Source: an uncultured Thermoplasmata archaeon
GTDB taxonomy: Archaea > Thermoplasmatota > Thermoplasmata > RBG-16-68-12
DNA: 64,000 nt
Assembly: GCA_963768855.1 (NCBI GenBank)
Contig: CAVYJM010000011.1
Location: forward strand, 224,001-288,000
Reading direction: 5' to 3'
The notes beneath the pieces were generated by a model, which was not told the DNA's origin, did no database searches, and saw only the letters and a list, made by a program, of their open reading frames with translations. A program made the translations under genes and the position numbers. Positions 1 through 64,000 of the stretch are shown here, piece by piece. Each line of letters starts with the position of its first letter. Position 1 is the first letter of the stretch.

Positions 1-898
1 GGGGCTGGAAGTCGTCCGTGTGGTCGAGTTCTCAAGCTGGTCCGACTACGACGAGTACCTGCAGGCGGGGCACACCTCGGACACCCGCTGGACTGGGTTG
101 CTTCGCCAGGGCGGACTCGTCGTCCCGCGGATGCACCGCGGCCGGCGGATGTCCCAGCTGTGGAAGCACGCCTTCACCCTCGCCTCGGAGCGCATCGAGA
201 CCGTCGTGCGGCGCGCCGGGCAGAAGGTCCTCACGGAGAAGGGCGTCGCGAAGCCGCGGGAGACGCTGCGTCATCTGTCGGTGGCCTACGGCCGGCACCT
301 CTTCCGACCGTATTATCTGGCCTGTGGGACGTCCGGTGCGGAACTTGACGTGGAGGCGGCGATGAGCGCGATCCTCGGAGGCCGGGTGGATCTCGAGCTC
401 GCGGGCTACGTGGCACGCGGCTACCTCTTCATGCTCATGGGCCTCCGCTCAGACCCTCGCTTCTGGGACAATCCCGACACGCGGGTGACCTTCCAGAACG
501 TCGCGTGCCTCGCACACTCCCTCGTGGACATGGCCGAGGCGTGCCGCCGTGCAGGGGATGATGCGACCGCCACGCGCCTCCTCCGGCTCCTGCGGGCGGC
601 CCTGATTGAGTTCGCCGAGGGGTTCGCGCGGTGGGGCTTTGGGGACCTGCAAGGCCTCGAAGGCTGGGAGACCACGGAGGAAGCGTGGTTCGAGTCTCTC
701 CAGTCCGAGGTCCCGGACCGTTCGGGCTACGACGTAGTGAAGCGTGCAACGCTCTTCGCCGTCGGAGAGCGCCTTCCCCGGAGCATCGACATTCCCACGC
801 CCCGTGCGGAGGCGGTGGTCGCGGACACAGGACATATCGCGGGGGAGGCCCACGGCCAGTGGGAGAACCCTGCGTGGTGCGAGCATCGGTCGTCCTGA
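1..898 (+). CDS. 5'-truncated protein, possibly glycoside hydrolase family 57-like (C-terminal part)
   Basis: Frame is open from the window start (GLEVVRVVEFSSWS...). SSWS and SDPRFWD segments resemble GH57 conserved regions. Lies directly upstream of alpha-glucan genes. Confidence 0.35.
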   Translation, partial: GLEVVRVVEFSSWSDYDEYLQAGHTSDTRWTGLLRQGGLVVPRMHRGRRMSQLWKHAFTLASERIETVVRRAGQKVLTEKGVAKPRETLRHLSVAYGRHLFRPYYLACGTSGAELDVEAAMSAILGGRVDLELAGYVARGYLFMLMGLRSDPRFWDNPDTRVTFQNVACLAHSLVDMAEACRRAGDDATATRLLRLLRAALIEFAEGFARWGFGDLQGLEGWETTEEAWFESLQSEVPDRSGYDVVKRATLFAVGERLPRSIDIPTPRAEAVVADTGHIAGEAHGQWENPAWCEHRSS

Positions 899-968
899 AG
901 GAGGGGGTGAGACCGCGAACCTGGCGCACCGGAATCTTCATCGGCGCTCAGCCGGCTTACGTCCTGGG

Positions 969-2114
969 ATGAAGGCCACCGTCCTCACCTGGGAATACCC
1001 GCCCAACATCTACGGCGGGGCCGGCGTCCATGCGAAATACATCACGGCTTCCCTGGCGAAGCTCATCGACGTAGAGGTACGGACGATCGAGGAGGGGCCG
1101 CCGCCAAACATCCCCGGCGTGCGCGTGCGACGCTACCGCCCGACCCTCCGTGGACTGGGGTCCCCCGACCCGCGGATTGCGAAGGCCCTCGAGATCTTCT
1201 CCCTCAACGCGAACATGGTGGCGGACCCGATTGATGCCGATGTGGTCCACACCCACACCTGGTATACGAACTTCGCGGGTGCCCTCGCCAAGCGCATCTA
1301 CGGCTGCCGACTCGTGGCCACCGTCCATTCCCTCGAGCCCTTGCGGCCCTGGAAGCGAGAGCAGCTCGGGGCGGGCTACGAACTGAGCTCGTGGATGGAG
1401 AAGGAAGGTCTCGAGGCGTGTGACGCCGTCGTGGCCGTGTCCCGGGAGATGAAACGGGACATCCTGAAGTGCTACGACATCCCCGCCTCTCGAGTCGCCG
1501 TGATTCACAACGGCGTCGATCCGCAGAAATACCACCCGCAGGATGGGAGCAGGACCGTCTCGAATTTCGGGATCCGGACGCCCTTCGTCTTGTTCGTCGG
1601 CAGGCTCTCCCGGCAGAAGGGGGTGTTCGACCTCCTGGAAGCCATGCACAGCGTGCCCGAGGATACGACCCTGGTCCTCGTGACCGGGAAGCCCGACACC
1701 CCCGCGATCGAGGAGGAGGTCCGGCGCGCCCTCTCGGGCGTGGGGCACGTGACCTGGATTCCGGAAATGCTCCAGGATCCCGATCTCGTGGGTCTTTACA
1801 ACGAGGCCGCCGTTTTCGTCTGTCCCTCGATCTACGAGCCGTTCGGTATCATCAATCTCGAGGCCATGGCGTGCGAGACGCCCGTGGTCGCGACGCGGGT
1901 GGGCGGCATCAAGGAGGTCGTCGTCGACAAGGAGACGGGGTTCCTCGTCCCTCCTGGAGACCCCGTGAAGCTCGGACGCGCGATCACGAGGTTGCTCGAA
2001 GACCCCCCGCTCGCCGCCCGAATGGGGAAGGAAGGCCGACGCCGCGTCCTGGAACACTTCACCTGGGACCGGATTGCGGCGAAGACCCTCGAGCTGTACC
2101 GGTCGCTGACGTGA
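969..2114 (+). CDS. glgA: GT4 glycosyltransferase, GlgA/GlgM-type (glycogen/alpha-maltose-1-phosphate synthase)
   Basis: MKATVLTWEYPPNIYGGAGVH, HTHTWYT, HSLEPLRPWKREQLG, CPSIYEPFGIINLEAMAC. ATG at 969 (ORF track start is too early). Confidence 0.85.
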   Translation: MKATVLTWEYPPNIYGGAGVHAKYITASLAKLIDVEVRTIEEGPPPNIPGVRVRRYRPTLRGLGSPDPRIAKALEIFSLNANMVADPIDADVVHTHTWYTNFAGALAKRIYGCRLVATVHSLEPLRPWKREQLGAGYELSSWMEKEGLEACDAVVAVSREMKRDILKCYDIPASRVAVIHNGVDPQKYHPQDGSRTVSNFGIRTPFVLFVGRLSRQKGVFDLLEAMHSVPEDTTLVLVTGKPDTPAIEEEVRRALSGVGHVTWIPEMLQDPDLVGLYNEAAVFVCPSIYEPFGIINLEAMACETPVVATRVGGIKEVVVDKETGFLVPPGDPVKLGRAITRLLEDPPLAARMGKEGRRRVLEHFTWDRIAAKTLELYRSLT

Positions 2115-3670
2115 TGCCGCCTCGGTTCGAGGACGCGGTGGGTATCCTCGAAGACGCCGTGCGGCGCTCGGCCGCCTTCCGTGTGTGGCTCCGTTCCCGC
2201 CGGTGGTGTGGCGAGACCGTCGGGATGCGCTCGGAACTGGTCGTGCGGGACTCCGCCCTGCTCGCTGCGTCGGGCACCGAGATGTTGGTGCTCATCCTCG
2301 TTCTCGCGAGGGAAGGCCCGTCCTCGGTCCTGCTCCATCTCCCGCTCTCGGTGGCTACCGCGCGGCTCGATCCCGAGGCCTTCGAGCTGTCGAGCGGAGC
2401 CGAGCGGTGGTACGTTGTGGAGGCGGAGCGGCGAGAGAGCTATGCGCGGTTCCTCACGGAGGGCCTGCGAAGGGGACTCCGGCTCCCCACGCGCGCGGGG
2501 GACAGCCTCCACTTTCGAGGGGAATCCGTCGGCGCCTTCCAATCCTTCGAGCCCGGGACCGAACGCGACAGCTCGAACCTCCTCGTCCATGTGGCCACCG
2601 CGGGCCTGGAGGTCGTGTTCAAGAGTTACAAGATCCTCGACCCCCAGAACCGGGAGCCTCGGATCCTGGAGCGTCTTCGCCGGCGAGGCTTCGCCCAAAC
2701 GCCGCGTTTCCTCGGCGAGGTCTCTCTGGGGCAAGGGGAGGCGCGCCTCGTCCTCGGGGTGGCGACGCAGAAGGTCGAGGCGGAGGATTTGTTCGCCTAT
2801 CTCGCCGGACGCTGGCGGGAGGAACTGGGACGGTCATCCCCGGTGCCAACCGACCTCGACCAGGTCACGCTGAGCCTTGCGGACGGGCTAGGCGAGGCGA
2901 CCGCGGCCCTCCACGACATCTTGGTTGATCGCAAGCCGGGCCCCTTCCAGGCGGAGCCCTTCACGCGGGAAGACGCCCAGGCGGCGTATCGCATCGCGGC
3001 ACGGAATCTCACGGATTCAGCCCGGCTCCTCGCGCGCCGGCACCAGGAGGGACGCGGGCTCCCGTCGGATCTGGCCTCCGAGTGCCGGGAGCTCCTCCTC
3101 GACCATCGGAAGGAGATCGAAGGGGTGCTTGGCTCTCTGGAAGCCTCTGTCGGCACGGTGAAGACCGTGACCCACGCGGACCTCCACCTCGGTCAGGTGC
3201 TTCGCTCGCGACAGGACGGATCCCTTTTCTACATCGACTTCGAAGGCGAGCCGGAGCGGTTGCCTGGCCAGCGCTCCGTGAGACTGCCGCCGCTCCGGGA
3301 TGTAGCCACGATGGCCCGTTCCTTCGCGTACGTGAAACACGGCGCATGGCGCGACTGCCTGGGGGGAGACCCTCGCGCCGCGTTGAAGGCCATGCGCCCG
3401 CACGATCTCTCCCCCGGACTGCGGGAGGTGCTGGGGCGACTGCAAGCATGGGAAGACGCCGCGGTCCGGCGTTTCTCGGGGCGATACCTCGCCCGCACCA
3501 GCCTGTATCCCGAGATCGACCAGGCCATGGCCCAGCGCATCATTTGGGGCTGGACGATGGAGAAAGCCCTCTACGAGCTCCGTTACGAGCTGAAGCACCG
3601 GCCCGCGAACTTCCTCATCCCGGTCGAAGGGATTCTGTCTCTCGCAGCCCCGCAGGTTCAATCACACTGA
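2114..3670 (+). CDS. Maltokinase (Mak/Pep2)-like phosphotransferase
   Basis: ATG overlaps the glgA stop (TGATG). Motifs SNLLV, HADLHLGQVL, DFEGEPER, LRDVATMARSF, EKALYELRYELKHRP. Confidence 0.75.
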   Translation: MPPRFEDAVGILEDAVRRSAAFRVWLRSRRWCGETVGMRSELVVRDSALLAASGTEMLVLILVLAREGPSSVLLHLPLSVATARLDPEAFELSSGAERWYVVEAERRESYARFLTEGLRRGLRLPTRAGDSLHFRGESVGAFQSFEPGTERDSSNLLVHVATAGLEVVFKSYKILDPQNREPRILERLRRRGFAQTPRFLGEVSLGQGEARLVLGVATQKVEAEDLFAYLAGRWREELGRSSPVPTDLDQVTLSLADGLGEATAALHDILVDRKPGPFQAEPFTREDAQAAYRIAARNLTDSARLLARRHQEGRGLPSDLASECRELLLDHRKEIEGVLGSLEASVGTVKTVTHADLHLGQVLRSRQDGSLFYIDFEGEPERLPGQRSVRLPPLRDVATMARSFAYVKHGAWRDCLGGDPRAALKAMRPHDLSPGLREVLGRLQAWEDAAVRRFSGRYLARTSLYPEIDQAMAQRIIWGWTMEKALYELRYELKHRPANFLIPVEGILSLAAPQVQSH

Positions 3671-4177
3671 GCTGGCGGGCGGTTCGAGTGGTCTTCCTTC
3701 CGACCCGGCGGCTCGCCCGTGCGTGCATCGAGGACGAGGTCGTTCGCCTGCGCAAGAGTATCACCGAACCCATCCGCCCGCTCATGATTGAGCAGGTCCG
3801 GGAGGGGATGGAAGGGGTTCGCATTCGTCGATTCCCGTCCCTGATGCGCGCCCGAAGTGCGGCTTCAAGTCTCAGGATGAGGCCATGCAACCTGCACACA
3901 TTTTGGAGAGCCAATCGGGATTGGGTCTTGGAGTGCCCACTCACCGCCGGGAGCACTCTCACACGAGGTCCTTTTTCCGGTAGCAGATAGGAAGGACCGC
4001 GGTAGCAGCCTCACACTAGATCGATTGTCCGGCAGCAGAGGGGCCCGGGGGCTATCCCGCCTCCACCCCGTTCCCCCTCGCTCTGAGCGGTCGGCAGGGC
4101 TTTGCCGGGACGGGTTCCGAGCGGCATGTGCGAAATCTTTGAATCCCCGCAGGTCGATGTCAGTCCGAGGTGGAGAG

Positions 4178-4651
4178 ATGCGGAAGGATGTCCTCGGAAT
4201 CGTCCTGATGCTTCTCGGCGCGGGCTACCTCATCGGAGCTGCGCTCAGCGTGGTTGGAAACACAGCTTTGGGCAATCCTATCCAAGACGGGTTCCTCTTC
4301 GAGTTGCTGGCGTGGGGGTTGGGCGGAGCCGCGGTGTTGGTTGTGGGACTCGTCGTGCTCCTTCGGAGTCTCCGGCGTCCCGTATCCCCGCAACCTCAAC
4401 CGATGCCGAGGATGGTCGGTCCGCCGTCGATGAACGAGTACAGGACTCCGTGGTCGGCGATTGCGTTCCTCCTCGTGCTCTTGCTCCTTGCCGCCCTGTA
4501 TCTGGTGTTGGTTTTCGTGTCCGCCGGGATAGCTGGGGTGTTGCTCCAGTTTGTCTTCTTCCTCCCCATCATCGCCGTCCTCCTCGTCCTTGCCCGCTGG
4601 TGGTCGAGGTTGGCGAGTCCCTGGAACGAACCTCCGACCTCCCTCCGGTGA
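4178..4651 (+). CDS. Hypothetical membrane protein (about 4 TM)
   Basis: MRKDVLGIVLMLLG... with hydrophobic stretches; GAGGTGGAGAG RBS before the ATG. Confidence 0.6.
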   Translation: MRKDVLGIVLMLLGAGYLIGAALSVVGNTALGNPIQDGFLFELLAWGLGGAAVLVVGLVVLLRSLRRPVSPQPQPMPRMVGPPSMNEYRTPWSAIAFLLVLLLLAALYLVLVFVSAGIAGVLLQFVFFLPIIAVLLVLARWWSRLASPWNEPPTSLR

Positions 4652-4658
4652 GGTGCGC

Positions 4659-5084
4659 ATGGAACCAAGGATTCCGTCTTGGCTTGCCCAAATTGTCAGC
4701 TTGGTCCTCATGCTCGTGGGATTCGGTCCCATGGCCGCCGGGGTCCTGTACCAAGTGATTTCCGGGGGTCCTCCCAACTTCGCCTTCTACCTGCCCTATG
4801 CTTCTGCCTTCGTCGCTGGGCTGGTCGTCTTGTTCTGGGACCGTCAGAGGCAACCGTCGGAACCGCATTCGACCGGGACGGCGTCAAGGGTCCTCTACTC
4901 CCGGATGACACTGGCCTTTCTCGGTCTTCTCGTCGTCGCTCTCGCCGTCGCTGTCGTATGGTCAACTGAACTTCAGGGGAGCATCGTATGGTACTTGCTC
5001 TCGGTGTTCGTAACCGCCGGGTTGTGGGGCTCCCTGTTCAGCGGGTGGGGCTGCTACAAGGCCGGCGGCCGTCTCCGCGCGTAG
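4659..5084 (+). CDS. Hypothetical membrane protein (about 4 TM)
   Basis: MEPRIPSWLAQIVSLVLML...; GAGGTG RBS; co-oriented with the previous gene. Confidence 0.6.
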   Translation: MEPRIPSWLAQIVSLVLMLVGFGPMAAGVLYQVISGGPPNFAFYLPYASAFVAGLVVLFWDRQRQPSEPHSTGTASRVLYSRMTLAFLGLLVVALAVAVVWSTELQGSIVWYLLSVFVTAGLWGSLFSGWGCYKAGGRLRA

Positions 5085-5493
5085 AGGTTCTTGGCCCCGC
5101 CTCGTTCTCGTGCCCAAGGGTCGGCCAGAAGGACTTGCCGCCGGCGAGTCGCCCAAGTTGCCTCTAGAATGCTCGCCAAGTCGCCTAGAAAGCCCTAGAA
5201 TCGGTCCGGACCGAAAAGCCATACCCAGGGGTGGATTTGTATTTCTTCAGCACACCCTTGGGAGCAGAGCCTACCGCTAGTTGGCACCCCGCCGGGAGCA
5301 CTCCTTTCGGGTTCTGGATCTGTGGGTTCCGGACCCACCCTGCGTCTCATCGACCCGGAGCCAGGTCCGTCGTCGTCCCGATCGCGAGCGGTCCGCGGAA
5401 GGCGACCGAGGGCGCTTCGGTGCAGCCGGCTTCCGCGTGAGGCCCGCAAAGACGCAAAGGACAAACCCCTCGCCGTACCTCTGGTGGCTGATC

Positions 5494-5649
5494 ATGCTGC
5501 ACCTCGCGGACCGGGACGGAAACGCATTCTGCGGAGCGACGGACGGCGCTCGCACGTTCGAGTACGAGCGAATCGACTGCCCGGATTGCATCCGGATGAT
5601 CCGGCAGGCCGAGCTGCAGGACCGTCGAGACGGAAGCGGTGGAGGATAG
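5494..5649 (+). CDS. Small putative Zn-binding protein (51 aa)
   Basis: MLHLADRDGNAFCG...IDCPDCIRMIR: H/C...CxxC spacing. Confidence 0.4.
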   Translation: MLHLADRDGNAFCGATDGARTFEYERIDCPDCIRMIRQAELQDRRDGSGGG

Positions 5650-5805
5650 ACCGAAACCCGTCGCATCCCACCCTGTTCGGGTCAATGGGGAGGGAGCGGG
5701 TACCCGCACAACGCGGTGGCCCATCTTGTTCGCGACCTTCTCTGGCCGCCCCTGGTTCCGAAACCTTTCAATCCTGACGACGTGGTGCAACCCTCGGCGG
5801 CAAGG

Positions 5806-6006
5806 ATGGTATCCTACAAGGTGGAGGTCGTGACGCCCACGGGATGGACATCGGCCCAGGTGATCACCAAACAGGTCCAGGCGAGGCTGGATGCGTTCGT
5901 GGCCGGAGGATGGCGTCTGTCGGGAATGGCAGGCCTCGCGGGGACCGGCGGATTTCTCGGAGGTGCGATGAACCCGTACCTGGTCCTGGTCTTCGAACAC
6001 GAATGA
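5806..6006 (+). CDS. Small DUF4177-like protein
   Basis: MVSYKVEVV...RLDAFVAGGWRL...YLVLVFE matches the YKV...LN.LG..GWEL...FxR pattern of DUF4177. Confidence 0.55.
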   Translation: MVSYKVEVVTPTGWTSAQVITKQVQARLDAFVAGGWRLSGMAGLAGTGGFLGGAMNPYLVLVFEHE

Positions 6007-6133
6007 CGGCCCGATGCGGGGGGAGGAGACCTCCTCCCTCTTCTCGACCCGAGGGCGACCGAGCCTCTACGATGAGGTCGTCCTGGCCGGGCGCGAGGAA
6101 GGTTCGCAGCGGCTCCAGCGACGGGTGCCGCGA

Positions 6134-6898
6134 TCAGCCCAGGCGTTGCGCGACGGCCATGGGGAGCGGGTCGTCCCGCCGCAGCGAGTGAAGTCCCGAT
6201 CCCTCGTCCGTGCTGTACGCCCCGACGAGGACCATCCCGGCGCGGGCGAGGAGCCTCCGGAGGACGGGCACGGAGAGGACGCGCGTGGAATACGTGTTCA
6301 CGAACGTCCGCCGGACGCGATCCCCGTCGAGCGCGAAGAAGCGGTTCTGGGCGGTGAGGAGGTGCCGCCGCGGGTCGAAGGCGAGATCGTAGAGCCAGAT
6401 GATCCGCATGGGGGCGTCGTGGTAGATCCAACCCGGGCCCTCCGTCTCCCGCTCCAGGGCCTGCGCGAATTCGAAGACGTACGCCCCACCCGGGCTCAGG
6501 TGCCGGCGGACCGTGCGGAGGTGTCCGAGCAGGTCTCGCTCCGTGAGGAGGTGCGTGAACGCCCCGTCCATGCAGACGGCTGCGTCGAACGTCCGTCCGA
6601 GATCGAAGCGTCGCATGTCCGCGCGAACGAACGTGAGGCTCGGGCGTCCGCGCGCTTTCGCCCGCGCGACTCGGAGCATGCCCGCGGAAGAATCGATTCC
6701 CGTGACTCGGTATCCGCGCGTCGCGAGGATGAGGGCGTGGTTTCCGGTGCCGCATCCGAGATCGAGTAGGGAAGCGGGTTGGCGAGGGAGGAATCTCGAG
6801 AAGACCGTCTGTAAGAGGGAGCACTCCGCAGGATAGTCGACGTCATCGTGGAGGACGTCGTAGTACTCCGCGATCCGATCGAAGAGGTTCCCCGTCAT
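6134..6898 (-). CDS. Class I SAM-dependent methyltransferase
   Basis: AEYYDVLH, LLDLGCGTGNH, VTGIDSS, ADMRRF. Confidence 0.85.
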   Translation of the reverse strand: MTGNLFDRIAEYYDVLHDDVDYPAECSLLQTVFSRFLPRQPASLLDLGCGTGNHALILATRGYRVTGIDSSAGMLRVARAKARGRPSLTFVRADMRRFDLGRTFDAAVCMDGAFTHLLTERDLLGHLRTVRRHLSPGGAYVFEFAQALERETEGPGWIYHDAPMRIIWLYDLAFDPRRHLLTAQNRFFALDGDRVRRTFVNTYSTRVLSVPVLRRLLARAGMVLVGAYSTDEGSGLHSLRRDDPLPMAVAQRLG

Positions 6899-7141
6899 GG
6901 CCGCTCGTCCGCCTGGCACGCCTTTCGCCGCGGACGGTCTCCCGGGCGGAGGCATGGCTCAGCAGGTTTTCAGGGTATCTTCGGGGGGAATCCTGATCGG
7001 AGCGTTCGTGATGCTGCTCCTCAAGCGCCGCAAGAGCGAGCCGGGGAGCGGGAACCCGCCCAAGGGGCGAGTCCCCCTGAGGGATCTGCCTCCCGGACTC
7101 AGGGCGAGGGTTCTTGCCCCGAGTGCCCTTTTCCTTCCCCG

Positions 7142-7918
7142 ATGCTCGCGCACGACGCGTTCGGACGGGAGGGCTCGCCCGCGGTTGCCCTCCTGCACGG
7201 CTGGCCCCTGGATCGGACGATGTGGTCCGAGGTCGCACCCCGCCTTGCGGATGCGGGCTTCCGCGTCCTGTGTCCCGATCTCTCCGCCTTCGGCCAGAGC
7301 CCCGCGCTCCCCGAGGATCGATGGACCGTCGAAGCTTACGCCGAGGAGGTCGCCGCCTTCCTGCACGGCGTCGGCGCAGGGCGAGTCGCGGTGGCCGCGC
7401 ACAGCTTCGGGGGGTACGTGGCCCTCGCCCTCGCGCATGCGGATCGGGACCTCATCGCAGGGCTCGGCCTCGTCTCCTCGCGGACCACGGCGGACACGGA
7501 GGCGGGCCGCGCCGGACGACTCGCGACGATCGAGAGAGTCCGAGCGCAGGGATCCCAGGCGCTCCTCCCGGACCTCGCGGGGAAGCTCCTGGCTCCCGCC
7601 GCCCCGGACGAGCTCCGGGTCCGGGCGACCCAGATGATTCAGGCCGCCCCCCCGCGGGCGGTCATCGCCGGACTCGCCGCGATGGCGGCGCGCCGGGACC
7701 GCACGGTCGTCCTGGAGTCCCTCCCGCGGCCCCTGCTCGTCCTGCACGGCGCCGCGGACCAGCTCATCCCGGTCGCGGAGGCCCCCAAGCCCTCGCGCCA
7801 GGCCGGCCCGCTTGACCGTATCATCCTCCCGGGGATCGGCCACATGCCGATGTGGGAGGCGCCTGCCAAGACGGCGGAGGCTCTGCAGGCCTGGGCCCGC
7901 TCCGCCCACGGTGTGTGA
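7142..7918 (+). CDS. Alpha/beta hydrolase
   Basis: LLHGWP, AHSFGG nucleophile elbow, HGAADQLIP, GHMPMWEAP. Confidence 0.85.
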   Translation: MLAHDAFGREGSPAVALLHGWPLDRTMWSEVAPRLADAGFRVLCPDLSAFGQSPALPEDRWTVEAYAEEVAAFLHGVGAGRVAVAAHSFGGYVALALAHADRDLIAGLGLVSSRTTADTEAGRAGRLATIERVRAQGSQALLPDLAGKLLAPAAPDELRVRATQMIQAAPPRAVIAGLAAMAARRDRTVVLESLPRPLLVLHGAADQLIPVAEAPKPSRQAGPLDRIILPGIGHMPMWEAPAKTAEALQAWARSAHGV

Positions 7919-8020
7919 GGCCGGCCGTCTCCCGGAACGGCGCGTTCGCCGTCGCTGCCTTCCGGATGCGGTCAATGGGCACGAAAGAGCTAAGCCCCCG
8001 CAGACCCCCTGCGTCGTTGG

Positions 8021-9208
8021 ATGCGCATCGCGATCCTCGGCGTCGGGGGACTCGGTCGCACCCTCGCTTCCGAGCTCCGGACCGATCCTCGGGTCAGCGG
8101 CCTGCTCCTCGCCGACCAGAGGGGTGAGCGCGCGCGGATTCTGACCGCGATCCGCGGACGCGTTCCGATCGAGGCGCGCCAGATCAACATCGAGGACACC
8201 GAGGCCGTCGTGCGCGCGGTCCGCGGCTACGACGCGATCGTCAACACGGCCCTGCCGAAGTACAACCTGTCCCTCATGGAGGCGGCCCTCCAGGTGGGGA
8301 CGGACTACCTGGACGTTTCCGCGGCGGGGCCGCGCGTGCGGGGTGGCAAGCCCGGGATCTTGGAGCAGCTCGACCTCGACGACCGGTTCAAGGCGGCGGG
8401 ACGGACTGCGCTCCTGTCGATGGGCGTCGATCCCGGCATATCGAACGTCCTGGCGCGGGACGCGGCGGACCACTTCGATACGATCGACAGCATCCGCGTC
8501 CGCACCGCGAGCCTCAACAAGGAGGGACGCGTCCAGCCGTTCCCCGTCTACTCCCGGGAGGCCTTCCTGGCCGACATCCTGATCCCACCGACCGTGTGGC
8601 TCGACGGGAGCCTGCAGGAGCGGGAGCCCCTGAGCGAGGAGGAGGAGTTCCCCTTCCCGCCGCCGGTCGGGCGCCAACGGGTCTTCATGGTGTCCCACGA
8701 GGAGACGAAGTCGCTCCCGCGGTTCCTCCGCAAGCCGGTCCGCCGAGTCGACTACAAGGTCGCCCTCGAACCGAACCTCGTCCGCGCCCTGATCGCGCTG
8801 GACCACCTCGGCCTCCTCGAGGACTCCCGCATGATCCGCGTGGGGGAGCAGATGGTCCCCTTCCGCCGCACGCTCCTCGCCGCCTTCCCGGAGACCTCGG
8901 CCCTCCTCCTCCCGCTCGATGGCCTCGAGGCCCTCGCCGTCGAGGTCGAGGGCACGCGCGGCAGCGATCGCCTCGTGCGGCGCGGGGACATCGTCTTCTC
9001 GCATCAGGAGGCGAACCGTCGGCGTAGCACGACGGCGGTGTACTACCTCACCGCCGTGGGCGCGGCGATCGGCCTCGAGCTCCTCGGCGAGAAGGCCGCG
9101 GGAGGACCCGGCGTCGTCACCCCGGAGGCGCTGGACCCGGCCCGCGTCTGGAAGGAGTGGTCGGCGAGGCAGCTGCCGCTCGTCTGGTCGGAGAGACCCG
9201 CGGCCTAG
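8021..9208 (+). CDS. Saccharopine dehydrogenase / carboxyspermidine dehydrogenase family oxidoreductase
   Basis: ILGVGGLG Rossmann motif, YLDVSA, MGVDPGISNVLA, HEETKSLP. Confidence 0.8.
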   Translation: MRIAILGVGGLGRTLASELRTDPRVSGLLLADQRGERARILTAIRGRVPIEARQINIEDTEAVVRAVRGYDAIVNTALPKYNLSLMEAALQVGTDYLDVSAAGPRVRGGKPGILEQLDLDDRFKAAGRTALLSMGVDPGISNVLARDAADHFDTIDSIRVRTASLNKEGRVQPFPVYSREAFLADILIPPTVWLDGSLQEREPLSEEEEFPFPPPVGRQRVFMVSHEETKSLPRFLRKPVRRVDYKVALEPNLVRALIALDHLGLLEDSRMIRVGEQMVPFRRTLLAAFPETSALLLPLDGLEALAVEVEGTRGSDRLVRRGDIVFSHQEANRRRSTTAVYYLTAVGAAIGLELLGEKAAGGPGVVTPEALDPARVWKEWSARQLPLVWSERPAA

Positions 9209-9235
9209 CCGAGGGCGGACGCATCCTCGAGGGGC

Positions 9236-10741
9236 TCAGCTCGGATCGCCGAACGTGATGTAGTGCCACGGCTTGCGGACCGCGTCGTTCAGGTCCACGT
9301 ACACGTGCTTGACCTGAGTGTACTCCTCGAGGCTGTAGATCGAAAGGTCCTTGCCGAACCCGGACTGCTTGTACCCGCCGTGGGGCATCTCGCTCACGAG
9401 GGGCAAGTGCTCGTTGATCTCCGCCGCGCCGAAGCGCAGGGCGTTCGCGACGCGGAACGCGCGCTGCACGTCCTTCGTCCAGACGCTCGAGTACAGGCCG
9501 AAGACCACGCCGTTCGCGATCTCGAGGGCGTCGGCCTCCGTCTTGAAGGACATCGCGGTCACGAGAGGCCCGAAGACCTCCTCGCAGGAGATGCGCATGT
9601 CCGCGGTCGCCCCGCTGAACAGGGTGGGCTCATAGTACCAGCCCTTCTCGAACTGCTTCCCGGCCGGCCGCTTCCCGCCCGTCTCGAGGCGGCAGCCTTC
9701 CTCCTTCGCGAGGCCGGCGTACTTCTCCACTTTCTCCCGCTGCCGGTCACTCACGAGGGGCCCGAGGTCCGTGGACCGCTCGAGCGGGTCGCCCGGGCGG
9801 ACGTCCTTGAGCCGCTTCGCGAACTTCTGAATGAACTTCGGGTACGTCTTCTCCTGGATGACGAAGCGGCACGCCTGGGTGCAGTCCTGCCCGCCGTTGA
9901 CCATCGATGCGGCGACCGCGCCCTCGACGGCGGCGTCCAGGTTCGCGTCGTCGAAGACGATGAACGGGGCCTTGCCTCCGAGCTCGAGGTGCAGCCGCTT
10001 CACGTTGTTCGCGCCCGCGCGCATGATCTCCTTCCCCGTGGCCGTGTCGCCCGTGAGGGAGACCATGTCGACCTTCTCGGACGAGGACAGCGCCTCGCCG
10101 AGGACCGCGCCGGGTCCCGTAATCACGTTCACGACGCCCTTCGGCAGCCCGGCCTTCTCGACGAGCTTCCCGAGCTCGATGGACGTGAGCGGTGTCAGGG
10201 ATGCGGGCTTGAGGACCGCGCAGTTCCCGGCCGCCAGGGCGGGGGCCAGCTTCCAGATCGCCATCATGAACGGGTAGTTCCACGGGGTGATCGACCCGAT
10301 GACGCCGACGGGCTCCCGGCGGATGATGCTCGTCGCGCCGTAGGCGTATTCCATCGACGCGGAGCCCGTGAGGGTGCGCGCGGCTCCCGCCATGAAGCGC
10401 AGGTTGTCCACGCTGAACGGCAGGTCCCCGTCCCGGGCCTGCTTGATCGTCTTCCCCTGGTTCTTCGATTCCAGGATCGCGAGGCGGTCCATGTCCGCTT
10501 CGATGAGGGCGGCGAGCTTGAGCAGGGCGGCCGCGCGGTCGCTCGGCGTCATCTGGGGCCACTTGCCCTTGTCGAACGCCTCGCGCGCCGCGTCGATCGC
10601 GGCCTTCGCGTCCGGCTCGCCGCCTTTCGGGACGTCCGCGAGCTTCGATCCGTCCGCGGGGTTGATGACCTTGTAGGTCTCGCCCTTCTCTGCCCCGACC
10701 CACTCCCCGTTGATGTAGTTCAGGTACTCCAGCTTGGCCAA
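9236..10741 (-). CDS. Aldehyde dehydrogenase (aminobutyraldehyde/betaine aldehyde DH-like)
   Basis: ITPWNYPFMMAIWK, LELGGKAP, GQDCT, EEVFGP, HGGYKQSGFGKD; TTG start. Confidence 0.9.
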   Translation of the reverse strand: MAKLEYLNYINGEWVGAEKGETYKVINPADGSKLADVPKGGEPDAKAAIDAAREAFDKGKWPQMTPSDRAAALLKLAALIEADMDRLAILESKNQGKTIKQARDGDLPFSVDNLRFMAGAARTLTGSASMEYAYGATSIIRREPVGVIGSITPWNYPFMMAIWKLAPALAAGNCAVLKPASLTPLTSIELGKLVEKAGLPKGVVNVITGPGAVLGEALSSSEKVDMVSLTGDTATGKEIMRAGANNVKRLHLELGGKAPFIVFDDANLDAAVEGAVAASMVNGGQDCTQACRFVIQEKTYPKFIQKFAKRLKDVRPGDPLERSTDLGPLVSDRQREKVEKYAGLAKEEGCRLETGGKRPAGKQFEKGWYYEPTLFSGATADMRISCEEVFGPLVTAMSFKTEADALEIANGVVFGLYSSVWTKDVQRAFRVANALRFGAAEINEHLPLVSEMPHGGYKQSGFGKDLSIYSLEEYTQVKHVYVDLNDAVRKPWHYITFGDPS

Positions 10742-10845
10742 CGTATCCTCCCCAGGAGGTTGGCTAAGGAACGCGGGAGGGCGTAAGTAGGTTTCGCGGG
10801 GTCCCCGGAGGCCGCGTGCCGGGGCCGGCGCAAGCGTCCTGCATC

Positions 10846-10861
10846 AACCTTAAACAAGGTT
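10846..10861. promoter_or_regulatory. Palindromic operator candidate AACCTT-N4-AAGGTT
   Basis: AACCTTAAACAAGGTT in the intergenic region upstream of the ALDH; the identical 16-mer recurs in reverse orientation at 40043-40058. Confidence 0.6.
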
Positions 10862-10908
10862 AACCGGCGCCCGATGCGCGCAGGTCGTCGGGTGGGGCCG
10901 ACTCCGGC

Positions 10909-12006
10909 TCACGCGCGGAGCGCGCCCATGACCTCGGGGAACGCGGTCGCGAAGCGCTTCGCGTCTTTTTCCGGCACGGTGAACGAGACGCGGAAGAACT
11001 TGCTCCCGTTGAGCTTGGAGAGGTAGGAGCCTGCGCGGCCGTGGACGAGGTGGTCGTGGAGCAGCTTCTCCTCGAGGGCCTCGGGGTTCACGCCCGTCGC
11101 GCTCACGTCGATCACGAACATGTTCGCCTTGGAGGGGAACACGGGCAGGGACGCTCCGTCGACCTTGTCCACCGCTCCCTTGATCGTCCTCTGGTTTGTC
11201 TCGCAGGTCTTGCGGATTCCAGGCAGCCACTCCTTCTTCGTCTGCAATGCGGCGAGCGCGGCATGCTGCGCGAGGACGTTCACGCCGAGCGGGTTCGTGT
11301 CGAACTTCTTGATCTGCCTCATGAGCTCCATCGGCCCTAGGATCGCGCCGACCCGCATCCCCGCGAGGCCGGGCGCCTTGCTGAAGCTGTACGACAGGAG
11401 GGTCTTCTCCGGGTAGAACTCGGAGGCGAGCACGTGGTCCGGGTTGAAGTCGCGGTAGGTGATGTCGTCGATCAGGACGAGGTCGTGGTCCCTCGCGACC
11501 TCCGCGACCCCCTTCACCTGGGACCGCGTGTAGCCGGAGCCCATCGGGTTGTCCGGGTCGATGAGGAACACCGCCTTCGTCGCCGGCCCGACGGCCTCGT
11601 TCGCCCACTCCGGCGTCAGGACGTATGGCTTGCGGTAGATGTCGACGGCCTTCGGCCGGGCGCCGCACATCTCGATCTGCGCGTGGATCGGGAGGAAGGC
11701 GGGGTCCGTCGAGACGACCTCGTCGCCCGGCTTCAGGAGCGCGCGGGTCGCGAAGTACTCGCCCTCGATGCCGCCGTTCGTCAGCACGAGATCGTAGCCC
11801 TCGAGCCCGAGGTCCTCGAGGATCGCCTCGGGCAGGCCGAAGATCCCGCGCTTGAACGGGTAATTGTTGAACTCCCGTTGCTCGAAGCTCGTCCGGATCG
11901 CGTCGAGGATCGCGGGATGCATCGGGAGCGTGTTCGTGTTCTGGGACATCCAAGCGACTTCGCTGCGGTGCTGGTGGGCGTACTCGAAGTTGTCAATCGA
12001 GGCCAT
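10909..12006 (-). CDS. PLP-dependent aminotransferase class I/II
   Basis: MASIDNFEYAH..., TNGGIEG, IDPDNPMG, DDITYRDF, SFSKAPGLAGMRVG. Confidence 0.85.
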   Translation of the reverse strand: MASIDNFEYAHQHRSEVAWMSQNTNTLPMHPAILDAIRTSFEQREFNNYPFKRGIFGLPEAILEDLGLEGYDLVLTNGGIEGEYFATRALLKPGDEVVSTDPAFLPIHAQIEMCGARPKAVDIYRKPYVLTPEWANEAVGPATKAVFLIDPDNPMGSGYTRSQVKGVAEVARDHDLVLIDDITYRDFNPDHVLASEFYPEKTLLSYSFSKAPGLAGMRVGAILGPMELMRQIKKFDTNPLGVNVLAQHAALAALQTKKEWLPGIRKTCETNQRTIKGAVDKVDGASLPVFPSKANMFVIDVSATGVNPEALEEKLLHDHLVHGRAGSYLSKLNGSKFFRVSFTVPEKDAKRFATAFPEVMGALRA

Positions 12007-12085
12007 GGGACCCCTCCGGTGGGTGCGACCACGGCGACCTTCCTCATATCGGTTGCGGTCGATTCCATTCGGGCACCGTCGCGGA

Positions 12086-12436
12086 ATGATATGTTCGGCA
12101 CCTTCTTCGGGAGCCGCGGTCCGTGGCTCGTGGGGTGTCCCGTTGACGTGCTGCGAGGATCTGCACAAGGCGTTCGATGCGAAGGCGAACCGCGATATTC
12201 AGGTCGGCGAACTCCCGACCGGCCTGCATGTGAACGGCCGGGTCGCATGGTACGTGTACCAGGGTTCCTACGCGGACCTGTCCGTCAAGGGCTGGGACGT
12301 GTTCTGGAAGAAGTTCGCGACGTCGGGCCTGAAGATGGAGGGCGCTCCCGGGGACGTGTACGCCTGCAGCCCCGGCTGCCACACGGAGGACCACCAGGCC
12401 AAGATGCTCACGATCATGTGGGCGCCCGTGGCCTGA
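12086..12436 (+). CDS. GyrI-like small-molecule-binding domain protein
   Basis: VAWYVYQGSYADL...PGDVY...TIMWAPV resembles the GyrI-like fold; start uncertain. Confidence 0.55.
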   Translation: MICSAPSSGAAVRGSWGVPLTCCEDLHKAFDAKANRDIQVGELPTGLHVNGRVAWYVYQGSYADLSVKGWDVFWKKFATSGLKMEGAPGDVYACSPGCHTEDHQAKMLTIMWAPVA

Positions 12437-12480
12437 CCTCGGAAAGACTTAAACGGAATCAGTCCTTAGGCGGCGGGGCC

Positions 12481-12553
12481 GGGCTCGTGGTCTAGTGGTT
12501 ATGACGTCACCCTGACATGGTGAAGGTCACCGGTTCGAATCCGGTCGAGCCCA
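12481..12553 (+). tRNA. tRNA-Val(GAC)
   Basis: Cloverleaf: acceptor GGGCTCG/CGAGCCC, anticodon arm TCACC-CTGACAT-GGTGA, T-arm ACCGG-TTCGAAT-CCGGT; no encoded CCA. Confidence 0.97.
12530..12553 (+). repeat. attL (tRNA 3' end)
   Basis: 24-bp copy identical to 33494-33517. Confidence 0.92.
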
Positions 12554-12589
12554 CTTACCTTCCGGTTCGAAATCTATATCCCCTGGCGC

Positions 12590-13933
12590 GTGAATCCCGT
12601 TCTCGTGGTTCGAGTCCCAGGGAGAGGCGGGCGCGGGGCGAAGTACGTCAGCCTCCTGGCCGATCCCTCCATGGAGCGATGGCATCGGAACGTGGCCCGC
12701 GGATCCCAGATCACCGCGGACGTGTACCTTCGGCGACTGGGTCATGTGTGCGCGACCCGCGGTACCTCGCCTGCCGCCCTTCTGACAATGAGTTCGAAGG
12801 AGCGGCGCGACTTCGCCGCGGACCTCGTCTCGGATATGGAAGAGGCGGGCCGCGCGGGGAGCTACGTCCTCTCCACCCTGCGTGCGATCAAATCGTGGCT
12901 CGCGTTCAACGGAGCCGCCCTGGAGCATCCGATCAAGGTCCGGGGTGCGCAGGCGACACCCACACTGGAGAAGGAACGCGTGCCCACGCAGGACGAGCTT
13001 CGGCGGATTCTCCTCGCCGCTTCGCCTCGGGAGCGATGCGCGGCCGCCCTGCTGGCCCACGCGGGTCTGCGGCCGGAGACCCTGGGGAACTACCGTGGAA
13101 CGGACGGGCTTCGCCTTGGCGACCTCCCGGACATACGGATCAAGGGCAAGATCGTGGCCTTCAACAAGCTGCCCGCCCAGGTCGTCGTCCGTCCGGAGCT
13201 CTCCAAGTCCGGCCGGAGGTACTTCTCGTTCCTCGGCCCCGAGGCCGCCGACTACCTGAAGGCGTACCTCGAGGAACGGATGCGGGACGGGGAACGCTTG
13301 AACGAGGAGAGCGACGTGATCGCCCCGGCGTGGTCCACGAAGGCCTTCCTGACGTCCATCAACGTGAGCGACGCGGTGCGGAAGGCGATCCGCGTGGCCG
13401 GCTTCCGCTCCCGGCCCTACGTCCTCAGGGCGTACTTCGACACCCAGCTCCTGCTCGCGGAGAGCAAGGGGAAGATGACCCACGCCTACCGGCAGTTCTT
13501 CATGGGCCACGTCGGGGACATCGAGGCTCGCTACACGACGAACAAGGGCCGCCTACCGCCCGACCTCGTCGAGGACATGCGCGACGCGTACCGGCGGAGC
13601 TTGTCGTTCCTTGAGACGACGAAGCCGACGGACCGCGAGGGGGAGCTCAAGGCGTCCTTCCGGCGGCAGATGCTCCTCGTCGTGGGCCTCGAGGAGAAGG
13701 AGATCGGGAAGATGGACCTCGACGGGATGAGCGACGCGGACCTCCAACGGATCGTCCGGGAGCGGCTCGTGGGCGCTTCCGGTGGCGCCGGCAACGGTTC
13801 CGTGAATGGGCCCCCGAATGGCTCACGCCAGACGATCGTCGCCCTGTCCGCCGTGGAGACTTACCTCGAGCGCGGCTGGGAATGGGTCGCGCAGCTGCCC
13901 GACGATCGCGCGGTGCTCAGGCACGTCGGTTGA
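12590..13933 (+). CDS. Tyrosine recombinase/integrase (archaeal, intact)
   Basis: AGLRPETL (R), ELSKSG (K), PYVLRAYF (HxxR-equivalent), FFMGHVG, ARYT (Y); adjacent to attL. Start approximate. Confidence 0.9.
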   Translation: MNPVLVVRVPGRGGRGAKYVSLLADPSMERWHRNVARGSQITADVYLRRLGHVCATRGTSPAALLTMSSKERRDFAADLVSDMEEAGRAGSYVLSTLRAIKSWLAFNGAALEHPIKVRGAQATPTLEKERVPTQDELRRILLAASPRERCAAALLAHAGLRPETLGNYRGTDGLRLGDLPDIRIKGKIVAFNKLPAQVVVRPELSKSGRRYFSFLGPEAADYLKAYLEERMRDGERLNEESDVIAPAWSTKAFLTSINVSDAVRKAIRVAGFRSRPYVLRAYFDTQLLLAESKGKMTHAYRQFFMGHVGDIEARYTTNKGRLPPDLVEDMRDAYRRSLSFLETTKPTDREGELKASFRRQMLLVVGLEEKEIGKMDLDGMSDADLQRIVRERLVGASGGAGNGSVNGPPNGSRQTIVALSAVETYLERGWEWVAQLPDDRAVLRHVG

Positions 13934-14072
13934 GCAGGATCGTCCAGACCTCCATCTTCGCGAGGAACTCCGGGGGTGTCAGGACATCACGCTCGGCGAG
14001 GATCACCGAGCGGAGGGGATGATCGTCGGGGAGATGGGCGAGGACGAAGTCCTTCAGCCTGTGGATGGACAC
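13917..14072 (-). CDS. Small integrase-associated hypothetical protein (51 aa)
   Basis: MSIHRLKDFVLAHLPDDHPLRSVILAERDVLTPPEFLAKMEVWTILLNRRA; convergent with and overlapping the integrase stop. Confidence 0.55.
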   Translation of the reverse strand: MSIHRLKDFVLAHLPDDHPLRSVILAERDVLTPPEFLAKMEVWTILLNRRA

Positions 14073-14124
14073 GGCGGAGATCCCGTGGAGGGCCGGCGGT
14101 GCCTCGACGGAAACGGATCGAGGT

Positions 14125-14838
14125 CTACGAGGTCCGCGGGGCATCCTTCCGCATCGCCTCCTTCCTCGTGCTGCGTGATTTGCTCAATGAACAGCCCACG
14201 AGGCATAGGCGGCGCGCGGTCGTCCGTCCGACGCCCAGGGTCCGGGCCACCTGAGCCCAGGAACGTCCGCTCCGGCGCAGCTCAAGCGCCCTGGCGGGCA
14301 GACCGGGGTCCCGGGCCAGAGCGGAGACCCGGGCGCGTCCCCAGAGGAACGGCTTTCCGCGTCTCGCGGCCTCGGCACGGCGGGCCGCGATCCCCGCTGC
14401 GACGCGCTCGCCGATCGCTCGGCTCTCGAACTCGGCGGCCCACGCCAGCACGGCGAGGATGAGTTCCGCCGTAGGTGCGTCGGGATCCCACCACGTCTCG
14501 CAGACGGAGTAGACCCGAACCCCGGCACCTTGCAGCGTCTTGAGGACACGGAACATCTCCGCGATGCCTCCGCGCGTGAACCGGTCCAGGCGGAAGACGA
14601 TCAGGATTTGGAAGCGGTGCATCGCCGCGTCGTGGAGGAGCTTGCGGAGGACGGGACGATCCCGTCGTCGTCCCGAACCCTCCTCCTCGTAGACCGTGAC
14701 GCCGCGGAGGGAGAACCCGAGCCGCTCCACCAGCTCCCGGCACGCGTGGACCTGGGTCTCGAGACCGTGACCTTGGAGCTCTCGTCCCGTCGAGATGCGC
14801 GCGTAGATGGACGCGGAGCGCGCAGGTCGGTCGACCAT
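14125..14838 (-). CDS. Serine recombinase, resolvase/invertase family with C-terminal HTH
   Basis: IYARIST (catalytic Ser), EEEGSG, DRPVL, FRLDRFTR, EFESRAIGERVAAG, SWAQVARTLGVGRTTA. Confidence 0.9.
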   Translation of the reverse strand: MVDRPARSASIYARISTGRELQGHGLETQVHACRELVERLGFSLRGVTVYEEEGSGRRRDRPVLRKLLHDAAMHRFQILIVFRLDRFTRGGIAEMFRVLKTLQGAGVRVYSVCETWWDPDAPTAELILAVLAWAAEFESRAIGERVAAGIAARRAEAARRGKPFLWGRARVSALARDPGLPARALELRRSGRSWAQVARTLGVGRTTARRLCLVGCSLSKSRSTRKEAMRKDAPRTS

Positions 14839-15107
14839 CAGCCCTCCCCGTGCCGCGAATCCGCGGGGTGTACAACCCCCGCGGGGGCCTGGGGGTCGCC
14901 CTCCCTGCCCGCCGGGGGCTCTGCGGGGTGTGAAACCCCCGCCCGGCGCATCTCGAGGCATTCCTGGAGGTATGCGCCCAGGGCCTTGGACAGGGTCGCG
15001 TACCCGCGGTCGATCATGAAGCGGGCGAGTTCGTGGAAGACCTCCTCGCTCACCACGCCCGCGATCCGGACGAATCCCTTCCTTAGACGACCCGTGGGCA
15101 TCAGCAC
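14838..15107 (-). CDS. Small RHH/CopG-like DNA-binding protein
   Basis: VRIAGVVSEEVFHELARFMIDRGYATLSKALGAYLQECL: beta-strand plus two helices; stop overlaps the resolvase ATG. Confidence 0.45.
   Translation of the reverse strand: MLMPTGRLRKGFVRIAGVVSEEVFHELARFMIDRGYATLSKALGAYLQECLEMRRAGVSHPAEPPAGREGDPQAPAGVVHPADSRHGEG
14863..14942. repeat. Two 20-bp imperfect palindromes 60 bp apart
   Basis: GCGGGGTGTACAACCCCCGC (14863-14882) and GCGGGGTGTGAAACCCCCGC (14923-14942), 18/20 identical. Confidence 0.8.
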
Positions 15108-15207
15108 CGCCTTCGCTCAGAGAGGCGTGGCGTCCACGCGACGGGAACGGCGGGTGCTGATGTCGTGGTACTCATTCCCGGGCCGGGACGCCGTGGTGAA
15201 CCTTTAG

Positions 15208-15234
15208 GGTAGCGAAAACGCTACCTGGGTAGCG
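15208..15234. promoter_or_regulatory. Triple alternating heptamer operator candidate between divergent regulators
   Basis: GGTAGCG-AAAA-CGCTACC-TG-GGTAGCG. Confidence 0.6.
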
Positions 15235-15245
15235 GTGCTGATGTC

Positions 15246-15905
15246 ATGGAGCCCAAGAATGGAACCCGTCCGGATGCACGGCGAGATCGCGGCCTCGCGA
15301 TGAGGCGTAGGATCCTGGGATGGCTGCCCGTGGATGGCCCACCCCTGCGAAGCAACGACCTCTTCCGCCGTGCGGAGCGAGAGCGGATCGCGAAGACGAC
15401 GGTCTTGCGACACCTGCGCGAGGCAGAGAGGGAGGGAATCGTCCTCTCCCATCGGGCCGTTGCGAAAGGGAGGTCTGTCGTTGCTTACCGCCTGGATTTG
15501 GACTCCATGTTCCCCTACGGCAATCTCCGGAAGAAGCTTCTAGCGTTCGGACGGGACACACCGGGCGATCGCCGCGGGCTGTTCATCCCCACGCGGCGGG
15601 AGGACTTCGTCAAGTTCGTGCGGTTGCATACGGACCTCCTCGTCCTTCACCTGAACCGCCTCCTGGTCGATGCGACGGAGATGCCGACGGAACGGGGAGC
15701 CGAGGCGCGGGCCCAGCTCTTCGTGGACCACACCCTCCATCTCTGGCTTTCCTGGCTAGCGGTGGCTGCGTGGCGACGGCGGGATTTCGGCGAGGAGGCC
15801 ATCGATGAGGGGATGCGCGACATCCTCAAGGCGGTGGCCGGGGACGCGGACCGGCGCACGAAGGCGAAACCGAAGCCACCCGAGCGCGCGGGCGGCTCAC
15901 CGTGA
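15246..15905 (+). CDS. Winged-helix DNA-binding domain protein
   Basis: LRSNDLF...IAKTTVLRHLREAEREGIV...VAYRL wHTH pattern. Confidence 0.55.
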   Translation: MEPKNGTRPDARRDRGLAMRRRILGWLPVDGPPLRSNDLFRRAERERIAKTTVLRHLREAEREGIVLSHRAVAKGRSVVAYRLDLDSMFPYGNLRKKLLAFGRDTPGDRRGLFIPTRREDFVKFVRLHTDLLVLHLNRLLVDATEMPTERGAEARAQLFVDHTLHLWLSWLAVAAWRRRDFGEEAIDEGMRDILKAVAGDADRRTKAKPKPPERAGGSP

Positions 15906-17069
15906 CGAGCACCGGCGACGGGATGTCCTGGGGTTCCTAAGGATTCATTCGATCCGCAGAGCTCATTGGCGAAGGGCGACGCCCGCGACCGCGCTGTACG
16001 AACGGCAAGGCGGATTCGAAGCAACGAGGCAACGGTCGCGGTCGCGCTCGAGCGGGCTCGTGCGGCCTCGGGTATCCTACGTGGCACTTGGCGGAGGCGG
16101 TCTGTGCGCTGGCTTTGTGAAGAGTAAAACGACCTCCTATGCCAAAAAATCTGGGCCGTCGCACTCCGGTCCGACGCGAACCCGTCTCTTTAGGTTCCTC
16201 CGCGCGCCCGACCTAGGCCAAGCGCGTTGATCATCGACTGCGCGCAAGAGGGTTTGAGGAACATACGTTCCTGTTCGGGTCAGGTGGCATCGGAGCGGTC
16301 GGAACGAACCGTACCCGTTTTCCTGTTCAGTATTTGATCGTTTAGCAAGTGGATGTCCCGATCGTGCGCTCCGTTTTGGCCTCGGGTAGCTCGATACCGG
16401 AGGTATCGAGCGTATCTAGAGATTTACCTAACATACGAGGCTGGAGCCTGAAAAAAAGAAACAAGAGGGTCTCTCGCACGGTGGGTTCGAGCACGCGGCC
16501 CTCTATATGGAGAGAACGGGCTCCTGACGAGATCCGGATGAGCGCTCGGATGTGTCACGTACAGCCCGTTGCTATTTGAATCGTGATGCCGCGAATGCTG
16601 TGATCGCGTCGCTAATGCGCGGGCACCCGTGGAAGACCATCTCGGAGGGGTGTAACACCCTCCCGGGCTCTCTTCGCCGTGAGGGATCCGGCGGTCACCA
16701 ACGCATGTAGTGAGCTACTAACGCCCCGCCACCACAGGCACCCTCGAAGTCACCACGATGACTTCAGGTCGGAACGAGAGCTTCTTTGCTTGCTCCGTCG
16801 CCCCGAGCGGCAGAAGGGCCCGAAGTCGCAGCCCTAGCAGGCCAAGGTTCTCTTGGTTCGCCGTCGACCGGATTCGAACCACGGAATGGCTCGATTACGC
16901 TACCAAGGCAGAGGCCCCGGTTGAGAGCCTTGAGCTGAGGTTCGAAGGCTCCCTGGCTCCTCAGCGCGGGGCAGTAGCCCCGCATGGCGAGCCAATAGCC
17001 TCCCAGCATAATGTGTGGTGAGATGCTCGGCAGGCAACTCCTACCGCGCAGGGAAAGGCTTAACCTTCT

Positions 17070-18122
17070 TTGCGTTCATTGAACCGCGCGATAGCCTTGC
17101 GTGCGCACGGGCAAATGGCTTCTGCACTGCTCCTGGTCTGCGCGCTCACGGTGGCCGTCACGTGGATCGTACCGGCCGGCGCGGACGTGGCCCTGCAAGC
17201 TTGGAGCGCTGGCGACTTCTGGGTGTACACGACCTTCGGACTCGGAAACTCGTTCAACATTCCCGACGGGACCAAGCTGAACTACAGCGTCGCAGGGCTC
17301 GATTCGATTGATTTTCGGGGAGTCTCGTACCCAACCTTCCACGTGACGATCTCGTTCCCTTCCCTTCAAAATGCGACATCGGGATCGACTTCCTTCAGGC
17401 GACTTGAGGGCGATGCGTGGTACAACGAGTCGGATCTGTCGCTCCTGCGGATGACGTACCGTGTCTGGCAGAACGGTGCGGGGGGTTGTTTGTCATGCTG
17501 GGCGAACGCCTCCGAGACTTGGACGGCGGGCCCGCCCTTGGCGCCCCGATTCCCGCTGAGGACCGGCTTTGGATGGTTCGCCTCGACCACCGTGAACATT
17601 AGGACCTTGGACCTCGACACGGGGGCGCTGGTCGCGGAGACGAACCAAAGCGCGTTCGGCACATTCACGGTTGGGTCCAACCTCAGCGTCGGGGTGCCGG
17701 CGGGCACCTTCACGACCACACCGATGACCGAGAACCTGACGAAGAACGGGCAGTGGGCTGGAATCGGAGCCAACCCGCTCCTCCCGCTAACCTTCGCGGC
17801 GAAGACGGTGGCCTTCTATTCGCCTCTCGTCGGTAATGCCGTCTGCGTGGCCGACGTCGGGTGGGGACAAGGGTGCGGTGGCGTCAGCGCGACCGACGGC
17901 TTTGAACTCGTGTCCTATGGCCATAGTGTTCCCGCAAGTGCGGGTAAGGTGTTCGGAATGTCGTACCTGGAATGGGGGATCATCGCTCTCGCCGTCGTTG
18001 CCGCTTTTGTCGCGGTGACACGGTTGGTCCGTCGGAGACCGCCGCGTGTCACCGAAGAACCCACGCAGGCGACATCCCCCTCCGAGACAACCACGGAATC
18101 CCACTTGGGACCCAAGGAATGA
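17070..18122 (+). CDS. Exported beta-rich protein with signal peptide and C-terminal TM anchor
   Basis: N-terminal hydrophobic signal, Thr/Ser/Gly-rich body, WGIIALAVVAAFVAVTRLVRRR anchor. Confidence 0.65.
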   Translation: MRSLNRAIALRAHGQMASALLLVCALTVAVTWIVPAGADVALQAWSAGDFWVYTTFGLGNSFNIPDGTKLNYSVAGLDSIDFRGVSYPTFHVTISFPSLQNATSGSTSFRRLEGDAWYNESDLSLLRMTYRVWQNGAGGCLSCWANASETWTAGPPLAPRFPLRTGFGWFASTTVNIRTLDLDTGALVAETNQSAFGTFTVGSNLSVGVPAGTFTTTPMTENLTKNGQWAGIGANPLLPLTFAAKTVAFYSPLVGNAVCVADVGWGQGCGGVSATDGFELVSYGHSVPASAGKVFGMSYLEWGIIALAVVAAFVAVTRLVRRRPPRVTEEPTQATSPSETTTESHLGPKE

Positions 18123-18437
18123 GTCATCAGCAAGCTCCACCGGAGCATGCCTGGGCCCGTTTTCAGTGTGGTGCTGAGGGTCCCGGCTTCCGAAAGCGTC
18201 TGCGGCCGGGCAGCGCGTTTCCCAGGAGAGACGATGAGTGTGAGAAGGCATGCCGATTACCTCAGCGCAAAGAAATCGGCTCTTGCATGGAGGAAGGGTT
18301 TCGAGTAATGGGCTCGTCCGAATAGAGGCCCAATCGGCACGCTTCACGACCCGTCATCCGGGAAACCGCAATTCCGTTGACTTCACGTGATAGTCGCGTC
18401 ATGCGGGAGGCGCGGGGAGACCCTCGCTCGAGGAGGT

Positions 18438-19283
18438 TTACGCTCCAGCACTTCCAGAAGTCACTACCGAGGTTGGCCGCAGCTTCGCTGCCAGGAGATC
18501 AATTGCGTCATCCAGGGACATTGGAAGGTCTTCAACTGGATGGCCAAGCTGGCGAAGCAACCGATACACGCGGCCGATGGTCGGCACCTCCAGCTTCGCC
18601 TTCGCCATCAGATCGTCCCTCGTCATCACCTCGCGCGGGTCACCTTCGGCGACCTTCGTCACGTCAAGCACCACGAGTCGATCCACGAATCCAACCAAGT
18701 CCTCCACGTGGTGGGTCGTGATCAGCATCGTCGTCGACATTCCAGAAATCTTCTTGAGGAGTTCGCATCGGGTGGGATAGTCCAGCCCCGTCGTGGGCTC
18801 GTCGAGGAGGAGGATCTCCGGACTCATCGCCAGAACACCGGCCACGGCCACGCGCTTCTTCTGGCCATAGCTCAGCCGGTGCGGCGCCCTGTCCTCGAGA
18901 TCCTTGATGCGTAGTTCGAGCAGAGATCGGTCGACGGCCTCACGGACTTGGTCAGGAGACCACCGAAGGTTTTTGGGTCCGAAGGCGACGTCGTCCCAGA
19001 CGCGCGGCATGAAGACTTGGTCATCCGGGTCTTGGAAGACGAGGCCAAGATGCTTCCGAATCGTCCGCGCGGTCTCCTTGGTAAGGGCTTGTCCGAGGAC
19101 TTCTACCTGTCCGCGGAACGGAAAGCGGAATCCCGCGATCAGCTCGAGGAGCGTTGATTTTCCCGCGCCATTGGCACCCACCAGGGCCACCTTTTCGCCC
19201 TGTTCCACTCTCAGATCGAGCGCTTCCAAGGCGGTGACTCCGTCGGGATAGCTGTACGTCAGCCCGCGGGTCTCTAGGGCAAT
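18438..19283 (-). CDS. nikO: ECF transporter ATPase NikO/CbiO
   Basis: GANGAGKST, LVFQDPDDQ, LSYGQKKR, LLLDEPTTGLD. Start uncertain (ORF track extension is shadow of nikQ). Confidence 0.85.
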   Translation of the reverse strand: MALETRGLTYSYPDGVTALEALDLRVEQGEKVALVGANGAGKSTLLELIAGFRFPFRGQVEVLGQALTKETARTIRKHLGLVFQDPDDQVFMPRVWDDVAFGPKNLRWSPDQVREAVDRSLLELRIKDLEDRAPHRLSYGQKKRVAVAGVLAMSPEILLLDEPTTGLDYPTRCELLKKISGMSTTMLITTHHVEDLVGFVDRLVVLDVTKVAEGDPREVMTRDDLMAKAKLEVPTIGRVYRLLRQLGHPVEDLPMSLDDAIDLLAAKLRPTSVVTSGSAGA

Positions 19284-20047
19284 CGCGGCACCACCCCCAA
19301 CGTGGCAGCGAGGAGCCACCCCGACACGACGAAGACGGGCACGAAGAATGCGACGTCGCGGGCCCCGACGTGATGACTGCCCTCCACGGGGAGATCCCCC
19401 GAGTACTGGCGGCTGAGCATCGCGCGGAACAGCGCCTGCGATCGGGCGTGGGCCCGCACGAGGAGCATGCCCGCGTTGTACGAGTACATGCGGAGAACCT
19501 CGCGAGGGAAGAAGCTTCTCTTGGGTTCGAATCCGCGGGCCGCCCTCGCACGCTCCATGGTCTCCGCCTCGTCCCGGAACAGGAAGAAGTAGCGATAGGT
19601 CAGGAGGAGGGTGTTCGTGAGCAGCTTCGGCAGGCCCAATCGGCGCAATGCATAGGCGAGTTCCGTGGAGGTCGACGTGAGCGCCATCGCCAGGAAGAAC
19701 GTCGTCGCGGTCAAGATTCGGAGGAACAGGATGAGGGCTGCGGGCGGACCGCGGAACACACCAACGGAAAGGGAGGCGAAGGCGGCGAGGAGGACGACGG
19801 ATGCGACGGGCCTCCGGATGTGGGACCAGCGGAGGCCACTGACGAGCATCGCGACGACGGCGACGCCGAGGGCAACGAGGACCATCACGAGATCGGTGAG
19901 GAAGGAAACCGCGATGGCGAAGGTAATCGCCGCGAGGATCTTCAGAGTCGGGTTGAGCGTGTGGCACCGGCAACCCGCGGCGACCTCGTCCGGGTCGCTC
20001 ACCTGGAGGTTATGGCCCACGAGGAGCGTGAGGAGAAGGGGATCCAT
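19274..20047 (-). CDS. nikQ: ECF T component NikQ/CbiQ
   Basis: HTLNPTLKI, LTYRYFFLFRDEAETMERARAARG, RAHARSQALFRAMLSRQY. Confidence 0.85.
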   Translation of the reverse strand: MDPLLLTLLVGHNLQVSDPDEVAAGCRCHTLNPTLKILAAITFAIAVSFLTDLVMVLVALGVAVVAMLVSGLRWSHIRRPVASVVLLAAFASLSVGVFRGPPAALILFLRILTATTFFLAMALTSTSTELAYALRRLGLPKLLTNTLLLTYRYFFLFRDEAETMERARAARGFEPKRSFFPREVLRMYSYNAGMLLVRAHARSQALFRAMLSRQYSGDLPVEGSHHVGARDVAFFVPVFVVSGWLLAATLGVVPRLP

Positions 20048-20324
20048 GCTTGTTCCGCCGAACGCGAACGACGCGCAGAAGGCCGTACACCAAGAGGAGA
20101 ATCAATCCGAATCCGATGAGTCCGAAGAGGAACGTCTCGAAGGGGTTCGTTCCATAGGACAGGGGTGGCGTCCAGATGGGGTTGGGTGTGGGGTTCCCCC
20201 CGCCCTGGGACACGGACTGCTGCAGGCCGTCGTTCTTGCCGTAGGAAAAGTAGTAGAAGGCGGGGATGGCCACGGCGAAGGCTACGACGAGCACGACAAG
20301 GGCCTTGACGTACCGCCGTTTCAT
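20010..20324 (-). CDS. NikN/CbiN-like auxiliary membrane subunit (PDGLE-like)
   Basis: Two TM helices around NDGLQQ loop; position between M and Q. Confidence 0.65.
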   Translation of the reverse strand: MKRRYVKALVVLVVAFAVAIPAFYYFSYGKNDGLQQSVSQGGGNPTPNPIWTPPLSYGTNPFETFLFGLIGFGLILLLVYGLLRVVRVRRNKHGSPSPHAPRGP

Positions 20325-20983
20325 TCCGGCGCCCCCACGAAACGGATCTTCTTCGTCGCAATCACGTCCGGCGCGACCCGGTGCAGGTACGTGAGGATGC
20401 CCACAGTGATAACGGCCTCGCCGACTCCAATGAACGCGTGGTACAGCGCCATCGACGAGATCGCGACGATCGGAGGGATGCCATACGTGCCGTCGCTCAG
20501 TACGTAGCTCGCCCCGAGTTCCACGCCCGCCAGGACGGCCCCGAGGAAGACCGAGGCCCACGAAGCGAGGAGGACCGCCCAGGTCTCGTTCCGGCGCCTC
20601 AGTCCGCGGTAGGTGATCCATGCCACGAGGGATGCGACGACGCCCATGTTCAGGATGTTCAGGCCGAGCGCGAGGACGCCGCCGTCCCCGAACAGGAATG
20701 CCTCGATGATTAGGATCACGGTGAAGATGACGACGGAGGTTGCCGGTCCGAGCAGGATCACCGCCAGGGCCGCCCCTACGAGGTGGCCCGTGGTGCCTCC
20801 GATGATCGGGAAGTTGAGCATCTGGGACACGAAGATGCCCGCGGCGAGGAGCGCGATGAGAGGCATCTGCTCCTCCTCGACGAAACGGCCCACCTTGCGG
20901 ACCGCGAGTCCGACGGCGACGAGGGCGACGGCCCAGCCCGCAGCGAGGACCACCGGAGTCATCATTCCGTCCGGGATGTGCAT
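20321..20983 (-). CDS. nikM: ECF S component NikM/CbiM
   Basis: MHIPDG N-terminal metal-binding signature; QMLNFP, GGTTGHLVG, GEAVIT. Confidence 0.9.
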   Translation of the reverse strand: MHIPDGMMTPVVLAAGWAVALVAVGLAVRKVGRFVEEEQMPLIALLAAGIFVSQMLNFPIIGGTTGHLVGAALAVILLGPATSVVIFTVILIIEAFLFGDGGVLALGLNILNMGVVASLVAWITYRGLRRRNETWAVLLASWASVFLGAVLAGVELGASYVLSDGTYGIPPIVAISSMALYHAFIGVGEAVITVGILTYLHRVAPDVIATKKIRFVGAPE

Positions 20984-21005
20984 GAGAAGTGCCTCCCTAG
21001 GCGTA

Positions 21006-21032
21006 GTGTTACGCCTGGAACTGGAGTGTCAC
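21006..21032. promoter_or_regulatory. NikR operator candidate GTGTTAC-N13-GTGTCAC
   Basis: Between the nikM start and its minus-strand TATA-like element (about 21047-21054); half-site spacing fits NikR-type operators. Confidence 0.55.
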
Positions 21033-21160
21033 CCATGACCCCCAGCATATATAACGATTTGTCCGCGGTCGAGGCCTTTCTCGAGTCGGACTCCGCACCC
21101 GGTGCGAGGCCGATCACCGTGGATGAAGCGGGGTCCCCAGGAAAGTACGATCATCCATGA

Positions 21161-21568
21161 CTACCGGAGTCCCGGCGAAGTCATCACGGTCTCACAGAAC
21201 AGCACGCCCTTCACCGTCCGGATCCGGTCGCCCAGCGCAGCGATCTCATCGGAACGACCGTCCACGAGTAACACCTCGAGGCAGCTCTCCTCGCCCAAGT
21301 GGATGTGGGCGGTCCCGCGGATGACATCCAGGAAGTCGTGCTGCCGGTGGAGGATCCGGTGGGTCACCATGCCGACGTCGTGCCGGTACAGAATCGTCAC
21401 GGTGCCGACGGCCTTCCCCCCGGCTTGCACACGGCGGTGGGCGAGGGATCTGCGGATTAACTCCCGGAGAGCTTCGGAACGGCTCGCGAAGCCTTCTTCC
21501 TTGCGCAGTCGGTCGAACTCAGCCAGGAGAGGCCCTTCCAACGAAACACCAATGCGCGCGACGGGCAT
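21161..21568 (-). CDS. nikR: Nickel-responsive regulator NikR
   Basis: RIGVSL...SRSEALRELIR RHH domain; RQH, HIHLGEESCLEV nickel ligands. Confidence 0.92.
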   Translation of the reverse strand: MPVARIGVSLEGPLLAEFDRLRKEEGFASRSEALRELIRRSLAHRRVQAGGKAVGTVTILYRHDVGMVTHRILHRQHDFLDVIRGTAHIHLGEESCLEVLLVDGRSDEIAALGDRIRTVKGVLFCETVMTSPGLR

Positions 21569-22386
21569 GCTAAGCTCCCAACACGGGTAGGCGATCTGGG
21601 AGACTTAAGGGGAACGGCGCCCCACACGCCACGCTTTGCGAACTATGCTTGAAGCGGCGGGCAACAGAGGCCCGTTGGCCCAACGCTTGTCCTCTCAACA
21701 ATTCCAGTTCGAACTCGGCAGGATACGAATCCCTGGTATTCCTCCGCTGCGAATAACAGCCCTCTATTTGGACCAAGCTCGGTCTCGAATGTTCCCCTCC
21801 TTGCAGATGCTGGTTCTCGGTGCTAGGATAATCGGCACAGTCCCCATTGGTCAGTGGATCCCGGATGTCCACCGTTTCGGTTCCGGTCTTAGAGTGTCAT
21901 CCATCCTGAATTCCTCACGGCCGAACGCCCCCGGGAGCGGATCCTCACGGGCGCGAATCTAGCCGAGCCTACATCCGTCAACCCTCTATGGGCCGACTGG
22001 CATGGGAAGGGTCCTCCCATGGGGGCCAAGGACAAAAGGCCCGCGAAAAGACGCTCTCCCCGGATGTCCAAGGTGGGTTAGTCACCCGAACATGACGTCC
22101 CGTCTAGTTGGGCCATAGATGTGTCAGGGGTCGGCCAGCCGGGGCGGCAATTAGCCACCCGAGCCGCCAGCGAGTTCTGGCGCACACACGCCATTGTTCC
22201 TCGGGAGCCTTCGCAGGACCACTAGAAATGGGATTCCAGCGCGGTCAGGCCTTGCGGGCGCCTATCCCGCAGTCGGGTCCCGGAACGCCTAGGAACCCAA
22301 CCGCTGCGTGGCTACGGGCCAACGCCGGTGTCATGCCCAGGTTAGGTCAGGGCTTCGGTCTTCACAAGGCGGTCGTACCTACGCCG

Positions 22387-25314
22387 TTAGTCCCGGCTCA
22401 TTATGGCTCGCAGCGATTCAATCCTGGCCGCGAGGCGATCACAGAGCTCACCAACCCGAAGCTCCTCGGCGGAGGAGCCGATCGCCTTCGCCACGACAGT
22501 ATCGATTGCTGTCCGACCTTCAAAGTGGTTCTTGAGTTGTTCAAGGAGCGGAGGGAACGGAACCGACTTCCAGCGGTTATAGACGGTGAGGAGCTCGCGC
22601 TTCGCATCGTCGGACAAGGCTTTCGGGTTGAGCACCTGGAGCCCGACCAGGGTGTCCCGGAGCCACCCCATCCAAGATCCACGTACCTCCGTCCGGTTGT
22701 CCATGAGTTGTGCAAGGTGCAGGGTCGAATTCCACCAGAGTGCGAGGAGTCGCGCATCTTCAATCGAGCCCGTCTTTATCGACCAGAAACTCCAAGTCGG
22801 CGGTATTGGCACTGGAGATACGACCCCGAGGAAGTGGGTGCCTGGAGCTGCTAGGTCCACGTTGTTACGGCCTGCAGCAACGAGGTAGGCCTCCCGGCTC
22901 TCTAGGTGCGGCAGGCGTTTTTCAAGGATTGCGTCCGGTTTCGGATCATCCCAGAATGGTTCGTCTCCGTCAAAACGACCAATCACGATGTAATCCGGCG
23001 GGTCAAGGATTTCAAGTGTCTCCATCCCGGCAGCGGAGCGGATGGAGGGGCGGAGCACTGCCTTCGGAATCATGACCCTCGCTCCCGAACTGAGGCTGAC
23101 CGCTTCGAACTTGTCGCCCAAGTCGTTCTCGATGCGCCAGTTCATTATTACGTCAGCTGTGCGCGGCCTAGAGACTACGGTGTTCTTTACATCCACCCGG
23201 TCACTGTGTTTGTGGAATCGTATCCCCTGAACCACGCGAACGGCTACCTCCGCAAGAGGTGCAAGCGCGGGGGACGAGGGGAGTGTGTAGCTTCCAGAAA
23301 CTCGCTCCGGGAGGAGTCTATGCCAGTCTCTTGAAATGCGGAGAGCTTCCTGAGTTGTGGTTGACACGCGCAGCTTCATCTGCTCGGCGCTATCCCGGAA
23401 CGACTTCGATACCTGGCCGGCATGAGTAATGGCCTTGAGCAGGTTCGCAAGCGCATCAGCGTTTGCGTCCGTAATCATCTCCTGCACCGTTGCGATAACA
23501 CACGGTTGATCGGCTGTGCCGGGCCTCTTCTTCGAGGCGACGAGTAGTATTTCCCTGAAGGATGTACTCTCACTGAACGCGGAACGATAACCAGATTCAA
23601 TGACATATTCCACGTTGTATCGCTCGGAGAGCAGACGCCTCACGCCTTCAGAACTCAGTTGCTGCAGAACGGTGGAAGGCAATACCATCGCCATCCGTCC
23701 GCCATCGTTCAGAAATCTGTCCGCCAAGAAGACAAAGTAGCCGAAGAAGTTCTGTTCCCTGCTCGTATATCCGGCGTAGTCCTCAAATTCAGCCGTCAGT
23801 ATCTTGCGGAACTCCTTCTTGACATGCTGCTTCCGTGTAAATGGCGGGTTCATGATGACAACGTCGACGGGTCGTGCATCGAATCCCTTCCCTGCGCCAG
23901 CACCCGACACCGCACCAGCACGTATCTTGCGGTTCTCCGATTCACCCTCTGTAAAGTCTCGAATGGATGCCTGTCCTCGTGGCATCTCCCGCTGCAGTGA
24001 TCGAATCGCGGTGCCTGGTTTGAGGTTGGTCGAGTCGTACACGGCGACCCGGACCTTGTCGGTGAGATAGCCTGGGTTCCTCAGTGCGAGTTGAACCACC
24101 GCAAGGTGAGCCGCGAACGGCATGATGTCGATACCGGTTAGGTCTTCCTCCAAGAATCGCCGGTGAGTCTCCTCGTCCATCGGTTTGCCCAGGAGTTCCG
24201 CCTTGCGCTCGTAGGCTGCCATGAGCAAAGTGCCGGAGCCACAGGCGAAGTCAGCCACGCTGTCGGCGGAGGATTCGATTGCCAGCTTCGCAAGCAGGCG
24301 TCCGGCCATAGGATTTGTGTAGTATGCCGCGACGGGCTTCCGAACCTCCAGGGGAATCAGGGAGTGGAACATATTCCCGAGCAGATCACGGGTGAACTGC
24401 TCCGGCTGGAGTTCGGAGATGATTCGGACCATGTCCCGGATGTACTCAATTGCCTCCTGAGGAAAGAGGGACGCCACATCAAAGTCGAAGACCGCTTGGT
24501 AATCGTCCTTCAAAACTAGGTCGAAGTAGCTCTCCTTCAGGTCCGCAGGCCGCTGTAACGTCTCAGGCTTGATGGTGGGATACCCACGTTGTTCGAGGAT
24601 CCGATAGAAGACCATCTGATTGACCACCAGGTACGCTGCTGCACGGCGGGCGGTCTCCAATTCCCCTTTGTCTCGGGGCATTGTGGCGATGATGTGCTCA
24701 AATAGCGTTGGGAATTCGCCGTGGGCAGGAAGGAGGTCTGTGAGGTCACGGAAACTCATGTCACGCATCAACTGTACGAACTCGTTAGGGTCGGGCGGTT
24801 TCGGCTTTTCCATGGCCTCTTTGAGCCACTGAGGCAATTGCTCAAGCTGACCCCGAAAGAGGCTGGTGGGCCTCCCCTTGATCTTCAGCATCCCCCGGTA
24901 CTCAACGCCGCGCAGGAGGACCGCAGGGGACACTCGGTCGATTCGTCCTTGCCGTATCCGCGCTCTCAACGACTCAGGGTATCCGATCAGGAAGTAGCCT
25001 GAAGCACCCGAGATGTCGCCGAACCCAATCGCCTGGTTGTACCCGTCCACGTACTTCGAGTCCCACTCCCCTTCGCCGTAGAGGATCGCTCCGTTTCTCA
25101 ACTCGAAGTCGGGCTTGGTGCGTCTGTGCCCACGCAAACTTGATCGCGCACTGACTTGCGTGGTGATGCTCAGTTGCTGGTCCCGGAGGAACGAGGCCAT
25201 GAGGTCGTTGACTGTGTCCTCTGTGACCTCGGGCACGGCGCTGGAAGAGGTTTCGGTACTTAAGAACAACTCGCTTCCAATCGACTGGAAGAACACCTGG
25301 ATTCGGGCGTTCAT
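22387..25314 (-). CDS. Fused restriction endonuclease-N6 adenine methyltransferase (type IIG-like)
   Basis: N-terminal KPDF...YGEGE nuclease-like motif; DFACGSGT (motif I) before MNPPF (motif IV); long C-terminal TRD-like region. Confidence 0.82.
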   Translation of the reverse strand: MNARIQVFFQSIGSELFLSTETSSSAVPEVTEDTVNDLMASFLRDQQLSITTQVSARSSLRGHRRTKPDFELRNGAILYGEGEWDSKYVDGYNQAIGFGDISGASGYFLIGYPESLRARIRQGRIDRVSPAVLLRGVEYRGMLKIKGRPTSLFRGQLEQLPQWLKEAMEKPKPPDPNEFVQLMRDMSFRDLTDLLPAHGEFPTLFEHIIATMPRDKGELETARRAAAYLVVNQMVFYRILEQRGYPTIKPETLQRPADLKESYFDLVLKDDYQAVFDFDVASLFPQEAIEYIRDMVRIISELQPEQFTRDLLGNMFHSLIPLEVRKPVAAYYTNPMAGRLLAKLAIESSADSVADFACGSGTLLMAAYERKAELLGKPMDEETHRRFLEEDLTGIDIMPFAAHLAVVQLALRNPGYLTDKVRVAVYDSTNLKPGTAIRSLQREMPRGQASIRDFTEGESENRKIRAGAVSGAGAGKGFDARPVDVVIMNPPFTRKQHVKKEFRKILTAEFEDYAGYTSREQNFFGYFVFLADRFLNDGGRMAMVLPSTVLQQLSSEGVRRLLSERYNVEYVIESGYRSAFSESTSFREILLVASKKRPGTADQPCVIATVQEMITDANADALANLLKAITHAGQVSKSFRDSAEQMKLRVSTTTQEALRISRDWHRLLPERVSGSYTLPSSPALAPLAEVAVRVVQGIRFHKHSDRVDVKNTVVSRPRTADVIMNWRIENDLGDKFEAVSLSSGARVMIPKAVLRPSIRSAAGMETLEILDPPDYIVIGRFDGDEPFWDDPKPDAILEKRLPHLESREAYLVAAGRNNVDLAAPGTHFLGVVSPVPIPPTWSFWSIKTGSIEDARLLALWWNSTLHLAQLMDNRTEVRGSWMGWLRDTLVGLQVLNPKALSDDAKRELLTVYNRWKSVPFPPLLEQLKNHFEGRTAIDTVVAKAIGSSAEELRVGELCDRLAARIESLRAIMSRD

Positions 25315-25414
25315 GAGAGGTTCATTGAGGAGGTGTCGGTGGACTATTCCGAATACAATTAGGCTACAAGCAATTCATCCTGGGCCATAATCGGCACTTG
25401 CCAGAGCCTCGCGG

Positions 25415-26122
25415 TCACGGCGGTGCTGCCGTGGGGCACAACATCGGCTTGTGCCGATGTCCCACTGCTCCGGACACCAAGTTGCCCTTGGAATCGAGAG
25501 TCGCATCGAACGCTTCCACGCAGCGCTGGCACTCCTCGATAAGGAATTCACCCATGGTCATCATGTTCACCTCGTTGTAGCGATAGTTGACCGTTGCCAG
25601 CCATTGATTTCGCTTCGCGTTCGAAAGGTCGTGGGTCAAGAATAGCATGCAGTCGTGTTGTGACTCGTACAGCTCAACAGACTGGTTAACGATTTCCTCA
25701 GGGGTCTTGCCGCACTTGATGTGTCTATAGGCCGGCGTCGCGTGGAACATGTTGTTCCGAACATCTTGGATCATCCGCAGCACGTGGACCGCCTGATGCC
25801 CGCGATGGCATGGAACTATGAAGTCAGGAGTGGCCGTGACCACTGTCTGCATGGACGCCGTGTGAAGAACCTTCGCCGTGTACCTCTCAAGGGCCGCCTT
25901 CACCAAGCCTATCGAGCTTACCGTGACAGCCCTCAGCGCCGCGCTTCGAAGGTCTTTCATGTCGGCGAACGGTGAGGCCTTTCCCGACGCTTTCGCACCT
26001 GCAAGGGAAGCGGTGAGTTCCTGGTCATGATCCTTGAGATACGCAATAGCGAAGTCCACGATGTTAGCTTCAATGACTTCCCTCTTCAACTCATCGAGTG
26101 CCACTGTCACAGGCATCACCAT
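25415..26122 (-). CDS. HEPN-like protein (putative RNase)
   Basis: Helical protein with RNNMFH (Rx4H) and upstream ALERY; overlaps the UDG-like gene. Confidence 0.5.
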   Translation of the reverse strand: MVMPVTVALDELKREVIEANIVDFAIAYLKDHDQELTASLAGAKASGKASPFADMKDLRSAALRAVTVSSIGLVKAALERYTAKVLHTASMQTVVTATPDFIVPCHRGHQAVHVLRMIQDVRNNMFHATPAYRHIKCGKTPEEIVNQSVELYESQHDCMLFLTHDLSNAKRNQWLATVNYRYNEVNMMTMGEFLIEECQRCVEAFDATLDSKGNLVSGAVGHRHKPMLCPTAAPP

Positions 26123-26966
26123 GCGCCTGCTCTTCAGCTCTAAGGCCGAGAAGGAGCCGGGCGAGGGACGCCACGATGCTTTCGGAGGAGCCGCCCCGGC
26201 GGTATGTTGGATGAACCACGGTGACAATCGTAGTGACCCCTTCGGAGCCACGGCTCCGATACAAGGCGGCAAACTTGTCTTCCGACTCCGCCATCTTCTC
26301 CGGGCTGGCGAGGGGCAGGTGCTCCAGGCCACTTTTCCCAAGCAGCAGCAGCCACTTGGGCTTGAGTATTCCCAGCTCGTGTTTCAAATATCGCTGCGGA
26401 CACAAGTGTTGCATGTTGTTTGTCGGCTCGGATTCGGGCCAATCCGGCGAGCACTTGACCATTTCCAGGAACGCCACCGACTCAAGAGTTTGTGCGAGGG
26501 TATCGGGGCTATCGAGCAGCCTTTGGCCCCCAACGAATACTTCATCGTCACGAAGCTCCCAATCATCCCGAACGACCAGCGCTGCGTAACACGCAAATCG
26601 GTGCCAGAAGACCGAGCCACTGTAGTCCTGGGGGTCATTTCCGAAGCGCGTTTTCTTCGCACCCGAAGCCAAGATGTATTGTGCGTGGAGAGTGAGTTCG
26701 AGGATTGCGGACAAGCCTCCGTCATGATTCAGGTTCAGACCCAAGGCGACCAGGCGCCTTGCGCTTGATTCGTAATCAGGTCCGATGTATGGGATTTGGA
26801 TTTTGTTCCAATCCGCTTTTCCATCGCTCCTTCCGTTCCAACATTGGAACCTGTCGGGGCAGGACTCGTGGAGAAGCAGCTCGTCCAGCTTCTGACCCGA
26901 ATCGTCGAGGACACCGTTCCGCTTGTACAGTCTTAGGAGCTCGGTGAACCTAGCCTCAGTCGGCAA
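26091..26966 (-). CDS. Uracil-DNA glycosylase superfamily protein
   Basis: PYIG..Y...LVALGLN, FLEMVKCSP, ELGILKPKWLLLLGK, VVHPT; TTG start. Confidence 0.65.
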   Translation of the reverse strand: MPTEARFTELLRLYKRNGVLDDSGQKLDELLLHESCPDRFQCWNGRSDGKADWNKIQIPYIGPDYESSARRLVALGLNLNHDGGLSAILELTLHAQYILASGAKKTRFGNDPQDYSGSVFWHRFACYAALVVRDDWELRDDEVFVGGQRLLDSPDTLAQTLESVAFLEMVKCSPDWPESEPTNNMQHLCPQRYLKHELGILKPKWLLLLGKSGLEHLPLASPEKMAESEDKFAALYRSRGSEGVTTIVTVVHPTYRRGGSSESIVASLARLLLGLRAEEQAHGDACDSGTR

Positions 26967-27211
26967 CGATTCTGACAGTGATCGCTCGCCCGATAAGGGT
27001 TCCGGGACCGGGTTGAACGGCTAACGATGCGTGGGGTTCTGTGGTGGAGGCGGGCCGGAGAGAGCCGCCGGCGCGTGTCGGGGGCAAAACGGAACAAGCA
27101 GCTATAATCCTTTAAGTACACAAATGGCCAATGTGGAGCAGCCGAGCTGTGGGCGGCGGAGGGATTGCGGTAGCCTGCGCGTCGCCGACTAGATAGGGTC
27201 AGTTGATAGAC

Positions 27212-27667
27212 ATGGGTTCGAGAAGTGGAGGGGACTTCGGGAAGTTCGCGGGGGCGCATGAGTCGAGCGCCGTTAGCACCGCGATTCAAGAAGTCGAAAC
27301 CACTCTATCCGACAACAAGTCTGCAAGGATTATCGTTGGTACCGCAATCGATGTCTTGGCGCTGTCCAACCCCGCGATTGGAACTCTTGTGGCCACCTAC
27401 AAAGTGTCGAAAGTGATCTACCAGATTGCATCCAAGGCCAGCGACGCGTACAGTGAAACTCGCGACGCGAACACGGCAATCAAGGCCGCGGCTGGCGAGG
27501 TGCTCCACATAGGTGTTGGAGCGACGAGGGACCAGGCCGTCGGCGGCCTGGTCGACGTCGGGTGGACAGTCATGAAAGCGTCAGCAGGCATCTCCACGAA
27601 CGAGATGGAGGACAGAATACTCACGAGCGCTGCGAAGAACACATTGTCGGAGGTGTTGCCAAAGTGA
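27212..27667 (+). CDS. Hypothetical protein with N-terminal MGSRSGG (QatB-like candidate)
   Basis: 151 aa helical Ala/Gly/Thr-rich protein; first gene of the QueC-like operon; TATA-like TTTAAGTA at 27111-27118. Confidence 0.55.
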   Translation: MGSRSGGDFGKFAGAHESSAVSTAIQEVETTLSDNKSARIIVGTAIDVLALSNPAIGTLVATYKVSKVIYQIASKASDAYSETRDANTAIKAAAGEVLHIGVGATRDQAVGGLVDVGWTVMKASAGISTNEMEDRILTSAAKNTLSEVLPK

Positions 27668-27954
27668 GCGAGGAGGAAATCGAGCGCATAATGGCGGCAA
27701 ACTATGCCAACGTCTTTAGAGAGATGCTCCTCGCGAGTTTCAAGACCAACCCGGAAGTGAGTCCGGACTACCTTGCTCAGTCGATCAAGAAACAACGGGA
27801 GGTCGAGAAAGAGATATCGCGGCTCTCCAGTGAGATGGCCAAGGCACTTGTACTGAAACTCAAGACTGAGGGCTACCTCACCAAAGAACCACCGGAACCG
27901 AAGCTGACATCGCTGATCAAGGAAACGCTCGCTGAATTCAGGGTGGAACAATGA
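27664..27954 (+). CDS. Small helical hypothetical protein (96 aa)
   Basis: GTG overlaps the previous TGA and its TGA overlaps the next ATG (translational coupling). Confidence 0.55.
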   Translation: MSEEEIERIMAANYANVFREMLLASFKTNPEVSPDYLAQSIKKQREVEKEISRLSSEMAKALVLKLKTEGYLTKEPPEPKLTSLIKETLAEFRVEQ

Positions 27955-29321
27955 CTGGAGTCCGTATCGTTGGCGGTCACGCAGCGAAGGGAGTGGCCGA
28001 CTTCTTCATTAGAACGGAGGTGGAGGGGATTCGCAATGAATCGAGGATGAAAGTCGATTTTGGAGATCTGACTCGTTACCTATCTGCACGAGACATGGAC
28101 TTGGCCAGCATTGCCGCAGGGTTGTTCGAATGTGAGGGGTTGTTGAGGAACGAGCTAGTCAGTCTCGATGACGGCTTGGAGATTGTCCTATGCCAAGGGG
28201 GCCTAAGGAACGAGGAATTGTGTCGAACCCTCACCGATCTTCTCTCATTCACCCTGCGTCAACGACCCCACCTCGAACTTCTTCCGGCCAAGAAGGCCTG
28301 CGCTGCCGGATCGGGCACAGCCGAAACATCCTTGCGGAGTGTGTGCCTCTTTTCAGGCGGAATAGACAGTTTAGCAGGGATCCTGAGGGTTCAACGGGAT
28401 CTCGCCCCCACGGCGGGGATCTTCGTCTCGCACAGCAACAGCATGCTCGGCTGCGTGAACAATCTCCAGAGGGACTTTCTCAATGCAAAAGAATTTCCAA
28501 TTCACAGAGTGAGTATTCAGGACGGCCGTCTTGGTCTTCAGCAGATGAGGGGGTTTACGTACCTAGCAATCGCAGCCGTCGTGGCCAAGATGCACGGAAC
28601 AAACAACATCGTGGTTTCCGAGACAGGTCAAACCATGTTCCTGCCGCCCTTCGCAGCGCTCGACGAGATAACCATGACAACGCATCCGACGCTGATTGGA
28701 ATCACCAAGTCCGTGCTGCACGAATGCCTTGGAATCGACTTCAGTGTCTTCGAGCCATTTTCGAATCTGACCAAGGCAGAGGTTGTCTCCCTTTGTGAGA
28801 TGAAGGAAGCTATCCCCGCGACAAACTCGTGCAGGACGAGCCGCTGGGCCAGACAACGGTACTCACACTGCGGCACCTGCTATGGTTGTCTCGTTAGAAG
28901 GGTCGGATGTCTCGTTGCTGGGGTGAAGGATGCCCACTACGCAAGGGATGTTCTCGTCGAGGGCGTAGGACGGAAGGCGCTGGGGCGGCGGCCGGGCGAA
29001 ACCATCCAACCGCATAACCTCGCTGATCTCCAGGCATTGCTGAGGTTCGCGAGAGACGTGTTGGAGGATGAGCTCGATGAGACAACGCGTTTCAAGATTG
29101 AAGCGTTCAAGAAGGAAGACCTCTACAAGCGAGCCGCGCTCGACGTGCTGGTCGGAACATACCTGTTGTACGATGAGACCAAGCAAGGTCACAATCCCCT
29201 GGTTCGGAAGTTCTACGAGGAATGCAAAAACGACGGGTTGGTTAGCTCGGACACCGCCAACAATCGAATTGCGGAAGTCCGCGACCAAAGACGTCAGCCT
29301 GACTTTGACACGAAGCTTTGA
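27951..29321 (+). CDS. QueC-like PP-loop ATPase (QatC/Cap9-type)
   Basis: LFSGGIDS, QQMRGFTY, SETG...TTHP, PFSNLTKAEVV, TNSC, HCGTCYGCLVRR; 456 aa with N-terminal extension as in defence QueC homologues. Confidence 0.85.
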   Translation: MTGVRIVGGHAAKGVADFFIRTEVEGIRNESRMKVDFGDLTRYLSARDMDLASIAAGLFECEGLLRNELVSLDDGLEIVLCQGGLRNEELCRTLTDLLSFTLRQRPHLELLPAKKACAAGSGTAETSLRSVCLFSGGIDSLAGILRVQRDLAPTAGIFVSHSNSMLGCVNNLQRDFLNAKEFPIHRVSIQDGRLGLQQMRGFTYLAIAAVVAKMHGTNNIVVSETGQTMFLPPFAALDEITMTTHPTLIGITKSVLHECLGIDFSVFEPFSNLTKAEVVSLCEMKEAIPATNSCRTSRWARQRYSHCGTCYGCLVRRVGCLVAGVKDAHYARDVLVEGVGRKALGRRPGETIQPHNLADLQALLRFARDVLEDELDETTRFKIEAFKKEDLYKRAALDVLVGTYLLYDETKQGHNPLVRKFYEECKNDGLVSSDTANNRIAEVRDQRRQPDFDTKL

Positions 29322-29367
29322 GGGTATTGGACTGCAATCTTGCGAAGGGGAGGATGCCGAGGCTTCG

Positions 29368-29505
29368 GTGAGCGCCATTCGCGATTCGCACAGCCCGGAG
29401 GCGAAGGTCGTCCTTTTCAACGAGGGCGATCGGTATCGTCGGTTCAACCACGAGAGGTTCCGGGACCTCGTGGAGCGACTGAGAATGCGAGGAGTGCTTT
29501 GGTGA
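29368..29505 (+). CDS. Possible 45-aa ORF
   Basis: MSAIRDSHSPEAKVVLFNEGDRYRRFNHERFRDLVERLRMRGVLW; protein-like composition, no family recognised. Confidence 0.25.
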   Translation: MSAIRDSHSPEAKVVLFNEGDRYRRFNHERFRDLVERLRMRGVLW

Positions 29506-29625
29506 GGTATGGAAGAGGGACGAGCTGCTTCGTAACACGTTCCATTGCTGTCCGGATTCAGGCTTTCCACTCGTTTCATTCCCACGACAAGTCGTTATAG
29601 GGGGTTCGGACATTCGGAGGCAGAA

Positions 29626-30345
29626 ATGAGCGCGTCCTCGACGATAGAGTGGACGAACGCGACATGGAATCCGATAACTGGCTGCACCAAGGTTAGCCAG
29701 GGCTGTAAGCATTGCTACGCGGAGCGGTTTGCCGAGCGCTTCCGAGGCGTTCCAGGTCACCCCTATGAGCAGGGTTTCGACCTGCGCATGTGGCCTGACC
29801 GGTTGACTTTGCCTCTGCAATGGCCGGAGCCTAGGCGCATATTCGTGAACTCAATGAGCGATTTGTATCACGAGCGGGTCCCACTCGGTTTCATCACCGC
29901 TGTGTTTGACACTATGGTCCAAGCCCGGTGGCACACGTTTCAGATTCTCACGAAGAGGGCAACTCGTCTCGCGCAACTCGGTCCCACGCTGCCGTGGCAG
30001 TCCAACATATGGCAGGGGGTAAGCATCGAAAACATGGATGTGGCCTGGAGGGCAGACGAACTCCGGAAGGTTCCAGCCGAAGTACGATTCCTGTCGCTCG
30101 AACCGCTGTTGGGACCCCTTGACTACCTGGACCTGACCGGAATCCAATGGGTGATCGTAGGCGGGGAAAGCGGGCCGGGCGCGAGACCGATGAAGAAGCA
30201 GTGGATCAGGTCACTTCGCGACCGGTGTCGTCGAGAGGCAGTACCTTTCTTCTTTAAGCAGTGGGGCGGGCCGATCAAGAGTCGGACCGGTCGGATACTA
30301 GATGGAAAGACGTGGGACGAGATGCCTTCCGTGAATGCCTTCTGA
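29626..30345 (+). CDS. DUF5131 (phage Gp37/Gp68) three-Cys radical-SAM-like protein
   Basis: IEWTNATWNPITGCTKVSQGCKHCYA, FVNSMSDLYH, FQILTKR, SLEPLLG, WVIVGGESG, FFFKQWGG. Confidence 0.92.
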   Translation: MSASSTIEWTNATWNPITGCTKVSQGCKHCYAERFAERFRGVPGHPYEQGFDLRMWPDRLTLPLQWPEPRRIFVNSMSDLYHERVPLGFITAVFDTMVQARWHTFQILTKRATRLAQLGPTLPWQSNIWQGVSIENMDVAWRADELRKVPAEVRFLSLEPLLGPLDYLDLTGIQWVIVGGESGPGARPMKKQWIRSLRDRCRREAVPFFFKQWGGPIKSRTGRILDGKTWDEMPSVNAF

Positions 30346-31336
30346 CCTATCTGAGGACCTGCCGGTCGACAAAGTCGCAATTCACACTCGTCAGAAACAT
30401 GCCCTGCTGGAGGCATACCTCAGGGTTTGGACTCAGAATGTTGCGACCAACTGGGGACCGGATTCACCGAGCCTAGACATCTACGACCTGTTCGCGGGTA
30501 CCGGGCAGTGTGTTGAGCGTGAGTATCGAAAGGACCGCTGGCCGGGGACTGCCATTGTGTCGGCTGAGCAACTCAAGGTCTACCCAAGCAGGAGGAAATG
30601 CGTCCTGTTCCTGAATTCGTGGGCGGAGGACCCGATTGAGTGTTCGCGTAATCTCGATGCGCTCGTGCAACGGGTCCAGGCAACTGGCCTGGAGCGGCCC
30701 AATCGAAAAGTCAGACTGATCTCTGAGGAACTGGCTGCCGCTTTGCCAATCGCCCTAGAGGTCCAGTCTCCAAGGAGGAACTATCCGAGCCTGTGGATAT
30801 TGGACCCTTATGCAGCATCTGACTTGCCCTGGGAAGCTGTAGAGCTGATTGCGAACCAAGTCGGGACATACACGACCAAAGCCGGTGACTCAGTGAGTCG
30901 TCGCCCGGAACTCTTCATCAACTTCATGACCAGCTCACTACAACGAAACATCCACAACCTGCCCATGGTGACCCGTGCGCTCGGCTGTTCCGCGCCGGAA
31001 TGGGAGGATCATCTCCGCGAGGTGGAATCGTCAGGCGGGACATCCCTCGATGCTCTCACGACGTTCTATTTCTCCCAGCTGCAGGAACTCTATAGCCGGG
31101 ACCCGGAGGCCACGACGATCACGGGGAAAGACGGAAACCCTGTCTCGGTGGTGTTCCTCGCCGTCGAGCGGCCGGCTGCCTGGTACTCAATTAGGAGGGA
31201 ATCCATCCCTCGCTTCGAAGACTGGCGGGAGCACAAGTACGAACCTCGGAAGGAATGGGTCCGCAGGAGGCACAAGATTGACCGCAACATGCCGAAGGGG
31301 CAGAAACAAACCGAACTCGAAGACTCGTATACATAG
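30335..31336 (+). CDS. tcmP: Three-Cys-motif partner protein TcmP (methyltransferase-like fold)
   Basis: TRQKHALLEAYL, YDLFAGTG, ILDPY, ELFINF; overlaps the DUF5131 stop. Confidence 0.8.
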   Translation: MPSDLSEDLPVDKVAIHTRQKHALLEAYLRVWTQNVATNWGPDSPSLDIYDLFAGTGQCVEREYRKDRWPGTAIVSAEQLKVYPSRRKCVLFLNSWAEDPIECSRNLDALVQRVQATGLERPNRKVRLISEELAAALPIALEVQSPRRNYPSLWILDPYAASDLPWEAVELIANQVGTYTTKAGDSVSRRPELFINFMTSSLQRNIHNLPMVTRALGCSAPEWEDHLREVESSGGTSLDALTTFYFSQLQELYSRDPEATTITGKDGNPVSVVFLAVERPAAWYSIRRESIPRFEDWREHKYEPRKEWVRRRHKIDRNMPKGQKQTELEDSYT

Positions 31337-31720
31337 GTCACGCCTCGCGCAGCTGATGCTGCAAGGACACTGCTTGTGAATAGGGTCGGGGTCAGTCGTC
31401 GCTGCTGAATGCCCCGGCGACGGCGCTAACTACTGCACCGACTAGCGCCCCAATTGGCCCGCCGATGAAGAAGCCAATCGTCAGGCCGGGCACAGCGAAG
31501 AGCACCACTTTGTAGGCCATGTGAGCAGGATTTCCTAGTCACTTTAACTGGTGTTTCCATGGGTGAGTGAAAGTACTCGCCTGCTGAGCTATTGCTGGTG
31601 ACCCTGACGGCGGGGTGTCGGACCTTGCTGCCCCCACAGCGAGTCTCCGCTGTACTCCTTACAATCGGTACGTGGATTTCATCGCCCCGCAAGTGTTGCC
31701 TGACCGTGGGTTGAGGAAGG

Positions 31721-31948
31721 ATGCCTAGAATCTTCGGACCGATTGGTATCTCTCGAAGGGGAAAACTCTATTTCTCCTTTGGCTCGCTCTTCAGGAGCGC
31801 CTTCAAACCACCGCGTAAGTCGAAGCCTTATCGAGCGCGGTGCGCGGCTTTCACCAAGAATGGCAACCCTTGCAGGAACTATGCCTCGATTGGAGCTTTT
31901 TGCCGTATTCATGCAAGTAACTTCGCTTCGGGTTTTCGCGAGCGATAG
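31721..31948 (+). CDS. Small basic C3H zinc-finger protein (DUF5763-like)
   Basis: RCAAFTKNGNPCRNYASIGAFCRIH. Confidence 0.6.
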   Translation: MPRIFGPIGISRRGKLYFSFGSLFRSAFKPPRKSKPYRARCAAFTKNGNPCRNYASIGAFCRIHASNFASGFRER

Positions 31949-32137
31949 CCTCCTTCGGAGGCCGCCCGAGCAGCACCACAGGAGAACGGTGCCCGCTCTT
32001 GCGGGCGGGCGTGAAGGGGACCGACTCACCGGGATTCCTGCGCTACCCTTTTACCTACCCGCGAAGGTACAGCGTCCAGGGCGTGCTACCCTGAGTGCAA
32101 AAGGTTGGCCGTTTCATCCGAAGAACTTTGCTATCAT

Positions 32138-32939
32138 CATGGCGATTGTGTTCTTCGGGCTCCTCGTCGTCACAAGCTACATCGAGTCGGGTCTGCCGGC
32201 ACAACCAGCATGGTATCTGACAGTGACCGCGATACTCGGCGTTCTCGGCGGTTCTTGCTTCACTGCATGGCTGAGCATGAGCATCTACGAGTTCATCAGC
32301 AACCAAGGGCAGGAACGCGGATACAAGCGCGAGTTCGATGTTGACCTCACGAAGAACCTGTACGGTCCGCTCTACGATGAGCTGATGATCGCCCGCATCG
32401 GAATCACGTACAATTTCGAATTGCGAGAGCTACCTCAACTAGACTCGCTCAAATGGAAGTACCTGAGGCTGCTGGTGCCAGAGAGCCTGCTGGATAAGCG
32501 CGAGAGGTTGACCAGCCTGGCGGCTTCGTACAGGCAAAGTTTCGGCAGAACTGGCTACGCCCTTGATGTTAGGGGCGCCCAGCTCGCCACGGCCTTCGTT
32601 GAGCGCCTGGGAGGTAGCATGAACGTTGAGTCCTTTTCAGGGCAGAAGGACAGGTTGCAGGGCGGAGAGTGGCGGGCAGCTCTTGGTTCCGAGAGCCTTG
32701 AGGCAAACCTTGACAGGTTATGTGGCGCGGTTGGTTCGGCAACAAAGCCTGCATCACAGAACGAGGCGAGCCAACTGGCGGGTGAATTCAAGCGGGATTT
32801 CACAGACGCGATAAAGAGCGACCCAGCTGCCGTCGCGCTGATCGGACTCCGTGGGGAGCTGGACGCCCTAGCTTCGGAAGTGATAACCCAATTGAAGCCG
32901 CTAATCCAGACCCCCTACCTCGGAGAGCAAGCGAGCTAG
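32138..32939 (+). CDS. Hypothetical protein with two N-terminal TM helices and helical soluble domain
   Basis: MAIVFFGLLVV... and WYLTVTAILGVLGG...; start uncertain. Confidence 0.55.
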
Positions 32940-32964
32940 TCGCGACCGTTGGGAAACAGGGAAG

Positions 32965-32986
32965 TGCCCGCCCCGAAGGGCGGGCA
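32965..32986. terminator. GC-rich hairpin, possible terminator
   Basis: TGCCCGCCC-CGAA-GGGCGGGCA, perfect 9-bp stem just after the stop at 32939. Confidence 0.45.
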
Positions 32987-33493
32987 TGAACCGGGCGTCC
33001 GATCAGGCTTTGAGAAGCCGGGCGGTCTGCTGGAGCTCCTTGGCGTCTACCTTCCAGGCCTCAGAAGCCATCGGGAAGCCCGAGCCTTCAGCCGGGCCTG
33101 CTTGGCCTCCTCGCGAAGCTGCTTGGCCATCTTGCGGCTCGCGTGGCCGTTGTTCCCTGGCGCTTGCTGACGCTGGTTGGTTTGTTTTGGCATGTCTTCA
33201 CCACGCTAGGCCATCAGAGCCTAGCCTGGGAGGTACGAGGGAAACCCCACATGTGGCGAGCGACCACGGACTAACAAGCGGGGAGCCCATCCTGGCTGGG
33301 GTGTCCTACCGATTATATCGTCGGCTAACCCGATGGTGTAAAGCCTTACTCCTCGGGTGAACGAAGGGCCAACATCCCCACCCGCGCGGGTGGGCGTGAG
33401 GGGAGCAAGACCGGGACTGGACGAAGCCCCACCAAGGGGTCAAGACGACCGGTTCCGCTTCGTGAGGCGCTGCTGTTAAGATTCGAACCGGTT

Positions 33494-33517
33494 CCGGTTC
33501 GAATCCGGTCGAGCCCA
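33494..33517 (+). repeat. attR (duplicated tRNA-Val 3' end)
   Basis: 24-bp identity with 12530-12553. Confidence 0.92.
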
Positions 33518-33550
33518 TCCGTCCCTTTTTCGAGCGGCCCTCGCGCCCGC

Positions 33551-35035
33551 TCAGTCCCCCCCGCGGGGGCGCTCCCGCACGAGGGAGACCAGGAGCGCGC
33601 TCGCGAGGAGGATTCCCGCGTTGAGAGCGAGGGCGAGGGTCCACGTGCCCGTCGTCTGGCGGAGGACGCCTCCGACGACCGGGGAGAGAACGGCGCCGAT
33701 CTCGGCAACCAGGTTCCACGCCCCGAACGCCTGGGCCTGGAGCGCGAGCGGGGCGAGGTCCGAGGTCATTGCCATGTGGACGGTCTGCATCGCCGCGAAG
33801 GGCAGCCCGATCGCGAACAGGAGCCCTCCCAGCACGAAGAGGTTGGAGGAGCCCATGTGGACGTACGCCGCGAGGGCGGCCACGAGCAGGGCGGTCGCGC
33901 CGCCAAGGATCACGCACAGGCGGCGCCGCCCGAGGCCCCGCATGAACGACCGGTCGGCGATCCAGCCGCCGAGAGGATAGCCGATGCCGTTCGCGATCCC
34001 GAACGCCCCGGCGAACGCCCACCCGATCACCGGCGCGGTGTTCGCGGTCTCGCTGAGGATCTGTCCTGACCAGAAGCCGAACAGCCACAGGGTCCAGAGG
34101 ATCGCGATTGCCGAGACGTACATCAGGAGGAGGTTGCGGTCCTTCAGGACCGGAGCGGATTCCCGTCCGAGCCGGACATAGATTAGCGCGATCAGGGCGA
34201 AGGCGACCGCGATCACGGCCACGGCCTGGAGGACGCGCGCGAACCCGAGTCCGGCGTCCCCGGCCAGGACGAGCGGCTCCGTGAGGACGTACGTTCCCAG
34301 GAGGATCGCGAGGAAGACGGCCGAGATCCCCGCGAGGCGCGCAGCCGCTGCAAACAGGCGCGTGCGCTCCCGGAGGGCCGCGTCGGTCGGATTCGTGACG
34401 TCGTCCACGCGCACGATCCGGAGGAAGAGGAGCCCGACGGCCGCCGTGGGCACGGCAAAGAGCAGGAACACCGCGCGCCACGCGGCATCCGCTCCCCACA
34501 GGGAGGCGGCCCAATCGAGTATCGGAACCGTCCAGATCGTCGCAAGCGTCAGTCCCGTGGCGAGGCCAACGAAGACGATGCCCATGCCGAGCGCCCTCTT
34601 CGCCTCCGGGGTCACGAGGCGCACGAGGGCGCGATCGTTCGAGTAGTAGGCCCCCTCTCCGAGCCCCGTGGCCACCCGGAGCCCGACGAAGCTCAGGACG
34701 GAGCCCGCCGCCGCCGAGGCCGCGGTCGCGAGTGCGGACCAGAGGGTCGAGATCACGATCATCACCTTGCGTCCGTAGCGGTCACCCAGGTATCCCGCGG
34801 GGAATTGGGTGAGCATGTAACCCGCGAAGAACATGGAGCCGATGATGCCCCCCAGCGCGTAGGGGTAGCCCGTCGCCAGGAAGCCCACCCGGTTCGCGAT
34901 CATCCAGCTGACGATGGGCCCGGTGATCGTCCGGTCCGCGTAGGCCACGGTCCACGCGAGGAACAGGAGGATCCACACGCGCCGGTATGGCGTCGGAGCG
35001 CGGTGGTTTCTAGGACTCGACTCGGTAGCGGTCAA
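33551..35035 (-). CDS. MFS transporter
   Basis: YADRT, GYLGDRYGRK, GLGEGAYY, GWIADR; about 12 TM. Confidence 0.88.
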   Translation of the reverse strand: MTATESSPRNHRAPTPYRRVWILLFLAWTVAYADRTITGPIVSWMIANRVGFLATGYPYALGGIIGSMFFAGYMLTQFPAGYLGDRYGRKVMIVISTLWSALATAASAAAGSVLSFVGLRVATGLGEGAYYSNDRALVRLVTPEAKRALGMGIVFVGLATGLTLATIWTVPILDWAASLWGADAAWRAVFLLFAVPTAAVGLLFLRIVRVDDVTNPTDAALRERTRLFAAAARLAGISAVFLAILLGTYVLTEPLVLAGDAGLGFARVLQAVAVIAVAFALIALIYVRLGRESAPVLKDRNLLLMYVSAIAILWTLWLFGFWSGQILSETANTAPVIGWAFAGAFGIANGIGYPLGGWIADRSFMRGLGRRRLCVILGGATALLVAALAAYVHMGSSNLFVLGGLLFAIGLPFAAMQTVHMAMTSDLAPLALQAQAFGAWNLVAEIGAVLSPVVGGVLRQTTGTWTLALALNAGILLASALLVSLVRERPRGGD

Positions 35036-35156
35036 GAGCGTCGCCTCTCAACCGCTTCCTGGATTGGCGGGCTGGAAGCAGGCGAACAATGCCCGAGGAG
35101 CGCAGCTCCCTGAGGCGGGAGGACGCGGCCGTCGTTTTAGCTTTGCGGTCCAACCG

Positions 35157-37070
35157 TCATGCGAGGTGCGTTTCGAACCAGCGCAGGTAGGCTTTGAGCC
35201 GCGCGATTCGGTGTTTCGGCTTCCCCGCACGGGAGAGGTCGTGGTTCTCCTTAGGGAACAGGACCATCTCCGCCTCCTTGCCGTAGTACTTCAGGGCGGT
35301 GAAGAACTGGACCGCCTCGACGTGCCAGCAGCGGTAGTCCTCGAAGGAATGCACGAGGAGGACGGGCGTCGTCACGTTCTTGACATACCGCAGCGGGGAC
35401 TTCGCGTTCGTCGCCGCCTCGTCGTCCCACGGGTCGGTGCCGATCTGGTCGCGGGTGAAGTGGGGGCCGATGTCGCTCGTGCCCCAGAACGTCCACCAGC
35501 TCGAGATGGACCGATCCGTGACGGCGGCTCGGAAGCGGTCCGTCTGCGTCACGACCCAGTTCGTCATGAACCCGCCGTACGAGCCGCCCGCGACCGCGAG
35601 CCTCGACCCGTCCACGAAGGGATAGTGCGCGATCGCATGGTCGACTGCCTCCATGAGGTCCTGGTAGTCCCGCTCCCCGTAGCGCTTGCGAATGTCCGCG
35701 AACCCTTCCGTGTATCCGTCGCTGCCGCGGGGGTTCGTGTAGAGGACCGCGTACCCCTTGGCCGCGAACACCTGGAACTCGTGGAGGTACGTGTACCCGA
35801 AGGCGGTTTTGGGCCCGCCGTGGACGTACAGGATCGTCGGGAGCTTGCCTTCCTTCCGCGGCTTGAGGATCCATCCCTCGACGGTCACCCCGTCGCTCGC
35901 CTGGAACGTGAATCGCTCGGGCGCCAGGAGCTCGAGATCCGTCCCGGCCTTCTCGTTGAACGCGGTGAGCGTCCTCACCTTTCCGTCGAACGCATACAGC
36001 TCCGGGAGCCGCACGCGCTCCATCGCGGTGAAGACCACCGTCCCGCCGTGGACCTGGAAGGACTCCACGCTCCGCTCTCCTCCGAGGACGACCTCTGAAT
36101 GGCGGTCCGAGGGGCGGATCGCCTGCAGGTGGACCGCGCCGCCCTCGGCCACCGCGAAGTAGATGCGGTCGCCGACCCACTTCGGCTCCGTGTTCATGCC
36201 GCCCATGCGAACGTCGCAGTTCAGCCCGTTGCTCACGTTCCGGTCCAGCTGGTCGAGACGCTCGGGGGTCCCGCCGGCCGCGTCGATCCACCACACGTGC
36301 TCGTGGGACGCGAATCCATGCGGGAGGTCGTCGCCCGTGAAGGCGAGCTTCCGGTCGTCGGGCGACCAAGCGACGCCGCCGATCTCCATCGTGTGCTTCG
36401 TGAGCTGCTTCGCGACGCCCGTGGCCACGTCGAAGACGAACAGGTCTTGGAGGTAGGGGCGCAGGTTCTCCGTCGAGGCCGTGTAGGCGATCCGCCCACC
36501 GTCGCGGGACCAGTAGGCATGGATCACGTCGAACTCGCCCTGGGTCAGCTGCTTCATCTCGTTCGTCGCGAGGTCGAGGACGAAGACGTGCTTCCGCAGG
36601 TTGTAGATGAAGCCCTTGTCGTTGAACCAGAAGTTGATCCGGCGGATCGTCCGGACGTCCTCGTCGTCCGTCCCGACGTTCGACAGGAATAGGACACGCC
36701 TCCCGTCGGGGGACCAGGCGGGCGCCTCGATCCCCTCCTTGCGGCGGAGGAGGAGCTTCGCCTCGCCGCCGTCGACCGGGATCGCGTAGAGCCCGTTCCC
36801 CTTGTCGTCCTTCCCCATCTCCCGCCGCGAAGTGAACAGGATCCGCTTCCCGTCGGGCGAGAACCGGGGTCCCGAGTCCTTGCCCGCGGTCGTGAGCTGC
36901 CGCGGCGAGCCGCCCTTCAGGGGGACGAGCCAGAGGTTGCCTTCGTACTCGTCCTTCTCCAGGAGGGCGTGGTGCACCGAGATCGCGGCGAGCGTGCCGT
37001 CCGGGGAGAGGCTGGGCTCGGAGAGCATCGCGTACGCGGTGAGGTCTTCGGGTTCGATGGGGCGGGGCAT
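35157..37070 (-). CDS. S9 family peptidase (acylaminoacyl/dipeptidyl peptidase)
   Basis: WD40-like propeller repeats (FSPDG, WSPDG), HGGP, GGSYGG, HSFED, ENHDLSR. Confidence 0.92.
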   Translation of the reverse strand: MPRPIEPEDLTAYAMLSEPSLSPDGTLAAISVHHALLEKDEYEGNLWLVPLKGGSPRQLTTAGKDSGPRFSPDGKRILFTSRREMGKDDKGNGLYAIPVDGGEAKLLLRRKEGIEAPAWSPDGRRVLFLSNVGTDDEDVRTIRRINFWFNDKGFIYNLRKHVFVLDLATNEMKQLTQGEFDVIHAYWSRDGGRIAYTASTENLRPYLQDLFVFDVATGVAKQLTKHTMEIGGVAWSPDDRKLAFTGDDLPHGFASHEHVWWIDAAGGTPERLDQLDRNVSNGLNCDVRMGGMNTEPKWVGDRIYFAVAEGGAVHLQAIRPSDRHSEVVLGGERSVESFQVHGGTVVFTAMERVRLPELYAFDGKVRTLTAFNEKAGTDLELLAPERFTFQASDGVTVEGWILKPRKEGKLPTILYVHGGPKTAFGYTYLHEFQVFAAKGYAVLYTNPRGSDGYTEGFADIRKRYGERDYQDLMEAVDHAIAHYPFVDGSRLAVAGGSYGGFMTNWVVTQTDRFRAAVTDRSISSWWTFWGTSDIGPHFTRDQIGTDPWDDEAATNAKSPLRYVKNVTTPVLLVHSFEDYRCWHVEAVQFFTALKYYGKEAEMVLFPKENHDLSRAGKPKHRIARLKAYLRWFETHLA

Positions 37071-37170
37071 GGGTCCCGTCAGCGCTGGACCGGGTTTAAA
37101 CCTCGCGCGGTCCGAGGCCCACCTTTCGGGCGAGCGCAGAGTTCAAGCCCCTGACGGATTGCGGGGCTGC

Positions 37171-37677
37171 ATGGTCGTCGTATTCGGCATCGACATCTCG
37201 GAGGACATCCTCCTGAAGGTCGCGAGGATCACCGTCATCGGCGTCGGATCCATCCTGATCGCGACCTTCCTCCGGAGGCTGTTCAACCGCCTCCTGGGCA
37301 AGGCCCCAGAGCGGGCGGTCCGGGGCGTGAGCCGGGTGCTCCAGCTGATCGTCTACGTCATCGGCGCCCTCGCGATCCTCGCGACGCTGGACGTCGACGT
37401 GTCGTCCGTGGTCATCAGCCTCGGGGCCGCGAGCATCGCGGTATCGTTCGCCCTCAGCACCCTCATCAACAATCTGGTGGCAGGATTCCTGATCCAGGCG
37501 GACGGAACAGTTCGGGTGGGCGACAACGTCTCGTTCGGGGGCATCGAAGGACGCGTCGTCCGGATGCGGACGCGGGCGATGATGGTCGTCATGAAGGACG
37601 GCGGGATCGTGTTCGTCCCGAACGCGTACTTCATGTCGAACCCCGTCGTCAACCGGGGGCGCGACACGCAGCACTAG
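37171..37677 (+). CDS. Small MscS-family mechanosensitive channel
   Basis: SFALSTLINNLVAG, VRVGDNV, GRVVRM, VPNAYF. Confidence 0.8.
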   Translation: MVVVFGIDISEDILLKVARITVIGVGSILIATFLRRLFNRLLGKAPERAVRGVSRVLQLIVYVIGALAILATLDVDVSSVVISLGAASIAVSFALSTLINNLVAGFLIQADGTVRVGDNVSFGGIEGRVVRMRTRAMMVVMKDGGIVFVPNAYFMSNPVVNRGRDTQH

Positions 37678-38240
37678 CCCAGATCGGGGGACGCGATCCG
37701 CCGCACGACCGCGAGGGCCATCTTCCCGAACACGGGGTTCACGTTGTCGCCCGTCTTGGCGGACGCCCAGACAGCGAAGCCATGGCTCCGCTCCGCCCGT
37801 TCCTGCGGCTCGTTCTCGTCGTAGAGGCACATGATCTCGCCCTTGAGGTCCGTCTTGTTGACCACGAGGGCGAGGGGCACCTCCCCGGCCACCTTGAACG
37901 CCGCGGAGATCCATTCGTCGAGCGCCTCGAAGGTCGAGTAGCGCGTGACGTCGCAGACGGCGATGATGCCCTGCGCGCCTTTCAGGTACTCCTGGTGGAG
38001 CGTGTCGAGGTAGGACCGCTCGCCGATGAGGTCCCAGATCGAGAGCTGGACCTCGATGTTCCGCGGCGGGTCGCTCCGCGAGGTGAGCCAGATCTTCTTG
38101 AGGCTCACCTTGCTGCCGAGGGTCGAGATGTAGCGATCGTCGAAGGAGTCCTCCACGTAGCGACGGATCAAGGAGGTCTTCCCGACGGCAGCTTCGCCGA
38201 TGAGGCAGATCTTTGCCTTCAGTATCCCGTTGAGTTCCAA
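37674..38240 (-). CDS. Ras/Rab-like small GTPase
   Basis: G1 GEAAVGKTS, G2 YISTLG, G3 WDLIG, G4 NKTD, G5 SAK. Confidence 0.88.
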   Translation of the reverse strand: MELNGILKAKICLIGEAAVGKTSLIRRYVEDSFDDRYISTLGSKVSLKKIWLTSRSDPPRNIEVQLSIWDLIGERSYLDTLHQEYLKGAQGIIAVCDVTRYSTFEALDEWISAAFKVAGEVPLALVVNKTDLKGEIMCLYDENEPQERAERSHGFAVWASAKTGDNVNPVFGKMALAVVRRIASPDLG

Positions 38241-38314
38241 GCGGTCGCGAGTCGGCCGCGGGCGGTATCAACGCTCCGTCCTCGTTATCAGGCGTGAGAT
38301 GCGGTTGCCGGCCC

Positions 38315-39952
38315 TCATCCGTGCCGGAGGACCCGTCCGGAGCGGCTGCCCGTCGGCGCTCCTTCCCGGACCGCGACCTCGCCGTTCACGAGGACCCAGT
38401 CGATGCCTTCCGGGAAGTCGTGCGGGTAGTTCTCGAAGGGATAGGGGTGGGGCCATAGGTTCGTCGCGCGGTCCCGCACCCGGGGCAGGTCGAAGACCAC
38501 GAGGTCGGCCCAGGACCCCGGACGGACGAGCCCGCGGTCCGTGAGGCCGAGCTTCGCGGCGGGCATGCCCGTGCTCTTCCAGATCGCCTCCTCGAGCCGC
38601 AGGACCGGCTCCTTCACGACGAAGCGCTCGAGGGCGCCGGGGTACTCGCCGAAGGTGCATGGAAGGTAGGGTGCGAGCGGCGCGGTCCGCTGCCCCCGCG
38701 GCAGGATCCAGCCGTCCGAGCAGATCATGACGAGCGGGTGGCGCAAGGTGGCCTTGACCTCCTCGATGTCGATGTAGTCGAACAGCCCGACCGCCTCGTC
38801 GCGCTCCTCGATGATGGCGTCGAAGTACGCGGTCCAGGGGTCGACGCCGCGCTTCTCGGCGAGTGCCGCCACGGTCAGCCCTTCCTTCGTCTGGTCGTGC
38901 GGGCAACGCAGGAAGAAGATCCGGTCGAAGCGCTCGTGGACCAGCAGGCCGACGTACCCCGCGGCGGGCTTCTTGTCCTCTTGGATCTCGCGCTTCAGCT
39001 CCTCCCGCTTCGCGGGATCCCGCAGCATCGCCAGGAGCTCGTCCGTCGGCAGCTTCTGCGTCCACTGCGGCAGGCCGTGGCTCAGGCTCGGCCCGAAGTC
39101 CGTGTGCATGTCGTTGTCAACGGTCACCTCGACGCCTCGCGCGCGGGCCTCCTCCCAGAGCCTCTGCACCTCCCTCGCGTGGACCGTCGCCCCGTACTTG
39201 GGCGCGTTGTGGCTGATCTGGACGGGGCAGCCGGCGCGCTCGCCGATCACGATGCACTCCGCGACCGCCTCGAGAATCGTCTCTCGCTCCCCGCGGATGT
39301 GGGACGCGTAGAACCCTTCGTGCCGGGCGACGACCTTCGCGAGCTCGACGATCTCCTCCGTCGCGGCAAAGCACCCGGGCGGGTAGACGAGGCCCGTGCT
39401 CAGGCCGAAGGCGCCCGCGCGCATCGCCTCGTCCACGCTGCCCTTCATCTCCCGCAGCTCCGCCCTCGTCGGCGCGCGCTCGTCGAAGCCCATCGCCGCG
39501 AGCCGCACGGATCCGTGGCCGACGAGTCCGGCGACGTTGATCCCCACGCCCCCCTTCTCCAGGAACTCGAGGTACTCGCCGTACGTCGACCAGGTCCACT
39601 CTGACGCCTCGGCGTAGTACGTGAAACGCCGCACGGCGAGCTCGCGATACCGGTCGCTGATCGGCGCAGGAGAGTCTCCGCAATTCCCGATGACCTGGGT
39701 CGTGACGCCCTGCCGGACGGCGGCCTCGGCGGTCCGCTCGACCAGGAGGCCCACGTCGCTGTGCGTGTGGATGTCGATGAAGCCCGGGGCCACGTACTTC
39801 CCCGAGGCGTCGATCTCCAGGGCGGCTTTCCCGCGGCCCAGGTCGCCGACGCGGGCGATCTTCCCCTTCCGGATGCCCACGTCGCGCAGGGACCACGGCA
39901 TCCCGGTTCCGTCGAGTAGCCGGCCGTTCCGGATGACCACGTCGAAGGGCAT
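38315..39952 (-). CDS. N-acyl-D-amino acid deacylase (D-aminoacylase)
   Basis: PGFIDIHTHSD, GNCG, LSTGLVYPPG, SHIRGE, CSDG, ADLVVFD. Confidence 0.88.
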   Translation of the reverse strand: MPFDVVIRNGRLLDGTGMPWSLRDVGIRKGKIARVGDLGRGKAALEIDASGKYVAPGFIDIHTHSDVGLLVERTAEAAVRQGVTTQVIGNCGDSPAPISDRYRELAVRRFTYYAEASEWTWSTYGEYLEFLEKGGVGINVAGLVGHGSVRLAAMGFDERAPTRAELREMKGSVDEAMRAGAFGLSTGLVYPPGCFAATEEIVELAKVVARHEGFYASHIRGERETILEAVAECIVIGERAGCPVQISHNAPKYGATVHAREVQRLWEEARARGVEVTVDNDMHTDFGPSLSHGLPQWTQKLPTDELLAMLRDPAKREELKREIQEDKKPAAGYVGLLVHERFDRIFFLRCPHDQTKEGLTVAALAEKRGVDPWTAYFDAIIEERDEAVGLFDYIDIEEVKATLRHPLVMICSDGWILPRGQRTAPLAPYLPCTFGEYPGALERFVVKEPVLRLEEAIWKSTGMPAAKLGLTDRGLVRPGSWADLVVFDLPRVRDRATNLWPHPYPFENYPHDFPEGIDWVLVNGEVAVREGAPTGSRSGRVLRHG

Positions 39953-40042
39953 GCGAGCGGCAACCCACGCAGGAGGTTAAACCCGCCGCCGGGGCATCCA
40001 GGGGCGAGGCCGTCGCCACGCGTCCGCGTCGATTCGCAAATC

Positions 40043-40058
40043 AACCTTGTTTAAGGTT
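40043..40058. promoter_or_regulatory. Second copy of AACCTT-N4-AAGGTT operator candidate
   Basis: AACCTTGTTTAAGGTT, exact reverse complement of 10846-10861. Confidence 0.6.
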
Positions 40059-40157
40059 GAATCCGCGCCGCCTCCGGAGCCGGTCCGACGGTCTCCCCGG
40101 ATTTCGTCTCCCGCTCCGCGGCCAAAACCTCTTAGAGGCTGATGGATTCGGGCTCCT

Positions 40158-41063
40158 ATGATTCTCGCGCGGGCGCGGTCCGTGTTGCGGGAGATCCTCG
40201 TCGTGGGGGTGCTCCTCGTCGCCGGAACGGCCCTCTACTGGATCCTTTCCGGACTGGGGATCATCCCGATCTCCTTCCTCATCGGGGCCCAGGTCCTCGC
40301 GGCTCTCGTCCTCGGCTACCTCGCGATCGAGGTCGGGGCGCGAGGGCTCCGCGGGATGACCGCGAGGGGGATCGGAGTGCGCCACGGCAGCGAGGTGGCG
40401 GTGGCCTTCCGATTCTTCGGCTACATCGCCCTCGCCTTCATCGTGCTCGCCCTCCTCGGTGTCACGGGGACGACCCTGCTCGCCGGCGGCACGTTCGCCG
40501 GGCTCGTCCTCGGCCTCGCCGGCACGACGGTCCTGTCGAACATCATCGGGGGCATCCTCCTCCTCATCGCTCACCCCTACGAGATCGGCGACCGCGTGAC
40601 GGTTTCGACCTGGCAGTATGGGATGGTCGTGCCCGCGTACCCGGGGAAGTACTTCTCCGACGACCGCTTCATTGTCGGCTACACCGGGGTCGTGCAGGAC
40701 CTCACCCTCACGTACACCTCCCTCGCGCTCGACGAAGGGCCGCTCATGAAGATCCCGAACAACGTCATGGTCCAGGCGGCGATCCTCCGCCACTCGACGC
40801 CCCGCTGGGTCCGGACGCGGTATGAGGTCCCCGGCCACCCGGACCCCGAGCGCCTCATCGAGGCGGTCGAGGGCGCGGTGCGCCACAACGCTTGGATCGT
40901 GGATCCCTATCGCGTGCAGGTCATGCTTCAGGCCGTCACCCCGACGTCGACGGTCCTCGCGATCGACGCGCTCTGCAAGAGCGCCTTCGAAGACCCGCCG
41001 CGCAGCTCGATCCTCGTCGACGTCTCCCGCGCCGTCTCCACGGTCACGTCCTCGGAATCCTAG
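40158..41063 (+). CDS. MscS-family mechanosensitive channel
   Basis: GLVLGLAGTTVLSNIIGG, PYEIGDRV, TGVVQD, IPNNV. Confidence 0.85.
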   Translation: MILARARSVLREILVVGVLLVAGTALYWILSGLGIIPISFLIGAQVLAALVLGYLAIEVGARGLRGMTARGIGVRHGSEVAVAFRFFGYIALAFIVLALLGVTGTTLLAGGTFAGLVLGLAGTTVLSNIIGGILLLIAHPYEIGDRVTVSTWQYGMVVPAYPGKYFSDDRFIVGYTGVVQDLTLTYTSLALDEGPLMKIPNNVMVQAAILRHSTPRWVRTRYEVPGHPDPERLIEAVEGAVRHNAWIVDPYRVQVMLQAVTPTSTVLAIDALCKSAFEDPPRSSILVDVSRAVSTVTSSES

Positions 41064-41151
41064 CCGCTCCTTTCCCGGGTATATGCTCCCCCCGGCCCGT
41101 CTGCGCGAACGTTGTTATACCTTGCCGCCGTTCGTAGGATTATCCGATACC

Positions 41152-42516
41152 ATGCAAACGGTGGAAGAAGAACTCGAGGCGTTCCGTGTGCGCACGAAGA
41201 AGTCTGCGAAAGCCTTCGAGACGGCGAAGGAGCACATCCCGTTCGGGGTGAACAGCAACTACCGCCTGCTCGACCCCTACCCGCTCTACGTGCATCGGGC
41301 CAAGGGGAGCCGAATCTGGGACGTCGATGGCAACGAGTACATCGACTTCAACATGGCTTTCGGCGCGCTCGTCGCGGGCCATAGCCACCCCGTCCTGACG
41401 AAGGCGATGAAGGAACGCGTGGCCAACGGCACGATCTTCGGGTTCGAGGGCGACGAGGCCGCGCCGCTCGCGGAGCACATGTGCAAGCGTTTCGCGATCG
41501 ACCGGATCAAGTTCTCGAACACCGGGCTCGACGCGACCCTGTTCTCGATCCGCCTCGCCCGCGGCGTGACCGGCCGCTCGAAGATCCTGAAGTTCGAGGG
41601 CTGCTACCACGGCAGCCACGACTCCCTCATGGTCTCCATCAAGCCCACGCCGGAGCGGCAGGGCGATCCGCGCCGCCCCACGCCCGTCCCGTCGTCCCGG
41701 GGCCTCCTGCCCGAGCTCACGAAGAACACGGTCATCGCGCCGTTCAACGACCTCGACGCCACCGCGGCGCTGATCCGCGAGAACGCGGACGAACTGGCGG
41801 GGATCATCCTCGAGCCCGTGCCGATGAACATGGGGTTCATCCTGCCCAAGCCGGGCTTCCTCGCCGGCCTGCGCGAGCTCGCGGACGAGACGGGCGCCGT
41901 CCTCATCTACGACGAGGTCAAGACCTGCGGGAAGTGGTACGGCGGCGCCGAGGAGGCGTTCGGCGTGGCGCCCGACGTCAAGGTCTTCGGCAAGGCGATC
42001 GGGGGCGGCTTCCCGCTCAGCGCGGTCGGCGGCAAGGCGGAGATCATGGACCAGGTCGTGCCCGGCCAGATCGCCCACGCCGGCACGTTCAACGCGAACC
42101 CGGTGAGCATGACGGCCGGTCTCGTGACCCTCACGAAGATCCTGACGCCCGCAGGAATGAAGCACGCACAGGCGGTCGGGACGGGCCTCGCGAAGGGCTA
42201 CATCGACACGATCAGCGATCACCACCTCTTCATGAAGGTACAGTACGCCGGGATCAGCGGCACCGTGCACTTCACGCACAAGCCCGTCGTGGACTGGCGT
42301 TCCTTCCAGGGCGTCGACGTGGGCCGGTGGTGGGGCTACAACACCGCAATGCTGAACCGCGGGATCATCCCCATGGCGACCGGGCCCGACGAGCAATGGA
42401 CCTGTTCCGTGGCGCACACGAAGGCGGACGTCGAGGCGCACCTCGCGGCCTTCGAGGAGGTCGCGGAGATGATCAAGCCCCACCAGGCCGAGATGTCCCT
42501 CGTCGAGGCGATCTGA
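41152..42516 (+). CDS. Class III aminotransferase (GSA aminomutase-like)
   Basis: DVDGNEYIDF, FSNTG, KFEGCYHG, ILEPV, YDEVKT, GKAIGGG, AGTFNAN. Confidence 0.85.
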   Translation: MQTVEEELEAFRVRTKKSAKAFETAKEHIPFGVNSNYRLLDPYPLYVHRAKGSRIWDVDGNEYIDFNMAFGALVAGHSHPVLTKAMKERVANGTIFGFEGDEAAPLAEHMCKRFAIDRIKFSNTGLDATLFSIRLARGVTGRSKILKFEGCYHGSHDSLMVSIKPTPERQGDPRRPTPVPSSRGLLPELTKNTVIAPFNDLDATAALIRENADELAGIILEPVPMNMGFILPKPGFLAGLRELADETGAVLIYDEVKTCGKWYGGAEEAFGVAPDVKVFGKAIGGGFPLSAVGGKAEIMDQVVPGQIAHAGTFNANPVSMTAGLVTLTKILTPAGMKHAQAVGTGLAKGYIDTISDHHLFMKVQYAGISGTVHFTHKPVVDWRSFQGVDVGRWWGYNTAMLNRGIIPMATGPDEQWTCSVAHTKADVEAHLAAFEEVAEMIKPHQAEMSLVEAI

Positions 42517-42523
42517 GACGGCG

Positions 42524-42766
42524 ATGCAGGCGACCCCAGAGGCGGAAGCGCGGCAACACCTGAAACGCAGCTCGAAGGTTTTTCTTGCCGCGGCTGCCGC
42601 GGTCGTCTTCGGGATCCTCCTCGTCTACGTCACGATTGGATCGGTCTCCGGAGAATCCTCCCTCCTTTCAAACGGCGCGCTGTGGATGGTCTTGCTCTGC
42701 TGGTTCGTCATCGCCTTGGTCGCGACCCAGGTGTGGTCCAGGCCCGTTCCTCAGCGGGTTGACTGA
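42524..42766 (+). CDS. Small membrane protein (2 TM)
   Basis: Two hydrophobic helices; follows the aminotransferase by 7 bp. Confidence 0.55.
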   Translation: MQATPEAEARQHLKRSSKVFLAAAAAVVFGILLVYVTIGSVSGESSLLSNGALWMVLLCWFVIALVATQVWSRPVPQRVD

Positions 42767-42779
42767 GGGAAATGAGAAC

Positions 42780-42914
42780 ATGCCGCGCCGGAAGTACGGA
42801 CGGATGATCAAGCCTCTCCCCGTGCAACAGAAGCCGGAGAAGTGCCGCTTCTGCAAGGCGGGGCGGCCTTGCCCCGTTCACAACAAGGACGGGACTACAC
42901 CTTCGTCCCGATGA
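42780..42914 (+). CDS. Small basic Cys/His protein (44 aa)
   Basis: MPRRKYGRMIKPLPVQQKPEKCRFCKAGRPCPVHNK. Confidence 0.45.
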   Translation: MPRRKYGRMIKPLPVQQKPEKCRFCKAGRPCPVHNKDGTTPSSR

Positions 42915-43434
42915 CGAGGCACGCGGCCCAGTTCAGCCGTTCGTACGACGCAAGGCGGAGCCCTGCCCGCGCGAAGAATCCCTCGTAGTCGTCGCGGGAG
43001 TAGATCGGGACGAAAGGCGCGAGGGCCCACGTGGCGGGTGAGAGGATCACGACGGTCCCTCCGGGCCGCAGAACGCGGCTCGCCATGTCCGCCCCATCCT
43101 GCGGATCGGGGAGATAGTAGAAGGATCCCGCGAGGACGACCGTGTCGAACGAGGCATCGCGGAACGGGGGCCACATGAAGTTCGCGCGCACCAAGTGACC
43201 GCGGTACCTTGCGCGAGCCAGCATCCGCATCGAGAGGTCGACGCCGACCGCATCCGCCAGGGGACCCGTCGTGTACCCCGTGCCCACGCCGACATCGAGG
43301 ACCCGACCGTGGAACGCGGCCCGCACCCTCTCGAGCCACTCCGGCCTGAAGATGCGCGCGTTGATCCAGTCGTACAGGGGCGCGAGCCGATCGAAGAACC
43401 ACCGCGCCCGGCGAGAGCCCGAGAGGAGCGGCAC
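42895..43434 (-). CDS. Class I SAM-dependent methyltransferase
   Basis: RVLDVGVGTG, GVDLS, FDTVV, RVLRPGG. Confidence 0.8.
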   Translation of the reverse strand: MPLLSGSRRARWFFDRLAPLYDWINARIFRPEWLERVRAAFHGRVLDVGVGTGYTTGPLADAVGVDLSMRMLARARYRGHLVRANFMWPPFRDASFDTVVLAGSFYYLPDPQDGADMASRVLRPGGTVVILSPATWALAPFVPIYSRDDYEGFFARAGLRLASYERLNWAACLVIGTKV

Positions 43435-43474
43435 GAACGTCCCCGATGGGCGGCTTCCACTTGAAGGCGCGCCC

Positions 43475-43630
43475 TCAGGCTTCCTGGTAGATGCGCAGCA
43501 TCACGCGGGGGAAGAAGCCGAAGCCCCTCGGCGCGACGCACTTCTCGTGCATAAAATACGTGCACGTGTGGCAGCAGTCGCGGAAGCCCGCGGGATCGTG
43601 GTTCGGCGGACAGGTGTACTCGCAGGACAT
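43475..43630 (-). CDS. Small Cys-rich protein (51 aa; not in ORF track)
   Basis: MSCEYTCPPNHDPAGFRDCCHTCTYFMHEKCVAPRGFGFFPRVMLRIYQEA, manually translated. Confidence 0.45.
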   Translation of the reverse strand: MSCEYTCPPNHDPAGFRDCCHTCTYFMHEKCVAPRGFGFFPRVMLRIYQEA

Positions 43631-43778
43631 CGCCCTTGAAATGGGGGATGAGCTGGTGTAGATGTTTCGTACTTACAGTTGAGTGAACACTTGTAGGGGG
43701 GATTACCACTTTCGCTCTACTCCCTTCGCATCATTCAAGGCTTTGAGAGCTCAGAGGACATCTGTGGCCACGAAATGC

Positions 43779-45008
43779 ATGGTCCGTAGCATTTCCTTCC
43801 CGGCCGGGTCGTTGCCGCCATCCCTCCTCCACCTCCTCGCCGAGTTCCGCCTCATCGTCAACAAGTCCATTCGCATCGCGCTGCGCGAGGACATCCGCTC
43901 TCGATTTCGGCTCGCCCGTTCGGCCTATGCGGCTCTGGCCGCCGAGCATGATGTGTACAAGCAGTACATCCCGAGCGCCTTCGGGGTAGCCCTCGGACTC
44001 CTGAAGGCGTACCGGAGGCGGGTGCGGAAAGGCAAGAAGGCGAACGTCCCGTATGTCCGCCGTCTGATGCTTAGTGCCGAGAACCAATCCTATCGGCTCG
44101 ATCGGACAACCGGGAAGCTGCGTATCCCCATCCGTCGTGGAGAACACGTCTACCTAGACTTGCCAGTCTGCGATTGGCATCTCACCTTCCTATCAGATCC
44201 CAGCTGGAGTCTCGGCTCCCTGACGGTCACCCCCGAGCGAATCATCGTGTTCGTCCGAAGGCACCCTCTCAAACCCTACGAGCCAACTTCCGCCCTCGCG
44301 TTCGACACGAACGAGGACTCCCTCGACGGCGTGCTGGTCGCGGGATCTGTAGCTCAACTCGTCAGTCTCCCTTTGGGCGGCGTTCGACAAGTGCAGACGA
44401 CGCACTTCCGTCGACGCCGACGCCTGGCAAAGAAGAAGGCTTGCGATCGACGAGTGAAGCGGCAGTTGCTCGGCCGTGAAGGGAAGCGGGAACGGAACCG
44501 TGTGAAGCAGCGACTCCACCGGATCAGCAAGGTTCTCGTGGCTAGAGCCAAGCAATGCAAAGCCGCCGTTGTCCTTGAGGATCTCACCCTTTCGGGTGCA
44601 CGCGGCCGTTCCCGCCGCATGAACCGCCGCCTGTCGTCCTGGCCCCGCGGCGAACTCCATCGTCAGATCGAGTACAAGGCCGCCCTCGCGGGCGTGCCGA
44701 TCATCAAGGTCAACCCCGCATGGACCAGCAAGACCTGCCCAGTGTGTGGCGCCCGGCGCCGAGATAGGGTGGGCCCGGATTTCGTGTGCGAGATGTGCGA
44801 CTGGGAGATGGACCGGCAGCACAACGCAGGCCTGAACATCCTGAAATCCGCCTTGGCCTCGAACGAGGCCTTGGCACGGGCTGTACGGTTCCAGCCCGGT
44901 GCCCTCCGCGATGATGTGGTGAGTCCCCTCTACGACCTGCCAGCGTTGCTGGCAGGTGCACGGGAGGAGCCGAGCGGAGTGGAGTGCGTTGCAGAGGTGG
45001 GGCCGTGA
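43779..45008 (+). CDS. tnpB: TnpB-family protein with RuvC-III Asp replaced (copy 1)
   Basis: AFDTNE (RuvC-I), VVLEDL (II), QIEYKA, VNPAWTSKTCPVCG...CEMC, DRQHNAGLNI; no tnpA nearby. Confidence 0.88.
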   Translation: MVRSISFPAGSLPPSLLHLLAEFRLIVNKSIRIALREDIRSRFRLARSAYAALAAEHDVYKQYIPSAFGVALGLLKAYRRRVRKGKKANVPYVRRLMLSAENQSYRLDRTTGKLRIPIRRGEHVYLDLPVCDWHLTFLSDPSWSLGSLTVTPERIIVFVRRHPLKPYEPTSALAFDTNEDSLDGVLVAGSVAQLVSLPLGGVRQVQTTHFRRRRRLAKKKACDRRVKRQLLGREGKRERNRVKQRLHRISKVLVARAKQCKAAVVLEDLTLSGARGRSRRMNRRLSSWPRGELHRQIEYKAALAGVPIIKVNPAWTSKTCPVCGARRRDRVGPDFVCEMCDWEMDRQHNAGLNILKSALASNEALARAVRFQPGALRDDVVSPLYDLPALLAGAREEPSGVECVAEVGP

Positions 45009-45041
45009 AGCCATCGTCCTCGCTACTCGCAGAACCGGTAC
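44883..45041 (+). ncRNA. Putative TnpB omegaRNA scaffold overlapping the tnpB 3' end
   Basis: GTACGGTTC (44883-44891) is complementary to GAACC-G-GTAC (45032-45041); 10-bp hairpin at 44935-44957; sequence conserved in copy 2. Confidence 0.45.
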
Positions 45042-45190
45042 TTACAACCCGCATTGTGGAGTAAGGAGGGAAAGAGGACAAGGGTTATATCGGCCACCCG
45101 GGCATCGACGCGCGGCCAGCGTACCGTGCGCGAGCGGGAGGACTCCCCTCCCTTCGTGCCAGCCGTTGACCGAGTCAGGATGGCGTTCGG

Positions 45191-46357
45191 ATGAGGAAGG
45201 TCGCGATCGTCGGGGCGGGCCAGAGCCGCTATGGCGAGTTCCCGGACAAGAGCATCAAGGAGCTGTTCCACGAGGCCTACGGAGACATGGCGAAAAGCGT
45301 GGACCGGAACTTCGAACCGAAGCGGATCGGCGCAGCCTACATCGGCAACCTCGGCTGCGGCGGCTTCCAGCTTGGCAACATGTCCGCCCTCGTCTCCGAG
45401 TACGTCGGGCTGCCGTACATCCACGCGATGCGCATCGAGAACGCCTGCGCCTCGGGCGGGTACGCTCTTGTGACCGCCGCGATGGACGTCATGGCAGGCG
45501 TCCACGACGTCGTCCTTGCGGGCGGCGTCGAGAAGATGACGGATGTCTCTGGCTTGAAGACGAAGTACTGGCTCGGCGTGTCAGGCGACACGGAGTACGA
45601 GCGCCTCGCCGGCACGACGTTCAGCGGGCTCTACGCTCTGATCGCCCAACGGCACATGCACGAGTTCGGCACGACGCGCGAGCACCTCTCCATGGTCGCG
45701 GTCAAGAACCACAAGAACGGCGCGCAGAACCCGAAGGCCCAGTTCCAGCGCGAGACGACGCTCGAGAAGGCGATGAAGGCCCCCATGGTCGCCGCGCCGC
45801 TGAACTTGTTCGACTGCTGCTCGACCACGGACGGAGCGTCCGCGGTCCTCGTCACCTCGGCGGAAAGGGCGAAGGAGTTCACGGACACGCCCATCTACAT
45901 CGAAGGGTTCGGCACCGCGAGCGACTACCTGGCCATCCACGACCGTGCGTCGACGACGACGCTCGAGGGGACCCGGCGGGCCGCGACGCAGGCGTACCAG
46001 ATGGCGGGGGTCGGACCCAAGGACATCCAGATCGCGGAGGTCCATGACTGCTTCACGATCGCCGAGCTCTTGGCGTACGAGGACCTCGGATTCTGCGAGA
46101 AGGGCCAGGCCGGTCCGTACCTCGCAGAAGGACACACGGAGATCACGGGCGACAAGCCGGTCAACGCTTCGGGAGGCCTCAAGTCGAAGGGCCATCCCAT
46201 CGGGGCCACGGGCACGGGCCAGGCCTACGAGATGTTCCACCAGCTGCGGGGGAGCGTGCAGAAGCCGACGCGCCAGGTGAAGGGCGTGGAGCGGGGGTTG
46301 CTCCACAACGTCGGCGGATCGGGCGGGACCGTCGTCGTGACGGTCCTCGCGAGGTGA
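45191..46357 (+). CDS. Archaeal-type thiolase (acetyl-CoA C-acyltransferase)
   Basis: IENACASGG, GGVEKM, DGASA, EVHDCF, GGLKSKGHPIGATG, HNVGG. Confidence 0.92.
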   Translation: MRKVAIVGAGQSRYGEFPDKSIKELFHEAYGDMAKSVDRNFEPKRIGAAYIGNLGCGGFQLGNMSALVSEYVGLPYIHAMRIENACASGGYALVTAAMDVMAGVHDVVLAGGVEKMTDVSGLKTKYWLGVSGDTEYERLAGTTFSGLYALIAQRHMHEFGTTREHLSMVAVKNHKNGAQNPKAQFQRETTLEKAMKAPMVAAPLNLFDCCSTTDGASAVLVTSAERAKEFTDTPIYIEGFGTASDYLAIHDRASTTTLEGTRRAATQAYQMAGVGPKDIQIAEVHDCFTIAELLAYEDLGFCEKGQAGPYLAEGHTEITGDKPVNASGGLKSKGHPIGATGTGQAYEMFHQLRGSVQKPTRQVKGVERGLLHNVGGSGGTVVVTVLAR

Positions 46358-46361
46358 CCTC

Positions 46362-47378
46362 ATGACCCTCGGTATCTCTGGGTACGGGGTCGCGATCCCG
46401 CGGCTTCGGATCAAGCGCGAGGACTACGCCAAGGCGTGGGGCACCTTCTCGGCCGCCGGGGTGAACGAGAAGGCGGTGGCGGGCTTCGACGAGGACATGC
46501 TCACCCTCGCGACCAAGGTGTCCCAGCGCGCGCTCGAGTCCGTGCCGCTGACCCCGGACAGGATCACCCGGTTCGCCTTCGCCTCGACGACGCCCCCCTA
46601 CACAGAGAAGCTCCTCTCCGGGACGATCCTCGCGGGACTGGGCGCCCCGAGCGAGACGTACGCCACGGACCACATCTCCTCCACGCGCGCGGGGACCGAG
46701 GCGCTCCTCGCGGGCTTCGAGCACCTCGCCGGGAATCCGGGCGGGCACGCCCTCGTGGCCGCCGCGGACGCGCCGCAGGCGAGCATGTGGGACTCGATCG
46801 AGCACGGCATGGGGGCGGGCGCCGCCGCCTACGTCCTCTCCGGGTTCGCGCTCCTGGCGGAACTCGAAGGCGCCGCGAGCAGCGTGAGCGAGCACTTCGG
46901 CGAGCGCTTCCGGCCGCGGGAGGAGCTGCAAACCCGCGACCTGAATGTCAAGAAGTTCTCCGAAAGCTCCTTCGTCACAAACACGACGAAGGCGGCTTCG
47001 GCCCTGATGAAGAAGCTCGGCCGCAAGCCCGAGGACTATGTCCACGTGGTCATCCAGCAGCCCGATGCCCGCGCGCCGGCCTCCGTGGCGGCGAAGCTTG
47101 GCTTCCAGGAGGCGCAGCTCGCGGCCGGCCTGGTCTCCGTGAACCTCGGCGACCTCGGCGCGGCGTCCACGCCGATGGGCCTCGCTGCGGCCCTCGAGGC
47201 GTCGAAGCCGGGGGACCGCATCCTCGTCATTTCCTACGGCAGCGGCGCGGGCTCCGACGCGCTCAGCTTCAAGGTGCTCTCCGACCGCAAGCCGCCCTTC
47301 ACGGTCTCCAAGGAGGCGGCGCGCAAGGAGTACATTGACTACGTCCAGTATCTCAAGCTCAAGGGAGCGATCCGGTGA
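46362..47378 (+). CDS. HMG-CoA synthase-fold protein lacking catalytic residues (PhlA-like)
   Basis: EKAVAGFDEDMLTLA, GAGAAA, GDLGAAS, SYGSGAGSDA; catalytic E/C/H positions read ASTTPPY, SSTRAGT and QQPD. Confidence 0.8.
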   Translation: MTLGISGYGVAIPRLRIKREDYAKAWGTFSAAGVNEKAVAGFDEDMLTLATKVSQRALESVPLTPDRITRFAFASTTPPYTEKLLSGTILAGLGAPSETYATDHISSTRAGTEALLAGFEHLAGNPGGHALVAAADAPQASMWDSIEHGMGAGAAAYVLSGFALLAELEGAASSVSEHFGERFRPREELQTRDLNVKKFSESSFVTNTTKAASALMKKLGRKPEDYVHVVIQQPDARAPASVAAKLGFQEAQLAAGLVSVNLGDLGAASTPMGLAAALEASKPGDRILVISYGSGAGSDALSFKVLSDRKPPFTVSKEAARKEYIDYVQYLKLKGAIR

Positions 47379-47388
47379 GGTGACCCCG

Positions 47389-47814
47389 ATGGCCCATGTT
47401 TCCGTCCCGATGTACTGGCGGACGATTCCCCAGCGATACCGTCTCGTCGGCCTGAAGTGCAAGAAGTGCGGCAAGGTGAACTTCCCGCCGAAGGGCGTCT
47501 GCAAGCACTGCAACGACTCCTCCGAGTTCTCGGAGGTCCGTCTCTCCGGCCGCGGGAAGGTCCACACCTTCACCCTGATCGGCGCCGGCGGGGCCCCACC
47601 GGAGTTCGCGGACCAGGAGAAGGCGGGCGGCGTCTACCCCGTGACAATCGTCGAGCTCGACGAGGGCCCGAAGGTGATCGGCCAGATGGCCGACGTGAAC
47701 CCGAAGGACGTGAAGATCGGCATGCCCGTCCGCGCGGAGCTCCGGCGGATCTACGAGGAAGAGGGCGTCGTGCGGTACGGCTTCAAGTTCGTCCCTCTCG
47801 AAGAGGGAGCGTGA
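47389..47814 (+). CDS. DUF35 Zn-ribbon/OB-fold protein
   Basis: WRTIPQRYRLVGLKCKKCG...CKHC, GKVHTFT, YGFKF. Confidence 0.9.
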   Translation: MAHVSVPMYWRTIPQRYRLVGLKCKKCGKVNFPPKGVCKHCNDSSEFSEVRLSGRGKVHTFTLIGAGGAPPEFADQEKAGGVYPVTIVELDEGPKVIGQMADVNPKDVKIGMPVRAELRRIYEEEGVVRYGFKFVPLEEGA

Positions 47815-47818
47815 GTCT

Positions 47819-48736
47819 ATGGACAGCCACAAGGTCATGTCGATGAAGGAGGCGATCGCGAAGTTCGTGCACGACGGCGACACCGCGTACCTGGCGGGCT
47901 TCACCCACCTGATTCCCTTCGCCGCGGGGCACGAGATCATCCGACAGGGGAAGAAGGACCTGACCCTCGCCCGCGCCACGCCGGATATCATCTACGACCA
48001 GATGATTGCGGCGGGCTGCGCGAAGAAGATCATCTTTTCCTACGCAGGCAACCCGGGCGTCGGCTCCTTGCGCTGCTTCCGTCGCGCGACGGAGAAGGGC
48101 ATCCCCAAACCGCTGGAGATCGAGGAGTACACCCACTTCGACCTGTCCGGGCGGCTCTTCGCCGGCGCCACGAACATGCCCTTCCTCCCGGTGCGGACGA
48201 ACCTCGGCTCCGACCTGCCCGCGAACAATCCGAGCATCAAGCTCGTCGTCGACCCGTACACGGGCCACCCGATCTCCGTGGTCCCGCCGCTCAAGCCCGA
48301 TGTGGCGGTCGTCCACGTCCAGCGCTGCGACGCCGCGGGGAACGCGCACATCTGGGGCATCGTCGGAGAGCAGAAGGACGCGGCCTTCGCCGCGAAGAAG
48401 GTCATCCTGACCGCAGAGGAGATCGTCGACGAGGCGACGATTCGCTCCGACCCGAACCGCACCCTCATCCCCGACTTCATCGTCCATGCGGTCGTGCACG
48501 AGCCCTGGGCCGCCCATCCGTCCTACACGCAGGGCTACTACGACCGCGACAACGAGTTCTACGTGGCCTGGGACGAGATTACGAAGGAGCACGACACGAC
48601 GATGAAGTACCTCCAGGAATGGGTGTTCGGCGTCGAGGACCGCGCGGCCTACGTGAAGAAGCTCGGCCAGGCGAAACTCGAGAAACTCCGGCCCAAGCCG
48701 CTCATGAGCGTGCCCGTGAACTACGGGAGCGTGTGA
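47819..48736 (+). CDS. CoA-transferase subunit A (glutaconate CoA-transferase family)
   Basis: GFTHLIPFAAGHEIIRQ, DVAVVHVQRCD..GNA, EPWAAHPS. Confidence 0.88.
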   Translation: MDSHKVMSMKEAIAKFVHDGDTAYLAGFTHLIPFAAGHEIIRQGKKDLTLARATPDIIYDQMIAAGCAKKIIFSYAGNPGVGSLRCFRRATEKGIPKPLEIEEYTHFDLSGRLFAGATNMPFLPVRTNLGSDLPANNPSIKLVVDPYTGHPISVVPPLKPDVAVVHVQRCDAAGNAHIWGIVGEQKDAAFAAKKVILTAEEIVDEATIRSDPNRTLIPDFIVHAVVHEPWAAHPSYTQGYYDRDNEFYVAWDEITKEHDTTMKYLQEWVFGVEDRAAYVKKLGQAKLEKLRPKPLMSVPVNYGSV

Positions 48737-48738
48737 CC

Positions 48739-49509
48739 ATGGAAACGTTGCAGCAGGTGAGTCCGAGCGAGCTCATGGTGGCGATCGCGGCGCGCGAGCT
48801 GAAGGACGGGGAGAGCGTCCTCGTGGGTGTGGGCATCCCGAACTTGGCCGCGAACCTTGCGAAGCGGATGCACGCCCCGAACCTGATCATGATTTACGAG
48901 TCCGGGACGATCGGTTCGAACCCGAGCCGCATGCCCCTGTCGATCGGCGACCCGTGCCTCGTCACCGGGGCGAAGTCCGTGTGCTCCATGTACGAGCAGT
49001 TCGCGTACTACATCCAGGGAGGCCGCATCGATGTGGGCTTCCTCGGCGGCGCGCAGATCGACAAGTTCGGGAACATCAACTCCACGGTCATCGGCTCGTA
49101 CAAGCAGCCCAAGGTCCGCCTCCCGGGCAGCGGCGGCGCGTGCGAGACCGCGTCGAACGTGAAGAAGATCATCGTGATCACGCCCCACGAGAAGCGCCGC
49201 TTCATCGAGAAGGTCGACTTCGTCACGAGCCCCGGCTTCCTGGACGGCAAGCCGAGGTGGGAGGCACTCCATCTCCAGGGGGGCGGCCCCTACGCCGTCA
49301 TCACGAACCTCTGCACGATGAAGTTCGACCCCGTGACCGGCGAGATGACGCTCACCGCCCTGAACCCCGGGGTCACTCTGCAGCAGGTCCAGGAGAACAC
49401 GCCGTGGAAGCTCAAGGTCGCGGACCACCTGGAGCAGAACCCCGCGCCGACGGACCAAGAGTTGAAGGTCCTGCGCTCCTTGGACCCGGAGCGAATCTAC
49501 CTCGGGTGA
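48739..49509 (+). CDS. CoA-transferase subunit B
   Basis: GVGIP, IYESG, GFLGGAQIDKFGNINST, LPGSGGA, DFVTSPG. Confidence 0.88.
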   Translation: METLQQVSPSELMVAIAARELKDGESVLVGVGIPNLAANLAKRMHAPNLIMIYESGTIGSNPSRMPLSIGDPCLVTGAKSVCSMYEQFAYYIQGGRIDVGFLGGAQIDKFGNINSTVIGSYKQPKVRLPGSGGACETASNVKKIIVITPHEKRRFIEKVDFVTSPGFLDGKPRWEALHLQGGGPYAVITNLCTMKFDPVTGEMTLTALNPGVTLQQVQENTPWKLKVADHLEQNPAPTDQELKVLRSLDPERIYLG

Positions 49510-49515
49510 GTCCTC

Positions 49516-50859
49516 ATGGGAAGCTTCGACCCGATCGCCGAGTACAAGGCGCGCACGAAGAAGAGCGCGGCGTGGCACGCGGAAGCGAGCCAGCATCTGC
49601 CCGGCGGGGTCACGGGGAACGTGAAGTTCTACGCGCCCTACCCGGTCTATGCGAAGCGGGCGAAGGGCGGCCATCTCTGGGACCTCGATGGGAACGACTA
49701 CGTGGACTACATGCTCTGCTTCGGCCCGATGATCCTGGGACACGGCCACCCGAAGGTCCTCGAGGCGATCCGGAAGCAGATCGACCGGGACGGCACGGTG
49801 ATCTTCGGCCCGCCCCACGAGCTCGAGGTGCGGATGGCGGAGCGCCTCAAGCGCATCTTCCCGTTCGCGGACCTCGTCCGCTTTACGAACAGCGGGCTCG
49901 AGGCGACCCTCCATGCGCTGCGCATCGCGCGAGGGGTGAAGCACCGCGTCAAGATCGCGAAGTTCGAGGGCGCGTACCATGGCAGCTATGATGAGGTCCT
50001 CGTCAGCCTGACCCCCGCGGTGCCCGACGCCGGGCCTGCGGACGCGCCCAAGGCGATGTCCGGCTCCCTCAGCACGACCCCGGCCGAACTGCAGAACACG
50101 ATCGTCCTGCCGCTGAACGACCTCGACGCGTGCGTCCGCATCTTGAAGGCGCACAAGGACGAGATCGCGGCCCTCATCCTGGAGCCCGTCCAGCGCGGCT
50201 TCCTCGTCGCCGACGCGGACTTCCTCAGGGGACTGCGGGAGGCCACGAAGGCGCTCGACATCCTCCTCATCTTCGACGAGATCATGTCCGGGTTCCGCAT
50301 GGAGAAGCTCGGGGCCGTGCAGACGGTCGTGGGCGTGGAACCCGACCTCTTGACCCTGGGGAAGATCATCGGCGGCGGTTTCCCCTGCGGCGCCTTCCTG
50401 GGGACGCGGGAGACGATGGATGCCGTGAACCCGGTGACCCGCCCCGCGAACGAGCGCGTCTTCCATGGAGGCACGTTCAACGGCCACCCGACCGTGCTCG
50501 CCGCGGGCCTCGCGACCCTGGACGTCCTCGAGGAACCGGGGACCTACCCGTACCTGAACCGCGTGAGCGACCAGTTGCGGGACGGACTGAACGGCCTGTT
50601 CACGGACCTCCGCTTCGATGCGCAGGCGATCGGCCCCGGCTCGACGTTCAACATCGTGTTCGCGAAGGGGCCGATGCGGAACTACCGCGACGCGGCGAAG
50701 GCGGACAAGAAGCTCCGCCAGCTCTTCGACTTCGGGATGCTGGCTCGAGGAATCCATTTCCACCCGGACAAGCCGTGGTATACCTGCACCGCGCACACCG
50801 CCGAGGACGTGGACCGCACGCTCTCCGCGGCGGAAGGCGTTCTCAAGCAGATGCGGTGA
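49516..50859 (+). CDS. Class III aminotransferase (GSA aminomutase / beta-amino acid AT-like)
   Basis: LPGGVTG, DLDGNDYVD, FTNSG, KFEGAYHG, FDEIMSGFR, GKIIGGG, GGTFNGHP. Confidence 0.85.
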   Translation: MGSFDPIAEYKARTKKSAAWHAEASQHLPGGVTGNVKFYAPYPVYAKRAKGGHLWDLDGNDYVDYMLCFGPMILGHGHPKVLEAIRKQIDRDGTVIFGPPHELEVRMAERLKRIFPFADLVRFTNSGLEATLHALRIARGVKHRVKIAKFEGAYHGSYDEVLVSLTPAVPDAGPADAPKAMSGSLSTTPAELQNTIVLPLNDLDACVRILKAHKDEIAALILEPVQRGFLVADADFLRGLREATKALDILLIFDEIMSGFRMEKLGAVQTVVGVEPDLLTLGKIIGGGFPCGAFLGTRETMDAVNPVTRPANERVFHGGTFNGHPTVLAAGLATLDVLEEPGTYPYLNRVSDQLRDGLNGLFTDLRFDAQAIGPGSTFNIVFAKGPMRNYRDAAKADKKLRQLFDFGMLARGIHFHPDKPWYTCTAHTAEDVDRTLSAAEGVLKQMR

Positions 50860-51960
50860 TCACGCCAGGCGGCCATAGCGGTCCAGGATCTCGACCACGT
50901 CCGGCACGGGCAGCTCCGCGGACGTGTTCCCGTCCCGTCCGACGACCGTCGTCGCGGTGAAGAGGGAATCCACGATCGCCTCCTCCGTCGCCTCGACGGC
51001 CGCGAGCAAGACCGGGTTGAGCGTCGCGTCGTGGACCCGTTTCTCCTGGAGCACGTCCGGCGGCGCCTCGTAGGGCACGCGGTTCGACGTCGAGAAGGCG
51101 ATCGCGATGTCCCCGCTCCCGTTCGAACTGAAGGAGCCGAGGCGAGCGAGGCCCATGAACGCCCTCCTCGCCACGCGTCCGAGCTGCCTGGAGGAGAGCG
51201 GCGCGTCCGTCGCGAGGACCGTAACGATCGATCCGCCGCCCCCGCGCGGCATAGCGGCGGCCGCCTCCTTCGCGATGAGCTCGCGGCCGACCGGCACGCC
51301 TGCGATCGTGAGGTGCTCCCGCCACCCGAAGTTCGAGAGGACGAGGGCGCCGACCGTCCACCCGCCGTCCTCTGCCTTGAGGCGGCGGCTCGCGGATCCG
51401 ATGCCTCCCTTGTACTGGCAGCACGTCATGCCGGTCCCCGCTCCCACGGCCCCCATCCGGACGTCCTCCGCCGCGACCGTGAGAGCGTCCCGGACGTGGG
51501 AGGGCTTCACATGGAGCCCGCGCGCGTCGTTCAGGAACGAGTCGTCGCACTCCGAGACGGTCGGGGCGACCGCGTCCTCCTCCTTCGCGGCCTCCGGATT
51601 CGACGCCAGCGTGGCCTCGAGGAGCCCGGTGAACACGTTGCCCACGCACATCGTGTTCGTGAGCCCGATCGGCGTCTCGAGCAGGCCGAACTCCCGCATG
51701 CTGACCGCGGAGGTGAGCTCCCCGCAGCCGTTGATCGTGTCCCACATGGCCTTGGGGCGGTCCCGCCACACGTTGCCCCGGTGCGGCACGATGATCGTGA
51801 CGCCCGTGCGGACCGGCCCCTTCCCGTGGACCAGTGAGCCTTCCCCCGAGACGAGGGTCACATGGCCCACGCGCACCTCCCCCACGTCCGCGATCGTGTT
51901 CCTCGGCCCGGGTTCGAGGATCCCGAGGCGCACTCCATACTCCCGGCATCGCGCCCGCAT
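50860..51960 (-). CDS. DmpA/BapA-like P1 (S58) aminopeptidase
   Basis: NTIADV..VRVGH, VRTGVT, ECDDSFLND, GAGTGM..CQYKGGIGSAS, SNFG, GGSIV, NGSGD. Confidence 0.88.
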   Translation of the reverse strand: MRARCREYGVRLGILEPGPRNTIADVGEVRVGHVTLVSGEGSLVHGKGPVRTGVTIIVPHRGNVWRDRPKAMWDTINGCGELTSAVSMREFGLLETPIGLTNTMCVGNVFTGLLEATLASNPEAAKEEDAVAPTVSECDDSFLNDARGLHVKPSHVRDALTVAAEDVRMGAVGAGTGMTCCQYKGGIGSASRRLKAEDGGWTVGALVLSNFGWREHLTIAGVPVGRELIAKEAAAAMPRGGGGSIVTVLATDAPLSSRQLGRVARRAFMGLARLGSFSSNGSGDIAIAFSTSNRVPYEAPPDVLQEKRVHDATLNPVLLAAVEATEEAIVDSLFTATTVVGRDGNTSAELPVPDVVEILDRYGRLA

Positions 51961-52105
51961 GTGTCTCCCTCTCGCCGTTCCGCGAGGCGCGGAGGAGGCT
52001 TAACCTCTTTTCGGGGCGCCCGCCCTGCACGTAGAGTTCCGATTCTCACGACGCAACGCACGAATAGAAGTTCGAAATTCCCGCGCTCGTCGCGAGGGCG
52101 AGACG

Positions 52106-53380
52106 CTGTCCACGATCTCCGGCCGGGTCTACCGGTTCTATCTGTACCAGGCGTGCTCCTCCTTTGCGATCTGGATCCCTTTCTGGGCGCTCTGGATGCG
52201 CGAACACGTCGCCTCCGACTTCGAGTTCACCCTCGCCGACGTCGCGTTCTGGGTCGGCCTCCTGATCTTCCAGCTCCCCGTCGGCGTCTTGGCGGACCGC
52301 CTCGGGCGCAAGTGGACGATCGTACTCGCTGAGTGCTTCCGTACCGCGGGCATCCTCGGCTACGGGCTCGGGATCAACTTGCTGGGCTACGTCGCCGCGA
52401 ACATCATCTGGTCCATCGGCGGCGCCTTCTCCATCGGGACGTCCGCGTATCTCTACGAGACCCTGATGGAGGGCCGGCTCGAGGTCGAGTTTCCCCGCTA
52501 CATCGGCTGGAACACGGGGATCCAGCTCCTCTCGAACGCGGCCGCCGCCTTCGTGGGCGGCGTCCTCGTCTCGATGACGGGGAGCTTCCAGCAGACCCTC
52601 GTGTGGGGCGCGTTGATCAACGTGGTCGCGGTCGGAGTGGCCCTCACCTTCATCAACCCCGCCGTGGAGCGGCACGTCGAGCCCACGGCCCTGCGCCAGC
52701 TCGGGCAGGGACTCCGCATCGTGCGGCGACGGGAAGGCGTGTCGCTCCTCATCGGCCTCCAGGTGTTCATGGGCGTGACCCTGTACCTGATGACGGCCTT
52801 CCGCCCGCTGTACTTCCAGTTCCTCGGCCTCAGCGCGGCGGACATCGGGTTCGCAATCTTCCTCCTCCTGCTCCTCGCGGCGCTCGTCTCCGCCTTCACG
52901 GGCGCGATCTCGGACCGCCTCGGGGAGTTCGGCACCCTGTCCATGCTGACCGCCCTCGCCGCCATCCCCTTCTTCGGGATGTGGCTCGCGGGGCGTGCGG
53001 TGTGGGCCGTGTATCTCCAGGCCTCGATCTACGTCGTTTGGAGCCTGCAGCCCGCGATTCTCTCCGCCTACCTGAACCGGCGTCTCGAGCCGGGGCAGCG
53101 GGCCACGGTCCTGTCGATGGGTTCCTTCGCCTACACCCTCGGGCTTGTGATCGCGGAGCCCCTGGCCGGGTTGACGACGGCCACGACGAACGTTCTGTTC
53201 CTCGGATTGTACCTCGGCCTGCTCACCGCGATCCCGTGTGCCTACATCTTGGTCCGGTGGCGGGCGACCGTGGCGCCCTGGCCCGCGATCCATCCGGTCC
53301 CGTCGCGCCTCGTTCCCGGCGGCGCGGTGGTCTCCCGCTTCTCGCGGGTCTTCGAGCGGCTCGGTCGCCTATGGCCCTGA
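52106..53380 (+). CDS. MFS transporter
   Basis: QLPVGVLADRLGRK, SIGGAFSIGT, GAISDRLG; frame extends upstream of the tracked ATG, start approximate. Confidence 0.8.
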   Translation: MSTISGRVYRFYLYQACSSFAIWIPFWALWMREHVASDFEFTLADVAFWVGLLIFQLPVGVLADRLGRKWTIVLAECFRTAGILGYGLGINLLGYVAANIIWSIGGAFSIGTSAYLYETLMEGRLEVEFPRYIGWNTGIQLLSNAAAAFVGGVLVSMTGSFQQTLVWGALINVVAVGVALTFINPAVERHVEPTALRQLGQGLRIVRRREGVSLLIGLQVFMGVTLYLMTAFRPLYFQFLGLSAADIGFAIFLLLLLAALVSAFTGAISDRLGEFGTLSMLTALAAIPFFGMWLAGRAVWAVYLQASIYVVWSLQPAILSAYLNRRLEPGQRATVLSMGSFAYTLGLVIAEPLAGLTTATTNVLFLGLYLGLLTAIPCAYILVRWRATVAPWPAIHPVPSRLVPGGAVVSRFSRVFERLGRLWP

Positions 53381-53389
53381 CGGGGCGCC

Positions 53390-55174
53390 TCACGCGGTCG
53401 CGACCTCGGGGGCTTCGGCGGGCCGGGGGTTGACGAGGAAGCACGCCACGTAGTTCTCCGGCGCGACCTCAACGAGGTCGGGCTCGGCGGCGAGGTGCAT
53501 CGTCACGACGACGTCCGTTCCGGCCGCGGTGATGTCCCGGATGCCCCGGAGGGCGAGGACCTCCGCCTTCCGCTCTGCCACGAGGGTTCGGAGGCTCTCC
53601 GCGAGCGCGTCGGCGCTGCCTCCGGCCGCGGGGATCCGCAAGGTGCGCAGATCCTGGAGGACGGGCGTGCCCGTGCGTCCGGGCAACACGCTCGGCAGGA
53701 GCGGCTCGAGCGCCTCCTTGACCTCGTCCGCGTTCCAGCCGCATGACTCGAACGCCATGGGGCAGCGGGGATGGAAGCGACACCCCGTCGGGATGTCGAC
53801 GGGGTCGGGCCGTTCGCCCTTGAGGATCGTGCGGGTGGCCTTGTGGCGCGGGTCGGGACTCGGGACGACGGAAATGAGGGCCTGGGTGTACGGGTGCTTC
53901 GGGTGGGCCACGACCTGCTCCGCGGTCCCTTGTTCGACGATCTTTCCGAGATACATGACGGCAATCCGGTCCGCGAGGATCCATGCCAGGCTCAGGTCGT
54001 GGGTGATGAAGAGGTAAGTGAGGCTGCGCTTCGTCCGGAGGTCCATCATGAGCTGGATGATCTCCGTGCGGATCGACACGTCGAGCATGGAGACGGGCTC
54101 GTCGGCCACGATGAAATCCGGCTGGAGTACGAGGCCCGCCGCGATCGAGACGCGCTGGCGCTGCCCGCCGCTGAGCTCGTGGGGGAACCGGAACATGAAT
54201 TCCTCAGGCGGCCGGAGGCCCGTGTCGGTCAGCGCGCCCGCCACGATGGCCGCGGTCTCCTCGGGGCTCTTTGTCAATTTGTTCACCCGGAGCGGCTCGG
54301 CGACGATCTCATACACGGACTGCTTCGGGTTCAGGGACTCATATGGGTCCTGGAAGATCAACTGGAGCCGCTTGCGCAGCCCGCGAATCTGGATTCCGGA
54401 GTACTCCCCGGACTTCATGCGGAACGAGACCAATCCCTGCGCCACGGAGCCGGCCAGGATGGGGACCATGATGCCCGCGAGGATGAAGAAGAAGAAGTTG
54501 GTCCCCCAGGCCCTCCCGATGGCATCTGCCGCGCTCAGCGTAGCTCCCTGGAAGTAGAAGGCGGGGATCGGAGCCAGGAACCACGCCACGAAGGCGACAA
54601 CGGCGAGCGCGAGGGAGGTGCGCCGGGATGGGCGGCTCGGTGGTAGCGTCCCAATGATCCCGACCGCGACGGCGAGGCCGAGGCTGAACGCGTAGACTTG
54701 GCCGATGTCGGCGAAGGGATCCGTGAAGAACCCGATGACCGCGCTCAGGGCGAGGAGGCTAACCGCCGCTGAGACGATAACCATGAGACAGGACAACAGG
54801 TACTGATTGGCCGTCCAGGGGCGATGCTCCTTCCACGTGAGGGAGTACTTGCGCCGAAGCTCCCGCGCCGCCTCTTCCGCGCGGGCATCCTCTGCAGGGG
54901 CCCGGGTTAGCTCGCGGTACCTCTCATACTCCGCGTCGGGCATCTCCAAGAAGATGTCGCCCTCGGTCACTTCAACAAGGTGGAGGATGGCCTTGCCGGT
55001 CGTCGTCTTGCCGCACCCCGATTCGCCCACCAGGCAGAAGACCTCGCCCCGCCGCACGTCCAGGTCGATGCCGTCGACGGCTCGAACCCATCTGCTCGCG
55101 CGGGACATCATCTCCTTGAGGAGACCGCCCCTCTGGCTGAACCAGACCTTGAGGTTCCGGGCGCGAATGATCAC
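53390..55174 (-). CDS. Oligopeptide ABC ATPase OppF/DppF with large internal insertions
   Basis: [48 protein letters not shown]; hydrophobic insert between Walker A and Q-loop. Confidence 0.85.
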
Positions 55175-56172
55175 TTCGGCGGGGGCGCTCGGGCTGTCCG
55201 CGGGACCACCTCCTGGACCTCCGGATAGAGGAAGCAAGCGACTTGGCGTGTCGGGGTGAGGTTAGCCAGCCCGGGTTCCGAGACGGTGCATCGGTCGAAC
55301 GCGTGCTTGCACCTCGGATGGAACACGCAGCCGGAGGGCGGCGAGATCAGGCTCGGGACATTGCCGGGGATGGCCTCGGGCATGAAGCGCTGACCACGGA
55401 TGTCGGGGAATGCGGCGACGAGTCCCTGCGTATACGGATGCTTCGGATCGGTGAAGACTTCCGACGTGGCGCCCGCCTCGGCGATCTTGCCACCGTACAT
55501 GATTACGACCTGCTCACAAGTATCCGCGATCACGGAGAGGTCATGGGAGATCAGGATCATGGAGAGGTTGAGCTCCTTCCGAAGCCGCTCCAGGAGTTCG
55601 AGGATCTGCGCCTGGATCATCACGTCCAGCGCAGTCACGGGCTCGTCCGCGATGACGAGCTTTGGGTTGCACGCGAGGGACATCGCAATCATCACGCGCT
55701 GCCGCATGCCGCCGGAGAACTCGTGTGGGTACTCGCTCAACCGTTTGCGCGGGATCCCGACCAGCTCGAGCAAGTCGCCCACCCGTTTCATCGCTTTCTC
55801 CTCGTCGACGTCCTCGTGGAGCAAGATGGGCTCCGCAATCTGCTTCCCGACCCGCTGGACCGGATTGAGCGAGTTCATCGCACCCTGGAACACGATTGAA
55901 ATGTCCTTCCACCGGATCTTCCGCATCATCGTCTCCGAGGATTTCACAAGGTCCCGTCCGCGGAACTTGATGGAACCCGCGACAATCTTCCCGTTGTACG
56001 GGAGCAGCCGCATGAGCGAGAGCGCGGTCGTCGTCTTCCCGCAGCCGCTCTCCCCCGCGAGCCCAAGGGCCTTGCCCTCCTCCAAGGAGAAGCTGACGCC
56101 TTCCACCGCACGAACCGTTCCAGCTTGGGTGCTGAACTCGATCCGGAGGTCCTCGACCTCGAGGAGGGCCAC
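55171..56172 (-). CDS. Oligopeptide ABC ATPase OppD/DppD
   Basis: [41 protein letters not shown]. Confidence 0.92.
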
Positions 56173-56174
56173 GG

Positions 56175-57140
56175 TCAGCGCCTCCGGAGTCGCGGATTCA
56201 GGATATCGTCCAAGGCGTATCCGAACAGATAGAACCCGAGAACGAGGACGACGATGCACATCCCCGGCACGATCATCCACCACGGGTTCCCGATAATCAT
56301 CGCGTTCTGACTGTTCGCTTCCTCGATGATCTTGCCCCAGCTCATGTAGCTCAAGCCAGAGAGGCCGAGGAACGCGAGAACGGCCTCGGACAGGATCGAG
56401 ACCGCCACGGTCAAGATCGTGTTCGCGAAGATGAGCGGGAACGCGTTCGGGAAGATGTGGCGGGCCATGATGTGGAAGTTCGAGGATCCGATCATCCGTG
56501 CCCGCTCGACGAACATACGTTCCTTCACGGACAGCACTTGAGCCCGGATCACCCGTGCGGTAATCGACCATCCCGTCAGCCCGATGATGAGCGTCATGCC
56601 CCAGAGCTCGATATTCCCGATGATTGCAGCGACCACGATCATCAGGACGAGCCAAGGGATCGAGAGGACGATGTCGTTGAACCGCATGATGACTTCGTCG
56701 ACCCAGCCCCCGATGTATCCGGAGACAAGGCCCACGGCCGTCCCGACGACGCTCGCGATAATGGCCGAAAGGACGCCAACGATGAAAGAGACCCGGGTTC
56801 CCCAAATCACTTGGGAGTAGATGTCGTCCCCATAGTAGCTAACTCCCAGGGGATGCGCCGCATTCGGGGGAGTCAAAGAGCAATCCAGTCCCGCAGTGCA
56901 GGTCGTACCCAGCGGGACCACCCGCTGGAGGGGTCCGTAGGCGGTCAGGACCGGTGCCAGGATCGCGATGCTCATGAAGAAGATGAGGATACCGAGGCCC
57001 GCCAGAGCCATCTTGCTCCGCCGAACTTGCGTCCAGACTTCCGTGAACCGGCGGTACGCCACCTTCAGAGACGCCCTGAACGGTGAGACGACCTGAGATG
57101 TGACGACCGGCGTAGCTCCCAAGGTCCTCCCCTCAAGCAA
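56175..57140 (-). CDS. Oligopeptide ABC permease OppC
   Basis: HPLG...G.DIYSQVIWGTRVS, FVERARMIG, SEAVLAFLG. Confidence 0.9.
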   Translation of the reverse strand: MLEGRTLGATPVVTSQVVSPFRASLKVAYRRFTEVWTQVRRSKMALAGLGILIFFMSIAILAPVLTAYGPLQRVVPLGTTCTAGLDCSLTPPNAAHPLGVSYYGDDIYSQVIWGTRVSFIVGVLSAIIASVVGTAVGLVSGYIGGWVDEVIMRFNDIVLSIPWLVLMIVVAAIIGNIELWGMTLIIGLTGWSITARVIRAQVLSVKERMFVERARMIGSSNFHIMARHIFPNAFPLIFANTILTVAVSILSEAVLAFLGLSGLSYMSWGKIIEEANSQNAMIIGNPWWMIVPGMCIVVLVLGFYLFGYALDDILNPRLRRR

Positions 57141-58140
57141 TCTTGATTCGCGGATCCAGGTAAAGCAAGATGAAGTCAGAGACGAAATTGGCTAGAACGA
57201 TGGCCACGCCCCCGATCACGATGATGAACTGGAGCAGCGGGAAGTCGAGATCGGTGATGGCCTGGATCGTCTCCCAGCCGATCCCTTTGTACCCGAACAC
57301 CACCTCGACTTGGTATGCCCCCCCGATGATGAATGCTAGGTCCAGGGCGATGAGGGAGACCATCGGCGGCAAACCGTTTGGAAAGATGTGCCGCCGGAGG
57401 ATCTGCCGGTCGCTGAGCCCTTTGGCCTTCGCCGTCGTGACGAAGTCCTCCGTCATCACATCAATCAGCGAGCTGCGCATGACGAGGGAGACCCCCGCGA
57501 GGGTCCCGAGGGTCAAGGTGAGGGTCGGCAGGATCAGATGCACGGCCGTGCTGGAGATGTGGCTCCAGTCCCACGCCCACGGTCCTAACCTGTCGTCGAA
57601 ATATCCGTTTCCCGGGAGGACGGGCCACCACGAGAACGTTGAGCGGATGAAGGAGTTCGGGGCGAAGCTCCAGAGGAGCATGAACCCGAGCCAGAAGGTC
57701 GGCATCCCGTAGAGGAAGATCCCGAACCCGGTGGTGACCAGGTCGAACGGCTTCCCGCGTCTCACCGCCGCGTAGGAGCCGATCAGCATCCCCAGGATGA
57801 TCGTGAGGACAGTCGAGGTCCCTACGAGGAGCAGGGTCCAGCCCAGGTCCCGCATCAGGATGTCGAAGACGGGCTGTTTGTAGTAGAAAGAGAGGCCCCA
57901 ATTCAGCGTGAACGTGTTCTGGAGGTAGATTAGGAACTGCATGTAGACGGGCTTGTCGAACCCGAACAGCTGCTGGTTATACGCGGCGAGGCCCGCGTAC
58001 TTCGGGTCATGGGGCGTGAGGCTGATGACCGGGTTCCCCGGCATCAGCCGGACGAGTATGTAGTTTAAACAAACAATCCCGAAGATCGTGATCACGGCGT
58101 TGATAGACCGCCGTGTCACGATCCTCAGGATTCTCCTCAT
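57133..58140 (-). CDS. Oligopeptide ABC permease OppB
   Basis: MPGNP, MPTFWLG, DFVTTAKAKG, DFPLLQ, LDPRI. Confidence 0.9.
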   Translation of the reverse strand: MRRILRIVTRRSINAVITIFGIVCLNYILVRLMPGNPVISLTPHDPKYAGLAAYNQQLFGFDKPVYMQFLIYLQNTFTLNWGLSFYYKQPVFDILMRDLGWTLLLVGTSTVLTIILGMLIGSYAAVRRGKPFDLVTTGFGIFLYGMPTFWLGFMLLWSFAPNSFIRSTFSWWPVLPGNGYFDDRLGPWAWDWSHISSTAVHLILPTLTLTLGTLAGVSLVMRSSLIDVMTEDFVTTAKAKGLSDRQILRRHIFPNGLPPMVSLIALDLAFIIGGAYQVEVVFGYKGIGWETIQAITDLDFPLLQFIIVIGGVAIVLANFVSDFILLYLDPRIKIA

Positions 58141-58180
58141 CGACTCTCACTCCCATCCGTGTGGGGTTCTCCAGGCATCC

Positions 58181-60805
58181 TTAGGGTGGCGGTTGTGCCG
58201 GAGGGCTTTGCTTTGGCTCCTCCGTGATTTCCGCCTCCTCCTTCTTGGACTGTTTCCTGCGTCTCCACACGACCGCGGCGACCGCGATGACGATTATGGC
58301 CACGATTGCGATCGGGATGCCGTAGTCGATCAGCGGGTTGGACTGGGGCGTCGTGCCACCGCCGGGTTTGCTCGGCGGCTTGATGACCTGCACGGTCGCG
58401 TTGACGCTTGGACTGTGGTTCAGGTTCAACGCGGTCTTGTTATCCGAGACCGTCGCAACCGCTTTGTACGTCCCGATCGCGCTATACGCATGGGTTTCCG
58501 ACACGGTCACCCCGTCGTGGGTTCCCGAGGCAGAGTAGCTCGTGACCGTCGCGCTGCCGTCACCGAAGCTCCAGGTGGCGTACAGCGGGTCGCCCTCGTA
58601 GTCCTTCGCGCTCAGGTTGAACCACAGGTTCTGGTCCGGGTACGCCGTCACGACATTCGGCCCGAACGTCAGGATCTGCGGCGGCAGGTTGATCGACCCC
58701 GCCGGCACGATCGTCGCGGTCGTGCTCCCGCACGCAGGGAACTCCGAGTTCGACACTCGGACCTTGATCGTATAGTTCCCGACGGATGCGTACGTGTGCG
58801 CCACCTGCGAGGAGGTCGTGTTGGCGAGCGGGCTGCCGTCCCCGAAGTCGAACGAGTAGTTCAAGGTCGACGCGTACGGATCGTTCACGGTGACCGAGAT
58901 CGTCGCATCGTTCCCGTTGACCCATTGGACGGCAGGGAAGTTCACGATGACCGGCGCCGGATTGTCGGCCGGGTCCACCTGAGCCCACAGGTTCATCAGG
59001 TCACTGTCCGGGGTGAGCCCGTTGTACTTGCCCCAGTCACCCCAGTTCATCCACCCCTGCGTCCCGGGCGTGGCCGATGCCGCTGCGTACAGGTCGTCCT
59101 TGTAGAACCCGATGATGTACGAGCTGTAGTTGTACACCATCATCTGCATCTCGTTCAGGATTACGCGGCGGGCAGCCGGGTCGATCGTCGTGACGGACTG
59201 GTTGTAGAGCGCATCGAAGGTCGCGTTCGAGTAGAAGTTGTCGCTCGTGGGTCCGATCGCCTGAGTCGTCTCGACCTCCAGGATGTCCGTGGAGGGATCC
59301 GAGGCCGGGGTGAAGACCCAGTCCCACAGCCACATGTCGTAGTCGCCACTGAGCCAGTAGCCGCTCATCTGGTTGATGCTGTACGCGCCGAATCCGGGAT
59401 TGCTGTGAACATCCGTGGTCTCGATTCCTGCTTGGTTGAGCCACGTCACCATGTCGCCGGCCGCTTTCTTCCACCAATCTTCCGTGTTCAGCGTGTAGAA
59501 GCGGAAGATGAGCCCGTTCGTTCCACCGGCTTGGTAGAGTGGGGTCGCGCCAGGGTTGAGTGTGCCGCTGGAGTCGTACTTCCAGCCGGCTGCATTCAGC
59601 ATCGCCCGTGCCGCGGCCGTGTCGAAGTGGTAGGTGTACTGAGCCGGCGGGGTGAAGTGCCACGGGTTCGTGTCCGGGACCAAGGAGTCCGCGACATTGC
59701 CCAACCCGAGCAGGGCATCTTCGATGATTCCGCTCTTGTTGATACTCATGGCGACGGCCCGACGGACTGTCCAGTTCGTCGCGAGGATCTGGTTGTTCGA
59801 GCCGGTCCTGAATTGAGTCAGCCCGCTCGCGACGTACTGAGCACGCTGCGCCGTGGTCATTACGTTGATCGAGGGTGCCTCACCCACGAAGCCCTGGTCG
59901 ACCGCCCACTTCGGGGACCAGTCCTTCAGCGTCGTCGTGTAGGTCGTCGGGTCGATGCCAATGATTGCGCTCAACCCGTTCGCCGCGTTCTGGAAGTCGG
60001 AGACCATCTGGGTCGGGTTCGTGTAGGAGATGTACCGGATCTCGTCCGGCTTCATGACCTCGCAGTAGTAGGTGTCCCAATAGTAGTTCAGACTCCTCCG
60101 GAAGACGGCCAGGCTCGCGGACGAGTTCGCGTTGTCGTAGTAGTATCCCCCCGATCCGATTGGATACTTGGGGTTGTACTTGACCGGGTTCGGGACGCCG
60201 GCCCAGACGTACTGAGGCAGGATCGGGATGTTCACCGCGGTCGAGTACATCGTCGCCACGGGGCGCTTCGTGACGATCTGGACCGTGTAGGTGTCCATCG
60301 CCGTGATCGACTTGATATCGCTCGTGTAGGTGTTCAGGATACTTGCGTTGTTATTCATCTGCAGTTGGTACGAGAACACGACATCTGCGGACGTCACCGG
60401 GTGCGCCTGGCTAGAGGGGTTGGCCGGATCCGTGAAGAAGGCGTCGTGGACGATGTTGAACGTCCAGGTGACATTGTCAGGCGCGAGGTTCCACGAGTAC
60501 GCCAGCTCGCCGCGGATCGCATATGCCTTGTCGTGGGTAAGCAACGTGCTGTACACGGTGTAGACCACGATGTATTCGTCGACCAACGTAATGGCCATCG
60601 GATTGAAGGTGGTCACCGTCCACGCTTGCGTCCCAATCCTCAACGATCGGAACTGCGGGGTTCCGACCGCCGCGGCCGAACGCGATCCGAGCGTGACCAC
60701 GCCCACGAACGCGCCGATGACAAGCACCGCGACCAGGGTCGCGGCTACGACAGACTTCACCCACGCTAGCCGAATCGGATTGTCTCCTCCCGTCACGTGA
60801 TTCAA
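58181..60805 (-). CDS. OppA-type substrate-binding protein with two PKD domains and C-terminal TM anchor
   Basis: SBP_bac_5 motifs (TSADVVFS, VRRAVAMSINK); FDFGDG and WSFGDG PKD repeats; TM helix followed by WRRRKQ. Confidence 0.88.
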   Translation of the reverse strand: MNHVTGGDNPIRLAWVKSVVAATLVAVLVIGAFVGVVTLGSRSAAAVGTPQFRSLRIGTQAWTVTTFNPMAITLVDEYIVVYTVYSTLLTHDKAYAIRGELAYSWNLAPDNVTWTFNIVHDAFFTDPANPSSQAHPVTSADVVFSYQLQMNNNASILNTYTSDIKSITAMDTYTVQIVTKRPVATMYSTAVNIPILPQYVWAGVPNPVKYNPKYPIGSGGYYYDNANSSASLAVFRRSLNYYWDTYYCEVMKPDEIRYISYTNPTQMVSDFQNAANGLSAIIGIDPTTYTTTLKDWSPKWAVDQGFVGEAPSINVMTTAQRAQYVASGLTQFRTGSNNQILATNWTVRRAVAMSINKSGIIEDALLGLGNVADSLVPDTNPWHFTPPAQYTYHFDTAAARAMLNAAGWKYDSSGTLNPGATPLYQAGGTNGLIFRFYTLNTEDWWKKAAGDMVTWLNQAGIETTDVHSNPGFGAYSINQMSGYWLSGDYDMWLWDWVFTPASDPSTDILEVETTQAIGPTSDNFYSNATFDALYNQSVTTIDPAARRVILNEMQMMVYNYSSYIIGFYKDDLYAAASATPGTQGWMNWGDWGKYNGLTPDSDLMNLWAQVDPADNPAPVIVNFPAVQWVNGNDATISVTVNDPYASTLNYSFDFGDGSPLANTTSSQVAHTYASVGNYTIKVRVSNSEFPACGSTTATIVPAGSINLPPQILTFGPNVVTAYPDQNLWFNLSAKDYEGDPLYATWSFGDGSATVTSYSASGTHDGVTVSETHAYSAIGTYKAVATVSDNKTALNLNHSPSVNATVQVIKPPSKPGGGTTPQSNPLIDYGIPIAIVAIIVIAVAAVVWRRRKQSKKEEAEITEEPKQSPPAQPPP

Positions 60806-61073
60806 CCCCTGCCCCCCACGCGTCCCGCACGTCAGAAGAGGTAGATAACAGAACGCTTCGTGGGCAGTCTGATACCGTAGAAATTCTTGACATTCTATAT
60901 AATGCTTCTCGAAGTACTCGGCACGGCCTAGGTCGTCCTAACGATTTGTTTTCTGAGAGCGAAACAACGACCTGACGTCCATTTATGCGCTAGACCCGCC
61001 GGTCTTCATCCCCCTGCGGGTTGGCGCCTGGTCAACCGCGCCCGAGGGATGCGTGCGGCCTGGGCGGACAGGC

Positions 61074-62639
61074 CTACGCCTCGTACAGGGAGTGGCTTTG
61101 CTCGTGCATGAACTGCGGGAGGTAGAAGTATCCGCCCGCGGCCTTGCCCGAGATCCCGGACATCTTCCAGCCACCGAAGGGCTGGACCCCGACCACTGCG
61201 CCCGTCGTCGATCCGGCGGCGCGGTTCGCGTACATGACGCCGGCCGCGCACTCCCGGAAGAAGCGGTCGACCTCCGCGGGGTTCTTGGAGAAGATCCCTG
61301 CGGTCAGCCCGTAGTCCGTCGAGTTCGCGAGGTCCATCGCATCGTCCAGGCCGCTGACCTCGATGATGGACAGGATCGGGACGAACAGCTCCTCGTTGTT
61401 CACGCGGTGCTTCCTCGGGAGGCCGTCCACGATCGTGGGCTTGACGAAGAGGCCGTCTCCCTTCAGGACCTCGCCGCCGGTCAGGATCTTTCCCCGCCCC
61501 TTCTTCACATCGGCGATCGCCTTCGCGTAGGTCTTCACCGCCGCCTCGTTGATCACGGGACCGAGGTACACGTCCCGCTGGGTGGGGTCTCCCATCTTGA
61601 TCTTCTCCGTCTCCGCGACGAGCTTCTCGACGAAGGCCTTCTTGACGCGCTTGTCGACGAGCACGCGCGAGCAGGCGGAGCACTTCTGTCCGCCGAAGCC
61701 GAACGCGGCGCGCATGGCGCCCAGGGCCGCCTTCTCGAGGTCCGCGTTCTCCGTGACGATCGTCGGGTTCTTCCCGCCCAGCTCCGTGATGATCGGCTTG
61801 GGGAACGTCTCGCTGAACGTGCGGTACGCGCCGAGCCCGACGTCGCGGGATCCCGTGAAGACGAACCCGGCGACATCCGTGTTGTCGACGAGCTCCTGGC
61901 CGACCGTCGACCCGGGGCCCGTGACGTAGTTGAAGACTCCCTTGGGCACGCCGGCCTCGCGGAAGATCAGGCAGAGCTCCCACCCCATGTAGGGCGTGTC
62001 GCTCGCCGGCTTGAACACGGCCGTGTTGCCCGTGATCATCGCGCCCGCGGACATGCCGCCCGCGATCGCGAACGGGAAGTTGAACGGGGCGACGACCGCC
62101 CAGACGCCGTAGGGCTTGAGCAGGTCCCGCGTCTTCTCCCCGGGCACGTACTGCCCCATGGCGAAGTCGTAGCCGTGGTTCCGCTCCATCTCCTCCGCAT
62201 ACCAGCGGATCAGGTCCGCCGTCTCGTCCACGTCGGCCATGGACTCGTAGCGGTTCTTCCCGTTCTCGAAGGACATCAGGGCGGCGTAGTAGAATTTCTT
62301 CGCGCTGACGAGGTCCGCGGCGCGGCGGAAGATCCGGACGCGCTCCTCCCAGCCCGTGGCGGACCATGCGGGGAACGCCTTCTTCGCGGCTTCGACGGCC
62401 CGCTTCGCGTGGGCCTTCGTCCCCTTTTGGAACGTGCCGAGCACGAGCTTGCGGTTTGAGGGCGAGGTGTCCGTGAAGCTCTCCCGAGTCCAGATCTCCT
62501 TGCCGTCGATGAACAGCGGGTGCTTCGCACCCAGGTCCATCCGGACCTGCTCGACCGCGGCCTCGTAGGCCTGATGGAACTCGTCCGTCTTCCCTGCCTC
62601 GACCGCATTCTGCCACGTGCGCTCGTTCTTGAAAACCAT
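61074..62639 (-). CDS. Aldehyde dehydrogenase, P5C dehydrogenase-like
   Basis: APFNFP, FTGSRDVG, ELGGKNP, GQKCSACSR, EELFVP, QPFGGWKMSG. Confidence 0.88.
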   Translation of the reverse strand: MVFKNERTWQNAVEAGKTDEFHQAYEAAVEQVRMDLGAKHPLFIDGKEIWTRESFTDTSPSNRKLVLGTFQKGTKAHAKRAVEAAKKAFPAWSATGWEERVRIFRRAADLVSAKKFYYAALMSFENGKNRYESMADVDETADLIRWYAEEMERNHGYDFAMGQYVPGEKTRDLLKPYGVWAVVAPFNFPFAIAGGMSAGAMITGNTAVFKPASDTPYMGWELCLIFREAGVPKGVFNYVTGPGSTVGQELVDNTDVAGFVFTGSRDVGLGAYRTFSETFPKPIITELGGKNPTIVTENADLEKAALGAMRAAFGFGGQKCSACSRVLVDKRVKKAFVEKLVAETEKIKMGDPTQRDVYLGPVINEAAVKTYAKAIADVKKGRGKILTGGEVLKGDGLFVKPTIVDGLPRKHRVNNEELFVPILSIIEVSGLDDAMDLANSTDYGLTAGIFSKNPAEVDRFFRECAAGVMYANRAAGSTTGAVVGVQPFGGWKMSGISGKAAGGYFYLPQFMHEQSHSLYEA

Positions 62640-62812
62640 GGATCCTCACCCGCTGGCCGACGGATGTCCCAGCCCGGAAAATAAGGTTTCGGAATGTACG
62701 GTTCTGTCCGAAGTCGGATGACGAACCGCTTCCCGCGCTCAGCTCCAGGGATTTTCACTTTCACCCCACTCCCATGAGAACTTCCAGCCTATGGACGCCA
62801 TTCGAGTTCCCG

Positions 62813-64000
62813 ATGGGCGTCTCACGCGTCGTCCGCAGCCTCTCGTTCACTGTCGACGAGTTGCCCGCACCCCTCCGCTGGCTGCTCAGCGAGTTCCGGC
62901 TCGTCGTCAACAAATCCATCCGCATCGCGCTCCGCGACGATCTTCGCTCCCGCTTCCGGCTGTCGAAGGCGGCGTACGCAGGCTTGTCGGCGGAGCACGA
63001 CTTGTACAAGCAGTACATCTCGAGTGCCTTCGAGGTCGCCCTCGGCGTCCTGAAGAACCACCGGAGACGAATGAGACAGAAGAGGAAATCCAACATACCA
63101 TACCTCCGCCGGCTCTTGCTCAAGGCGGAGAACCAGTCGTACCGGCTCGACCGGACGACGGGAAAACTTCGCATTCCAATCCGGCGCGGTGAGCACGTCG
63201 AGATCGACCTGCCAATCTCCCGCTGGCACCGCTCAATCCTGTCGGACCCCGCCTGGGGCCTCGGCTCGCTCACCGTGATTCCAGGGAAAATCATCGTCGT
63301 CGTTCGGAAACAGGCACCCAAAGCCTACGAGCCGGTCTCTGCCGTCGCTCTTGACACGAATGAGGACTCTCTTGACGGCGTGATGGCCGCGCGTGGCGTC
63401 GCACAGCTGGTCACCATCCCCCTCGGTGGCGTCCGCCAGGTGCAGGCGACCCACTTCCGCCGCCGGAGGTACCTCGCGTCGAAGAAGACCCATGACCGGC
63501 GGGTCGCCCGTCGTCTCCTCGGCCGCGAGGGCCGCAGGGAGCGGAATCGGGTGCGCCAGCGACTCCACCGGGTTTCGAAGACCCTAATCGCCTCGGCGAA
63601 GGGCCAGAAGGCCGCCCTCGTCCTCGAGGACCTCACCCTGCATGGTGCAGGCAGCCGTTCATGTCGAACGAACCGCCGCCTGTCGTCCTGGCCCCGCGGC
63701 GAGCTCCACCGTCAGATCGAGTACAAGGCCGCCCTCGCGGGCGTGCCGATCATCAAGGTCAATCCTGCCTGGACGAGCAAGACCTGCCCAGTGTGTGGCG
63801 CCCGGCGCCGAGATAGGGTGGGCCCGGACTTCGTCTGCGAGATGTGCGACTGGGAAATGGACCGGCAGCACAACGCAGGGCTGAACATCCTGAAATCCGC
63901 CTTGACCTCGAACGAGGCCTTGGCAAGGGCTGTACGGTTCCAGCCCGGTGCCCTCCGCCATGATGTGGTGAGTCCCCTCTGCAATCTGCCAGCGTTGCTG
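62813..64000 (+). CDS. tnpB: TnpB-family protein copy 2, 3'-truncated by window end (absent from ORF track)
   Basis: Manual translation MGVSRVVRSLSF...ALDTNE...LVLEDL...TCPVCG...DRQHNAGLNI; alternative in-frame ATG at 62774. Confidence 0.85.
   Translation, partial: MGVSRVVRSLSFTVDELPAPLRWLLSEFRLVVNKSIRIALRDDLRSRFRLSKAAYAGLSAEHDLYKQYISSAFEVALGVLKNHRRRMRQKRKSNIPYLRRLLLKAENQSYRLDRTTGKLRIPIRRGEHVEIDLPISRWHRSILSDPAWGLGSLTVIPGKIIVVVRKQAPKAYEPVSAVALDTNEDSLDGVMAARGVAQLVTIPLGGVRQVQATHFRRRRYLASKKTHDRRVARRLLGREGRRERNRVRQRLHRVSKTLIASAKGQKAALVLEDLTLHGAGSRSCRTNRRLSSWPRGELHRQIEYKAALAGVPIIKVNPAWTSKTCPVCGARRRDRVGPDFVCEMCDWEMDRQHNAGLNILKSALTSNEALARAVRFQPGALRHDVVSPLCNLPALL

Follow-up and report, generated by a model that had tools for sequence, protein, structure and literature searches.

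What does a QueC-family enzyme do when it is encoded together with two small proteins, the first of which begins with Met-Gly, and without the companions of its defence-associated relatives? The question is raised by a three-gene cassette (genes A, B and C; Table 1) in a 64,000-nucleotide stretch of DNA from an uncultured Thermoplasmata archaeon, which is referred to here as the window. The first description of protein deazaguanylation dates from 2025, and the QatABCD anti-phage system was reported by Gao and colleagues in 2020. No published description of the A-B-C cassette was found in the literature searched, and the PADLOC 2.0 models did not recognise it as a system, returning only a weak QatC match and none for A, B or X, a membrane protein encoded at related loci. 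According to the comparative analysis, Qat most likely has in A-B-C a new relative, minimal in its make-up, which would tag the N-terminal glycine of its partner.

Table 1. Positions of the cassette genes, their conserved motifs and the flanking repeats in the window
Feature	Position	Strand	Description
Gene A	27212..27667	+	ATG to TGA, 151 aa, N-terminus MGSRSGGDFGKFAG
Conserved N-terminal tail of A, 14 residues	27212..27253	+	Window reads MGSRSGGDFGKFAG (begins MGSRSGG)
Gene B	27664..27954	+	GTG to TGA, 96 aa, helical-bundle protein (predicted)
Gene C	27951..29321	+	ATG to TGA, 456 aa, QatC-clade QueC-family PP-loop ATPase (by profile and tree) with N- and C-terminal extensions
SGGIDS pyrophosphate-binding (PP-loop) motif of C, residues 135-140	28353..28370	+	S135, G136, G137, D139 and S140 invariant (alignment A2)
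T-M-T-T-H-P of C, residues 241-246, QatC-type TxT..HP pocket	28671..28688	+	T241, T243, H245 and P246 invariant
Cys cluster of C (C294, C307, C310, C313, then LVRR)	28830..28889	+	Predicted zinc site; C294 and C313 invariant, C310 nearly so
Left copy of 49-nt direct repeat	26998..27046	+	76% identical; non-coding remnant of a small-gene family, covering its 3'-terminal 16 codons; stops just upstream
45-codon ORF with right repeat copy (29456-29504)	29368..29505	+	3' fragment of a ~110-aa family with paralogues in the genome

The first-pass annotation had described three ORFs coupled by GTGA and ATGA overlaps, and both the ORFs and the overlaps are readily seen in the sequence: the GTG of B overlaps the stop codon of A (4 nt, 27664-27667), and the B/C junction is likewise a 4-nt overlap (27951-27954). 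The A-B-C order was found again in ~56 loci from metagenomes and genomes; of the 43 loci whose A is complete, 30 have a −4 overlap between A and B and 22 have one between B and C. Because this order with −4 overlaps is repeated in dozens of independent loci, the arrangement is far beyond chance. A and B also occur as natural fusions of 246 aa (P0178 and P0200) and, in one case (P0222, 729 aa), A, B and C are joined in a single chain with A at its extreme N-terminus, so that the three proteins are tied together. Collectively, the conserved order, the 4-nt overlaps and the fusions indicate that A, B and C are functionally linked.

The enzyme encoded by C had been described as QatC/Cap9-like, of which the QatC part stands and the Cap9 part does not. 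The family profile of C matches QatC structures in the PDB (9vlk, E = 6.5e-20; 9zee, 3e-17) much more strongly than QueC (1e-4) or Cap9 (5e-3). The window's C matches the PADLOC QatC profile with 78 bits (E = 1.5e-22), compared with 190-198 bits for other QatC-like proteins, and the NCBIfam QatC model NF041925 with 87.2 bits (E = 1e-24) over residues 97-331 only, which is below the equivalog cut-off of 280 bits. Pfam QueC was matched at 3e-06 and the QueC equivalog TIGR00364 with 12.7 bits against a cut-off of 150.3. Like QatC, C is a ~450-aa QueC-family enzyme with N- and C-terminal extensions, and it carries all the motifs by which QatC has been defined, namely the SGGxDS loop, the TxT..HP pocket, P(x)4TK and the Cys/Zn site (PMC13329287). 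In P(x)4TK, T274 and K275 are invariant; P269 and, in the cysteine cluster, C310 are conserved at ≥90% (alignment A2). The TMTTHP of C aligns with STRTTHP of QatC 9vlk and places Thr where QueC and Cap9 have Tyr/Asp. The C-terminal extension, by contrast, does not align with that of QatC, where the corresponding part binds QatB.

In a tree of C proteins rooted on the host's QueC, with the long-branch row L164 left out, C falls with QatC-like proteins; the window-type C proteins form one clade of 37 (SH-aLRT 100), which is distinct from an annotated qatABCD QatC and from the clades whose partners are of the MGTS or MGH type. C lies outside the housekeeping QueC group, membership of which the first-pass annotation had named as counting against its proposal, and the genome has separate QueC, QueD and QueE-like genes: its QueC copies score 262, 161 and 121 bits, the 262-bit copy (C6:267597-268238) adjoins a QueE-like gene, and a QueD-QueC pair has its QueC at C11:79579-80190. 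Canonical QueC, the preQ0 synthase, shares with C the PP-loop ATP pyrophosphatase fold, SGGxDS and a C-terminal Cys cluster, but is a stand-alone protein of ~220 aa in a queD/queE context, C being twice as long. Profiles, motifs and tree together place C in the QatC branch of the QueC family, as neither a housekeeping QueC nor a Cap9, and we propose that it acts as an ATP-dependent ligase.

The proposed substrate is A, with Gly2 as the proposed acceptor. A profile search recovered A relatives in 169 representative clusters, with the consensus MGGR[KR]SYS, extended over the tail to M-G-G-R-[KR]-S-Y-S-x-x-x-[VIL]-[VLI]-G; the window's A has 14 close homologues. In the family alignment A3, G2 and R4 are invariant. 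An xGxR start at residue 1 is seen in 112 of 150 representatives, within which G2 and R4 are present in 112/112 each and G14 in 96/112, and most of the remainder retain MG but differ at the fourth residue, begin further upstream or are truncated at the N-terminus. A start codon immediately precedes Gly in each of the 43 loci where A is complete (ATG in 29, TTG in 7 and GTG in 7), and an in-frame stop lies directly upstream of the A start in six of them. The conservation of Gly2, on which the earlier proposal hinged, is thus confirmed, the residue being invariant in homologues and always directly following a start codon. The alternative start named in the same proposal, an in-frame TTG at 27203, does exist in the window, three codons upstream of the ATG, but comparison with homologues favours ATG 27212. 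The AF2 model of A is all-helical (pLDDT 65.6). The tail of A has ~18 residues, and a hydrophobic segment (maximum KD19 1.4-2.2) is found in A only where X is absent, which includes the window's clade. A protein-atlas feature search with P0178 and A gave scores ≤0.90 with low recognition, and the RHS, PT-TG and DUF637 pre-toxin clusters that it brought up were set aside as too weak.

For B, AF2 predicts a helical bundle (pLDDT 92.6; helices 3-28, 33-37, 41-68 and 78-91), and B homologues share the same N-terminus in alignment A4. Residues 140-246 of the fusion P0178 match the B profile (probability 96%, E = 3e-9); by this comparison, B is the second half of a helical partner that is fused to A in some relatives, the separate chains summing to 247 aa and the fused forms measuring 246 aa. 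The two-piece partner that the first-pass annotation had interpreted as a split QatB is therefore real, but homology to QatB is not apparent. Compared by hhalign with two QatB-type alignments (30 canonical QatB; 187-aa MGTS partners), A, B and concatenated A+B reached 1-2% probability, with 1.0-1.9% against the canonical set; neither the NCBIfam QatB model NF041924 nor the Pfam PF28083 helical domain matched A or B (E up to 0.1), NF041924 did not match P0178 and P0200 (E up to 1), and fold searches with the partner returned nothing specific. The same model does detect the partner at locus L045 (9e-18). Similarity of A and B to a CD-NTase was not detected. Since A and B show no detectable QatB homology, the term 'split QatB' holds solely as a functional analogy, in which A-B may play the part of QatB. 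A predicted complex of C, B and residues 2-151 of A, with A as the partner chain, scored 0.91, but 0.79 was reached when an unrelated protein stood in for C as a control, and the prediction was given no weight in either direction.

The experimentally studied QatBC pairs (structures 9zee/9zef and 9vlk/9vll; PMC13279940, PMC13639016, PMC13376578) resemble the cassette in further respects: in both, the partner gene lies directly upstream of the enzyme gene and is translationally coupled to it, the partner is all-helical (predicted here) and begins with Met-Gly on a tail, putatively flexible in A, whose further motif differs, and the location is a defence island. QatB together with QatC suffices against some phages, QatA and QatD are dispensable against some phages in the Pseudomonas aeruginosa Qat, Gly2 of QatB is essential, and mutation of the SGGxDS serines (S156A/S161A) or of the pocket threonines (T278/T280) of QatC abolishes defence (PMC13279940). 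Moreover, an NDG-modified GTSKAY peptide of QatB has been detected (PMC13639016). The two-component QatBC core can thus act without QatA and QatD, and A-B-C comes without both. There are also differences. The partner consists of two genes (151 + 96 aa); its tail reads MGGR[KR]SYS family-wide and MGSRSGG in the window rather than MGTS..P.W, the conserved Pro and Trp being absent, and falls short of QatB tails, which have 30-90 residues; the identified hosts are mostly archaea; and a sister clade adds a protein with three transmembrane segments (3-TM). The other relevant comparison is with Cap9 and CdnD of type IV CBASS (Wassarman et al., 2025, Science 389:1347; bioRxiv 10.1101/2025.04.06.647259; PDB 9nto), in which a QueC-family enzyme likewise targets the N-terminal Gly of its partner after Met removal, as is proposed here, and in which the N-terminal motif of the partner is also conserved and glycine-rich. 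However, Cap9 is a minimal QueC of ~185 aa with a Tyr/Asp pocket for 7-carboxy-7-deazaguanine (CDG), whereas C has 456 aa and a TxT pocket; the Cap9 partner is a nucleotidyltransferase with an M(G/S)G(G/S)GG start, whereas the cassette has no CD-NTase; and the Cap9 system needs the TGT-like Cap10 and a Cap effector, neither of which is found here.

The setting of the cassette is that of an accessory element. It lies inside a low-GC island (56-58% GC compared with 66-70% in the flanks) and was detected in none of the 40 related genomes examined (24 of the same genus, 16 of the same order), nor in 400 same-phylum genomes searched with the A profile. A plasmid collection yielded only canonical QatC (≤28% identity) and a phage collection no match. 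The absence of QatA, QatD and a CD-NTase, noted in the first-pass annotation, is borne out: scans with Pfam, PADLOC and NCBIfam found no match to a KAP NTPase, TatD or CD-NTase in the neighbouring ORFs (22387-32939) and no TGT domain in the operon, and neither QatA nor QatD was listed among the genes of those related loci that were inspected. Neighbours at other A-B-C loci include R-M, HEPN, SLFN, SMODS, E1/E2/JAB and SNF2+DUF1156 genes, and the cassette is accordingly a defence-island element whose link to defence is one of guilt by association. A single supersystem with the DUF5131/TcmP or UDG-like gene of the window was considered and dropped, as these neighbours occur near no other A-B-C locus. 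The designation of the cassette as a stripped variant is not supported by the comparison, nor is the family purely archaeal. The window's own genome carries an archaeal SSU rRNA, and the identified hosts are mostly archaea (DPANN and Thermoplasmata), but some are Acidobacteriota and Bacillota, and the sister clade has a fourth gene, coupled upstream, which encodes the conserved 3-TM family X. This coupled membrane protein accompanies most members of the A-B-C family; its profile gave no match in the window's genome or at loci of the window's clade (clade I).

Taking these lines of evidence together, we lean towards A-B-C being a self-standing module of the Qat/Cap9 kind that was acquired horizontally, in which C would acylate Gly2 of A and the modified A-B would be antiviral. 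What follows on binding, reaction chemistry, acyl donor and role in defence is inferred. Once Met1 had been removed, the short flexible tail of A would end in the exposed alpha-amine of Gly2, and A and B, as a helical partner (one chain in some relatives), would present that tail to C. Gly2 would enter the active site and undergo ATP-dependent acylation there, with CDG from the host archaeosine pathway as the most likely donor; the QueC, QueD and QueE-like genes of the host, as a putative substrate supply, were counted in favour of this reading. The product would carry 7-amido-7-deazaguanine at its N-terminus, an adduct that has been reported for Cap9/CdnD and QatC/QatB, and the modified A-B would be the active or armed form of the module. 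The candidate effector in the sister clade is the coupled 3-TM protein, and in the window's clade it may be A itself, with its hydrophobic segment.

Three other readings share part of this evidence. The cassette might be a true but highly diverged QatBC, with A and B as halves of a split ancestral QatB and the same mechanism and output; the membership of C in the QatC superfamily, the QatB-like size of A+B and its fusions, the all-helical partners with an N-terminal Met-Gly tail on both sides (PMC13279940) and the capacity of QatBC alone to defend are all in line with it. We nonetheless consider it unlikely, given the hhalign results, a QatB model sensitive enough for the L045 partner which passes over A, B and the fusions, the different tail and the separate, deep clade of C proteins. 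Somewhat less likely still is that C is an ATP-dependent ligase or amidotransferase acting with another carboxylate substrate or on a nucleic-acid or small-molecule target, with A and B as regulators, scaffolds or adaptors. One group was unable to reconstitute the QatC reaction and read the TxT pocket as a hint of a non-CDG, possibly distinct substrate (PMC13279940), C has Thr in place of the Tyr/Asp with which QueC and Cap9 recognise deazaguanine, and LarE, GMP synthase and amidotransferases are among the products of diversification within the QueC superfamily (PMC13329287). Yet the strictly conserved start codon, Gly2 and 14-residue tail of A are hard to explain unless its N-terminus is itself used; in the A-B-C fusion, A remains at the very N-terminus, and NDG on Gly2 of QatB was detected for a TxT-type QatC (PMC13639016).

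We regard it as quite improbable that the cassette has no antiviral function and is instead an addiction or toxin-antitoxin-like module, or cargo of a mobile element, in which A or X would be a membrane toxin checked or matured by C-dependent modification. The sporadic distribution, the low GC of the island, the degenerate 49-nt direct repeat flanking the cassette, the hydrophobic segment confined to A proteins lacking X and the conservation of X as a 3-TM family would suit such a role. However, no integrase or transposase lies within the repeat-bounded 2.46 kb, the recurrent neighbours are defence genes and the closest characterised relatives, Qat and type IV CBASS, are antiviral; furthermore, an abortive-infection system and a toxin module can be one and the same.

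A broader version of the preferred Qat/Cap9-kind reading, which we put forward tentatively and consider possible rather than probable, is that A-B-C, with X in the sister clade, is a self-contained nucleobase-to-N-terminus conjugation switch, widespread in DPANN and other archaea and present in some bacteria, whose modified protein is, or gates, a membrane effector (A or X). If true, it would give archaea their first protein-deazaguanylation system and QueC-type N-terminal tagging its first directly readable downstream output, extending deazaguanylation chemistry to archaea. For Qat, the reaction and the role of the modified partner are both posed as questions in the literature (PMC13279940). 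The A-B-C family would represent a separate, compact lineage built on the same principle, combining a QatC-type enzyme with a Met-Gly partner whose fold has no detectable similarity to QatB; it offers natural fusions of the enzyme with its proposed substrate, a coupled membrane protein in most members that could be the missing effector, and small, tractable operons for asking what an N-terminal tag does.

The 45-codon ORF downstream of C, which carries the right repeat copy, is outside the A-B-C module; paralogues of its parent family were located by tblastn and blastn at C6:875734-875865 (80%) and on C8.

The first-pass annotation had proposed a translationally coupled three-gene operon, and its reading frames and overlaps were confirmed: A, encoding the proposed Met-Gly substrate, B, encoding a helical-bundle protein, and C, encoding a QatC-like enzyme, lie head to tail and are joined by 4-nt overlaps, GTGA between A and B and ATGA between B and C (see table). 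Neither A nor B matches a family in Pfam, PADLOC or NCBIfam. Species-representative genomes and metagenome contigs were scanned with a profile built from 26 homologues of C and subsequently by tblastn, which yielded 56 loci with a relative of C scoring at least 120 bits. The same two small genes precede C in every locus in which upstream DNA is present, with 4-nt overlaps at the A-B junction in 30 and at the B-C junction in 22 of the 43 loci with a complete A. In all 43, the codon directly before the conserved glycine of A is a start codon (29 ATG, 7 TTG, 7 GTG), no other Leu or Val codon was ever seen there, and in six loci an in-frame stop immediately precedes it. From this comparison, A probably starts at ATG 27212, as the first-pass annotation had it, rather than at the in-frame TTG three codons upstream (27203); judging from sequence, the GTTGAT that stands just 5' of A both here and in the nearest relatives may represent a Shine-Dalgarno element.

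Gly2, the conservation of which had been put forward as a check, is invariant in the alignment of 39 A sequences, a property shared only with R4. A profile search of 1.84 billion representatives with this alignment retrieved 169 proteins at E ≤1e-3; among the best 150, 112 open with [M]G[GST]R from their first residue, and most of the remainder retain MG, are annotated from too far upstream or are incomplete. The N-terminal consensus of the family is M-G-G-R-[KR]-S-Y-S-x-x-x-[VIL]-[VLI]-G. The signal for N-myristoylation in eukaryotes is MGxxxS/T, which the start of the consensus, M-G-x-x-x-S (window 27212-27229), resembles; the likeness probably reflects only a common need for an accessible N-terminal glycine.

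Coordinates of the cassette and related features (window positions unless a locus is named)
Feature	Position	Strand	Description
A	ATG 27212 to TGA 27667	+	ORF, 151 aa, N-terminus MGSRSGGDFGKFAG
B	GTG 27664 to TGA 27954	+	ORF, 96 aa
C	ATG 27951 to TGA 29321	+	ORF, 456 aa
49-nt direct repeat	26998-27046 and 29456-29504		degenerate, 76% identical; brackets the cassette, copies 2458 bp apart
45-codon ORF	29368-29505		ends with the right repeat copy; 3' fragment of a ~110-aa protein family
A-B fusion P0178	L174:5001-5741		a C gene of 445 aa follows and overlaps it
A-B-C fusion P0222	L175:496-2685		729 aa
X (sister-clade gene)	L102:3725-4264, L006:4495-5022, L009:4566-5138		also in 25 other loci

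C matches the QatC models of PADLOC (1.5e-22) and NCBIfam (NF041925; 1e-24, 87 bits, below the curated cut-off of 280) and, more weakly, Pfam QueC (3e-06) and the QueC equivalog TIGR00364 (12.7 bits). The profile of its homologues finds solved QatC chains (9vlk, 6.5e-20; 9zee, 3e-17) and is far weaker on QueC (2pg3, 1e-4) and on Cap9, the QueC-family enzyme of type IV CBASS (9nto, 5e-3). Invariant or nearly so in this profile are the PP-loop S135-G-G-x-D-S140, R200, Y204, E224, G226, T241-x-T243-(T)-H245-P246, P269...T274-K275 and cysteines C294, C310 and C313, to which the window's protein adds C307; these motifs correspond to the QatC signature of SGGxDS, ExG, HP, P(x)4TK and a Cys cluster (PMC13329287). 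In a HMMER alignment, T241 and T243 fall on the STRTTHP of QatC. Its two invariant threonines, which are essential for Qat defence, stand where QueC and Cap9 have the Tyr/Asp that reads the deazaguanine (PMC13279940). The alignment with QatC spans residues 44-333, whereas the C-terminal extension of C does not align with that of QatC, which serves as the QatB-binding platform.

The first-pass annotation had raised the possibility that C might group with housekeeping QueC. The host QueC served as the root of a tree that included 132 QatC-like proteins (a quick IQ-TREE search with SH-aLRT support only), in which C sits within a single clade comprising all 37 enzymes with an A/B-type partner, two from fused loci included (SH-aLRT 100). 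The annotated QatC of a Vibrio qatABCD plasmid lies outside this clade and groups with a protein whose partner matches NCBIfam QatB. Other clades pair with other Met-Gly partners, namely, a 187-aa MGTSxNxxSPxTPxW type and a ~260-aa MGH[IV]RLG type. The former is exemplified by a locus of Granulicella sp. S156 (L014:4422-5333, 5333-5896, 5896-7176) and ~30 similar loci, in which a 303-aa gene and the partner precede a QatC (PADLOC, 198 bits), and has only the N-terminal tail in common with canonical QatB (hhalign 60%, 18 columns). The latter, MGH[IV]RLGxLPxxxKW, lacks an NCBIfam QatB match and is encoded 5' of a QatC-like protein of 610-660 aa, chiefly in Pseudomonadota (L052:4920-5741 and 5728-7671, L044, L016, L074 and ~20 more).

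The nature of the A/B partner bears on a rival reading, already raised in the first-pass annotation, in which A and B are a true split QatB. Fusions indicate that A and B act like the two parts of a single partner: in P0178 and P0200 (246 aa), the A domain is continued by a B domain (B profile match of P0178:140-246, 96% probability, E 3e-9, 99 columns). P0222, an unbroken frame under table 11, combines an N-terminal A domain (A-profile positions 1-107, E 3.4e-6), a weakly B-like middle part and a C domain 29% identical to that of the window (E 4e-45), so that partner and enzyme can share one polypeptide with Met-Gly at its extreme N-terminus. Homology with QatB was, nevertheless, not demonstrated: NCBIfam QatB, which recognizes the partner at locus L045 (9e-18), matches neither A, B nor the fusions, and hhalign gives a probability of 1-2% for A, for B and for the two joined as A+B, whether against 30 canonical QatB or 34 short MGTS partners. 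In AF2 models, A is helical throughout (pLDDT 65.6) and B forms a helical bundle with high confidence (pLDDT 92.6); fold searches returned generic helical matches only, from a library that may predate QatB entries. A/B is therefore regarded here as analogous to QatB in function, whether or not a very remote homology connects them.

The best-supported reading of A-B-C is that of a QatBC-like module, and the first-pass interpretation appears largely right. This reading draws on the established chemistry of Cap9 (bioRxiv 10.1101/2025.04.06.647259), on the essential G2 of QatB and the sufficiency of QatBC for defence (PMC13279940), and on the detection of an NDG-GTSKAY peptide for QatB (PMC13639016). 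By analogy, Met1 of A would be removed, the amine of Gly2, borne on a tail that is short and conserved, would enter the active site of C, and C would spend ATP to activate the carboxylate of a candidate donor, most likely 7-carboxy-7-deazaguanine (CDG), and then form an N-terminal amide on A. The host genome has QueC genes of its own (262, 161 and 121 bits), one adjoining a QueE-like radical-SAM gene and another QueD; C is thus a paralogue additional to these, and the cell should have CDG at its disposal. The TxT pocket of C leaves room for an acyl donor other than CDG, and a rival reading has C acting with another substrate or acceptor. In a further, less likely reading, A-B-C would serve addiction or act as a toxin module and not in defence. 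PADLOC 2.0 does not recognize the cassette as a system. No description of the family was found in the literature searched, and several small archaeal QueC clusters were left without analysis in PMC13329287.

The family at large extends beyond archaea, and a fourth gene is present in most of its members. The window's clade (clade I: the window, L083-L086, L001/L002, L088/L089 and L003, one being a Thermoplasmata MAG) has an A of 143-152 aa and lacks a fourth gene that is conserved. Its sister clade is larger (C identity 27-35%) and includes Woesearchaeota, Nanoarchaeota and Aenigmatarchaeota along with Pyrinomonadaceae and other Acidobacteriota and one Eubacteriales MAG; it has a translationally coupled gene, X, 5' of the cassette, encoding 167-270 aa with ~3 predicted TM segments. 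All 28 X copies form a single family, without a match in Pfam, PADLOC or NCBIfam, which was not found in the window's genome or clade-I loci. In loci lacking X, A is longer and includes a hydrophobic stretch near residues 37-60 (maximal 19-residue Kyte-Doolittle 1.4-2.2), whereas the A of loci with X has 117-123 aa and is not hydrophobic. In the four-gene form, X is a candidate effector; in clade I, A may take the place of X at the membrane.

The host genome (2.87 Mb, 65.9% GC; archaeal SSU rRNA match, 1494 bits) drops to 56-58% GC at window 22001-32000, against 66-70% on either side, indicative of a horizontally acquired island. Besides the cassette, this contains a restriction-modification (R-M) gene for a 975-aa N6-methyltransferase (type IIG/Eco57I kind), a UDG-fold protein gene and DUF5131 with TcmP (PADLOC PDC-M30/M41). 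None of these neighbours lies near any other A-B-C locus, and the cassette is accordingly autonomous; for the same reason, DUF5131/TcmP are not supported as parts of it. C at E ≤1e-20 was not found among 24 same-genus and 16 same-order genomes, nor the A profile among 400 sampled same-phylum genomes, many of the genomes searched being incomplete MAGs. Other A-B-C loci adjoin type I and IIG R-M, HEPN, SLFN_AlbA_2, SMODS, an SMC-like ATPase, SNF2+DUF1156 and E1/E2/JAB ubiquitin-like operons. Ubiquitin-like conjugation genes stand directly beside the cassette in three clade-I loci (L171:11568-14206, L173:11402-14522, L084:2861-4255), as HFX_2341_N/WHD_DUF6293 with Multi_ubiq, Prok-E2_E and ThiF or as a JAB-ThiF fusion, which could be either a defence-island coincidence or a functional link. 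The 49-nt repeat bracketing the cassette derives from the 3' end of a family of small genes, of which the host genome has paralogues at other sites (G000:C6:875734-875865, 80%, and C8), and its left copy is a non-coding remnant, which suggests that it may be an old insertion or recombination scar.
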